Source of the DNA: Piromyces finnis finn
Lineage: Eukaryota; Fungi; Neocallimastigomycota
Reading direction: 5' to 3'
DNA: 64,000 bases
Assembly: GCA_002104945.1 (NCBI GenBank)
Contig: MCFH01000006.1
Span: 682,001-746,000, forward strand
The position numbers were made by a program, and so were the translations under genes. Shown one piece after another: positions 1 to 64,000 of this stretch. The notes under the pieces were generated by a model that made no database searches, was not told where the DNA came from, and saw only the letters and a list, made by a program, of their open reading frames with translations. Every line of letters begins with the position of its first letter. The first letter of the stretch is position 1.

Positions 1-2418
1 TTTCTCCATTTTACTTTAACTAGTTTTTGTGTTAATGCTTATATACGTCGTTTTAGTAAATGAAAAAAAAAAAAAAATTTTTTTTATATTATTGTTCATT
101 TAATTAATAATATTCCCACAATGTCACATTATTCTTTGGAGTGAAAAGTCACATAAACTAGTGGAAAAGACTCATAGTAATAAATATCCTTTAAAAAAAG
201 AGAGTCAGTTAAGTTATTATTATTTGAAAAAAAATTTATAATTCATAATTCAAAAGGAATTGGCATCGAAGAATAAGAAAAATTAAAGATCTTTTCGTCC
301 TCTTTACTCTCTATGTAATTTTCTTTTATTAATTTGTGGTTTCATTTTAATTTTTATATATTTTATTTTTCTATTTTATTTAAATATAATGTATTTTAAT
401 AAAACTAAAACATTAATAAATTCATTAATGCATTTTCAATATATATATATATACAAAACAATAAAAATATTTCTATACTAATTATTAAACATTACACATC
501 TAAAGAAAATCCTACGAATATGAAAATGTATATGTTTCATGATCATGAAAATGTATAATGTAATGAAATCCTAACCTAACCATCTTTCTTTCTCATCTTG
601 TCGTGATACTTTATATATACCTTATGTTTAATCGTTGGACATAATATAAAGAAAATTTTTTTTATATTTTTTTTAATGATTTAATAATTCTAATGATTGA
701 CAAATAAAAATAACAATAACAATAAAAAATAGATAATGAATAAAGGATTCTACATTCTACTCTTTAGCTTATCATAACATTTTGATAGTCAATAACTAAT
801 ATTAGCCAATTTAAAAAAAAAAAAGTATTTTTATATATTGATTTAAATAATCATTATACTTTAACAATAAAATTTATTCTATTACAACACTTTAAACCAA
901 ATAGTTTCTTTTTTTTTTTATTTTTTTACTTTAACTTTTTTTTTCCTTATTCTATAAATATTAATAATTTTATTGAGATAATCCAATAAAAATGTATATA
1001 TTAAAATAGTTTATAAATTCTTTATATCTTTATCACTATCAATATTATTTATTATTAATGTACATTCAATTTTTAAACTCCGTTTATTTCTTATTAAAAG
1101 AATAAAGAATTGATGAAATTAACTAATAATCATTTTTATGTAATATCTAAAATAAAAAATAATATTAAATCTTGTTTTAAATTTCTAATTCTTTCATTAA
1201 ATATAAACCGACCGTTTTCAATTTTTTTAACCATTCTTTTAAACTTAATTATTTAAGAATCATTTCTACCGTTTATTTTTCTTTAACCTTTTTAACGGCA
1301 TGTTTCAATTATATCTAATTTTATTTTAAAGAGAAAACCTACTTTTCAATTTTTTTTCTATTTTTATGTTTTTACAATTAATAAAAAAATAGTACATTTT
1401 GGTGCAACAATGTATCAATAATTTGTCTCACCACCACAAAATTTCTATAAAATAAGATTTAAGCTATAACAATCAATTCCTCCTTTCTGTATTGCTTATG
1501 TTTTACAACCCCAACATTCCAATTTAACAAAATAGGTTTAAAATATCTAAAAGATGAAATTCTGAAACCTAAAAAATTATATATTTATAAATATAAAAAA
1601 AAAAATTTTTTTTTTGAATATTATAGGTTTCACAAAAAAAATTATACTTTCAAAAAAATTTATTATCAAATAATGAATTGATGAAATTTTTCCTATAATT
1701 TTTTCATGTAAAAAAAAAAAAAATTTCTAATCTTTTTTTTTTTTTCATTGAATATCTTTTCAATTTTTATTATTTAGTATTATTGCTTTGTATTCAATAG
1801 TTGCTAAAATATTTCATTCATTAGTTCATCAATTACTATTATTGCTTTTATTAATTATTTTTTTTTTACCCAATTAATATATAAATGAAAAACTATAAAT
1901 AGTTTAATACCAATAAATTCACTTGAATTTATTATGGAAGGTTGGCTTTTTTGAGGCAACATTTTACATTTTTTATTACAAAGAGTTATGATTAATTTAT
2001 TTATATATATATTTATATATTCGTTTATTTATTTATATTTTTTAATTTAATAATAATTATAGTGAAAATTTTAATATTAAAATAATATAATTAATTATAT
2101 TTTAATTTTAATGAATAAATATATAATATATTAAAGTATTATTATAAATTAAATTATTTTATTTAAATTATTATTTATTATATATAAATAAATATTCTAA
2201 ATAATTTATTAGTATTAAAAAATAAAAATATTTCAATTTATTCATCATCACTATTTGTAAATCATTTAATTTGCGGCAGGTAACAAATAAAGTATAATTA
2301 AAAAATAAATTAAAAATTTTATTGTGTTTCAATTTTATAGTTATATATTAAAATTAAAATTTTTATTTTTATACTTTATTATAGCAAGAAAAAAAAAACA
2401 TGAAAATATTCAATGATT

Positions 2419-2547
<129 letters not shown>

Positions 2548-5500
2548 ATAAACAAGTAATAGTCATAGAAATACAACTATATACATAATATATACATAAT
2601 TTAATTCTATTTTTTATTTAATGAGTACTAAATAATTATCCATCCTATATATATTTTATATTGAAAAATTTTTGTTTGGAAAAATTTAATATGCATTTCC
2701 TTTTTTAAATGAATATGTATTAAAAATGTAACAAAAACGGAATTTTTTGTTATTAAAAATATACCGTAAAAAAATTTATTGAATTTTACATTAGAAAGAA
2801 AAGAAAAAAAATAGTATTTAAAATTTTACCTTTTAAAATTCTTTTTGAAATTTCAGAAGAAAGAAAAAAGTATATTTTATAATATTTTTTATTAATCATT
2901 TTCTATGTACATTATAAATAATGTCTAGTTGTTTTTATCATTTATATTATAGATTATATATATTTAGCACTTTTTAAATAGGCTGTATAGGATGTTTTAT
3001 AATAATATTATATAAATATTAAATAAATATTATAAATAGATAATAGTATTAAAAATTACACTTTTAATTTATTTAATTATTTTTTATTTTCCTAAATTCC
3101 TAGTTTTATTATAAATTTTATATTTACAAAATAAAAAAAGTAATTAATTTTAAAAACCTTATTAATTAATATTACTAATCAAAGGCATAAAAATATATTA
3201 TCATGGGCTAAGAAAGAAATATTATTCGTATTATCGTTTGTCATTCTCTTTTTTTTTTTTTTCAAAGAACTTTGTTTAATCATTTTTAATATTTTTATAT
3301 ATTGGTGTTTAGGAAGTAGATTTTAAAGTTAAAATCATTATTTCTTGAAAAATGAACGATTTGATTTATATTTCGATAAATATTAATATCACTAAAAATA
3401 ACTTTCCATAATTATCATTCAAGATATTTAATAATCCAATAAAAAAAAAAAAAGCTTAATAATTGAAAGTGATATTTTTAATAAGTTTTTTCTTTTTTGT
3501 TTGTTTACAATACTTTTTCTAAAACAAAAAGTAAAACCAGTTGAAATATGGAATGCATATAATTATTTATTAAAAAGAGGTAAAATAATAACAATTATTA
3601 ATAATAATAGTTAGGAAATAAAGAGTTTTTAATCATTATACTTTATTATAAAATTTTGTTTCATTTCTACTTTCTACATTTTAATCTTTTTTTTTTATAG
3701 TATACTCTCATAAATAGTATTCCATATAAGACCATTATATATGAAATACTATTATTTAAATATTTATTATTAAAGTTTGACAATTAAAGTTTTAGAAAAA
3801 GATGTAATCCGTTATTAGAAAAAAATATACAAAACGCTTTGTTTTTTTGATCTTTTCCTTCCTTTTTTGTGTCATGTGAACAAATTTAATAAAAGTGATA
3901 AAACTTTAAATCATTTTTACTATCTAACCTTTGTTCCCAATTATAAAAAAATGTAGTACAATTATACATTTATGAAATTAATTTAAAAATGGTGACTTGA
4001 AATATTTAATATATTAAAATAAATATAAATTGATTGTAAATAGTATTAATAATTGTAATTGTAATATATTAAATATATTAATTGTATTTAATATAATACT
4101 AATTTATACAATAAAAGCTATTTTATTAAAAATTTAATTATCATCAAAAAATTTTAATATATTTATTCCAATACAATTAAATTATATAATTTTTAAGCTT
4201 TTCTAATTTTAATTAATAATAAACCATATTTAATAAAGTTTTATATTTAAGGATGGTAGTGTAAAAATAGATGTTGAATTTAGATAGATATTATTGAAAA
4301 TTTCATTTTATATTAATATAATAAATTAGATAATATATTATTATAATACTACAATATATTATCAATATAATTATATTAATGTATATAAAAAACAACTATT
4401 AATGTATTTTTTTTTAAAATTTTATCAATAAAAAGGTAATACTATATTAAAATATATTATTTATATTATGTACTACATATATTAGATTATAATTGAATAT
4501 AATTGAATATTTTATTATTATATATTCTTGTATTTTTGGTGTAATATTTATTGATTATAAAAAAAGTCACTAATCATAATAATATATGAAATATATTAAT
4601 AGTCCATATATAATATATTAAATATATTAATTTAATAATATAAAAATAAATTGCTTCATTCTTATTAGTTTTATGGAATAAACCAAACAAATTTTGATTT
4701 CCTTTTTTTAACTAATGAAATTGAATTAAAACGTTAATTAATATATTATAATATATCGTGTTTTATATTTATTCATTTCTATTGTTTTTTGTGGTGGTTT
4801 GTTGGGCAGGCCTTTTTTTGTTGATGGTTTTAAAAAAGGAATGACGATGTTTATTATAAATATAAATTGATGTATAAATAATAGTAGTAAAATTGTTTGA
4901 TAAAAAAGTTTAATTATTATTAATTTTAGTTTATTAATAAATAAAGTTTTTTTTCTTACTTTTCATCTAGATTTACTCAAGAAATTCTAAACATTTCATA
5001 GGTACTTTTTTTTTTTAATTCTTTAAGGGATTACTTGATAATATATTAAATAATTTTATAATTAATTTATTTGTTTTTTTTTTTTTCTGTTAAAAATAAA
5101 AATAAAAAAAATTCTTTCTTTTTTTTTTTAATTTTATTTCTTTAATTTTTAATTTTATATATTTAATTGTTTATATATTTTAATTTATACTTTAATTGGA
5201 TTAAAAAAAAAAGAAAAGAAAAAAAAAAAGAAACACAGGTGAAAATATTTATAATAAATGTAAAAATATTAAAATCAATCATGTAAAAAGAAAAAAATAA
5301 ATAAAAAAGAAATTTAGATTGAAATAAAGTAATATTAATATAATAGATTAAATTCTAAATAACAATAAAAGCAAAAGCAAACTTAATTTACCTCTGTAAA
5401 CAAATAAATTATTAATCGTCATACAATTCAAACAATAAACATTTATTAACTTTTTTTTTTGTTATGAATAATAATATACTAAAAGTAAAATAAATATGAA

Positions 5501-5642
5501 ATATAAAATTTAAAATATATATATAAATACTATACTATCAAAAATACTAAAAATAATTGAATCTAATAAATCACAATTAAACAAATTAACTAAAAAAAGA
5601 AAGAAATATATTTATAATTTTTCCACTACAACATAATTAAAG

Positions 5643-5959
5643 ATGGTTTTATTTCAAGAATATCAAGATTTTGTACCAAATGATTTTAGATTTGTTGATC
5701 ATTCTGCTATGGACATAGAAGAAAAGTATGAAGATAAAAGTAATACAGAAAATAATAAACTAGATATAAATCATATATTTGAAGATGTCATCCCATCAAA
5801 AATTGACGAATTATTAAATAAAAAACCAAATGGTAATGAATTAAATATTGATAATAATGAAGGTGTTACTATAAATTCTGCAGTAAATTCTGCAGCACCT
5901 GAAAACATAAATACAAATTCAGACAATAATAATATTAACTCTAACAATGATAATATTTC

Positions 5960-6004
<45 letters not shown>

Positions 6005-7148
6005 TAATAATAATAACAACGATAACAACAACAACAACAACAATAATAACAATAAAAACGAAAACACTGAAGTAGAAAATAAAATAGACCATAATCTTTT
6101 AAATGTGCAAAATATAAATACACAACAATTCCAACCAAATCACTTAGCAAAAACAACTTTTAAAGTTACAACTCCTACAAGAACTAGAACATATACCAGA
6201 ACATATACCAAAACTATCGTACCAACACATTCAAATTCCAATAGTAATTCGAAGGTTCAAAACACAAAAACAATACCTCCACAAAGCATTAATATTAATT
6301 CAGTAGTAAATAGTAATAATAATAACAATCAAGGTAATTCTAATAGCCAACCATCAGAAGGTTTTATTTATGAAGGTTTAAATAATGGTATTAATAAGGA
6401 ACAGAATATTATAACAGATGTTAAGGAAGATGTGAATCAAAATGGAAATGATATAGAAGCTACTATCGTACCAAATGCTGCCGATTATGGTTACTTTGCA
6501 AATAGTAATACTATTGAACAAGACATTAATCAAATTGAAGTTAATAGTAGTGAAGAAAAATCAGGTTCCAATTATACTTTTATAATCATTTTAATAACTA
6601 TTCCAATCTTAATAATATTTGGTATTGCTATTTTCTATTTTGTAAAGAAATATAAAAATGGAAAAAGAGGTAGCAATATTGTATATCCAGACGATAAAAT
6701 TAGAAAATCAAATTTATTTGGTACCCTTCAATTTTGGAATGCTAACAAACCTAATCATGTATCTATATCGAGTGGTTCTCATGGATCCCGCGGTTCTCGT
6801 ACTAACTTAACCTCTTTGTCAAATGACAGAGAATCAAATGTACCAGAATATAGTGAATGGTTAGAAGCAGGTTCTAATAATACTTTATCCATGCCTCCTG
6901 TTTCACCTCCTCCATTAGTAACAGATGACAAAGTTAATGGTTTGACTGGATCAAACTATGCTATGGGTGTTAATATTAATGATGTTAATGCAAATAATAA
7001 TGGTACATTAACTAGTGCTCAAATCAACAAACCACAAGCTGCAAGAATGGCTTGGAAATTGGAAGGAATGAGAGTTGGTAGAGATTCAACAACATCCAGA
7101 AGAAAAAGCGAAAGACAATCACTTTTCAGTTCATTCCAAGTTTGGTAA
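5643..7148 (+). CDS. Single-pass membrane protein with Asn/Thr-rich low-complexity ectodomain, function unknown
   Basis: 501-aa ORF with a poly-Asn tract (~5960-6055), a Thr-rich segment, one hydrophobic helix YTFIIILITIPILIIFGIAIFYFV followed by KKYKNGKRG, and a Ser-rich tail. No recognisable signal peptide at the ORF start. Confidence 0.8.
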
Positions 7149-8021
7149 AAAAATAAAAATAAAAAATATATCATTAAAAAAGTTTTTTAAAACAATACAG
7201 CAGTATATCTCTTTTGTTCTTATAAAATAGTATTAAGTTATTATAAATATCTTTTTTTTTTAAATTTCTTTACCCTATATATATTCCAATGTTTTATTAT
7301 TATATAATTAAATATTACAACTATTACTGTAATATTTAATAATACATTAGACATAATTTAATTCATGTAAAATAATAGATAATATAATAATATTGTCATC
7401 TCTATTTATTTATTTATTAACCCTATATTCCTTAAACATTATTTTCATCATTTTAACTATTTTTTTTCTAAAAAAAATTACAAAAATAGCAAAAAATTCA
7501 AAAAACAAAAAAACAAAAAACAGAACTTCTAGTAATAGTAATAATAAAAAAGAATTTATAATATAGTTTGTTATTAATTGTTATTTTTTTTTTTTTTTTC
7601 ATTTTTATTTTAGATAAAAAAAATAAGTATTGTATATGTAATATGTAATATATATTATTTCATAATTTTAAAATTATTTTTATCTATTATTAACATTCTT
7701 TTGTTCAAAAAAACTTATAAATAAATAAAAAATATTCATTTCAATAATTTTATGGCTATAAAAAATCTATGAACATAAATAGTATTTATAATACTCTTTT
7801 AAAAAAATTATTTAATATTGAAAGCTTTAAAATTATTTTTTGATATAATAATTAATAGATTATTAATAAATCTATAAAATAGTTTTTTCTTCTCTATTTA
7901 AAAGATAGTACAAATTATAAAAATAATATATATATATATATATATATATTACCTTTTATTATTATTTGACTTTTGAAATTTGTATTTTTTTTTTTTATTT
8001 ATTAAACTTTAGTTTTTTACT

Positions 8022-8055
<34 letters not shown>

Positions 8056-8651
8056 TTAAAATAAATGGTTTATATATGTTAAAACGCCATTTCTTTTGTT
8101 TCTTATATTTCTGTATCTATTATTATTTTTTTTTTTTAAAAAAATATATATTTATATATTATTATTAAAATTAAAGTTTATGTAAAGATTTTCAAATAAA
8201 ATTAACATGTCATATTGTTTAATATAATATGACATGTTGACATTTATTTCTATTTAATACACGATAAAATAACAACAACTACTACTACAAAGAATTAAAT
8301 GAAAATGAAAAAGGATAAAAAAAAAAAAAAAAAAAAGAAATAAAAATAAAAATCTTTTAATTTATCGTTTTGATAAGATATTTGAAAATAACAAAATAAA
8401 AAATGATATTTTAATACAGTTTTTTATTAATTATATTAATGGAACAATTTTAATTAAAAAATAATAGCTATTTTTATTAAATATATATATATAATCTTTT
8501 TATAAATATTTCAAGATATTAAATGCATAATACATAATAAAACTACTATAACAACAACTACTATAACATAAACAATAGCATTATAGGAACAACATAAAAG
8601 TAGAAAAAATAAAAATTTAAATAAAATATTTATTCTATTGAAAATAATATA

Positions 8652-11221
8652 ATGCACAGTAGAACAAGATCAACTCCTATTAGTTTTAATACTCAGAAAA
8701 AGAATGGAAATACATTAAAATCAAATAATGATACTATTAATATCATTAATCATATTAATATGTCAACATTAACAACAACTTTAGCAGTTAGCAAACATAT
8801 TCATTATCCTGTATTGAATTCAAATGAAGAAACCATAACCATAGAACCTAATTATTTCAAAGAAGGAAAAAAAAAGATTGATCATAAGAATTTATATACA
8901 AATACACCAAAAGAAAAGCTTATTCAAATAGATAAAAATTCTATTCAAAATTATTCGTCGCATAATCTACAAGATATTAAACAATATAATATTCAGGATA
9001 ACACCCAAAGTAATATTCAAAATACAATCCAAAATATTAAGCAAAATAATGATTTATATTTTCAATTAAAAGAAAATAGAAATGATTTTGTAGATAATAA
9101 CCTTCAATTAAATGATATACCATCAACATCATCATTAACTATAAATAATAATATTACAATTACTTCATCAATTCCTAATACTAATAAAATATTTGAAAAA
9201 CAGTCAGATTTAAGTGATAGTAATGATACTCTAAATGAAAATGCATATAATTTTCCTGAAGAAATATTACTGGAAGAGGAGGAAAAATCAATAGAATATA
9301 CCATGTGTCATGAGAGTATCTCAGCAACACTATTTAAATTAGTAAAATTATTAGATGATTACGCCAATGCCAGAAAATCTTTAAAAATATGGGAATACTG
9401 GTTTTATAAATGGAAAAATACTCAATGGTATACTCAAAAACAAAATCATTTAGTTTCAAAACAGAATAAGGCTAAAGAAGAATTACTGCAATTGATTGAG
9501 GTTAACTTAATAAATATATAAACTCTTTTTTTTTATTAAAAAATATTAAATTTGTGTTTAGTATTATTTTTTATTTTTACTATCAAATATTTTATATCTT
9601 TATTCTTTTTATATATATGAATATCTAATTGTTTTTTCTTTTTTTTCTTTTTTTTAATTTAGGATAATTTTAAAAATGTAAATGACTTCTTAAAAAAAAA
9701 TAATAGACAACCATCTTCTACAATATCATCAAATTATCTTTATGGATTAAAAAATACAAGAAAAATATGGATTCATCAACAACAACAGCAAACAAAAAAG
9801 GGGGTGGAAAGTAATTCATAATATTATTATATTGAAAATCGTATTATATAAAATATATGGTTTTAGCATATTTAATATTTACTGATTTATCTTTTCCTTC
9901 TAATAAATATTTAAAAATAAATAATTTATAATAAACATTAATTTTTGTATATATCTTTCAGAGTTATATCATAGTTGTTTTGGGAAAAATAATAACCCTA
10001 ATCGATCAAAAAAAATCAATAAATTAATTTCTATCGCTTCCCCTTCATCAATATCTTCTCCTGTCAATAAAGAAAAAATAAAAGTATGTCAAAATTCCTT
10101 AAGTCTAAAATATAATCGTGAATTTAAATACTATCATCATTATATTCCAGAAACTCTAAAACATATGGCAGCTTTAAATCTGGCTGTAAAATATATCAAC
10201 TTATGGTTAACACTAAAAGAAAAAACAGTATTATCAAATGAAGATAATAAAGAAATAAAAGATATAAATAAAATAAATTCCAAAAGCTGCTCTCCCATTT
10301 CTAATTCAACACTTCCTATCTCTATAAACTGTATGTCCTCTTTAATTGATAACTTTGTATATATATGTATAACTATTGCTATTGTTTTTTAAATAATCAT
10401 AATCATATAAATTATAATATATCAACAATAAATTATTCAATATTTTCCTATAATATCTTTATATTATTATAATGAAAGCAAATAAAAAGAAAAGTAATAA
10501 AAATAAGAGTATGGTTAAGTGTTCTGCTTTTTCATTAATGACAACGTTAATGAATAAACTTCAACTAAATAACAATTCTAGTGACAAAATAAATATTTCA
10601 AAAGATGGTATAAAATATAAAGAAGTTGGGAATAAAAAAATTTCTGAATTACTTCTTTTTGATATAGAAATAGAAAACAGTATAGGATATGAAGTCAAAA
10701 GGTAATAAGATTATTCATCATATATATCATTTTTTACCCATATTTGTATAGATGGGGATATAAAATAATACTATTTGAATAAAGTGTAAACCTTAAAACA
10801 TTTTACTTAATATAATTTATCATCTAATTTGTAATTAATAGATATTTAAAGGGAATTTGCATTATTGAATTGCTATTAATAAAAGTAAACTGTTTTGATG
10901 ATAAATTATTCATTCATACTATAAACTTCTTCAAACAATATATAGATTTATCATTTGTAAGTTTATTATTATTTTAAATATTTTATTCATTTAAGGGTAA
11001 AAAAAAAAAAACTATTATTTTAATTTTATATAGTAATAATAATTTTTTTTTACTAATTCTTTTTAAATCATTAGCTGATACCCTTTATGAAAGCTTACAT
11101 TATTAATTCACCAAATATTTCAAGTTGGTGTGTAGGTATGACTTGGGAATTTTTCAATTCTATAAATGAAATTAAACTTTTTTGGTCTATTATTCATAAT
11201 AAGAATAAAAAAAGGTTGTAA
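8652..11221 (+). CDS. Multi-exon hypothetical protein, family not recognised
   Basis: Phase-consistent exons read by eye: 8652-9500, 9663-~9810, 9962-~10368, ~10479-10701, 10842/10852-10956, 11075-11221. GT/AG ends, a gtaagt donor at 10957 and a tactaat branch-like site near 11051. The 3' half of the structure is uncertain. Confidence 0.5.
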
Positions 11222-11626
11222 ATAAATTAGGTTCTATTATATATATCATTTTAATTTTTTAAAAACATAAATTTTGATTTTTGAATCATAATAATAGTAT
11301 TAATCTATGTTTATTTATATTAATGTCTTATTATGATTAAATTTATTAAATTATTTATTTATTTATATATTATATATCTACTTATTATTTATTTATTTAT
11401 TTATATTATACCAAATTATCAAAATTAAAATTTAATTACATTGTATAGCTTTATAAAACATTAAATAATATGTTGAAATTTAAAAGTTTTTTCTTTTTAT
11501 ATTTGTAATATATAGTCGTTATAAAATATCTTAAAAAATTAAAAGTTATAAAAAGAAACTGAAATTCAAAGTTTTGATTGTAATTAAAATGTGATATATT
11601 AAAATATATAAATTTATAAATTAATA

Positions 11627-11661
<35 letters not shown>

Positions 11662-11851
11662 TAAAAAATCAGAATTTCAAAAAATAAAAGTTAATACTTT
11701 AATTTATTTTATAAAATTAACAATATACAATATATATTTTATTTATATGATAATATAATTTTTTACTATATATATTTATATATAGCAGTATAGTAGTATT
11801 ATAGTAACGTTATTAAAGAATATTAAATTTATTTAAATTTCTAAAATAATA

Positions 11852-14427
<2,576 letters not shown>

Positions 14428-14777
14428 AAACACTGATATTTATACATCATTAAATCTTTATTATTATTATATATAACAAAGATCTAATATATAATATAAT
14501 ATAAAAAAAAAAAAAATAAATAAAAAATAAAATAAAATAAAAATAAAGAAAAACATTAAACAAATGGCAAATAAATTTTAAAATAATAATTAACAATATG
14601 GTATTATTACTATAATTGTCCAAGTAATAAGAAATACATGAATGATAAATAATGTGTATGTGTGTTTTATGTATTTATTTATTTAGTTTCTTAAATTAGT
14701 AAAGTTATTCTATCGAGTGTAAAATAAAGTGAATATATACATTATAATATGTATACACCAATTTTTTAAAATTCAAT

Positions 14778-16423
14778 CTACTTTTTCTTTTTTGTTTTTT
14801 GTTGCTTTCTTTGGAGGTAGCGTTGAAGAGCTGCTTTTCTTGAGTCTTCAACAGAAATTTGATTTTTAACTTCTTCTTCTTTAGTTTCATCATATTTTTG
14901 CTTTTTCATTATTGAAGAGGCTTGATTGGAATACTTTTGAGAATCTTGTTTTATCTTTCTTTTGTTATCCTTATTAATTTTTTTTTTATCTTTCTCTATT
15001 GATTCCTTCTCACGATAATTTGAGGCATCGTTGTTTATTTCATCATTATCATCATACTTTTCATCTTCTGAATTTTCTTCTTTAACAATCGAATAAACAT
15101 CTTTTTCTAATAATTTAGAATAATCAACTTTATCTATACTAGTCAATAGATCCTTAACCCATTCATAATTAATGATACTAACATGTCGTAAATAACAACG
15201 ATTTGTAAAAATGGTATGGTGATATATAATCCATTCGAGATAATGTGAATCTTGTGAATGTGATGAGGAATAAATACTAGAGTTTGGATGAATAAATAAT
15301 GGAATAAGTTCTTGTTGTTGATCTTTTTTAAATAATTTTGTAAGGGTATCTGAAGTTGATTGTTTATAATTGTAAAAATAAGGACGACTAGTAAATCGTT
15401 TTGCAACATTTATAAAATAGGCTTGACATATAGATTTTATTATTAAAGAGTAATCATAATCTTTCATGGTTCCATCATATTCATCTTCATCATTAGTATC
15501 ATCAAAAGAATAATGTTGGTGATGGTGACGACGATGATGATGATGATAATTTTGATTATTTCTACTACTATTAACAGAATTATCAATTGAATTTTTCTTG
15601 ACACGACATGATATAATAGGTAAATGAAGCTTTTGAAATATTAATTCTAATTGATTTTTAATATTTTTTGCAGTCACTAAAGCTCTATAATGTAAGAAAT
15701 ATTTCTTACACCATTCCTTAGAACACTGACCAAGTGATGGAGACACCCATTGTTTATATATATTTAGCATAGTCATATGATCTCCAGAAATATGATGAAA
15801 ATAACTGTGGGCTTTATGTGCCTCTTCCTGCTTTTTTTGTCCCCTGGGTGATATATAAACATCTTCTACTGATAACATCGATACAATAATAATCATTTCT
15901 GCGCTACATTTAAATTTAATTGATGCTAAAAGTACCTTTGCTAAATAAGGTGAAATTGGAAAATCTGCCATTACATTGCCTGTTTCTGTAATCTTACCAT
16001 TATTATCCAATGCTTTATTTAATAATAGAAATTCAAATTCATATTATTATAATTATAATTAATATTATATATATGGATATTAGACAATGTTAACTATTTT
16101 ATAAAAAAAAAAATATAAAAATATAAATCTTTACCTTTTAAAAAGAATAATTCTTGAATTGCCTTAACCTCTAAAAATAAATCAGGTTTATCAATGAAAT
16201 CAAAATCTAATATATTTTTCAATTTTAATTTTTTTAATAAAAGAACTGATACTAAAAGATTACATCTTTTTATTTCTGGTAATGTATCTTGTTCTAATTC
16301 TTCATAGGACAATTTACTATATAGTCTATAAACTTTTCCATTTTGAGTTCTATATAAAAATATATAGTAAATAACAATATAAAAGCAAAATAAAAAATAA
16401 TAATAATTAATGTTTATAGCTAA

Positions 16424-16454
<31 letters not shown>

Positions 16455-17880
16455 TATTAAAAATAAGAAACTATATAAATATAAAAATACCTTCCAGCAC
16501 GTCCAGCTCTTTGTATAGCTGCTGTCTTACTAATTGGTGTGATATCTAATATATCCATTGACAATTCTGGTTTATATATAAATTGTTTCACAAAACCTGA
16601 ATCAATAACATATTTAATTCCTGGGATTGTTAAAGATGTCTAATTTAAAAATAGATCATATTAGCATTATGTTGTTATTGTTCTTAATAAAATTTATAAG
16701 TGATAAATCAATAGCATTTCTACCTGAGCAATATTTGTAGCAAAAATAATTTTTCGGTACCCTTTTGGTACTTCTTTAAATATAGATTTTTGATGTCTTG
16801 TTTCTAGAACAGAATAAATTGGATAAATATATAAGCCTTTAATAAATCTTGATTCAATCTCACTTTCATGTGTTGAAGAATCATTATATTCATTATCAAA
16901 TGCTCTATTTTTTAATTTTTCCATTAAATGGCTATCTTTCAGTTTTACTTTAGAATAAAGCTTTTTATTGTATGAAAAAGAAGAATAGTCTAGTTCTTGT
17001 TCCAATTCTTTAATTTCTTTGCATGCCCTTTCAATTTCACTTTGTCCTGTTAAAAAAACCAAAATATGACCCAAAGATTGGTTTTTATGAATATCAAGAG
17101 CAGTATCTACTGCTAATGAAATATATTTTGATTTTAATGAAGCAAAATTTAATTTTTTTTGATAATAGATATCAATATCAAAGAGTCTGCCGGGTATTGA
17201 AAAAATAGGGCATGCATCAAAAAAATCTGAAAATTTCACCATATTTAAAGTGGCACTCATAACTAATAATTTTAAATCACTACGTTGTTGACATGCTTTT
17301 TTCATTAAACCTAATAAAATATCAGTTTCTATAGAACGTTCATGTGCTTCGTCAATGATAACAATATTATAATTAAGAAGTAAAGGATCTTCTATAATTT
17401 CTCTCAATAAAACACCATCAGTCATATAAGTTAATTTGGTTACATTAGGGGTTGTTACATTTTCAAAACGAATTTTATATCCAATTTCTTTTCCTAATTG
17501 ATGGCTATTTCTATCGCCACTATATTCACGACTAACCTGTTGGGCAGCTGCAATTGCTGCAATACGTCTGGGTTGGGTAACAACTATTGATTTTTTATTG
17601 GGATACCTTTTTTTAATTTCATTATTCTCATCACTATCATTTTGAAACTCTAATTCATTTAAAATATATTGTGGTAATTGAGTTGTTTTCCCACTTCCTT
17701 CAAAAATTTAATTTTTTTTAAAAAAAAATAGAAAAAAAGCTGTTAAAAAATTTGTGAAATATTAATTTCTTTTAAAAAATAAATACCTGTTTCACCCACA
17801 ATAACAAGTATTTGATATTGTTGAATGGCATCAAGTAACTTGTCTTTATACTGATAAATTGGAATATGCTTATTATACAT
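14778..17880 (-). CDS. DHX40: DEAH-box RNA helicase, DHX40-like, 5 exons
   Basis: Motifs [51 protein letters not shown] and QRAGRAGR, then HA2/OB-like regions ([17 protein letters not shown]). [10 protein letters not shown] and FLTGQxEIE are closest to DHX40 as I recall it. The start codon may lie further upstream. Confidence 0.85.
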
Positions 17881-18403
17881 TATATACGAAATTACTATAT
17901 AATGAGTATAACGATATATATGATATTAAAATAAAATATGTAATGGTAATAATATAAAACTATTATGTTAATACAAAAATTAGTATTATAATACATTAAA
18001 ATGATTTATTTAATAATTATATCCTTAATTACCTTACTATTTATATTTCAATAAGAAATAAAATACAATAATTAATAATAATTAAGTCTCCTTTTCTTAT
18101 ATATTTTTATTAGTTTAATGTACTTTAAATGTAAATAATAAAATAAATTATACTAATCATAATAGTAATTTTAACTTCATTATCATTGAAAATATTAAAA
18201 AAAATTTTTAAAAATAAAAAAAAAAATTAAATATTTTAAATACTTAGTTATTATTGGTTAATTTTTTTTAATTTTATTTTAATGGATTTACCAACATTTT
18301 TACATATATTTTCATATTATTTTTTAATACATTTTATAATATAAAACTTTCTATAAATTTTATTTTTTTTTTTTTAAATTAAACAGTTATATTTTTTTTT
18401 TTA

Positions 18404-19027
18404 TTAATCATAAATGATTTGATATAACGCAGCACCGGCAAATGCTAAAATAAAAATAAATAATAGCCATTAATTGATTGTTAATAAATATTAATATATT
18501 ATAAAAATAAATCAAATATAATATTTACCTAGGCCAAATGCACCAGCAAATCTGGATCTGAATAATACTTTTTTAGGACCAATTTCTTTAAGTAATTCTT
18601 TTGAATTTTTTATAGAATAACTTTGGTAAAATAAATATGATGATATTCCAAGTGTGGTTGCAACACTGGTTACTTTACATGAAAAACATGAATCATCTAT
18701 TATAGTAGATTTTGGTTGTTTATAGTTTTGTAAAGTTAATTGGGGAAAATCTAATTCAGATGCAGTGAATTTCTTATTTAAATCATAGTCTTTAATTTTA
18801 CTTTTAAATTCTTTTAAATCATAATTTTTTAATTGTTCATAATATTGTTTTCTTAAATTATTATATAATTCTCTTTTTTCTTTTGATTTTGAATCTTTAA
18901 AAAAATTATTTTCATCATTACTACTACTAATATAATAATTTGAAATCGGATTTAAATTTTCTACAATTCCATTATAATTCTTAGCAGTTTTGTTATCATT
19001 ACTTTTTTGGTTTCTTTTTAAAAACAT
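18404..19027 (-). CDS. DUF4536 (DMAC1/TMEM261-like) small membrane protein, 2 exons
   Basis: SCFSCKVTSVATTLGISSYLFY (CxxC followed by a hydrophobic helix). The second helix RFAGAFGL|AFAGAALYQIIYD is completed by a short exon ending at TAA 18404-18406. Confidence 0.6.
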
Positions 19028-19708
19028 ACCTATAACATTTACTAAAAATATTATTAAAAATCAATTTTATTGTATTTTACTTTATTAAATAATAACTTAT
19101 TTCATAATGTATTAAAATTGTAATTTTTCGTACGAATAAAAATTAAACAAATCTGTATATTAAAAGTTTCCAAATTTTATATATAAATTGTTGATTTAAT
19201 TTATTTACAATATATTTCAATTTATTTATTTAATATATCAAAACGTTTTTATATTAAAAAAAAAAAATACAGAGAAATAATTTTTTAGAAACTTTAAATA
19301 AAATTTGAAAAATTGTTCTTATTATTTCTTTTATAATCTTTTAAAAAGTTTTATATTAAATATTCAATAAAGTGTAAGTAATTACTATATGAATATAAAA
19401 ATAATGATAATGATAATAATAAGTATGAATATTTATTATTTCTTTAAAACTAAATTCTCTTTCATAAAATTAAATTTATAAATTTTAAAAATTCTGGTGT
19501 ATATATTTATATTATATGTGATACTTGATAATACTAATGAAAATGAAAACAAACAAATAATAATAACAAATTTAATAAATAATAAAATAAAACAAAAATA
19601 AAATAACTATATTATAAAAATAATTAATCAAAATAAAATAATTACAATTATTTAATTTTATACAGAAAATTATTCGAACCTTTATAATCTAAATATTAGA
19701 TATATAAA

Positions 19709-21636
19709 ATGTCTATTATAGTAAAGTGGAATAAAAAAAAATATAGCATAAAATTTCCTTTAGATACTATTAAAGAAGGATATTGGACTGATTATGTTAC
19801 TCTTTATGATTTAAAAAGAAGATGTAATGAAATTACAAGCGTTCCTGTTGAACGTATGAGATTATTATATCAAGGAGGTAATATATAAATTATCTATAAA
19901 GGACAGTAATAACTTTTATGGATGTTAATTAGGATAAAAAAAATGTGTGTAATATTATAAATTAAAATTATTTAGATCCAATATAATAAAAAGATACAAA
20001 TTTAAATAATAATGAATTTTTATTATTTTAAATTGATAATATAAAAATAAATATTAAGTATATTAACAGGAAATAATTAACATTTGATTTTCATATTGCA
20101 TACAATAAAAATAACATTTTCATTTATTAAATTACTTTAATTAATTTTTCAATTATTATTTGATAATAAAAATTATTCAAATAACATGAAATCTAAAATC
20201 AATGTATTTTATAAATTATAAATAGATTTTTAATTTATAAAAGTAGAATGAATTTAAAAAATTTAGTAAATAATAAAGTAATATAATATAATATATTTAT
20301 AATAACAAAAAGGAATAATAGAGTAAAATTAAATTAAATGAATCAATGGAAATGTGTACTCTATTATATTTAACTAATTTAAATGAATTAATGAAAATGT
20401 GCATAATATTATAATTAAATATGTTTTCTAAGTATTAATATTATTATTATATATATTTCCTTTAGCAACATTGAAAAATAACAATGCAACCTTAACAAAT
20501 TTTGGAATAAAAAGTGGTTCGGTCATTATGTTAATGGGAAATGTAAAATATAATGAAAACAATATTTATAAATTAATGTTTATAAAATAATAATCATACT
20601 AAAATAAAAAATCAAAAATTTATTTTATTAAAATTATAATGATAAGGCTGAAGTAAAATCATCAAATCAAGAACAAGATGAACAATCAAAAAATAATAAT
20701 TCAATTCCTATGCCAACACCTTCTAATACTTACCCACAAAATTATCAAGAACCTCCACAAAGTTTTCAACCACAAGATCCAGGATTTCATCCACCACGTC
20801 CACAAGGATATCCTTGTTATCCTCCACAACCAGGATATGGTTATCCACAACCAGGATATGGTTATCCACAACCAGGGTACGGTTATCCACAGCAACCATA
20901 TGGTTATGGTTATCCTCCACCACCACCACCACATAATCCATATGGACAACATAATCCTGCAGTACCAAATCCAGCATTTCTTTCTTCACCAACTCAAAAT
21001 CAATCACAAACAATAAGAAACCCTATTAATCCAAATGGAGATTATACTAATAATCCATTCTATCCACCTAATCCAAATCCATATGCTCCTCCACCAAATT
21101 CATACGCTCCTCCACCAAACTCATATGTTCCTCAACAACAAGAATATTATAATCAACAAGGCAAACCATCTGCCCCTCCACACCAAGGACCAGAAAATAC
21201 ACCAAATAATTCACAATCATCTTATCCTAATCAAAATCAATCATCTAATACCCCAGACTCTACTTCACCCGTACCACCACAAAATACATCAAAAATGTCA
21301 AAAGAAGAATTAAAAAAACAAGCTCAAGAACAACCAATTCTTTTCCTTGATAATTGTATAAATGAAACTCGTGGAGAATTAGAACCATTAGTTAAATTAT
21401 ATGCCGATAAAGTAAATCACCATCAAAGGGGTATGCCAATGACAAAAGATATAGAGCAAACCTACTTAAGAGCTTCTGAACTCTTAATGCAAAAATTATT
21501 ATTAGTAGATCAAGTTATGGCTGGTCAAAATGAAGAAATTAGGACAAAACGTAAAACAGCTGTAAAATTAATTCAAGGTTTAATTGATAAATTAGATGAA
21601 AGTAAAACAGAATTAAAACAAAAAATTGGAAAATAA
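19709..21636 (+). CDS. BAG-family Hsp70 co-chaperone: N-terminal ubiquitin-like domain, P/Q/Y-rich linker, C-terminal BAG domain; 3 exons
   Basis: Exon 1 MSIIVKWNKKKY...VPVERMRLLYQG and exon 2 ATLKNNNATLTNFGIKSGSVIMLMG form the UBL fold signature. C-terminal ASELLMQKLLLVDQV...IRTKRKTAVKLIQGLIDKLD is the BAG signature. Confidence 0.88.
20824..20886 (+). repeat. Coding 21-bp tandem repeat x3 (PQPGYGY)
   Basis: ccacaaccaggatatggttat twice, then a synonymous variant ccacaaccagggtacggttat. Confidence 0.9.
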
Positions 21637-24600
21637 ATTTAAATATGATAGAACAAAGATATTAATAATATTATTAATATAATTCATTATAAAATAAGAA
21701 ATAAAAAATATATTAACGTTTTTATAAAATATAATTTATAAAATAATATTTTTTTAAACCATTTAAAATATTAATATATATTCTATATTCTTCTAAATAT
21801 GTATTAAATATTTTATATATAACAAATAATTAACATAAATCTATTAAGAATAATTAAATTAGATTATTCTATAAACATAACCATATTTATTATTACTTTT
21901 TTTTTAAAAAAAAAAAAAAAAATTGAATTATTAGCTATTTTATATTTAATTAAAGTTCAAATGTACTATTTGTTTTAAAACACTATAAAAATAAGAAATA
22001 TATTTTATAAAATTTCCAAGCATCATGTAAGTTTATTAATTTTTTTTTATTTATTTTATTAATGCCTAAAAATAGAATAATATATATTTTTTAATTAAAA
22101 AATAAAAAAAAAAAAAAAATAGCCATATTTTAAACTTAAAATAATTAATATCTTTACTTCTCCAGTTTATTTGTATATATTTTATATTAAATAAATTGAC
22201 TAAAACCTTTAATTTTTGAACTTTTTCCAAATTATTAAACTTTTTTTTAAACTATATTAAATAAAAAACTTTTTTTTTTTTTTAAATCATTTGACTTTTA
22301 AAAAAATTTTCTATTAAGATAAAAAAAAAAAAAAAAAAAACAAGTAACAGAGCCATTTTAAAATCAATAAAAAATGAATCCTATCTTAATGATATAAAAA
22401 ACTTTTTCCTTTTAATAAATATGTATTAAAATATCTACATATACATATTACATAATTTTTTGTTTTGAAATCATAATTTACAACCCAAAATAGAAATTAT
22501 TTTTGATTACACTTGTTTTTTTATTTTATATATTTTATTTATATTTATTCCATTTTTATTAATACTTTTATAATAAATAATCCATTAATCTATAATAATC
22601 ATCTTTATTTAAGTTTCTTTTATATATATTAAAATTTTAAATTTTAAATTTTAATTAAAAAGATAAGTGGGGAAAAAATTACCAATAATATAAACATTAT
22701 ATGCCACACTGCATTAATAACTATATATTTTCTATGATAAATTTTCAAATAAATTACCAAATAAAAATTTCTTTGACGATTGCCGTTTACTAATCATTTT
22801 TATCTTTTGCTATAAGATATTAAAAATACTTCATGACTTTTTTCATAATATAATAATTTACATAATTAACATATGTTTATATATATATATATATCATAAT
22901 TAAATAATTAATAAGAGACATCAAAATAATATTATACTTTTTGAAAAATTAATTAAACTATGCATATAATTAATTAAAATTCTAAAAAAAAGTATAATTT
23001 TTATAGTATTAATTTTATTTCTTATAATGTAAGATTTTTTTTTAAAAAAAAAAATATGTTAATATATTTTTATACCAAGTATTATAATAATTAATATTAT
23101 TATTTTCGACATGAAAAGCATAGTTGTTCATTAAAACTATGCTTATTTCATGAAAGAATACTTCTTGGTTTTTAAATAGAAGTCTTAATAAAATTATACT
23201 AATTAAATTATATATTCTTATCATATTTTATCGATTCACATTTTTACTCGATATTGTTTTATATACATATTTTTATTTAATTTTTTTAAAATCAGCATAT
23301 ATAATCAAATTAGTATACATATATTTTTGATCTTGCATAATTTCAAATGGTTTAACAAACATTAAAAAAACAAAAAACAAAAAACTTTTTCATAAATATT
23401 TGCTTTTATTTATTTATAATAACAACATTTTGATTGATTTATTTTCATACATATTTCTACCAAAGACAATTGAATTGAATTGTTATTAGTTATTTGTTTT
23501 ATTACAAAGTTAAAATTTAATATAAAAAAATTAATCTAATGCATGTCAAAATTTTAATTTATTAACTTTATTTAATTCTTTAAAGTATTAAAGAAAATAA
23601 AGAATTAATATTTTTTAAAGATTCTATTACCTACTAACTATATAATACGTTGTAATTACTTTTCATTATTATTCCTGAAATTATTTTATTCAAAAATATG
23701 AATAATAAAAATTAAAGTTTTATTAATTATTCTTATCTCTTCTAACAGTAAAAAATAAAAAAAAAGTTTAATTAAAAAAAATTTCAATTAGGTTTATTTT
23801 ATTCCATAGGAAATTAAATAATTATTAGTATATAAATGATAATACTGATAATTTTATTGAAAATAAAGTATATAAGTTAACTTTTTAAATATATAAAAAA
23901 GAGTTATTTTTAATATCTACCAAAATGATAATAAAAAAAATGATGAAGAAAAAAATAACAACATTAGAAAATTTCACATATATATTCATTATATTTCAAA
24001 ATTAAATTTAAATAGTGTTAAATTTGGTAGTTTTGTTTTTTTGTAATTTAAAAACATAAAAAATAATGTAGGTTGAATAAAAACAATATATGTAGTCTTA
24101 ATTACTTTTATTATTCTATGTTAAGCAAATATATAAAATATTTTTAAAAATAAAATATTCTTAAGTAAAGAATAAAAGAATTATAAAGTTTACCAAATTG
24201 GTTAAGCTATAGTAGCAATTAGCAATATAATATTTAAATAAAAATATTTATTTATAATTTATAAAGTAAAAATAATATATTGATTAGAATTTACTTAATT
24301 TATATTAAAATATATTTAATATATTATTTTACTTTTGTTGTTTGTTTTTATAAGTTTTAAAATTACATTTTATAATTAATAATCCTCATATATATTAATA
24401 TATATTAGAATATATATTAACAATTTACTGCTTAATACTGTATATATATTATATATTATTTTATAAATGAATTTCTAAATTTGAAAAAAGAAAAAAAATA
24501 TATATAATTTTTAATATATAATATATAATAATCCTTTTATTTTCCCATAATTAAATAATTAAATTTATATTATTCTTTGTTCCATATATAAACCTTTGAA

Positions 24601-25187
24601 TGAATATATAAAATTCATTTTGACATCAATAATTATTCAAAAATTAATCTGTAAATAAAGTAAGAAAAACATTTACTTCTTCCCTTTAATATTATTGTTA
24701 TCATTATCATTCATTATGGAAGCAATTTAATATGCTATTTTTTAATTGTTTGGTAAAAAGAAATTTGGATTTAAAATGTTGTGTTGATTTTATTATTAAT
24801 AAATTCTAAAATGGTCTATAGTTAAAATATAAAAGATTAAATAATAATTCTATATAAGAGAAGATATCTATAAATTAGAAATATATTATAAATTATATAT
24901 TTATTTTAATTTAGTAGTTGTAATTGTGAAAACTTTACGAAAATCAATATCAAAACTAAAAAAAAAAAAAATAATAATAATAATAAAAATAAAAATAAAA
25001 GAAAATATATTTTACAGTATAGAAATTTTATAATAATAAATTGGACAAATTATAATAGTATAATTTATTTTTTTAAATTAATATATATAAAAGATATATT
25101 TATTAACTAAGAATATGTATTTAAAATTTATTTTAATATTTATTACAATAAATATAGTTTTTAACAAAAAAAAAAAAAAAAAGAAAA

Positions 25188-26349
25188 ATGACAAAAGAAA
25201 CATATCAACTTAAAGGAAAATGTTATGGTACTGATGCAAATCCAAATTCTGGATGGATTAATCATAAAGGTATGTATAAAAGTTTATCTTAAAAAAACTT
25301 ATTTTAAATTCAAAATTTAATATAAAATAAAAACTAATTAAAATAATTACACATTATATTTTGTACTTCAATTATAAATAAACAAACAAATAAAAATATT
25401 AGGAATGTGGATTACAAATATTATAATTATTGTTATATTAAAGACAGCTTTTACTATTATTCCAGGAATATCCCCAGAAATTTCTTGGACATTAACAAAT
25501 GTTGTATATAATTTGGTAAATATATTTTATTTAAATTGTTCATAAATTTAAGTAATATATAAAAATGATTAAAAATGATAAAATTTTAAAATATTAAAAA
25601 TTTCAAAAGTAGTTTTACAAGATAATTGCTTATTTTTTGATTCATAGTATAAATAAAGTTATATATTATGCATTATATAATAAAATACATAAATATATAA
25701 TAGAACATATTAGTAAAATAATTATACAATATAGACAATAGAAACATTTAAACTAGTTTTTTTTTTTTTATTAAATAATTGTTAATAATTATTATATCAA
25801 TAATAATAATAATAATAATAATAAATAATGTTAAAAATACAAATAATTTTTTTAAAAAACATATTATATATATAAAAACTGTATATTCATCATCATTGTT
25901 TTTTAATATTAATGCAATATAGGGTTCCCTTTTCTTTTTCCATTGGGTTATGGGTACACCATTCGAATTAAATCAAGGTGAAGAATTCGGTGGATTAACA
26001 CTCTGGGAACAAATGGATGATAGATCAGAATTTACACCAACAAAGAAATATTTAACTGCTGTACCAGTCGTTTTGTAAGGATTAAGAATTAATAAGTTAT
26101 AATTACTAAAATAATGAATATATCTAATACTAATTCTGAAACATTTGTTTTTTTATTTATTTATTTTAAATAAATACGTGAATGCTTAATAATTAAAGAT
26201 TCCTTATTAGTTCATTCCAAACAAAATATGATCTTACACAATTTATCATAAATTTTGCATCATTGGTAATAATTTTAATTGCAAGATTACCTTTTATGCA
26301 TGAAGTCAGAATTTTTGGTATTAATAAGCGTTACAGCGATGAAGAATAA
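25188..26349 (+). CDS. ORM1: ORM1/ORMDL sphingolipid-synthesis (SPT) regulator, 4 exons
   Basis: DANPNSGWINHKGMW, SWTLTNVVYN, FFHWVMGTPFE, LTLWEQMD...FTPTKKYLTAVPVVLFLISS, RLPFMHEVRIFGINK; splice phases consistent. Confidence 0.93.
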
Positions 26350-26400
26350 AGAAGAAATACATAACAACTATTATAATTTTCCAGTATCCATATCATAGTA

Positions 26401-26437
<37 letters not shown>

Positions 26438-27797
26438 AAAAGCAAAAAAAAAAAAAAAAAAACAATCGTAATAATAAATAATAATTAATATAATTCTATA
26501 TACAATCATAACATTATTCAAATAAAAATTAATTTTATAATAAAATAAATAAATAAAAAGGAACATATTTGATGCTCATTTTCATTCATAAATAAATAAA
26601 TAAATGAATAATTCGACTCTCTATTTCAATAATATTAAATAATTCTAATATCAAAATTAATAAATTTTTTTTAAAAAAAAAAAAAAAAAGAAAGGAAAAA
26701 AAAAAATAGTACATAAGAGTGAACCGCCGGTGACATAGAAAATATAAATTAAATTATTATTAAAAAAAAAAAAAAAAAAAAAAAGATGATAATTAAGATT
26801 AAATATTGATAAAGGTGACTGCAATTTGTTAAAAGAATGAATAATATATTAAATGAAAGATGAATAATTTAAATATAAGCAAGTCATACTTTTGTTAAAT
26901 TTATTCAAATGATTTTAAAGTAAAAGAAAAAATAAGATATCAAATGGTTTATAATTTGTAAATAATTAGCTATATTGTATATATTTTTATTACTTAATGA
27001 AAAATTCATTTCTTAGATTCGAGAAAAAAAAAAGGAGAAAAAAAACTATTTTTTTTTTTTTTATCTTATTTATCTTATTATAAATTTGTAATTTATATAG
27101 AAGTGTAAATTGTAAATCTACTACATAAAATTAATAAAAATAGCTGAAGAAAATAAAATTTTTATTTTCATTCGTATTTACAATTAATACAAAAATAAAT
27201 TAATAAATAAATATAAAAAACATTTTTGTAATTCTAGTGTAAACAAAAATAAAACTAAAATGATACACTTGAAATAATTTAAGTGTTATTAATGAAGTGG
27301 AAATATTATATAAAAATACTATAATTATAATTTTTTATATAATTAATGTTACACATAAAATTAATATAGGTTACACAGATCCTAATTTTTAAATTTTCAC
27401 TTTAGGAAAAAAAATTGTTCCAAAACAATTTAATCACTGAAAGTGTAAAATTAATTATATTATACATTATTATAAATGTTAAAAATATCCATAGTTACTA
27501 AAAAAAAAAAAAAAAATAAATATTCAAAAACAATAATATAAAAATATTACTTGAATTTATTTCTTTTTTAGATATATTAGATATTAGATATTAGTACATT
27601 AAAAAAAAAAAATACATTGTATATATTCTATTTTCATAATTTTTTTTATATTTTTAATTTTAAAAATCTATATAAAATATTACAATAAGGATTAAGTATT
27701 GTTATACTATAGATTCTTCTATAATATAAAATTCTTTTTAAGAAATATAAAAGTTTAATTAAAAATAGTAAATTAATAACTCTAGTATTGTAAAAAT

Positions 27798-30424
<2,627 letters not shown>

Positions 30425-32536
30425 TTTTAAATATTTTTATAATGAATATTTCTTCTAAATTTGTGTCTATATAATAAAGATTTTAAATATATATATATAT
30501 ATATATTTTTTTTTCTTAAAAATAGCTTTATATCCAAAAATTACAATAATTTCTCCTTTTTTTCTTCTTAGTTCTATATATTTAATTTATTTTATTATTG
30601 TTAAATAATAATATAAATAATTATTTATTTAAAAAAAGAAAGTTTATTAATAACAATATAATAAATATAAATAAGAAGAAAGAATAATCAATTAGATATT
30701 CTGATGTTTATAAAGTATTTAAAGATTTGCTTTTTCTTTATATCTCCTCTATTTTAATATTTTCATATTTCATATTATTTAATATATCATTGTTTAACAT
30801 ATACACTTAAAAATTTGATTTTTTCCTTCTATTTTATAATAAAAGTTATAAAATAATTGAAAATATTTATTACATTTTACAAAGTCTCGATTAACTATTG
30901 ACTTTATACTTATTTACTTATTTTTTATATGGATCTTACTTTCATATATTATAAAATAATAAAAAATAAAAAAAAAAATTTAATAACAAACCTATTTAAT
31001 TTAGAAGAAAAAGAATAAGTGAAATAACTTTAACCGATTAATAATTAAAAATATGTCAAGAATATTAATTAGGAATAAAAATAAATTAATGTAATGAAGA
31101 AATTATATATTATATTTAATACTGATTAATTCATAAAATATTTAGATATTGAAAATAATTATAGCAATTACTAGAATTTTTAAAGCTAAACTTAAATACT
31201 TATCATTCTATTTTTATAATATAAATAAAGTTTAGTATAATTAACTTACCATCAAACTCAATTATTAAAAAAAATATAAATATCTACTAAATGAAAACTA
31301 TACTATAAAATAGGATTTATCAAAAATATTATTAGACAAAGAGACATATATCATCTAAATATATATATTTGTAATAAAAATAAGTTTGTTAATTTATTTG
31401 TATTTAAAATAACTAAGAAATAAAAATTTTATAAAAATTACCATTTCATATTTTTCTACTTTTTTTTTTAATTATCTATTACTTTTATTAAAATATTTTA
31501 GTATTTATTAGAGATATATATAATTATTTCTAATATCATTTTTTATTATATTCAAATTTTATAAAAGCTCATAAAACTTTGTATACTTATTACAAAAAGA
31601 GTAAAAAAAAAATTATGAAAGTTTTTTTTTTATATCTAAACATTTTTAATTTTTAATTTTTTTTTTACCATTTAAAACTATGAATTAAAGGATAAAATAG
31701 ATGTTTTTTATAACCAAAAAGAAAATATATATATAGATTTTTTATTTTATATTTTAGTTTTTTTTAATTCAACGAAATCACTGGATAAATAAAACATTTG
31801 TCCTAGAATATTTCAATATATTTATTCTATTAAAGTTGTGAATTTGCTAAAAATTTCTATTATATTTTACCAACTCAAAAAAGATTTAATTTATTTTTAA
31901 TAAATGATAAATGAATTCATTATTTTTTATTTTATTTCTTTTTTTTTTTTTTTTTTTTTTTCTGAAATTTTATAGTGAATAAGTTAATAATTTAATTTAT
32001 ATTAATAAATGTTTTTTAGTGTTCTGTCTATATTGATATAAATATTAAAATAAATAGCATATTTATATCAAATAAAATTTTAATAAATACCTAATATTAA
32101 GAATATTTCTACTACTTTAATATTATCAATACTACTACTACTACTACTACCTTTGCTATTATTATTCACGTTATTTTTTTTTTAATGTCATCAAATATTT
32201 TTAAACTTTATTATTATTAATTTAATTATAATTATGTTGCATGTAATAAAAAAATTAAAAAAATATGTTTAAATAAACACAAATGAATAAAAATTGGGCA
32301 TAATGTATTCTAGTAATTTCAATTAAAGTAAGAAAGCCACTATTATATTAAAGTATAATAATTGTATTTGACTTCCAATGGGACACCGAGCCAAAGATCA
32401 TAATTTTGTTCCATTGGAACAAAATTATGATCTCCATTGGTTGCGCTGGCCCTCCTGGCCTGTCTTACTGCTTCTTCAACATTGACGCTCTTGGCTGTTG
32501 TTTCAAACCTTTTGAACATTGACCATTGCTTGTCAA

Positions 32537-33444
32537 TAACTCTATTACTGGCAATAGCAATTCGGGTAGTGTATTCATAACTGCATCGAATACGAATAAT
32601 CCAGGTAATTCCTAAATTTAAGTGAGGTTTGTTGAGACCGATATGCATTAGGCGATTTGAATAAAGGAATTTGTTGTTAGTATATTTGAAGGCTTTACTT
32701 CCATTATTTATTTAGACTACTATTATTCCAATAGTATTCTCTAATATCTTTAGTACTTTTAATATTTATTTTCATAAGCTTCTTATGAAGTGAACAAGAT
32801 TCTTTGGCCCAGTAGTAATGAGACATGGGAGGAATAGATCGAACGAGATCTTTAATAATACAATTTGATTTTCTCCATTTAACAAAGCATTTCACTTGTT
32901 GTGCAACACAAATACTTGAAAGGGTAGGAATCTTCATATCTCTTGTAAGAGCATACAGACTAATAAATGAATTTCGTTCAAAAACAAAATCTTTGTTATT
33001 AAGACTTTTATTGTGAAAGCTATTAACACTCCATAAAACAGCAGTATTGAAATGAGATTGGACTCTTCTAATTCTATTTTTATTGGAACCAAGTAAAGGA
33101 GCATAATAAGAGACTTTGCTTAAAATATAGGAATGGATTACTATATTTTTTAAGCCAATAGAAACACAATTGTTAGTGAGGAAGCTCTTAAAAGAGAATA
33201 GAGATTTCTGAACATTTTTGTACATATTAGACAGAATAGGAGTCAGAGAGAGATCTTCGTCGAATGGGATTCCAAGATAGGTATAGCAAGAAACCTTTGG
33301 AATCGAGTACATACCGATGTAAAATGTTGGGTCAACATAACTAGGGGATCTATTAAAGTTGATAGGTTTAATAACAATGGTTGCACATTTATTTATTCCA
33401 AAAGTCATTTCATTTAAATTAGCCTAATCAAGGACTAGATTGAG

Positions 33445-33447
<3 letters not shown>
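32537..33447 (-). mobile_element. Older non-LTR retrotransposon (LINE) ORF2 fragment, host copy, 3' part; inactive
   Basis: Reads MLNLVLD*ANLNEMTFGINKC...YTYLGIPF (RT domains 6-7). It carries a TAG at 33424-33426, a 4-nt frameshifting insertion near 32706 relative to the younger copy, and breaks off before the CCHC knuckle. Confidence 0.88.
33434..33447. repeat. Target-site duplication, copy 1 (ACTAGATTGAGCAT)
   Basis: Identical 14-mer at 34804-34817; this copy abuts the poly(T). Confidence 0.9.
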
Positions 33448-33486
<39 letters not shown>

Positions 33487-34803
33487 CTAGGAAGAGAATA
33501 TACATCTTTTATTTATTTATTTAATTTGAGATATTACATAACATTATGTGATAATACATATTGATATTGATATAATAAATAATAAATAAAAATAATAAAA
33601 TATAAATAAAAATATAAATATAAAATAATAAAAAATAATTATTTAAGTTGCATAAAAGTTCAATGAACTCTGCAATTTGTACTGTGTGGGATTGGTCCCT
33701 ACCTAATAAATTAAATGAAATAAAAAAAGAAGTAACATCAGGTATGATAGTGTGGTGTCCACTAAACTCTCCCATGAGTTTATAATGTTTTCATTTGAAT
33801 TTGAGGAAATGCTAACATTGAACCCTGTGTACGGAACATTGGAAATGTTCCTTTGCCAAATCGGTACGACGTCGGCGCTCTTGATTACGTTAGGTGTCTT
33901 ACTAAACCTATCAAAAAGTAGCTTCATAGAGCTACTAATGATAGGGATTGTTTTAGTAAGAAAAGCCGCGAGACCCTCTACATATGGAACATGAGACCCC
34001 GATGAACTGTAAAGCTGTTCATTCAAATGTCTTTGTTCCGCCTTATCGATTTGTAGCTCATCATAAGCTAAAGTTCCACCAAGAAGGAACGTAAAAATAT
34101 AGTTATAAATTGTTTTTCTTACTTCCGTTTCGGGGAGTAAGTATGTGATGAATTGATTCTTATATTTATTGTAAAAAAGGGTAAAAAGATCGTCAAGAAA
34201 GCTAAGTGAAGAAGCTCTGTATTCAGAGAATGCAGAACATTCTAATATCCAATGGTAAAAAGATTGTTCGTCATATCCGCAACATGGACAGACACGAGGG
34301 CAGTCAGGAGTAACTCTATTACTGGCAATAGCAATTCGGGTAGTATTTTCATAATCGCATCGAATACGAATAATCCAGGTAATTCCTAAATTTAAATGAG
34401 GTTTGTTGAGACCGATATGCATTAGGCGATTTGAATTAAGGAATTTGTTGTTAGTATATCTGAGGGCTTTACTTCCATTATTAAGGCTACTATTATTCCA
34501 ATAATGTTCTCTAATATCTTTAGTACTTTTAATATTTATTTTCATAAGCTTCTTATGTAGTGAACAAGATTCTTTGGCCCAGTAGTAATGAGACATGGGA
34601 GGAATAGATCGAACGAGATCTTTAATAATACAATTTGATTTTCTCCATTTAACAAAGCATTTCACTTGTTGCGCAGCACAAATACCTGAAAGGGTAGGGA
34701 TCTTCATATCTCTTGTAAGAGCATACAGACTAATAAATGAATTTCGTTCAAAAACAAAATCTTTGTTATTAAAACTTTTATTGTGAAAGCTATTGACACT
34801 CTT
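33448..34803 (-). mobile_element. Younger 5'-truncated LINE copy with 3'UTR and poly(A) tail, inserted into the host copy
   Basis: ORF 33703..34707 contains CPCCGYDEQSFYHWILEC (C-x2-C-x8-H-x4-C knuckle). A 36-nt T run at 33448-33483 is the poly(A) tail on the minus strand. About 490 bp are shared with the host copy, with roughly 20 differences counted by eye. Confidence 0.9.
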
Positions 34804-34884
34804 ACTAGATTGAGCATCTTTTGAAGGTTCTTCTTGCTAGGAGCAATCAGAACAATGTCATCAGCGAAAAGGCCACCACAGCAG
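34804..34884 (-). mobile_element. 5' remnant of the host LINE including the RT catalytic motif; its first 14 bp are TSD copy 2
   Basis: Minus strand reads CCGGLFADDIVLIAPSKKNLQKMLNL, continuing in frame into the host part at 33433 once the insertion and one TSD are removed. Confidence 0.88.
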
Positions 34885-35376
34885 AATCATCATCGTTGAA
34901 CATTTCTGGTAGGCAATGCACTACAAATAAACCATTCATATTATCTTTTAAAACAATATACTTTTTATTTTCTAATATTTAAAAAATTAATTTGGTATAT
35001 ATCAAATTTAAAAAAAAAAAATAATAATAATAATAATATAATATGTACGTATGTTATATTATTTAAAAGGAGGAAATTTTATTTTTATATTTAATAGAGT
35101 TATTTTTTATTTAATTTACAGATTTTTTTTTCTTTTTTTTTTTTTTTATTTTATTTTATTTAATAAAAAAAGAATTTTTTTTTTATAAAAATCTTTTTTA
35201 TATGGTATCTATGATTAATTATATATTCTTTTTTTTGAATTTTTTAAAATTATATTGATTATTAAAAGTTATTTATTTACAATTTATACATTTAAAAAAA
35301 ATAGTATTTATAAATATTTAAATTATTTTATTATGTATATCAAAAAATAGATAGATAGGAAAGATATTTTACTATT

Positions 35377-37476
35377 TTATATAAATCTTGATCTTATTAA
35401 ATTAGCAATAGAAGGATATCCTCTTTTAAGAGCTATGAAATATGGAGTAAAACCATATCTATTTCTAGAATTTCTATTAGCTTTATGAGATAAAAGTAAT
35501 TTTACAAGAGATTCATTACCATTATTACAAGCAATTAGTAAAGCAGTGTTAAGATCACAGTTTTTACTTTCAATATCTGCTTTATAGTTTAATAATAACT
35601 CCACAATATCAATGTGACCCTTTTCAGTAGCTAGAATTAAGGAAGTATTTCTATCTTTATCATGAACATTAAGATTTATATGATATTCTGGATCAGTAAT
35701 GAGAGTTTCTACTATTGACAAATATCCATATTCACTTGCTTTTAATAATAAAGTATTGATTTCGTTTTCTCCCAAAACATTTCCCTTACGTCCATATCTT
35801 ACAAGCATATTTACAACCTTAACATAACCATTTTCACAAGCCATTGAAAGTGCTGTCTTTTTTTCAGTATTTTCTTTGGTCATATCTGCATTATTACATA
35901 AAAGTAATTCTACAACCTTTTCATAACCATTAGCGCTTGCTAAAGACAAAGCAGTATCATAATTTTTATTTTGTTTATCGATAGTAGCATTACGATTGAT
36001 AAGTTTATATACAATAGATTCATGACCATACTTACTAGCAAGCATTAATGGAGTATCACCACCATGGTTTTTAACATTTATATTAACAAAGAGACCTAAA
36101 CCAAGAATGAAATCGACTACTATTTCATTTCCTTTTTCAGCAGCATATAATAAAGAATACCAGTTACGATTTTCATTATCTCTATGTTTTTGACTTAAAT
36201 ATTTCTTATAATAATTTATAAGTAAAAGTTGAGGAAGACTATGATTTGATAAAATAGCTAAAGTTAAAGCACAATCAAAATTGCAACCGGGTAGAGTAAA
36301 TATATCACAATCCTTTTCATCCAATTCTAAATCAATATCTTGATTTGAACGATTTCTAATTTTTAGACACTTGTAAAGGAAATTTAGATTATTACTCCAA
36401 ACAGCCTTATAAAAGTTATATACAGTTGGATGAGAAGAACTGCCATAAGAATGTTCCATTATATATCTAACATTTCTTTCAGTAAATTTCAAAGATTTTA
36501 CTATTGGAGATGAATTGTCACGATTACATCTACAAATATCAGCATCATATTTCATTAATAACTCGATCATTTCTTTTTTATTATTAATAACACTGAGCAT
36601 CAATAAACTGTTTCCGTATTCATCGGTGATGGATTTATCATAGCCGTTTTGGAATAAGGATTCAACCATTTTTTTATAATTATTAATAACAGCCCAGAGA
36701 AGAATATTGATATTATAATATGTTTCAAACGTTTTAAATGTTTCTTGTCTGTCAAAAATATTTTTGTTTTTTACAAGACAATAATCTAAAACAGCATCAA
36801 TAATACTTTCATTTCTTGTTTTACAAGCAGAAATTAAAGCATTTTCACCATCATTATCAGTAATACTGACTTTATATTTATTACCATCATTTATCATTAT
36901 TTCTCTTATTTGTTTTTTTGTTATCATCATTTTGTTTTTACCACATAAAATTAATTTTAATACAGCATTTGTTGAAACATAACTATGATTTAATAATAAA
37001 CGAAGTTTTCTTAGATTACTGGTGTTAATGGCATACATAACAGCTGTTTTTCCTTTTTTATCTTTCATATTAAAATTAGCATTATATTTTAACAACAATC
37101 CCATAATATCATGGAAATGACTATATTTACAAATATATATTAAAGGATTTTCTCCTTCATTATTAGAAAGTTTCAAACTAGCTCCTTTACTTAATAATAA
37201 ATTAACAATATCATATTGATTATTAGAAATAGCTATTAAAAGAGGAGTTTGACCATTTGAAAATTGAACATCAACATTCACATAATTTAAAATAAGTTCT
37301 ATAATTCTTTTTGAAGCATTTTTATTTAAACAGTATTCAAAAACCATTTTAATATTTTCCTCTGTAAGAATATTTAATTTTTGTTTAAATACTGCATTGA
37401 AATAATCAAAATCATCTTTATTTATGCTCTCAATAAAAAGAGGATTTTTTAAAATATCATAATTTGTAGATTCCAT
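35377..37476 (-). CDS. Ankyrin-repeat protein, 699 aa, intronless
   Basis: Repeated G-x-T-P/A-L-x-x-A...V-x-x-LL motifs (GQTPLLIAIS, GKTAVMYAI, GDTPLMLASK, NTSLILATEK, NTALLIACN, GFTPYFIAL). Confidence 0.93.
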   Translation of the reverse strand: MESTNYDILKNPLFIESINKDDFDYFNAVFKQKLNILTEENIKMVFEYCLNKNASKRIIELILNYVNVDVQFSNGQTPLLIAISNNQYDIVNLLLSKGASLKLSNNEGENPLIYICKYSHFHDIMGLLLKYNANFNMKDKKGKTAVMYAINTSNLRKLRLLLNHSYVSTNAVLKLILCGKNKMMITKKQIREIMINDGNKYKVSITDNDGENALISACKTRNESIIDAVLDYCLVKNKNIFDRQETFKTFETYYNINILLWAVINNYKKMVESLFQNGYDKSITDEYGNSLLMLSVINNKKEMIELLMKYDADICRCNRDNSSPIVKSLKFTERNVRYIMEHSYGSSSHPTVYNFYKAVWSNNLNFLYKCLKIRNRSNQDIDLELDEKDCDIFTLPGCNFDCALTLAILSNHSLPQLLLINYYKKYLSQKHRDNENRNWYSLLYAAEKGNEIVVDFILGLGLFVNINVKNHGGDTPLMLASKYGHESIVYKLINRNATIDKQNKNYDTALSLASANGYEKVVELLLCNNADMTKENTEKKTALSMACENGYVKVVNMLVRYGRKGNVLGENEINTLLLKASEYGYLSIVETLITDPEYHINLNVHDKDRNTSLILATEKGHIDIVELLLNYKADIESKNCDLNTALLIACNNGNESLVKLLLSHKANRNSRNRYGFTPYFIALKRGYPSIANLIRSRFI

Positions 37477-39660
37477 TTTTTTTTTCTTTTTATTCTTTTG
37501 TCTTAATTTAATTTCTTTCGGCTTTTTTTTAACTTTTCTTTAATTATTTCTTCCAGAAAACTATTATTTTACAGAATTATGGATAGTATAATTACAATTT
37601 CTAAAGAGAATTATCTTTATTGCATTTAAAAATATGTTATTAATAAACTTTTAAACTATATCCTTAAAAATATTTAATTTATCTTATTAAGAAAAAAAGA
37701 TTTTATTTTATATTGTTATTATTGTTATTATTATAAATATTTAATAATGCCATAATTTAATTGTTTTAATAATTCCTTTATATATACAATATATACAATG
37801 TGACTAACTTTAAATATTTCTTAAAAAAAACAATTTATTAAAATATTATATAATATAAATGTACTTGTCAAAAAAAATTTATGTTTCTTTTTAGATAAAG
37901 TGATATTATTTATTATTTAAAAAAATAAAATAAAAAGAAACTCGGTTTTTAATTTAAATGTAAAAATATAGGTTAAATTTATCTTTTATATATTAATTAA
38001 TTAATATTACTAAAATATTCTTATTTACAAAATTTATAAAAGTTAAAGAAAAATGAAAGGGAGCGTCTATCTTTATATACTTTTTTAAAAATAAGTGTTC
38101 TAAAATATTATTCCCACATTTCATAATAATTTTAATTTTAATTATTAAGATTAATTTATTTGATATTGGTAATATAAATTATTATCATAATTTTAAATAT
38201 TATCATTATTAATTGCTAATAATTTTTTAATATATTAATGTTATCGCTTAAAAATAGGTCAAAAAAAAAAAAAAAAAAAACATTTTTATTCATAAATAGA
38301 AAATAACACAATAATTAATCAATACTCAATACTATAATATAATCATAAAAAATAAGTAATCTAAAAAAAAATAAATAAATAGAATAATATAATTGTAAAG
38401 AGATTTTAAATAATATTCATTGTGAACGAACGCATAAAAAATAATAACATTTAATATACTAATATTGACATTTAAATAACATGATGCTTTTATTTAATAA
38501 AAATAGATTTGATAAGAAAATGAATTCAAATTTTAATATTATTATACAATATATTATCTAAATTGTCTTTCATATAAATTAATATATGGTGGACAATTTA
38601 ATTTTTTATTAATATAAAATTTTTATCATAATAAAAATTCTATTTTTTAGATAATTTTAAAAAAAAAAAAAAAAGATAATAGAGATAATGATTAATTTGT
38701 TTAGTTTTATGGTAGATTATATATAATTCTTATTGAAAAAGAATAGGTAATATGCCAAGGTAAATATTATTTTATTATTCCATGAATAAATATTAAAATA
38801 TTCTTAAAATTAGGTAAAGACGACTAATAACTAATAAGCATTTTATCCTAATGAAAAAGGGAAAATGGTATCCTATGTTTTGTGTGACAAAAACGTTTAA
38901 TCCCTAAATATCACATGAATTTGATTATGAAAGAATATGTGGAAAAATTATTAATTAAATGAATATAAATATTATGAATTTCCCTTTTTTTTTTTTTTTA
39001 ATAATAATAAGCCATTATTATTAAAAAAAAAATAAAGTGTATAGGATAGATTTTAAAAAGTATTAAATATATACATTGACTATTTATTGATTCATTTAAT
39101 TCAATTATTTATCAATTTTCCTCTTTTTTATTATATATAAATCATTATCTGGTTTGGCTGTTTGACGGTTAGATAATCATAAATTTTTTTTTTAAAACTT
39201 TAATTATTATATGGTTAAATGGATTAATAATCTATCAATTATTCTCAATATGATAGCATAAATGACCCAACCAAAAATTTAGTAAAGACATAAATTTAAG
39301 AGGTCACATTGTATTAATTAAAAGAATTATATCAAAACTTTAATTTTTTTATTTTTTTTTATATTAAATTTTATGGCACTTTATTTTTTGTTTATATAAA
39401 ATTTAATGGTAATGATTGAAGATAAAAAATAAAAAAAACCATATTAATACTATAAGTAAAATTTTTACTTTTATTAAAACCTAAAATATAATTGTCTGTT
39501 TAAATAAGAAAATATTATTCTATATAATAGTATACATATTTATTAATGTAGTTGTATTGTTTTTTTTTTTTTTTTTTATTCATTCTTTTTACATTCATAG
39601 ATATAATAAAACCAATAAAGTTTAAATGACTTTATTCACCTTTGAAATATTTATCAATTA

Positions 39661-39730
39661 TTATTTTTATTTTTATTTTTATTTTTATTTTTATTTTTAT
39701 TTTTATTTTTATTTTTATTTTTATTTTTAT
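39661..39730. repeat. (TTTTTA)n hexamer microsatellite ending in poly(T)
   Basis: About 11-12 tandem units seen directly. Confidence 0.9.
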
Positions 39731-39950
39731 TTTTTTTTTTTTTTTTTTTTGAAATTTTAAAACATTTTAGTATTTATATAGTGTTGTGTTAAACGGAATA
39801 TATTTAATGCTTATTTATAAAAAAAAATGTTTATATATATAACATTAAGAATTATAATGATATATTACAATGTTTTTATTTTTATAAAAATGGAATAAGG
39901 GTTGTAAAAGTTTATTTATACCAGTAAGGTAGAATAAAAAAATTTTTTTT

Positions 39951-42900
39951 TTATTCGCTATCAACGAAATAACATGGAATTTGAAGTTCATCATCCATTA
40001 ACTTTAGCTTTTCTTTAAGATTTTCATAACTATCTTCTGGAAGACGACCAATCATTTCAGTATTTTCCTCTCCTAAAATTTCTTTAATATTAGATGGTAC
40101 CCAAATACCAGAAAGATTATTGGTAATTAATGGCCAGAAATAGGAATGATGTTCATAAAAACCTGGTGTTTTAGCAGTTTTACCTTCATGATCTTGTTCT
40201 GCATTTTTCATAATTTCTTCCATTTGCATTTCTTTAAGATCGATAGCTTTATCATCATCTTGTACTTTTTCTTTTTGATTCTTTTTATAGTTTTCATAAT
40301 TAATGTTTGAAGAAGAATATTGATCTAATGGAAGATGAATGGTTCTTCTTTCATACGTTGCCTTAAATATATAATAATACAAAGCAGTACCGAAAATTGC
40401 TGGAATAAGTGAGAACCCAATTAAATAGCCTTATTAAATAGATAAAAAACATAGTTAATTAGTAGGTGATTAGTAATACTTAACTGATAGATAGTATAAG
40501 TCATTATACTATTTTTAATATTTTTAAAATGTTATTCTTTAAATATTCTATAAACTTACATCCTTTAAATACAAATATTTCCAACATAATAAATTGAAGA
40601 ATTAATAATCCAAAAACAATACGGTCATGAATAAAGACCCAGTTTTTGCCATAATATTCCCATTCCTTTATATATATATATATATATTTAAAATATAAAA
40701 TTAAAATTATTAATATTTATAAAATAAATATTAAATATCTTTGTAAATTTTAAAAACTTACCTTAACGTAATAATATAAAATTTGATATTTGTAGGCATA
40801 ATAACCAACAATACAGAAAAAGAAACCACAAAGTAAAATAAATGGTGAAATAATAGAATATACAATAGTAATTACAATAATAACTAATGCTGGTGGGAGT
40901 ATGTAACAGTAATCGGGCTATAATATAAAAAAAAAAAAAAAAAATGGAAATGGAAATGGAAAAATGTAAATGATTTGTTTTGTTTTACTTTGAAGAAAAA
41001 TTGAATTAAAAATTTAGGAATTACATAATATGTTTCATTCTTTAAATTATAATAATCTCTTGGAGTTTTGCACGCTAATTTTTTAAACCAATATAAGAAT
41101 GGAAGATATGGTTTTGTAAAATCAGTAATAATAGATACTGGGTAGTGAGCTACCAAGTTAATGAAATAAGTTGATCCCTAAGTAATAGAATTAAAAAAAA
41201 ATTAATAACAAATTGCGGAATACAATATTTATAAAATTTATTTAGTTTTTAACATTAATTATATTAGAATATATAAATACCTGTGGAATTAATGAACCTA
41301 TAGTATATACAATAGACATTGGAGATTGAAGTAAAGCACTTAAGAAGGTAAAGAAAGCATTCTATAAAATTATATATATATTAGATATATTAGAAATTTT
41401 AAAAAAAAAAGGGGGGAGGAAGGAAAAAACTTACCGATATAGCAAAAACAAAAAGCATATTAACTAATAAGAAAATATAATATTTTCCCATAACAGATTG
41501 TTCCTTGGCAGAACGAGATTCGAAACACTGGAAGGAAGAAATAAAGTAGAAAACGTATGGTGCCAAAGTCATAAATAAATTAGTAATCATTGGTGGAATT
41601 AAGGTTTGTAAAAATTCCAAATTTTCTATAGTAAGAAGCCATGGTAAACGTTCGCGTAACCATTCAATATTCTCAAGTTTATCAATAGTTGCTAACCCAG
41701 AAATAAAAGATACAGGAATAAACCAGAAAATAATAAGTATGATAGTTAAAATAGTTAAGGTAAAGTTTTGTAAAATTTTTCTTTTAATAGAAATATCAAT
41801 ATTTTCCCATATAATATCGTTATAATGAGGTGCCGGAGTACAAATCATATCAAATGTATTATTTGATGAGCAAAGAATAACTTGAGATGCAATTGTTGAT
41901 GAATGTTGATTTTTGAAAGTTACAAAACCAGTAGTAGTATATACGCTTGGATCATCATCATCATCAAAAAATCTTTTACGGCTTTCATTAATGATTTTTG
42001 TATATTTAATTAATCTTTCAGTATAGTATTCAATACTATCAACCACTAAACCAGAGGATTTAATGGATTTTGGTCTTAAAGATTCAATAATATAGTTTTT
42101 ATCAATGACATCATGATTTAAAATAGGTGTAGTTTCATTAGGTTCTGAATTGTCGGAAAAAGATATGTTTTTATTTTTCTTAGGTGATTCTTCAACAATT
42201 TCATCTTTTTCTTTTTCAATAATTTCTTTCTTTATTGTCTCTAACTCTATTTTAGAAAGAGTTGGCTCATGAGTAAGAGTACGAATTTTTCTTTTAGATT
42301 TTAGCTCATTTTCTTCTTCTGTTTCATTGACACTGTTTTCTTTTTCTTTAGCATTTGTTGGAGTTTCTGTTCCTAATGCTTCTGATCTAGTAACAATTTC
42401 AGTAAGATCTTTGTTATTGTTACTATTTTGTCTTTTTTGATATTCAAGAACATTTTTAATCCATTCACAATATGCTCTTTCTAATGATAATAATGCTTTT
42501 TGACGTTTATTATAAATTTCAATGAAATACTCATCATAGTCTCGCATAACAAAAGCATTTTCTACTTCACCAATATCATGATCAATAAACCATTGTTTTA
42601 ATGCTTTGTCCGTTCTATAATTAACAGGAATTCCTTGGACAAGAACAGTACGGAATTGAGTTAATTCATCTGATCTTTCTTCGTTATTTCTAAGAGTTTC
42701 TTCTTTTTTATTTTCATACTCGTATCTCAAATATTCAGTATAATACTTTATGAAATAAATAAAATATAAATTAATAACAAATTAATTTATTTAATATATA
42801 ACATAATAAATATATCTTAATAATAATTACGTCATATAACTTTTTGCAAACATAAAATGAAAAAATATAAACAAGTATTGCATGTATTATATGTAAATTT

Positions 42901-43642
42901 GAATTATGTGGAACATTCGCAATTGAAAAACGTTTTAAACCTATTGATAAAAATGGCATGGTTGTATTATCATAATGTTCATAATCAGGTGTTTGAGCAA
43001 AATAATTAACAGGAAGCAAAATTGGAACAATAATAATTGAACCAAAAGCAAATATTGTTGCACCAAATTTAAACATTCTTATAAACATAGCTGATTTACA
43101 TTATATAAACAAAAAAAAAAAAAAAGTTTTATAAACACTACTATTATATAATAATAACTCAATATATATATAAAACATTATATTTGAATATATATCTACC
43201 TGCATCCAAGCCAATATTATCAACAATCCATTTATCCGGAATTGAATGAATATGTTTTATTATATCTATTAAACCTTCTTTATATTCTGGTGTATTTTTG
43301 CTATACAAATTAAAATGGAATTTTTGATACAATTAACTATATATTTCTTCGAAAAATAAAAGTATTTTGGTAACTTCATTATATAATACACAAAAAAAGG
43401 GTAAAAAAGCATTTAATTAAAAAAGATTTTTATAAAGACTTACGATAATACAGTTAATCTTTTGAAATAAATTAATTTTCCCCATTTATACTTTCTACAA
43501 ACATTCAAAAAAACCACTGCAATGGTTAATGCTACTATTGAAATTAATACTTGGATAATTAAACCAATTATTGAAGGTCTATCGACTTTCCAATGACTAA
43601 TGTCATCCTGAATTGCATTATCATTATCTCCTATTATATCCA

Positions 43643-43643
<1 letters not shown>
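39951..43643 (-). CDS. OSCA/TMEM63 (CSC1/RSN1/PHM7 family) calcium-permeable stress-gated channel, about 8 exons
   Basis: IGLDA-MFIRMFKFG, IIVPILLPVNY, RTVLVQGIP, TGFVTFKNQ, APHYNDIIWENI, FWFIPVSFISGL, YSIISPFIL, YKYQILYYY; phases close across exons. Confidence 0.92.
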
Positions 43644-43674
<31 letters not shown>

Positions 43675-44807
43675 TTATTTTATTTTATTATTACTATTTT
43701 TTTGAAATTTTTGTTTTTTATTTTATTTTTATTAAATTAATTTTTATATTTATATTTTCTAAAATTGTTTTTTTGTTAAGATTTATTACTATTCATATTG
43801 ACAAATATTATGATTTACAATAAAAAAAAAAATATTATTTAACTTTTCTGTAACTTGTCAATTGAAATTTTTTTTTTTCTCATTAATTCAAATGAAATGT
43901 ATCAATTTCTATATTATTTTTAAATAATATTTTTATTTTTTTCTATATTTAATTAATTTATTGATTTTTTATTTATTTATTTATTTATTTTAATTAAATT
44001 CCCTTTCTTTTAAAGATTTAGGATGAAGAGCTTATATTACTCCTCAAAATATATTTTTATATATTTTCGTTTTGAATTTTAATTTTATTTATTATTTATA
44101 GTTTTTAATTTTTGGATGAAGATACCATTAACCTTCATACATATATATTTTCTTTTCTTTTCTTTTTTTTTATTCTTATTATTAATATTTATTTAATTTC
44201 TCTTCTTTTTGATTGTTACTATTTTTTTTTATTATTATTATTTTTATTTTATTTTTTAAAATTTTATTTTAATTTTTATATTTTAAAAAAAAAATTGGAA
44301 AAATAAAAGAAATGTCTTAATATATTAATTATACATATTATATTTTATTATAATATCTAGTGAAACAATTTTAATTCTGATTAAATTAAAATTAATTTAT
44401 ATATTAAAAAAAAGGTTCAAAAAAATTAATATATTATATATCATCTTAAAACTATTTTTTTAAAATTTGATTCATATAATAATATTATGATTGCTTTACC
44501 AAAAAAAAATAGCTATAATTACATTTTTATAAATATTACATTATTTAATTATTTAGGTATTTAGTTGTCTTTATTTATAAAAACAAGAATAAATATAAAA
44601 TAATAAATATAATACTTGAAAAAAAAAAAAGTTGGTTATATTACATTGTAAATTTTATTTATACTTGAAATTTGCTGTAAAATAGAATATCTTAAAAAAA
44701 TGATTGGATTTTATTTAATTAAATGATTATTTCTTTATAGAATTAAAATTTTCAGTTATTAAAAATTTTTCCATTAATTTATATAAATTTTAAAAATTTT
44801 TTTAAAT

Positions 44808-45407
44808 ATGGCAGCAAAAGAAGTGTACTGTCCTAAAAATGATACAGAAAATATTAAAGAACTTAGTAGATATATTTACAATAAATTAAGAGTAACTATT
44901 GAAGATAAAAGAGAGTTTATAGGATATTTCATGTGTATAGATAAGGATAAAAATATTATTTTATCTGCGACTAATGAGTATTGTTTAAAAGAAGAAACAG
45001 ACAAAAAAGACCAAAATGAAATAGATAACAGTGATGATTTCGAATTTGATGAAAATAAAATGTTTGAGGATAAATGTAAATTTAGGACATAATAAATATA
45101 TAAATATAATAAATAATATTAAAATTGCGTAATTTATTTTAATAATTGTTTTTTGTTATTACTACTATTATTATTGTTATATTAACAAATTGAAATTAAA
45201 AAAAAAACAAAGACGAATCACGATTTGTAGGATTAATTATGGTAAACAAGAATAAATTTAAAAAAATTTTTTTAATATTAAAATATAAAATAAATGAAAG
45301 CGCGAATTAAAGATTGATTAATTAATTATTATGTATAATTTAATATTACTTAGATACCAGGAAAATATATTAAAAAGGTTGAGGCTGTATCTTTCCCATA
45401 TATATAA
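44808..45407 (+). CDS. NAA38: NatC auxiliary Sm-like subunit (Mak31/NAA38/LSMD1), 3 exons
   Basis: Sm1 motif LRVTIEDKREFIGYFMCIDKDKNIILS; Sm2 motif RFVGLIM|IPGKYIKKVE split over two short exons. Confidence 0.85.
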
Positions 45408-46951
45408 TTACATAAATGTAAAATAATTTAATCAATTATCTATACCAGATTTCTTTTCCTTTACATGTTTAAGTTAAAACGTATATATATAACAACATAA
45501 AATTACACTTTTATATTCCTTTATATTAAACTATATACCATAAAACTTTATTAATCTTGAAAATAAATTATTATTACTTACTTACAATTATAAGAAATAT
45601 GATATAAAATAATAATATCATAAAGATATTATTTTAAGATACAATAAAAATTTTACTTATTATAAAAATTGCTACATAATGAAAAATCTTATTAATGTTT
45701 AACACATTATATACGCATATTAGTCTTTAATTCAAATCAACGTTGTATATTACATATTACTTAATAAAATAGCCTAAAACTAAGTAATAATCTTTTAATA
45801 TTATTATTGCCTATAAAACAATAAACAATAAATATATATTTATTAGTACTTTGTAAAATAATAAAAATTTAAAGATTTTACATATTTGTTTTTAAAATAA
45901 TTTATTTTATATATGCATAACCAAATAAAAGTATAAATTATAATTCATTATTAAAGTTTTTTTACAATAATAAGGTTATATGTTATAATAGTTTAAATAA
46001 TTTTTATATTATTTTATGAATTATTCCAGATAAGATATTCCATCTTAAAATTGTAATAAAGATAGTTTTCTAAAAAAAAGGAATTATTTAAATTATTTAA
46101 TAATTTATATAGTTGTAATAATTATAATTAGCTTCTTACAAAATTAAGTACTATTTATATATATTTAAGTTATTTTTAAAAAATTACTTATCTTTAATAA
46201 CTTAACAAAATGATTATTTATAATAATAATTATTTATTTTTAATAAAGTAACTTAACAATAATAAGTCAATTTAATAAATGAAATTTCTGTTCCTTATAG
46301 AAAAAAAAAATATATTATTTTTACTTTTTTTTTTTTTTAATTATTTTTCTATTATTTATTTATATTTATTTATTGTTATTCTAAATTATTATTTTTTTTT
46401 ACTCCTATTACTATGATTATTTAATGTCAATATAAAATATTATGATTCAAACGGAAATAATAGCTTCATAGATGAATTAGAAGAAATTCACATTTTGGAA
46501 ATGACTTGCCAGGAATTTATACCAAAGAAAATTGAGGTTGTGTAAAATTTAGCCTGAGCATTTCTAATAATAATTTTTTCTAAATTTAAATAATTAATAT
46601 GTTTCTATTTTCCATTTTTATACATTTGTATTATACATTTTTTATATATTTTAATTATAGTTTACAATTTTATATAAAATATTTGGCATCAAGATGTGTA
46701 GAAATAATAAATATTTTTATTACATAATAAAATGATAAATAATGAAAGTGTTATTTAAATTATATATAATATATAAAGTTGTATTTTCCTTTCTTTTCTT
46801 ATACGTTAAATTAAGATGATATAATGGAATAATATTAATAATAAAATTATATAATTAAATGAATAACCTTATTCCATAAATTTTAAAAGTTTAAATAAAT
46901 TAAAAGTAAATTTTTAGTAATTTAGTAAAAAAAAAAAAAATTTAAAAAAGG

Positions 46952-49630
46952 TTATTTTTCAAAAACTCCTTTATCAGGGAACAAATATTCCATAATTTCA
47001 TGTAATTCTTGGCTAACTCTTGGTTCATTGTAATCATCATTAAAATTAAAAAATAAATAAGGTTCTTTTATAATATCAGAATAAAGTTTAATATTTCTAG
47101 TAGCATCATCAAATATTTGCCCAAATCTCATTGTTTTTTCTCGTAAATGATCTTCCACTATATGAAAGCCGTATTTTAGTATAGTTCTATTTCTATTTAT
47201 GACTTTATTATTATAATCACCTGTTGCTTCTTCATCTAAATCGTGAATATATTTTGAAGAATAAAATTTATCAAATAATTCTTCAAATCCTTTTTTGGAA
47301 GCAGTATATCTTATAAAGGCTTGATTTGCAAAAGGTGGAATAACATCCTCTGGATGTCTAAATTTATGAGTGAGAGTAATATCAATATAATTCTTAAATT
47401 TTTCTCTACTCATTGGGAATAGATCACGATACCAAACGTATGGTGAATGCTCAAGTTGATTTGTCCTAATATATCTTCCATAAAGTGATTTAATAGCACC
47501 ATTTGTCATTGCAAGAGAAGCAACAAACCTTTCACTCATAGTAGTTTGTGAAAAAGATTTTCTACCAACATTTTTAGCATATTGAATATCATTAATAAGA
47601 AAATGAAGTGCTAAAAAAAAATTTGGGAACCTGAAGTGTTGTGCTGCATTTGGGAAAAATATTTCTTTATCTTTTGGTTTATATTCATATCTCTTTTTTT
47701 TAGAATGATTAAGTTCTTCCTCTTCTATTTCTTCTATATTTTCTTCCTTTTCTTTACTTTCAGACACGTTATTATCTTTATTATTATTTTTTATTCTTTC
47801 AATTTCAAAAATTGACTCTGTATTAATTTTTTCATCTTTTTTATCTTCATTAATAGAATTTAGAGTAGCAGAAGTGGCTTTTGTTGTTGTAGTGGTAGTG
47901 GTATTTGTTGATGCTTTATTTTCATTTGAATTATAATATTTATTTATTTCTATCAACGCTTTGGTTATACATCGCGAATGATGCATGTTAATAAACTCAT
48001 ATGGAGCTTTTGACTTTAAGTAAGCAAGTAATTCTTGTATACATGGGGAAAAATCACTAACTAAATGTTTATTGTTCAGATATTTATAATAAGTTAATTT
48101 AGAAGTCATTTTATATTGATCTGAATGTTTATAAAATTTGTAGTAGAAATAAGGAAAACTTTTCTTTAATTCCTGTTCTTTATTAAAATACATTATATAT
48201 TCCTCATCAATATCATAAGATTCACCGCTTCCATAGAAGAAATAAGAAGGATGAACAGGCTGATTAAAGAAATAATCGTCATTTAACTGTATAAATTGTT
48301 CTGTCAAACCTGGAATTCTATCTAAATACCATTCAATAGCAAATGAATTAAATGTTGGGTTAACATCATTACCATTCATATCTTTTTTTGGTAAGATATC
48401 TTCTTGATTAATGATTTTAATTCTATCAAACTCAGTATCTAACCATTCTGGTGTTTGTCCAGGAGTTACAATAAATATTGTACCTTTATGCCATGGTAAA
48501 TATTTGAAAAGAGAACGTAAAGAAAATCTTAATTCATCCACACTCCTATCCCGATTGTCTGCTTTTTTAATTCCACCATTATATTTAGCCTTTTGTTCCA
48601 AATGAATAGGATCTGAACCATTTACCCATGTATACACAATAGATATATCAGCTGCCCATTGCCATTCCGGTTCTAATTCATCATGTCTTACACCATTTTC
48701 AACATCTCTTGAATATTTTAATAAAAATCTTAATTCTCTTTCATCATCGTAACATACCCTTTTATTTTGTTTATCTTGCTCGGAATTTATAGATTGAATA
48801 GCATCAGCATAGAGTTTATTTTTTAAATTTTGATATTCTGTTCTATTACTCATATTATCTAATGAAGGTATTGGAAAGCTACCAAATTTTATATCTTTCC
48901 AAAATATTTTATTTGGATCATAGTATTCTTCTAAAAGTTTTTTTTTAGTTAAATTTTCATAAAATGGTTTCAAACTTCTAAATTCATTGGTATCATCTAC
49001 ACCATTATTAGGTACACTCTTTTCCTTTTGTTTGTTCTTAAGTTTTCCAATAAAATCCTTTTGTTTGTCAAAGAATTTCATTTCTCTATTCCTAAATGAT
49101 TCTTTATTATCTATTAATTTATGATTTAAATGCCCATTCTTTTCATTAAAAATATCTTCAATTCTCCCTACCTTACTTATTCTATTATTTGGAATATTTT
49201 CTTTTTTTTTTTTAATTTCACTTTTATCTATATTTTCAATCTTATCAGTATTTTTATTCTCTATTTTATTTTCAATTTCATCAGCATTTTTATGTTCTTT
49301 TAAACTTTCTAATATTGGTTCAGATTTATAATTATCACTATTATAAATATTTTTATTATCAATTAGCTTATCAATATCTACGTCGGTGTTTGCTATTTCA
49401 AATAATATTTCATCTTCAATTATATCTTTAAACATATATTGAAAGAAAAAAATTTTTTAATATTAGTGTTAAGTAAAAAAATATTATATAGAAACTAATA
49501 GTTTCTATATACGAAATTACATACCTTTTTTTTTTCTAATTTGAGATTGATGATGTGATAATGTTATTAAAAAAACATTTATTAATAATATAATAATAAT
49601 CACAGGTGTAAATTTTATATGTTTAAACAT
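46952..49630 (-). CDS. Stealth-family hexose-1-phosphate transferase with N-terminal signal anchor, 2 exons
   Basis: CR1 IVYTWVNGSDP; CR2 ELRFSLRS...GQTPEWL...PTFNSFAIE...IPGLTEQFIQLNDDYFF; CR3 HSPYVWYR...KFRHPED; CR4 FFNFNDD. Upstream exon 49525-49630 encodes MFKHIKFTPVIIIILLINVFLITLS and joins by a phase-1 GT-AG intron. Confidence 0.9.
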
Positions 49631-50206
49631 TTCTTATTAATACTTTTCAAAAAATATATAAGGTTTTTGAAAAAAATATATCTATAATAAAATTAATACA
49701 TTGATGATTCTTTAAACTAGACAATAAAAAAAAATTAATAAAAAATTGAGAATAAACTCATTTATATTTTATACAATTTTATTATTTTAAAAAAGTATAA
49801 ATAAAATAATTTTAGCAAATGAAAATAAGCTAAAATAAGCTTTTTGATTATGATTCCAAGAAATTAATACTTTAAAAAAAAAATTAAAATCTACAAAATA
49901 ATTTTATATAACTTTTTATTGAAAAAAATGATAATAAAATCAAAATTGAAATTAATTATAATTAATATGAAAATATGAATAAAAAATAAATACATCTTAT
50001 AAAATAATAATAGTATAGATTTATAATATGTAAAAAGAAAAAAGAATCCAGAAAACTAGCATAGCATTATTTCATTTAAAAAAATAAAAAAATACTTATA
50101 TATCATTTATATAAATATATATAAAAATAGGATATGGAATTAAAAGACAAGATCACAGATAAAAATTGTAGTAGTATGATTGTTGTATTACAGCTTTCAT
50201 TATACT

Positions 50207-50550
<344 letters not shown>

Positions 50551-52630
50551 CATCGTCGGCGGATGTTCTTTTAATTATATAATGAAATTGAACTATATAA
50601 TATATAATAAAATATGTAATGAATATTTTAATTAATAAAATAAATTATTTAATAATTATTATTTAAAAAAATTTTTAAATAATAAATTTTTTTTAAAAAG
50701 TTTTTAACCAAAAAAATATGTATTTTATTATAATACAATAAAAAAAAAATAAATAATAATAATAATAAATTAAAACTCGATGAATTTTTAAATTTTATTT
50801 TGATTTAAAAGTCATAAATTTAAATTTCATTCTAGTTACTTAAATTCTAAATAATATAAAATTTATTTTATTAAATAAAATATTATATTATCAACGAAGT
50901 AATAAATAAAAATAATTTTACAAATCAAATCTATTAATTATTTTTTAAAGATTGCCTTGAAATACAAATAATAGTACATATAATAAGGTAATAAATATAT
51001 AATTAAAAATAATAATAATTGTAAATTGTTTTTATACCTTTTCTAAATTTAGATTTGTATTATGGCTAAATAACTTAGAACAATATTATTTTAAAAACAA
51101 AAATTTATATTTATAAAAACATCGCAACTTTAATGTTATGTTATATGAGATAATCTAATATATTTTATAAAAAGTTGAAATAGATATTCAATTTTAAATA
51201 ATTTATTTTTAAATAAAATAATGAAGAAAAATAGTTATAATCAACATTCTATCTTTTTCATATAAAGAATAATTAAATAATATTAATTAAGCAAGTAATT
51301 ATTAAGAAAGAAAATAAAATATATAAAATAAATAAAAAATATATATTGTATTATAAAATTAAAATTGAATATATCAAAGATAAATAATAAAGTAAAACAA
51401 TGAAAAAACAAAATTATTTTAAATAGAAATAATAAATAAATTAATCATAAGAAAATATTCCTTTATCGTATTATCATTCAGTGATTTAATAATACATTAT
51501 AAATTTTTAATAAATTAGATATTTAAATTAACATACAACCAAAAGGCTATGCATTAACACACATTTACATATCAAATTAAATAAATTAGTTAATAGGAAA
51601 GAAATAAAAATTAAAAAAATTAAAACACATAGGTTCATAGGTAACATAATAGCATAACATAATAAATAGATAGCATAGTACTTTTGAAGTTTTTTTTTAA
51701 TCCATTTCAATTTACAAATGTATGTAGTACAAACCAAATAAATAAATAAATTTTATAATAAAAATATAAATACAATTAAATGAATTAAGTAAATTAAATT
51801 AGATATAATCACCAATGATATGATCATTAATAGTTGTACAACTTAAAGTCATTAATATATTACAGAATTTAAGAAAAGAATTTTTAACTACTACAAAAAA
51901 TTTTAAGTATTATTGAATATTATTAAACATAATACGATGATTAGCCAATAAAATGTCAGTATATTATGTATACAATAAATAAGTGTGACTATTAATTCTA
52001 CACATTTTACATTTTAAAAATATTTTCCATTTTACATTACAATTTTATTAAATAGAATAATAAATTATTTAATATATTAAAATATAAATTATAAATATAG
52101 ATTTATAATAGACCTTATGATTTCTTAATTTAATTATATTATAGATGAGTACAAAATAATAGTACAAAATAATAGACAAAGTTATTTTAAGTATTATATA
52201 ATATTGCATATAATACCACCACTATTTCATAACAAAAACTTTTTTTTTAAAAAAAACTGAAAATAATAAATTTTTTTAACTAAATGATAAATATTAATAT
52301 AAATAAATAGATAAAATTCAATAAAAAAAGTAAAAGTAGAAAAAAAGTATATAGATAAAAGCATAAAGTAATATTATTTGAAATGATACAAAATATTTTA
52401 TTTTCAATAAAGCTTTTTATTCATTAACATTAAATATTTCATATTTTAAAGGTGAAGCTGCATAGCAATACTTAAACCAAAAAATCAAAAAAGAAATATC
52501 AAAAACACTTTTTTATTTAGAAATTACTGTTTATATATTTAATATTAAAAAGGTAAGAATATTAAATAGTAACTACTAAATAAATAAGCATTTTATATAT
52601 TGATAATATATTAAATAATTTAATTTAGAA

Positions 52631-54042
52631 ATGTTAAAAATTACACTTTCTTCTGCAATTGTATTATTGCTCTTGTTAATAGAAGTTGCCTTATCACAAG
52701 GGCTTCAAGGTTTCCCAAGAAATGCACAAGATGTTAAATTTTATGATATGGAAAAAATAGGAAATAGCCCAAAAGATGGTACTATATTATAAAATAATAA
52801 AATTTTGTTATTTTTCTTTATATTAATACAAATATATATAGTAAATTTCAGATTTGGTCCAGCAGATGTTCCAAGCATAACAGTAGATATTGTAAAAATT
52901 AAAGACCAAGAATCCAGTAATGCCTATATTACTAATAAATCAAAAATCAACATCAAATGGAATGATCCCAATTCAAATATAAATAATACTTATACTTTAA
53001 AACTTTTGTATAATGTTACCCAAGATTATACAACCACATATTTTTATTCATACAAAGATATAATAATTCAAGAAAATGTGTTAGCAAACGAATTTGAATA
53101 TAGAATACCAAAACTAGAAGAAAATTTTGTATATAATATTGCAGTTATTTCTGATTCAGTTGATAATTTACAAAAAAAACATATTGGAATATCAAAGACA
53201 TATATGTACAGTATGTATCTATAATTTTTATTTATATATTTTATGTTAGATTATTTCATATGGTGGAATAAAAAGATTTATTAATGTAAAAATAATTTTA
53301 ATAAATAGAACATATTGAAAAGGATAATTCAAACCAAACAATAGAAGAAAACCCAAAAAGTGGTATTAGTCCTATAGTCTATGTAATAATTGGTATAGTA
53401 GGATTAGTTATTATTGGTCTTGCCTTTTTATTAAGTAAAAGTTTTGGAAATAAAGATAGAAGCGAAGAAGAAGAAGATATCTACAGTTTGCCAATACAAT
53501 AACCAACATCACCAAATGGAGATTTTTCATATAGAAGAGATTCTGATCATGTTTCTGTTGTTACAGATGATACTGGAGAAGTATCATGGTCAAATTTAGA
53601 AATTGCTCAAACATCACAACAAACAAAAAATGAAGCAAATGATAAAGTCATTAGAACATTAGAAAGAGGTTTTAAGCGCGACGATAAAGACAGAAGTAAG
53701 AATGTATATTTATCTAATGAAAATCAAATATATAAAGTAGTAAGAATGTTTACTCCATCTGAAGAAGATGAAATCAAATTAAACATAGGAGATGAAGTAG
53801 AAATAACAGTTATATTTGAAGATGGTTGGTGTGAAGGTGTTAATAAATCCACAAATGAAGGTGGTGTATTCCCAAGAACATGTTTAGTTGAATTTGAACA
53901 ATATGCTTCTATGATAGAAAAATCAAAGAACTCTTTACTTCCAAGTAGAAGACGTTCAAAACGTAATTCTTATACGAATAGCAGTTGTCAATTCATAAAA
54001 TCATCAGATATATTAAATATTCCAAATGATATTCAAGAATAA
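52631..54042 (+). CDS. Type I membrane protein: signal peptide, beta-rich ectodomain, TM helix, cytoplasmic SH3; interrupted by an in-frame TAA at 53500-53502
   Basis: Exon 1 MLKITLSSAIVLLLLLIEVALS; exon 2 ~52842-53210; exon 3 from ~53309 with TM IVYVIIGIVGLVIIGLAFLL, then SH3 YKVVRMFTPSEEDEIKLNIGDEV...EDGWCEG...GGVFPRTCL in the same frame. Confidence 0.75.
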
Positions 54043-54680
54043 AAAAAAAAACATTAATATATATCATAAAATCATTATTAATAATTTTTGTCAATATTCT
54101 TATTTTATTAAAATTAAATATATAATAATCAGTAACAATGAAACAATATATAAATATAACATTTATAATATTATTAATTATAAAATGTTTAAAATTATAA
54201 AAAAAAAAATAGCCTAAAAAAATATACAATTATTCATAAAAAATAACAAAATAAAGAAATAAAAAATAAAAATATATAAAATATTGTAATAATATAATTA
54301 ATATATAAAAATAAATATATAAAAATAAATAAAAAAGTTTAAAAACAAAATAACAAAAAAATTTAATTAAAATATCTTATTATTAATCTATTTAAATTTT
54401 AATATCAATGTATTACAAAAATATTTTAAACATTAATTATAGCAATAGCTATAATATAAAAATTATGAATAAATATAAATAAAATATAAACTATATTTAT
54501 ATTCTTTAAAGTTGAAATAAATATAAATGTTTAAATTAGTTATTCATAACTTTTCCTGTTATTTTTAAAGGTAAATTTTTTGACCAATCATATTTATTTT
54601 TAATTACTCAATATATATTTAATAGTATCTTTTCTATAAAACATCTATAATTATAATAATATGTAGGAATTTTTAAATTC

Positions 54681-55098
54681 AAGAAAGTTTGGTTAAAAGC
54701 TTGTGTTTAGGGGTAAACAGACTTAATGAATTTAAATAATATTTTATAAAATAATCATAATTCTTTTGTTTTTTAAGCTTATTTATTTAATAAATGAATA
54801 AGCTGTAAAAGAATAAATTTTATTATATATTATTTAAAGGTCATTAAATAATAAAAATTTTTTTTAATTTTTATTTAACCCTTGGGAGGGTCTGAGAAAA
54901 ACCCGCAAAGTGTCCTTGAGGGACTTCGTATTAACAAATTCATAATTTATTATGAATGTATACGAGTGGATCACCAGAAAGCGAAAAATTGGAATAGGAT
55001 CTACGGGTGTAATGCTGGAAGTTCAATACGCAAGACATTTAATAATTTTTTATTATTAAATGAAACTCAATTCAGACTACTCTTTGACCAAATTTCTT
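54681..55098 (+). ncRNA. RPR1: Nuclear RNase P RNA
   Basis: CR-I GGGAGGGTCTGAG (54884-54896) and CR-V AACTCAATTCAGACTACTCT (55064-55083) closely match human H1 RNA (GGGAAGGUCUGAG; AACCCAAUUCAGACUACUCU). CR-IV AAGTTCAAT. Helices: P1 54681-54699/55082-55098, P2 CTTGTGTT/AATACGCAAG, P7 ACCCG/CGGGT, P8 GTCC/GGAC, P10/11 TGGATC/GATCTA, P19 CATTTAATAAT/ATTATTAAATG. Confidence 0.93.
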
Positions 55099-55330
55099 CA
55101 CAAAATTATTTAATTTAAAAATTATATAAGAAAATAAATATTTAATAAATAAATAAAAATTGAAATTATTGTATAAAAATAATTATTGATAACTAAATCA
55201 ATAATTATTGTTTATTATTAAATCAATAATTCTTTTGCAATTATTGATTTAATAATTATATTTAAGTAGTTTTATTACTTATGCAATATAAAATTATTTA
55301 CTTTTTTTTTTTTAAATAATAATGATAATA

Positions 55331-56430
55331 TTATTTAGCAATTGACGATAATTCAAGAGCTTCATTGACATAGTCTGTCTTTTTTATTAATTTTCTAGCG
55401 TCATCATAGTTAACCTTTACAGTACCAAATATTAAAGAAAATTAATTAAAAATAATAATAATAACATTTATATATATTATTTACCCAAACTCTTTCTCTT
55501 TCATCTTTTTCTGGCCATTCTTCGGCAATTTCAGTTACATGCATTTCGTACAATAAGATTTCAGAATGTAAATATTTTTTTTTGTCTTCAGATAATTCAG
55601 ATTTTTCAATATTGGTATGCTTTTTTATTTTTTTATATTGTTTAAATTTACCAAGTAATTTTACAATTTCACCTTTAACACCAGCTTCTTCCCTGCAGTT
55701 TAATATATAATTATATGTTAATGTTTTACTTTAATAAAAAAAATACATAATTTATATATATATATATTCCTAACTATGTTTGGAAAATAAAAATTAAATA
55801 ATAACCATGTTTCTCTCATAGCAGCATTAACGATAGTTTCATCATTCTCCCAGCCACCTTTAGGCTATATTTTTAAATTGTTTTATTTATGAATAAATAA
55901 TATCACACAATATAATTTTATGTAATATTATATTTATTGTTTTCCAACTTACAAAGACCCAACAGTCTTTTCTTTTTCGACTAAAATTGTACATGAATTT
56001 TTGATATTTTTCACACAAAAAAATGTTTTGTAAATAAATGATATAAAAATAACTAATAATTTATTTCGTTTTAGTTTACCTCGATATTAATAAAACTTTA
56101 CCGGTTTTAAGATCAATAGGAACACAGCCAGCAACCTTTTATGGGATATGTTTATATATAAGAATCTTATATAAAGTATTTTTTTTTTCAGAAATATAAA
56201 TTCAAGATTTAATTACTTCTCTAGCGCCTACGTCATTGTATACTTGCTATTTGTTAAATAATAGCATCAATAAAAATAATAATTAATATTATTTAATTAA
56301 TATAAATAAGAATTGTTATCAATTCTTTATAACTTTTAATAGAATAATAAAATGAAATATGCAAAAAATATATATATATATTAATAGTCACTTTTGCTCT
56401 TCCAGATCTAGCTTTTGGTAAATATTCCAT
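55331..56430 (-). CDS. DDP1: Nudix hydrolase, DDP1/Aps1 (diphosphoinositol-polyphosphate and ApnA hydrolase) type, 7 exons
   Basis: ARSGRAKQVYNDVGAREVAGCVP resembles yeast Ddp1 AREGRENQVYS..GARLVAGC. Nudix box GGWENDETIVNAAMRETWEEAGV; C-terminal WPEKDERERVW. Confidence 0.92.
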
Positions 56431-57609
56431 AGGGTTATCAATATTATCGGTCATTATTATTTTATAATAATTATTTGTATATATGAAATTTTATAAATTA
56501 TATTTTTATAATTATTCTTTTAAAAATAAATTGTTACAAAACTCGCAAAAAAAAAAAAGTAAAACAATCTTAATGTCTAAAGTGAATGATTGAAGTAATT
56601 ATCAGATATTCTGAGATATATATAATGAAATATTTGAAATAACCCGATAAAATAAAGTTTTATATATTAAAAGATTCAACCATTAAGCAAAGTAAGATTA
56701 CAATTTTTTATATATAAAAAAAGAAAAAAAAATTAATAACACTTAATTATTTAACATTTACTAATGTTTAAAATGTTTTTTAAAATTTATTATCATATTA
56801 TTAAAATAAATTTAATATTTTTATTTACCTTTTCTCTTGAATCTTTTATTTTAAAATATAAATTTCATTAAATTTCTATTTAATAATTTTTTCAATAATC
56901 TTTAATATTACTTTTTTTTTCTGTATAATTTTTTTTTTTTAAATGAACCTTATTTACCAAATCTAAATTATTAAATAAATTTTAAATGTAATATATTTTA
57001 TTAGTATATTTAATATTATTAATTTCAAAAAAAAAAAAGTAGCAGCATCGGTATTATAATAAATATAAAAAGTAAATAAAATGGCTAGTAATTATATTAA
57101 AAATTATCATATAATATTATTTTCATAATTATATTTTTGTTTATAATCATAGGTAATAGTTGGTTTTACATTTAAAAGTAGTTATATACATAAATAATTA
57201 TCTTTTAAATAAAACAATATAAAAATAAATTTTATAATGTTTTTATAATTACAAAATTATGGATAATATTATATAATCATAATAAACAAATATTAATCTT
57301 TTTCCATAATTAAGAAGATTATAATAATATTTAATAACCAAAGGATGCCTTTATTACTTTAAACAACATACACAAATAATATTTATATTCATTTATTATA
57401 GCATCAAAAAGAGTTCTTTAGTGTTTTTCATTTATATATTTTAAATGTATATTAATCCACTTTATTACAATCTGTATACCCAATCATAGTAAATAAAATA
57501 TTATATATTATTTAGTAAAATTAAAAATTGAACATTTTTAATTATTACAACTTTATTATTTTTTAAATTTTAATATAGTTTTAAAAACAGTATTTTTAAT
57601 TATTTAAAA

Positions 57610-57648
<39 letters not shown>

Positions 57649-58072
57649 ATAATAATAATCATTTTAAAATTAATAAACAAAATTGAAGAATAAATAAATA
57701 ACATATTTATTGTGGGAAATATCCATGAAAACATAAATAATAGAAAGCAATAAAAAGAAGAAGATAAAATTTTTAATTTCTTTTCTTTCATTAATTTAAA
57801 AAAGGAACGAAAGAAAGGAAGAATTATATACTTTCAAAATATATGTTATATTATTAGTTACATAAATTCATTAATCGCTAATAAAACTTTTTAAAACTTT
57901 TTTTTTTAAAAAAAAAAATAAAATAAAATAAAAGGTGTTACTAAATTTTTTTCAATATTAAAATGAAAATATAGAATATATAATTCAAATAGAACTTCAA
58001 AATTTTATTATAAAAGTATTTTATTTATTACTTTGTTTTATTTTATTTGTATTATTGTATTTGAAAAAAAAA

Positions 58073-61000
58073 ATGAATTATGATAATAATGAGATATATC
58101 GTTATTCAATAACGATGTGCCCACCAGAAGAAGATAAATATTATCTTAAAGAAGAATTAGATTATTCAGAAGACAATTCAACTTCAAAAATTAAATTTAT
58201 AAAAAAAATCGAAGCAATAAATTTAATGTATGACGTTGGCAAGCAAATAGGATTGTAAGTTAATAAAAACATATATATTAAAATATGAGGATAAACCACT
58301 TTGTTTTTTTTTTAAAAAAGAAAAAAGAAAAAAGAAAAAGAAAAATGTAAAATTTAAACCTAACCTTATTTTATATATTTGTATATCAATATATAATTCA
58401 ATATTTTAAAATAGTCCTTATTATACTTTATCATCAGCGATTAATTTCTTTCACCGCTTTTATGAACAAAACCTAATAACAGATTTTCCTGATACCTGGG
58501 TATATGATTAATAAATAAATTGTTGAATAATGAAATAGGATAGAAATATATAGATAATTATGGTTTTGGTTTTTAATTGTTTGTAAAAAGAGGAAGCTTT
58601 TTTTTTCACGTAGTATTACTTAATAATAACTTTAAAAATAAGTAAATAAGTAAAAGCAAAAATAAAATGAAAATGAAAAAAAAAAAAAAAAAGTTATTTT
58701 AAATCACAAATATCTTATAAAAATAAAGATAAAAAAAAGAAAAGAAAAAAGAAAAAAAGAAAGAAAAAGAAAAAAAATAAATGAAAATAAATAAATAATA
58801 AAAATTATCAAAATTAAAAGAAAGAAAGAAAGAAAGAAAGAAGAAGAAAAAAACAATAAAACAAATATTTATAATTATATAATATATATAGTATATTTGT
58901 TTTAAAGATTAATTAAATTTATTATTTTTGTTTTGTTTTTGTTTTGTCTTTAATTTATTATTTTATGTTTAATAAATTCTTTTATTTTTAATTAATAAAA
59001 TACAACTATAAAAATAATGATAAATATATTTGTATAACAATAAATCTTTATTAGATTATTCAATGTAAATAAAAATGCTGTTAATAAAAGTGCATTATTT
59101 ATTTAATGAATACACTTAAATTTCTTTTTTATATTATTTTATAAAATTAAATTTTTTAAATAATTAAAAAAGAAATATAATAATAGCTTGAAATAAAAAT
59201 GAATATAATATGTATTGTTAATAGATAAGTCTAAAATTAATCGTATTAATAATTAATAACAATACATTTTAAAGACATTTTATAAAAGTCATTAAAATGT
59301 AAAATGTTTATTAACTTGTAAATAATAAATAATTTAAATAAAAAAAAAAAAATATATAAAATAATATTTTTTATATTTAAAAAAAAAAAAAAAAAAAGAA
59401 AGAAAGAAAGAAAGAAAGAAAAAGGGGGGAACATATTTAGAAGCTTTCCATTATTACATTATTACTCTTTAATTTCCATTCATATTAATATTAAAATATA
59501 AATATGAAATTAACTAAATTTGTTCTTTAATAAATTTTAATAATGTTCTTATAGGAAATTGGTTTAACTTGTTTATTAGTAGCATCAAAGGCAGAAGAAA
59601 CTGTAAAAAAACTTAAAGAAATTATTACAACAGCATATAGAATAAAATTTCATTTTAATGAACCCTTAACTGAAGAGATTAATCAAGTAATTATATAATA
59701 TAAATTTTAATTTAATTTTTTATAATAAATTAAACTTCATTATGATATTAAATTATTCAAAATAATGAATAAAAATAAAAATTAAATAAATAAGGATATT
59801 GATAACATCAGAAAAAGAATTGTTGGTGATACCGAATTTAATAAAAAAAAAACAAATTTAGTACCTCAACACTCAAAATTTCCTTCAATTACATATGAAA
59901 GATTGGTTCTCCAAGCTATTGGTTTTAATTTTAAAGTACAACATCCACAACCTTACATAATAAAATTTTCAAAAATGCTAAAATGTAATTATGAATACGA
60001 AGAATAATTGTTTATATAACATTTTATAATAATATACACTATAATTTAAAAAATAATCATGGCATTTTTTTTTTTTTAATATAAAATTTTATTATTTTAA
60101 AAATCAAAAAAAAAAATAAAATAAAATAAAATTAGTGAATAAGGAAGTTGCTGAAATGGCTTGGAAATTTCTAATTTCAAGGTATTTGATTAAAGTAAAA
60201 TAATAGCAATAAATAAAATAAACAAAATAATTTTTATAACTATTTATTATAAAGTAGTTGTTATGATAATAACTTTTTTATTATTATGATAAAATTTTTA
60301 GCTTTAAAATAACACTCTGTATTCAATATCCTCCAAATGTTATCGCCTTAACATGTATATTACTAACAATAAAAGTTATATCTAAAAATACTACATTTAT
60401 CAATATTGATAGTTGGGAAGAATTTTTCTTTATTAAAAAAGAGACGTTATTAAGTAAGTTGTAAAAAATTAAAATAATGAATAATAATTATTATCGCTAA
60501 AGCAAAAAAATATATATTAGTAGTATAATCATCAGAAAGACATCTATCATATACTAAAAAAAAGCAATATAAGAAAATTGAATTATTGCATCAGTATAAA
60601 ACAATACTAACCAATATTATTTTATAATGTTGTGTTATTTTATTTAAATTATATATTCTTTTATTATTAAGGTGCATTTCTCGAATTTTTAGAAAATTTA
60701 AAGCAAATGGGTGAAAATGAGCTTATAAATACAGACTTAATTAAAAAAATACATGAAGATATTCACAAACAATTTGGAGATGAATGTAAGTATTATTTAT
60801 TTATTTATTTACTTATTTATATCAACATATCTACATAAAATTAATAAAATTATATATGTTTTTTTTATATTTTATTCAATTTTAATATTATAAATTTAAT
60901 TGAATAAATTTAGTAAATAGAAAAAATAACTATAACCAAATGAACAATAATAATGATTATAATTATAGAAGATCATCCCCATATTCAAAATATGACAATA

Positions 61001-61805
61001 ATTCAAAAAAAAATAAAAGAGATTATCATGATGATTATGATGGTATTTAAAAAAAAAAAAAATTATTTTCTTTTTTCTTTTTTTTTCTTTTTTTTTTTTT
61101 TTGTATTAGCAAATAGAATTTATTTATTAAAAAAAGTATAATTAATAATTAATATAAATGATTCAATTTTGTAAATATAATAACTTTATAGATAATATTA
61201 GTAGCTATAAAAGAGGATATAGGAAAAATAGATCAAGAAGTCGAAGCTGGAGTTACAATCGTAGAGGAATGAACTCAAGAAGTAGAAGTAATTCTAGAGG
61301 TAGAAATAGAACAAGAAATAGAACAAGAAGTAGAACAAGAAGTAGAAGTAGACTAAATTATAATAATAGAAATAACAAATGTCGTAGTCATAGTCGGAGT
61401 AGAAGTAGAAGTAAAAGTCAATCAAGAAGTAATTTAAGAAATAAAACATATATAAATAACAATAACAACAGTTATTTGAATAATAATAATTCAAACAATA
61501 GCAATTCAAATAATGCTAATTCTAATAATAATAATAATAATAACTACTACGAAAGTATTGCCAATAATAACAACAATAGAAGTAGAAATAGAGAAAGGTA
61601 TGATAATAATCTAAGTAGAAGTAAAAGTAGAGGCAGAAATAGAAGTAGAAGTAGAAATAGATATAGAAGCAGAAGTAGAAGCAGATCTAGAGGAAGAAGT
61701 AAAATGAAGACTAGAAGCAGAAGTAGAAGTTGGAGTAGTGGTAGAAGTGACAGTAGAACCCCAAGAAGTCCTATTCATAAAAGTAGAAGCAGAAATAAGA
61801 AATGA
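58073..61805 (+). CDS. Transcriptional cyclin (cyclin K/L-like) with C-terminal RS domain, 9 exons
   Basis: Cyclin box SAINFFHRFY, CLLVASKAEETVKKLKEI, YERLVLQAIGFNFKVQHP, AWKFL, LCIQYPPNVIALTCI. The last exon (from 61192) is an Arg-Ser dipeptide tract of about 200 aa with Asn runs. Phases close. Confidence 0.88.
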
Positions 61806-61820
61806 ATAAGGATTAAAGGA

Positions 61821-61862
<42 letters not shown>

Positions 61863-61954
61863 AAGAATAATAATTAGAATACCTAAAAAATAATTTTACT
61901 TTAGTTGAAAAAAAATGTTAAAAATCGACTTTTAATTAATATACCCTTCAATTG

Positions 61955-61989
<35 letters not shown>

Positions 61990-62541
61990 GTTATCTATAT
62001 TATTATGAAATTATAAAAAAGTAAGAAAAAAAAAAAAAAAGTAACAATATCTATATAATTTTTATATATGTTGCCAATAATCAAACTATCATTACATTAA
62101 AATTTCATTTGAAATAAAATAATATTTATTTATATTTATAAAAATATTAAAATTATAATAAAAAAATCTATAAAAAGAAAAGAAAAAAAAAACTATATAT
62201 TCCATAAATCAAAAATATAAATATTTAATAGATGTTTTTTTATTATTTTTTGTTGTTGATTATTAAATATGTCATCACTACTATTTTTTTTTTTAAAAAA
62301 AAAAATAATAAAAAAAAAAGATATCTTTTTTTCATTTATTAAAATTAAAAAAAAAAAAAAAAAAAAGAAAATAATGTTTGTATATGGTTTCTAATATTAA
62401 ATTATTGTTATTGCTATTTATGTTACTGTTTTTTAATATATTTTAATTTAATCTATTATGGTTATAAGAAAAGGAAGGAAATAGTAATAATAATTTATTA
62501 ATTTGTATTAGTATGTTTTTTATATTTCTAAGATATCGTAC

Positions 62542-62572
<31 letters not shown>

Positions 62573-62621
62573 TAAAAATAAAAATAAAACAAATTAAGAT
62601 TGAATGAATATGGATTATGAA

Positions 62622-63909
62622 TTATATAGATTGAGTTTTCATCTTATATTCTTTCTCTAATTCTTGGCTTAATCTTATTTGTTCTTCTACAACTGCCTTT
62701 ATATTTTCATGAGTTACTAAAGGATTAGCAATAACTACACGTAATACATCAATACCTTTTTCGTAATTTGGATATTTAGTAGTTTTAACCGTTGTTTTCG
62801 ATACAAAGCCTTTACCTTCTCTTTTCTGTTTAGCTTGCAATTCAGTAGTGAAATAATCAATAACTTGATTTTCTTCATTTGTATATTGTGATGGTTCTTC
62901 TTCTACAAAAGAATTTTCTTCCTTATCTGTTAAATCGGATATATCAAAGGTTTGATCCTGAGTACTATTACTATATAAAGTTGAAACTTCCTCTATTTCT
63001 ATTGTTTTAGAATTAGGCGATACAGGATAACGTACTTCAAATTGTTCATTATCTTTACGTAGCCATGATGGAATATATCTGTAAAGGAAAATATTAGTGA
63101 TAGGCTTACTTATAATTTCGAATTGTGGGTATGATTTAACTAATTCTGCCATGTAATTGGTATTTTCTACTGCAATATCTAATAAACTACTAAGTCCACG
63201 ATGACCTAATAAGTTTAATGAAGCATGTAAATATAATACATTAGCTGGTCTAGATCCTTCAAGTGTTGTTTTACCATGATCCATAGAACCAGCTCTTATA
63301 ACATATGAAGCTACTTTTCTAATTGTGGTTGTAGGTAATAAAGGTGATTTAAACAATACTATACCACAGCCCATCGGTGTATATAATAATTTATGACCTT
63401 TTATATATATTTTTTTAATTTAGATTTAAATATTTTAATACAAATATGTATAATTTAAAAATAAATATCATTAATGATAGATTATTTTTACTAAAATTTT
63501 TCTAAATAATAAAATGTTAATAGTTACCATCAATTGTTACGGTATCTGCTAATTCTATTCCCTTTAATAAATAGCGATATTTTTCTGACATTATGAATGA
63601 ACCACCCCATGCACCATCGACATGGAATAATGCTTCATATTTCTTAGCTAAATCTGCTAAAACTTCTAAATTATCAATTGATCCACTATTAATATATTAA
63701 TATATTATTTCAAATTATATATTAATATATATTATAAATAATAATAAATAATTTAGTTTATTATTTAATAACATTATATACATTAATATTATAAAAATAA
63801 TCTTAATAATATTATTTACACTTCAGTAGTACAAGCTATACCAACAATTGCGATTACTTTTATTTTTTTTCTTTTTAATTCTTCAAGTTTTTCTATTAGT
63901 AAATCAATT
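62622..63909 (-). CDS. adcA: Group II PLP-dependent decarboxylase, PanP/AdcA-type aspartate 1-decarboxylase; 5' part lies beyond the window
   Basis: Three exons (63820-63909, 63528-63685, 62622-63398) give HVDGAWGG, KGIELADTVTIDGHKLLYTPMG (PLP lysine codon at 63390-63392), GKTTLEGSR, KQKREGKGFVSKT and VLRVVIANPL, which follow bacterial PanP as I recall it. Confidence 0.85.
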
Positions 63910-64000
63910 CTACATTGTTGTTTATAATAATATATTATATTTCAAGTTAATTATTAATTTCATTAATATATTGATGAGATTTATATTGATAAACTATTGT

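Follow-up and report, generated by a model that had tools for sequence, protein, structure and literature searches.

The window analysed here, a 64,000-nt stretch of the Piromyces finnis genome with a G+C content of 12–32 %, carries genes in the order NUDIX, RNase P RNA, SH3, Stealth, LSM and RSN1, whereby the neighbouring SH3, NUDIX and LSM genes are spliced. When the whole window was scanned with Rfam, a single family exceeded its threshold: RF00009, the nuclear RNase P RNA, matched positions 54840–55088 on the plus strand with 72.8 bits (E 8.6e-19; gathering score 28). The gene table of GCA_002104945.1 has no gene called at this locus. A 78-aa ORF (54882–55118, plus strand) extends through the RNA from CR-I and past the 3′ terminus. 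Its translation found no relatives in the protein collection searched, and the ORF merely results from the RNA gene.

Orthologues of the RNA gene were located by way of the genomic surroundings of Stealth orthologues, relying on conserved gene order. The Stealth-family (GlcNAc-1-phosphotransferase-like) gene of the window lies at 46952–49435 on the minus strand and encodes an 826-aa ORF, whose best relatives were found in Neocallimastix californiae, Piromyces sp. E2, Piromyces finnis and Anaeromyces robustus. The family is rich in paralogues in anaerobic gut fungi, with dozens of matches in Neocallimastix, Piromyces and Anaeromyces. The gene order of the window recurs in GCA_050613775.1 (Neocallimastix, L022), a genome in which one encoded protein is the same as that of an N. 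californiae entry, and in part in GCA_002157105.1 (Piromyces sp. E2, L021). At the syntenic place RF00009 reaches 75.8 bits in Neocallimastix and 74.5 bits in Piromyces sp. E2, so that the P. finnis locus and both orthologues score above the gathering threshold of the nuclear RNase P RNA family. Three further candidates gave no orthologue: the Stealth homologue of Anaeromyces robustus (P0022) is a non-syntenic paralogue, the JGI contig L029 with the closest Stealth relative ends short of the RNase P position, and the N. californiae contig L023 begins too near the Stealth gene. Using the terminal SH3 exon beside the gene as bait for neighbouring contigs yielded no candidate.

The Rfam match spans just 249 of the approximately 418 nt of the gene and starts too late. 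Positions 54681–54740, upstream of the match, are conserved across genera in the three-species alignment, and directly after the 5′ strand of P1/P2 the letters AAGCTT-GTGTTT-AGGGG reproduce the model consensus AAGCUC-aucgu-aggGG that leads into P3. The P1/P2 pairing, the AAGCTT motif and the outer P3 stem therefore place the gene at approximately 54681–55098. Its elements are as follows.

54681–55098, plus strand: nuclear RNase P RNA gene over its whole length of about 418 nt, delimited by the RF00009 match, P1/P2 pairing and cross-genus conservation
54681–54699, plus strand: 5′ strand of P1/P2, pairing with 55080–55098 (17 pairs in RNAalifold)
54709–54883, plus strand: expanded P3, about 175 nt; outer stem AGGGGT (54709–54714) with ACCCTT (54878–54883), assigned by eye and by homology to aggGG/CCccu of the model
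54884–54897, plus strand: CR-I, GGGAGGGTCTGAGA, 5′ strand of the P4 pseudoknot; consensus GGGAAGGUCUGAGA, high posterior probability, invariant in three species
54901–54904, plus strand: 5′ strand of P7, four pairs with 55005–55008
54912–54924, plus strand: P8 hairpin, from the covariance model and the folds; invariant in three species
54926–54965, plus strand: extended P9 hairpin, 40 nt against about 16 nt in the model, aligned as P9 with a 26-nt insertion
54966–54972, plus strand: 5′ strand of P10/11, GTGGATC, pairing with GATCTAC at 54998–55004 (seven pairs including one G-U)
54973–54980, plus strand: CR-II, ACCAGAAA, with AGAAA at 54976–54980; identical to the model consensus ACCAGAAA
54981–54989, plus strand: nine-nt linker in place of P12, GCGAAAAAT (as RNA GCGAAAAAU)
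54989–54994, plus strand: CR-III, TTGGAA, with TGGAA at 54990–54994; identical to the model consensus UUGGAA
55020–55027, plus strand: CR-IV, AGTTCAAT; consensus AGUgCAAU, invariant in three species
55036–55062, plus strand: 3′ hairpin between CR-IV and CR-V, eleven pairs
55065–55080, plus strand: CR-V, ACTCAATTCAGACTAC, 3′ strand of P4; consensus AACCCAAUUCAGACUAC, invariant in three species

At its ends the RNA is closed by P1/P2, where the 3′ segment CTCTTTGACCAAATTTC (55080–55096) pairs with GAAAGTTTGGTTAAAAG (54683–54699); in the three-species alignment (columns 3–19 with 478–494) this helix shows two two-sided changes, several one-sided changes and wobbles. Between the strands of the outer P3 stem lie about 165 nt, of which the proximal strand TAAACAGAC is conserved across genera (model counterpart ACaaACuGAG). 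The distal insert of 120–190 nt is AT-rich and variable, being 49–56 % identical among the three species. The P1 anchor and CR-I stand 191, 178 and 252 nt apart in the three species, and the expanded P3 of the orthologues lies at approximately 4150–3995 (L021) and 1230–1003 (L022), both on the minus strand. This insert is the reason why, in each of the three species, the first (5′) third of the gene is cut off or wrongly aligned by Rfam. Downstream of the 3′ strand of the RNA, at a distance of 10–25 nt, stands the 17-mer TATTTAATTTAAAAATT (55107–55123), which P. finnis, Piromyces sp. E2 and Neocallimastix share letter for letter within flanks that are otherwise about 57 % identical and which may be a 3′-end or termination signal.

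All five conserved regions, CR-I to CR-V, agree near letter for letter with the RF00009 consensus. GTCTGA in CR-I is complementary to TCAGAC in CR-V, so the P4 pseudoknot can form, and CR-IV is present as well. Identity as RNase MRP RNA (RF00030) was considered and rejected, as CR-II and CR-III are present and no RF00030 match stands at the locus after Rfam clan competition, which assigns it to RNaseP_nuc. Compensatory changes were found in four places of the three-species alignment. Besides P1/P2, these are P7, whose outer A-U pair is G-C in Neocallimastix (columns 290/398), the distal stem of P9 with one U-A to C-G change in Neocallimastix (columns 329/345), and the hairpin between CR-IV and CR-V, in which two pairs carry compensatory changes in Piromyces sp. 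E2 (columns 434/449 and 436/447). No K-turn is visible by eye in P9, the 5′ strand of which has no GA dinucleotide.

The element that is missing from this list is P12, which usually separates CR-II from CR-III. In human H1 RNA the P12 arm is roughly 100 nt long, and most eukaryotic RNase P RNAs possess one. The earlier note had observed that only 9 nt lie between CR-II and CR-III, enclosed by P10/11, and both its coordinates and its letters proved exact: the two motifs, CR-II of the form AGARA and CR-III of the form UGNNA, share one loop that is closed by the P10/11 helix, which is predicted by single-sequence folds as well as by the three-species consensus fold. Inspection by eye shows that no Watson-Crick helix is possible inside the nine-nt linker. 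The inference that P12 itself is absent is borne out by the RF00009 alignment, in which 68 consensus positions of P12 are skipped in favour of 3 nt. Both orthologue alignments read 'ACCAGAAAGCGAA [3] UUGGAA' with the same 68 positions skipped, and the three genomes have exactly the same 22-mer, ACCAGAAAGCGAAAAATTGGAA, running over CR-II, the linker and CR-III. P12 is thus lacking in the window and in two other species, and its natural absence from a fungal RNA, as the earlier note had proposed, is kept in at least three Neocallimastigomycota genomes of two genera. The description of the RNA as a naturally minimal specificity domain, in contrast, did not hold: with a P9 of 40 nt (roughly threefold the usual length), a P3 of about 175 nt and a total length of about 418 nt, the RNA is better called remodelled than minimal, because P9 and P3 are expanded.

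For an estimate of how unusual a nine-nt spacer is, metagenomes were scanned with the pattern GGGARGGTCTGAGA-N(50-80)-ACCAGAAA, which is independent of the length of P12 and whose CR-II part does not match human H1. Among the 20 loci obtained, Rfam recognised nuclear RNase P RNA in 17 (19 hits), and 17 of the hits reach CR-III. In these 17 environmental RNase P RNAs, which are taxonomically unassigned and have no gut-fungus relative among them, AGAAA and the CR-III pentamer stand 28–88 nt apart, as opposed to 9 nt in the gut fungus. Even the shortest comparator, L017 with a 28-nt spacer, still has a P12 stem of 6 bp. A short-spacer version of the pattern found no match in the bacterial and archaeal genome collection or in viral contigs. 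The scan also brought up a gene cluster and two cases of gene duplication. On the 2.45-kb metagenome contig L007, RNase MRP RNA, RNase P RNA and U1 snRNA stand side by side in a compact eukaryotic cluster recognised by Rfam (424–677, 1514–1822 and 2345–2451, all on the minus strand). L019 holds two diverged RNase P RNA copies in tandem (241–533 and 636–940, about 100 nt apart), and the 173-kb contig WLWD01001185.1 (L008 and L014) two copies of identical score and sequence.

A remnant of P12 could be seen in a 4-bp helix of CCAG (54974–54977) with UUGG (54989–54992) around an 11-nt loop, as these pairs are predicted in both the single-sequence and the consensus folds. The letters involved, however, are the conserved CR-II and CR-III motifs themselves, and the same complementarity occurs in RNAs with a full P12 such as L017 and L002. 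In solved holoenzymes CR-II and CR-III form T-loops and not a helix (PMC13184271, PMC8509007). The pairs are invariant in the three species and hence show no covariation; the same invariance leaves P8, P10/11 and the CR-II/CR-III region as a whole without a covariation signal. P12 begins after AGAAA, so that such a helix, even if formed, would have no homology to it. We consider a vestigial P12 of this kind very unlikely.

The second alternative is that the locus represents a decaying pseudogene, a retrocopy or an assembly collapse, while a working, P12-bearing gene resides elsewhere. In its favour, the Rfam score of 72.8 bits is well below the 100–180 bits typical of environmental RNase P RNAs, a deficit that arises because P12 is skipped and the expanded P3 is mis-aligned. 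Against it, three species, each assembled independently, share the layout at the syntenic place. Over the stretch CR-I to CR-V the RNA is 89–94 % identical between the genera, whereas the 300-nt flanks reach 55–60 % in the three genomes, a level that global alignment of such AT-rich DNA gives as background. This difference is a signature of selection, and together with the compensatory changes in four helices it argues against both an assembly artefact and a decaying pseudogene, making this explanation extremely improbable. Judged from the aligned sequences, the three genomes show the RNase P RNA to be under purifying selection. As Piromyces and Neocallimastix have the P12-less layout in common, the loss is older than their split.

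Almost certainly wrong, finally, is the proposal that the hairpin at 54926–54965 is the real P12 and that nothing is missing but a correct assignment of helices, an alternative fold which the earlier note itself had named as its refutation: the hairpin is indeed long for a P9 and adjoins P10/11, but P12 by definition lies between CR-II and CR-III inside P10/11, whereas this hairpin is located 5′ of both and outside 54966–54972/54998–55004, has no AGARA motif before it and, for each of the three species, is aligned as P9 by the covariance model with high posterior probability, so that the proposal fails on motif order and on the P9 alignment.

Taking these results together, the locus very probably harbours a functional nuclear RNase P RNA gene in which P12 was lost in evolution and replaced by a nine-nt single-stranded linker joining CR-II and CR-III, as far as sequence comparison can tell. 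Compared with the canonical RF00009 RNAs (human H1/RPPH1, yeast RPR1), the gut-fungus RNA has CR-I to CR-V, P4, P1/P2, the outer P3 stem with AAGCUY, P7, P8, P9 and P10/11 in the same order. It differs in the 9 nt that stand for more than 68 model positions at P12, in the expansion of P3 to about 175 nt and in that of P9 to 40 nt.

P12 counts as a universal element of eukaryotic RNase P RNA, and Table 3 of PMC2858038 lists it for every type E RNA of eukaryotes. In the literature searched, its natural absence is described only for Mycoplasma fermentans and the Thermoproteaceae (PMC2858038, PMC12974513); an equally short linker may nevertheless have been described for some protist. In a literature search combining RNase P RNA with gut fungi and chytrids, none of the listed papers uses the term 'RNase P RNA', and a search for a described lack of P12 gave only unrelated papers on p120-catenin. 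In M. fermentans, as cited in PMC2858038, P12 is likewise missing by nature and the remaining specificity domain is retained, which shows P12 to be dispensable in a working enzyme. That enzyme, however, consists of a bacterial RNA and a single small protein, whereas the gut-fungus RNA belongs to a protein-rich eukaryotic enzyme in which P12 usually docks an L7Ae-type subunit. The type T RNAs of the Thermoproteaceae (Pyrobaculum) also have a naturally reduced specificity domain (PMC2858038, PMC12974513), but there most of the domain is gone including CR-II and CR-III, while the gut-fungus RNA retains P7 to P11 and both T-loop motifs and misses only P12. The same tendency to reduce P12 is seen in L017 and in the RNase P RNAs of Giardia and the microsporidia with their small P3 and P12 regions (PMC1636426). 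The P12 of Giardia is nevertheless still a helix with a K-turn (PMC1636426), and a helix is also kept by the microsporidia and by L017, whereas the gut-fungus linker has none; moreover, P3 is small in Giardia and the microsporidia and enlarged in the gut fungus. RNase MRP RNA, which shares the related catalytic core with CR-I, CR-IV and CR-V, is without CR-II and CR-III and has a P12-type stem (PMC13184271), the gut-fungus RNA being the reverse. The elements that contact the substrate and form the active site are intact in the latter, as CR-I, CR-IV and CR-V with P4 are present together with the CR-II and CR-III pentamers and their flanking letters.

In the human enzyme, P12 is the K-turn docking site of Rpp38, and the Rpp21-Rpp29-Rpp38 'wrist' holds the substrate-recognition domain. 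CR-II and CR-III together make the T-loop structure that anchors the tRNA elbow (PMC8509007, PMC13184271), and they stack on the D- and T-loops of the tRNA (PMC8509007). P12 projects away from this module, and its K-turn is bound by L7Ae/Rpp38 in archaea and humans, while Pop3 of yeast acts by way of Rpr2, with no K-turn involved (PMC10966300). Pop4-Rpr2 protect P9 to P12 (PMC3326328). Both strands of P12 depart from the CR-II/CR-III module and return to it next to each other, and a short loop could therefore presumably close the module undisturbed. By analogy to L017 and the model consensus, GCG in the linker would correspond to the unpaired letters after AGAAA, AAAAA would take the place of the hairpin, and the U would be the one preceding UGGAA.

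Going by the structures of other species, the tRNA-elbow anchor of CR-II and CR-III would be expected to work with a module closed by a loop. It may then be held by the 'wrist' proteins Pop4-Rpr2 in place of P12 and its L7Ae-type partner Rpp38/Pop3, and, more speculatively, the enlarged P9 and P3 might offer a replacement protein-binding surface. What could result is a gut-fungus RNase P with a bare CR-II/CR-III anchor and no L7Ae-type docking helix, in which Pop3/Rpp38 is either gone (perhaps retained by RNase MRP only) or tethered through protein, and in which P9 or P3 take over scaffold roles; drawn from analogy, this picture is possible, yet we hold it to be rather doubtful.

The P12-less RNA is a variant of a well-known ribozyme family and not a new kind of system, and its recognition is useful for annotation. 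An RNA gene of such a layout is easily left unannotated, because standard models under-score and truncate it. In the comparison of three genomes from two genera, gut fungi keep the T-loop anchor and drop P12, which suggests that even a protein-rich RNase P of the eukaryotic type does not depend on this helix. Their RNA offers a natural template for minimal S-domain constructs, and the fate of Pop3/Rpp38 in gut fungi becomes a concrete prediction. If a bare-anchor RNase P were indeed at work in these organisms, it would amount to a natural experiment that defines the minimal eukaryotic S-domain, and it would show RNA and protein co-evolving in the reverse direction.

Follow-up and report, generated by a model that had tools for sequence, protein, structure and literature searches.

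Nuclear RNase P trims tRNA precursors, and the gene for its RNA subunit is essential. The yeast RPR1 and human H1 RNAs are textbook members of this family, which is represented in Rfam by the RNaseP_nuc model (RF00009). A P12 helix is typical of nuclear RNase P RNA, but it is variable and not catalytic. In a survey of RNase P RNAs, P12 was found in all types of the molecule, with Mycoplasma fermentans and the Thermoproteaceae as the only exceptions named (PMC2858038). The RNase P RNA of Plasmodium has a highly extended P3 domain, and its P12, eP8', and eP19 are extended as well; the RNAs of Giardia and the microsporidia have a reduced P12 region and also a small P3 (PMC1636426). Animal RNase P RNA genes have been assigned to the type-3 class of RNA polymerase III (Pol III) genes on the criteria of a PSE, a TATA element 21-27 nt upstream, and a 3' poly-T of 4-5 nt (PMC4287351). 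For the anaerobic gut fungi, a full-text literature search joining RNase P RNA with Neocallimastigomycota returned just a 2009 phylogenomics study that mentions each a single time, neither of them in the title or abstract.

Here we describe a locus at 54681-55098 (+) of a 64,000-nt stretch of Piromyces finnis contig MCFH01000006.1 (the window). The locus is almost certainly a working gene that specifies the nuclear RNase P RNA subunit of an anaerobic gut fungus. The family is very well known, and a standard RNA-family search detects this new and well-delimited member. The predicted RNA resembles the other nuclear RNase P RNAs of RF00009 in the order of CR-I to CR-V and in having P1, P2, P3, P4, P7, P8, P9, P10/11, and P19 (Table 1). 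It departs from them in having 8 nt where P12 would be, a P3 domain of 175 nt compared with about 45 consensus positions, and a G for an A in CR-I, and also in its T runs, since no T-run follows the 3' end while T6 and T8 runs lie inside the gene.

Table 1. Features of the RNase P RNA locus in the window and of the related copy on contig C167 (copy B; L002 coordinates)
Feature	Position	Strand	Remarks
CCAAT element GACCAATCATATTT	54582-54595	+	CCAAT at -97
TATA-like boxes (TATAAAA, TATAAT, TATAAT)	54635-54658	+	about -46 to -23 from 54681; putative function
RNase P RNA gene	54681-55098	+	delimited by P1 helix; RF00009 core 54840-55088
P1/P2	54681-54697 with 55083-55098	+	G54687 bulged
Joining segment AAGCUUGUGUUU	54697-54708	+	corresponds to Rfam consensus AAGCUCaucgu preceding P3; invariant in the three lineages
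Expanded P3 domain, AGGGG to CCCUU	54709-54883	+	175 nt, 14% GC
P3 base AGGGG/CCCUU	54709-54713 with 54879-54883	+
78-aa ORF, TTG start	54882-55118	+	over ribozyme core; mechanical open frame
CR-I GGGAGGGUCUGAGA	54884-54897	+	holds P4 5' strand 54892-54896; invariant in all sequences
P4	54892-54896 with 55071-55075	+
P7	54901-54904 with 55005-55008	+	A-U to G-C in Neocallimastix
P8 hairpin	54912-54924	+
P9	54926-54965	+	lengthened to 40-nt hairpin, 26 inserted nt relative to model; U-A to C-G in Neocallimastix
P10/11	54966-54972 with 54997-55004	+	encloses CR-II, 8-nt linker, CR-III
CR-II ACCAGAAA	54973-54980	+
CR-III UUGGAAU	54989-54995	+
CR-IV AGUUCAAU	55020-55027	+
P19 hairpin	55035-55062	+	two compensatory pairs and three one-sided pairing-preserving changes, all in E2 or Neocallimastix
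CR-V	55064-55082	+	holds P4 3' strand 55071-55075
3'-flank 17-mer TATTTAATTTAAAAATT	55107-55123	+	invariant in the three lineages
Copy B, first 14-mer ATCTGCGATGGAAT	L002 1333-1346
Copy B, RNase P-derived part	L002 1347 to about 1761		starts AAAGTTTGG (= window 54684)
Copy B, A-rich linker	between RNase P part and retroposon		9 nt
Copy B, full-length retroposon	L002 1771-2292		followed by about 25 A
Copy B, second 14-mer ATCTGCGATGGAAT	L002 2317-2330

Conserved core, fold, and orthologues

The RF00009 model matched the window at 54840-55088 (+) with 72.8 bits, compared with a gathering score of 28 (E 8.6e-19), in an alignment that spans model positions 1-301, i.e., the full model. This was the only Rfam match in the 64-kb window. 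When the whole genome was searched with Rfam (56.5 Mb in 232 contigs, about 18% G+C and thus 82% A+T), only two RNaseP_nuc matches were obtained, the window locus and a copy on contig C167, and no better RNase P RNA candidate was found elsewhere. The initial annotation, a reading of the DNA letters, had described the gene as hidden, which is too strong: the ordinary Rfam model picks it up readily, even if that model delimits only 249 of about 418 nt.

The five conserved regions lie in canonical order on the plus strand and are all invariant in P. finnis, Piromyces sp. E2, and Neocallimastix. These regions and the complementary helix strands listed in the initial annotation were all found at the places it had given. 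CR-I is one base off the usual GGGAAGG, with G in place of the consensus A. In the P4 pseudoknot between CR-I and CR-V, CUGAG pairs with UUCAG. Conservation of this pairing in relatives had been named beforehand as a test of the assignment; the pairing is kept, and both P4 strands are invariant in the three lineages, so that P4 offers no covariation to score. Folding of the 418-nt sequence gave -102.9 kcal/mol (z = -6.08), and none of 100 shuffled sequences was as stable. The P1 helix comprises 14 bp with one bulged G and has an energy of -13.9 kcal/mol, a stability reached by 0 of 500 shuffles. The match, the fold, and the stability of P1 are far beyond chance.

In the proposed architecture, the catalytic half would consist of P1/P2, P3, the P4 pseudoknot (CR-I with CR-V), and P19, and the specificity half would consist of P7, P8, P9, and P10/11 with the CR-II/CR-III loop. 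Acting with shared protein subunits, the RNA would remove the 5' leader of pre-tRNAs, by analogy with the family. The fold and the family assignment were computed here, and the catalytic role comes from established family knowledge. Among the protein partners, the genome encodes Rpr2/Rpp21 (58.5 bits), which is specific to RNase P, and Pop1 (55.6 bits).

The orthologous loci were reached through contigs obtained around orthologues of the neighbouring Stealth protein. RF00009 scored 74.5 bits in Piromyces sp. E2 (L124) and 75.8 bits in Neocallimastix (L131), and the full genes are 418 nt long in P. finnis, 412 nt in E2, and 482 nt in Neocallimastix. The gene order Stealth, SH3-domain gene, RNase P RNA is kept in all three, and the synteny comparison suggested in the initial annotation accordingly finds the RNase P RNA in the same neighbourhood in both relatives. 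RNAalifold predicted 121 pairs, 14 of which, in P1, the long P3 arm, P7, P9, and P19, show compensatory double changes. Eight pairs of the core helices vary among the three species, and seven of these eight are paired in every one of them. Because only three lineages contribute, this covariation is good qualitative support and not a statistical test.

The neighbours in the window are a gene for a Stealth-family (CR1/CR2) protein at 46952-49435 (-), a gene with introns and a terminal SH3 domain at 52631-54042 (+), on the same strand and 640 nt upstream, and a convergent gene at 55336-56454 (-), which we infer to be a NUDIX gene solely because Neocallimastix has one at the equivalent place. The closest named relatives of the Stealth-family protein are in Neocallimastix and Piromyces sp. 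E2, and paralogues occur in P. finnis; the 98-aa SH3 exon, submitted to a protein search as a single exon, had no match. Searches with the intron-containing neighbours, the SH3 gene and the putative NUDIX gene, used their exons singly.

More distant material was also inspected. One syntenic metagenome contig (L125) stops short of the RNA gene, and the contigs around distant Stealth-family proteins of Anaeromyces (P0023) and Neocallimastix californiae (P0007) were rejected, having another neighbourhood and no CR-I/CR-V pair. A metagenome scan with the 16-nt CR-I word returned 120 stretches and no gut-fungal relative. Only one of these stretches (L095:603, +, on a contig of 49% GC) also has a CR-V-like word, 160 nt from the CR-I word; it has no Rfam match at the gathering score and is probably a chance occurrence. 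The exact 28-nt CR-II/CR-III word had no match in genome_contigs or viral_contigs.

The C167 copy, the gene ends, and competing assignments

The second RNaseP_nuc match of the genome (copy B) shares 99% identity with the window gene between 54681/54684 and about 55100; outside these limits the two are unrelated. The two copies differ in the 54880 region of the window, at 55096, and by a TA indel; copy B includes the entire P3 domain and scores 72.0 bits compared with 72.8 for the window copy. Such near-equal scores and sequences would be compatible with a working gene on C167 and a dead pseudogene in the window, but the surroundings of the two copies make this very unlikely. The window copy retains the ancestral neighbourhood together with the conserved CCAAT, TATA, and 3' elements. 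Copy B is without the conserved flanks and without the first 3 nt of P1, carries a T6 run in the 3' strand of P1, and shares with a poly(A) retroposon the interior of one 14-nt target-site duplication. This single duplication brackets a composite of RNase P RNA, linker, SINE-like retroposon, and poly(A), which argues for one integration event. Judged from this sequence organization, copy B is a processed chimeric pseudogene and not a second gene.

The composite may stem from a template switch during reverse transcription, from the retroposon RNA to the RNase P RNA, or the two RNAs may have been ligated first; both routes have been described for U6/LINE-1 chimeras and in Magnaporthe (PMC2104539, PMC4476161, PMC6789731). 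Copy B is like the mammalian U6/LINE-1 and Magnaporthe chimeric retropseudogenes in that the small RNA copy lies 5' of the retroelement in the same orientation and in having a poly(A) end and one target-site duplication around the composite. It is unlike them in its 5' partner, which is RNase P RNA, in its 3' partner, which is not LINE-derived but a SINE-like element present in full length (about 522 bp), and in the 9-nt A-rich linker at its junction (PMC4476161, PMC6789731, PMC2104539).

The retroposon itself (L002:1771-2316, corresponding to C167 ~1001396-1001941) is a SINE-like, poly(A)-tailed element of about 522 bp that starts with GTCGTTCCAG. The genome holds at least 47 matches to it, most at 99-100% identity, and other copies (L145, L146, and L147) have their own 11-13-bp target-site duplications directly at their ends. 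The element looks recently active. A tRNA gene had been suspected beside copy B from a GGTTCGA-type word, but ARAGORN found none there, and the word belongs to the head of the retroposon.

Because a retrocopy of the full-length sequence exists, the window gene appears to be transcribed, and as a genomic fossil copy B provides indirect evidence that the product is a full-length RNA. The retrocopy also holds the entire P3 expansion, which argues that the expansion is not removed from the RNA.

The retrocopy bears equally on the ends of the RNA. The RF00009 alignment begins at 54840 with an improvised 4-bp "P1" (GUCA with UGAC) and misses the true 5' strand of P1; the true start lies about 160 nt upstream. 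The model starts where it does because it is unable to bridge the very large AT-rich insertion in P3 (175 nt). Taken literally, the alignment would limit the RNA to the 249 nt of 54840-55088 and leave the upstream 160 nt as unrelated spacer, a reading that we regard as very unlikely. It is opposed by the conservation of 54681-54713 in all three lineages and by the fit of this segment to the Rfam 5' consensus (P1, AAGCU, aggGG), in which 54697-54713 (AAGCUUGUGUUU followed by AGGGG) corresponds to the part leading into and opening P3. The long P1 and the P3 arm both covary, and the retrocopy includes the whole 5' part. Across the three species P1 has 14-17 bp with duplex energies of -13.9 to -19.8 kcal/mol, and E2 and Neocallimastix show compensatory changes in it, with two pairs double-changed and several G-U/A-U switches.

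The ends proposed in the initial annotation are therefore essentially right, since they agree with a P1 that covaries in the three lineages and fall within 3 nt of the limits of the retrocopy elsewhere in the genome. Taken together, the sequence comparison suggests that the RNA ends at about 54684 (or just upstream) and at about 55100-55105, for a length of about 415-420 nt. Since the standard model skips the 175-nt P3 and recovers no more than 60% of the gene, automated annotations of these genomes are likely to be 5'-truncated.

RNase P and RNase MRP RNAs are built alike in P1-P4 and are grouped in one Rfam clan, and in this genome an identical 14-mer promoter-like element precedes both genes. 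That the window locus is the gene for the paralogous ribozyme, RNase MRP RNA, is nonetheless highly improbable. Clan competition retains RNaseP_nuc at the window locus with 72.8 bits, and the P-specific CR-II and CR-III are present there. The one RNase_MRP (RF00030) match of the genome is a separate locus, C112:204895-205284, which scores 69.1 bits and carries MRP-type conserved regions, including the GAAAGUCC motif in CR-I. Because the MRP RNA is encoded at this distinct locus, the window gene is assigned to P and not to MRP. The comparison of RF00009 with RNase_MRP was the check proposed in the initial annotation, and its choice of P over MRP, made on the conserved regions, is borne out. The RNase MRP RNA gene (L003:1501-1890 on the minus strand) contains large AT-rich insertions and an internal T6, and a T5 lies downstream of it.

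The idea that the locus codes for the 78-aa protein of ORF 54882-55118 has in its favour only the presence of the open frame itself (78 codons, TTG start), and it can be dismissed, since the 5.8-billion-protein collection holds no identical entry or relative, the frame shrinks to 32 aa (E2) and 59 aa (Neocallimastix), and substitutions track base-pairing and not codons. The ORF is thus incidental. The initial annotation had spoken of the gene as miscalled under this ORF, which goes too far; there is no sign that anyone called it, and no such protein is in the collection.

Expansion of P3 and replacement of P12

Constrained folding gave P3 domains of 175, 162, and 236 nt for P. finnis, E2, and Neocallimastix, respectively, compared with about 45 consensus positions. 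The domain is composed of the basal stem AGGGG/CCCUU, a conserved 5' internal loop UAAACAGAC, and a long irregular distal hairpin of about 125 nt. A second hairpin on the 3' side, small in P. finnis (about 54849-54876) and with the T8 run in its loop there, is missing from E2 and long in Neocallimastix. The arrangement of helix, internal loop, and helix directly 5' of CR-I is present, though enlarged, and eight pairs of the long arm show compensatory changes. Since only weak AT-rich matches to it occur elsewhere in the genome, the expansion is not a repeated element.

The P12 helix is absent. An 8-nt linker, GCGAAAAA at 54981-54988, joins CR-II to CR-III, and the segment from CR-II to CR-III is identical in P. 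finnis, Piromyces sp. E2, and Neocallimastix. In the RF00009 alignment, 68 unshown consensus positions of the P12 region stand against 3 here. The gut-fungal RNA is like that of Plasmodium, whose genome is also very AT-rich, in its extended P3, but P12 is extended in Plasmodium and lost in the gut fungi. With Giardia and the microsporidia the likeness is reversed: the P12 region is reduced in both, whereas their P3 is small and the gut-fungal P3 is hypertrophied. The AT-rich P3 of 162-236 nt, the replacement of P12 by 8 nt, and flanking signals that do not resemble those of a textbook Pol III gene are lineage-specific features.

Flanking signals and the transcribing polymerase

The CCAAT element lies at -97, -97, and -99 of the three orthologues. 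Apart from it, and from TATA-like boxes that can be seen by eye at about -39 to -31, their upstream flanks have little in common. The boxes of the window have counterparts at similar distances in the flanks of E2 and Neocallimastix (by eye). An exact copy of the 14-mer GACCAATCATATTT precedes the RNase MRP RNA gene, and the 14-mer is found 6 times in 56 Mb, compared with 1 for the reversed control. No Rfam match lies near the other four copies; by eye, two are apparently in paralogous coding sequence, one is about 190 nt before an apparent ATG-initiated ORF, and one is unexplained. One of the six copies, in L141 (C167:311840-311853, -), with no Rfam match, no obvious ORF downstream, and a slightly GC-richer patch about 250-330 nt away, could be the marker of an undescribed small RNA gene or could be due to chance.

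On the 3' side, the 17-mer TATTTAATTTAAAAATT lies 8-18 nt past P1 in the three lineages, and the remaining flank does not align. It is absent after copy B and shows no genome-wide enrichment (50 occurrences vs 34 for the control). We suggest that it may be a 3'-end formation signal.

The P. finnis gene contains internal runs of T6, T8, T5, and T6, and no run of four or more T is present downstream within 80 nt in P. finnis and E2 or within about 50 nt in Neocallimastix. For comparison, terminators of T4-T10 start 0-11 nt after 30 of 30 sampled copies of one tRNA family in the same genome, T8 follows closely behind both U6 genes, and T5 follows closely behind the MRP RNA gene. The two U6 snRNA genes, L136 (C90:380707-380814, -) and L137 (C154:509082-509190, +), score 69 bits each; in both, CCAAT lies at -89 and a TATA-like box near -30, and a T8 run forms the terminator. 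The 30 tRNA copies (L154-L183) are of one identical 74-nt gene and fall into a handful of shared flank types, so that this gene appears to travel with larger repeated units.

Given its internal T runs and the lack of a 3' T-run, a conventional Pol III gene of this sequence would be expected to terminate prematurely. Type-3 genes have the poly-T after the RNA and none inside it, an arrangement that the window gene lacks, and by the animal criteria (PMC4287351) it does not resemble a standard Pol III unit. The gene is intergenic rather than placed in an annotated intron, and has its own conserved CCAAT and TATA-like elements. We therefore raise, tentatively and as something that we consider rather doubtful, the possibility that the gut-fungal RNase P RNA gene, and perhaps that for MRP RNA as well, is a free-standing gene not transcribed or terminated by conventional Pol III. 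Upstream, such a gene has the CCAAT box at -97, which we take to be NF-Y-like, and the TATA-like boxes; the conserved 3' 17-mer would take the place of the T-run, and the full-length RNA would be produced by reading through the internal T6, T8, T5, and T6. Candidate modes would be Pol II, or Pol III with unusual termination rules.

With this locus, the anaerobic gut fungi have an RNase P RNA gene whose limits are correctly set, and the chimeric retrocopy of that gene is a tidy case of a genomic fossil standing in for the mapping of transcript ends. With P12 lost and P3 hypertrophied across the three lineages, these RNAs offer a natural test of which peripheral elements are required in the eukaryotic enzyme. 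Which polymerase makes RNase P RNA in a genome of 82% A+T is a testable question posed by the flanking signals. If conventional Pol III is indeed not used, these fungi would combine Pol II-type or otherwise atypical expression of RNase P RNA outside the arthropods with a nuclear RNase P RNA that naturally does without P12.
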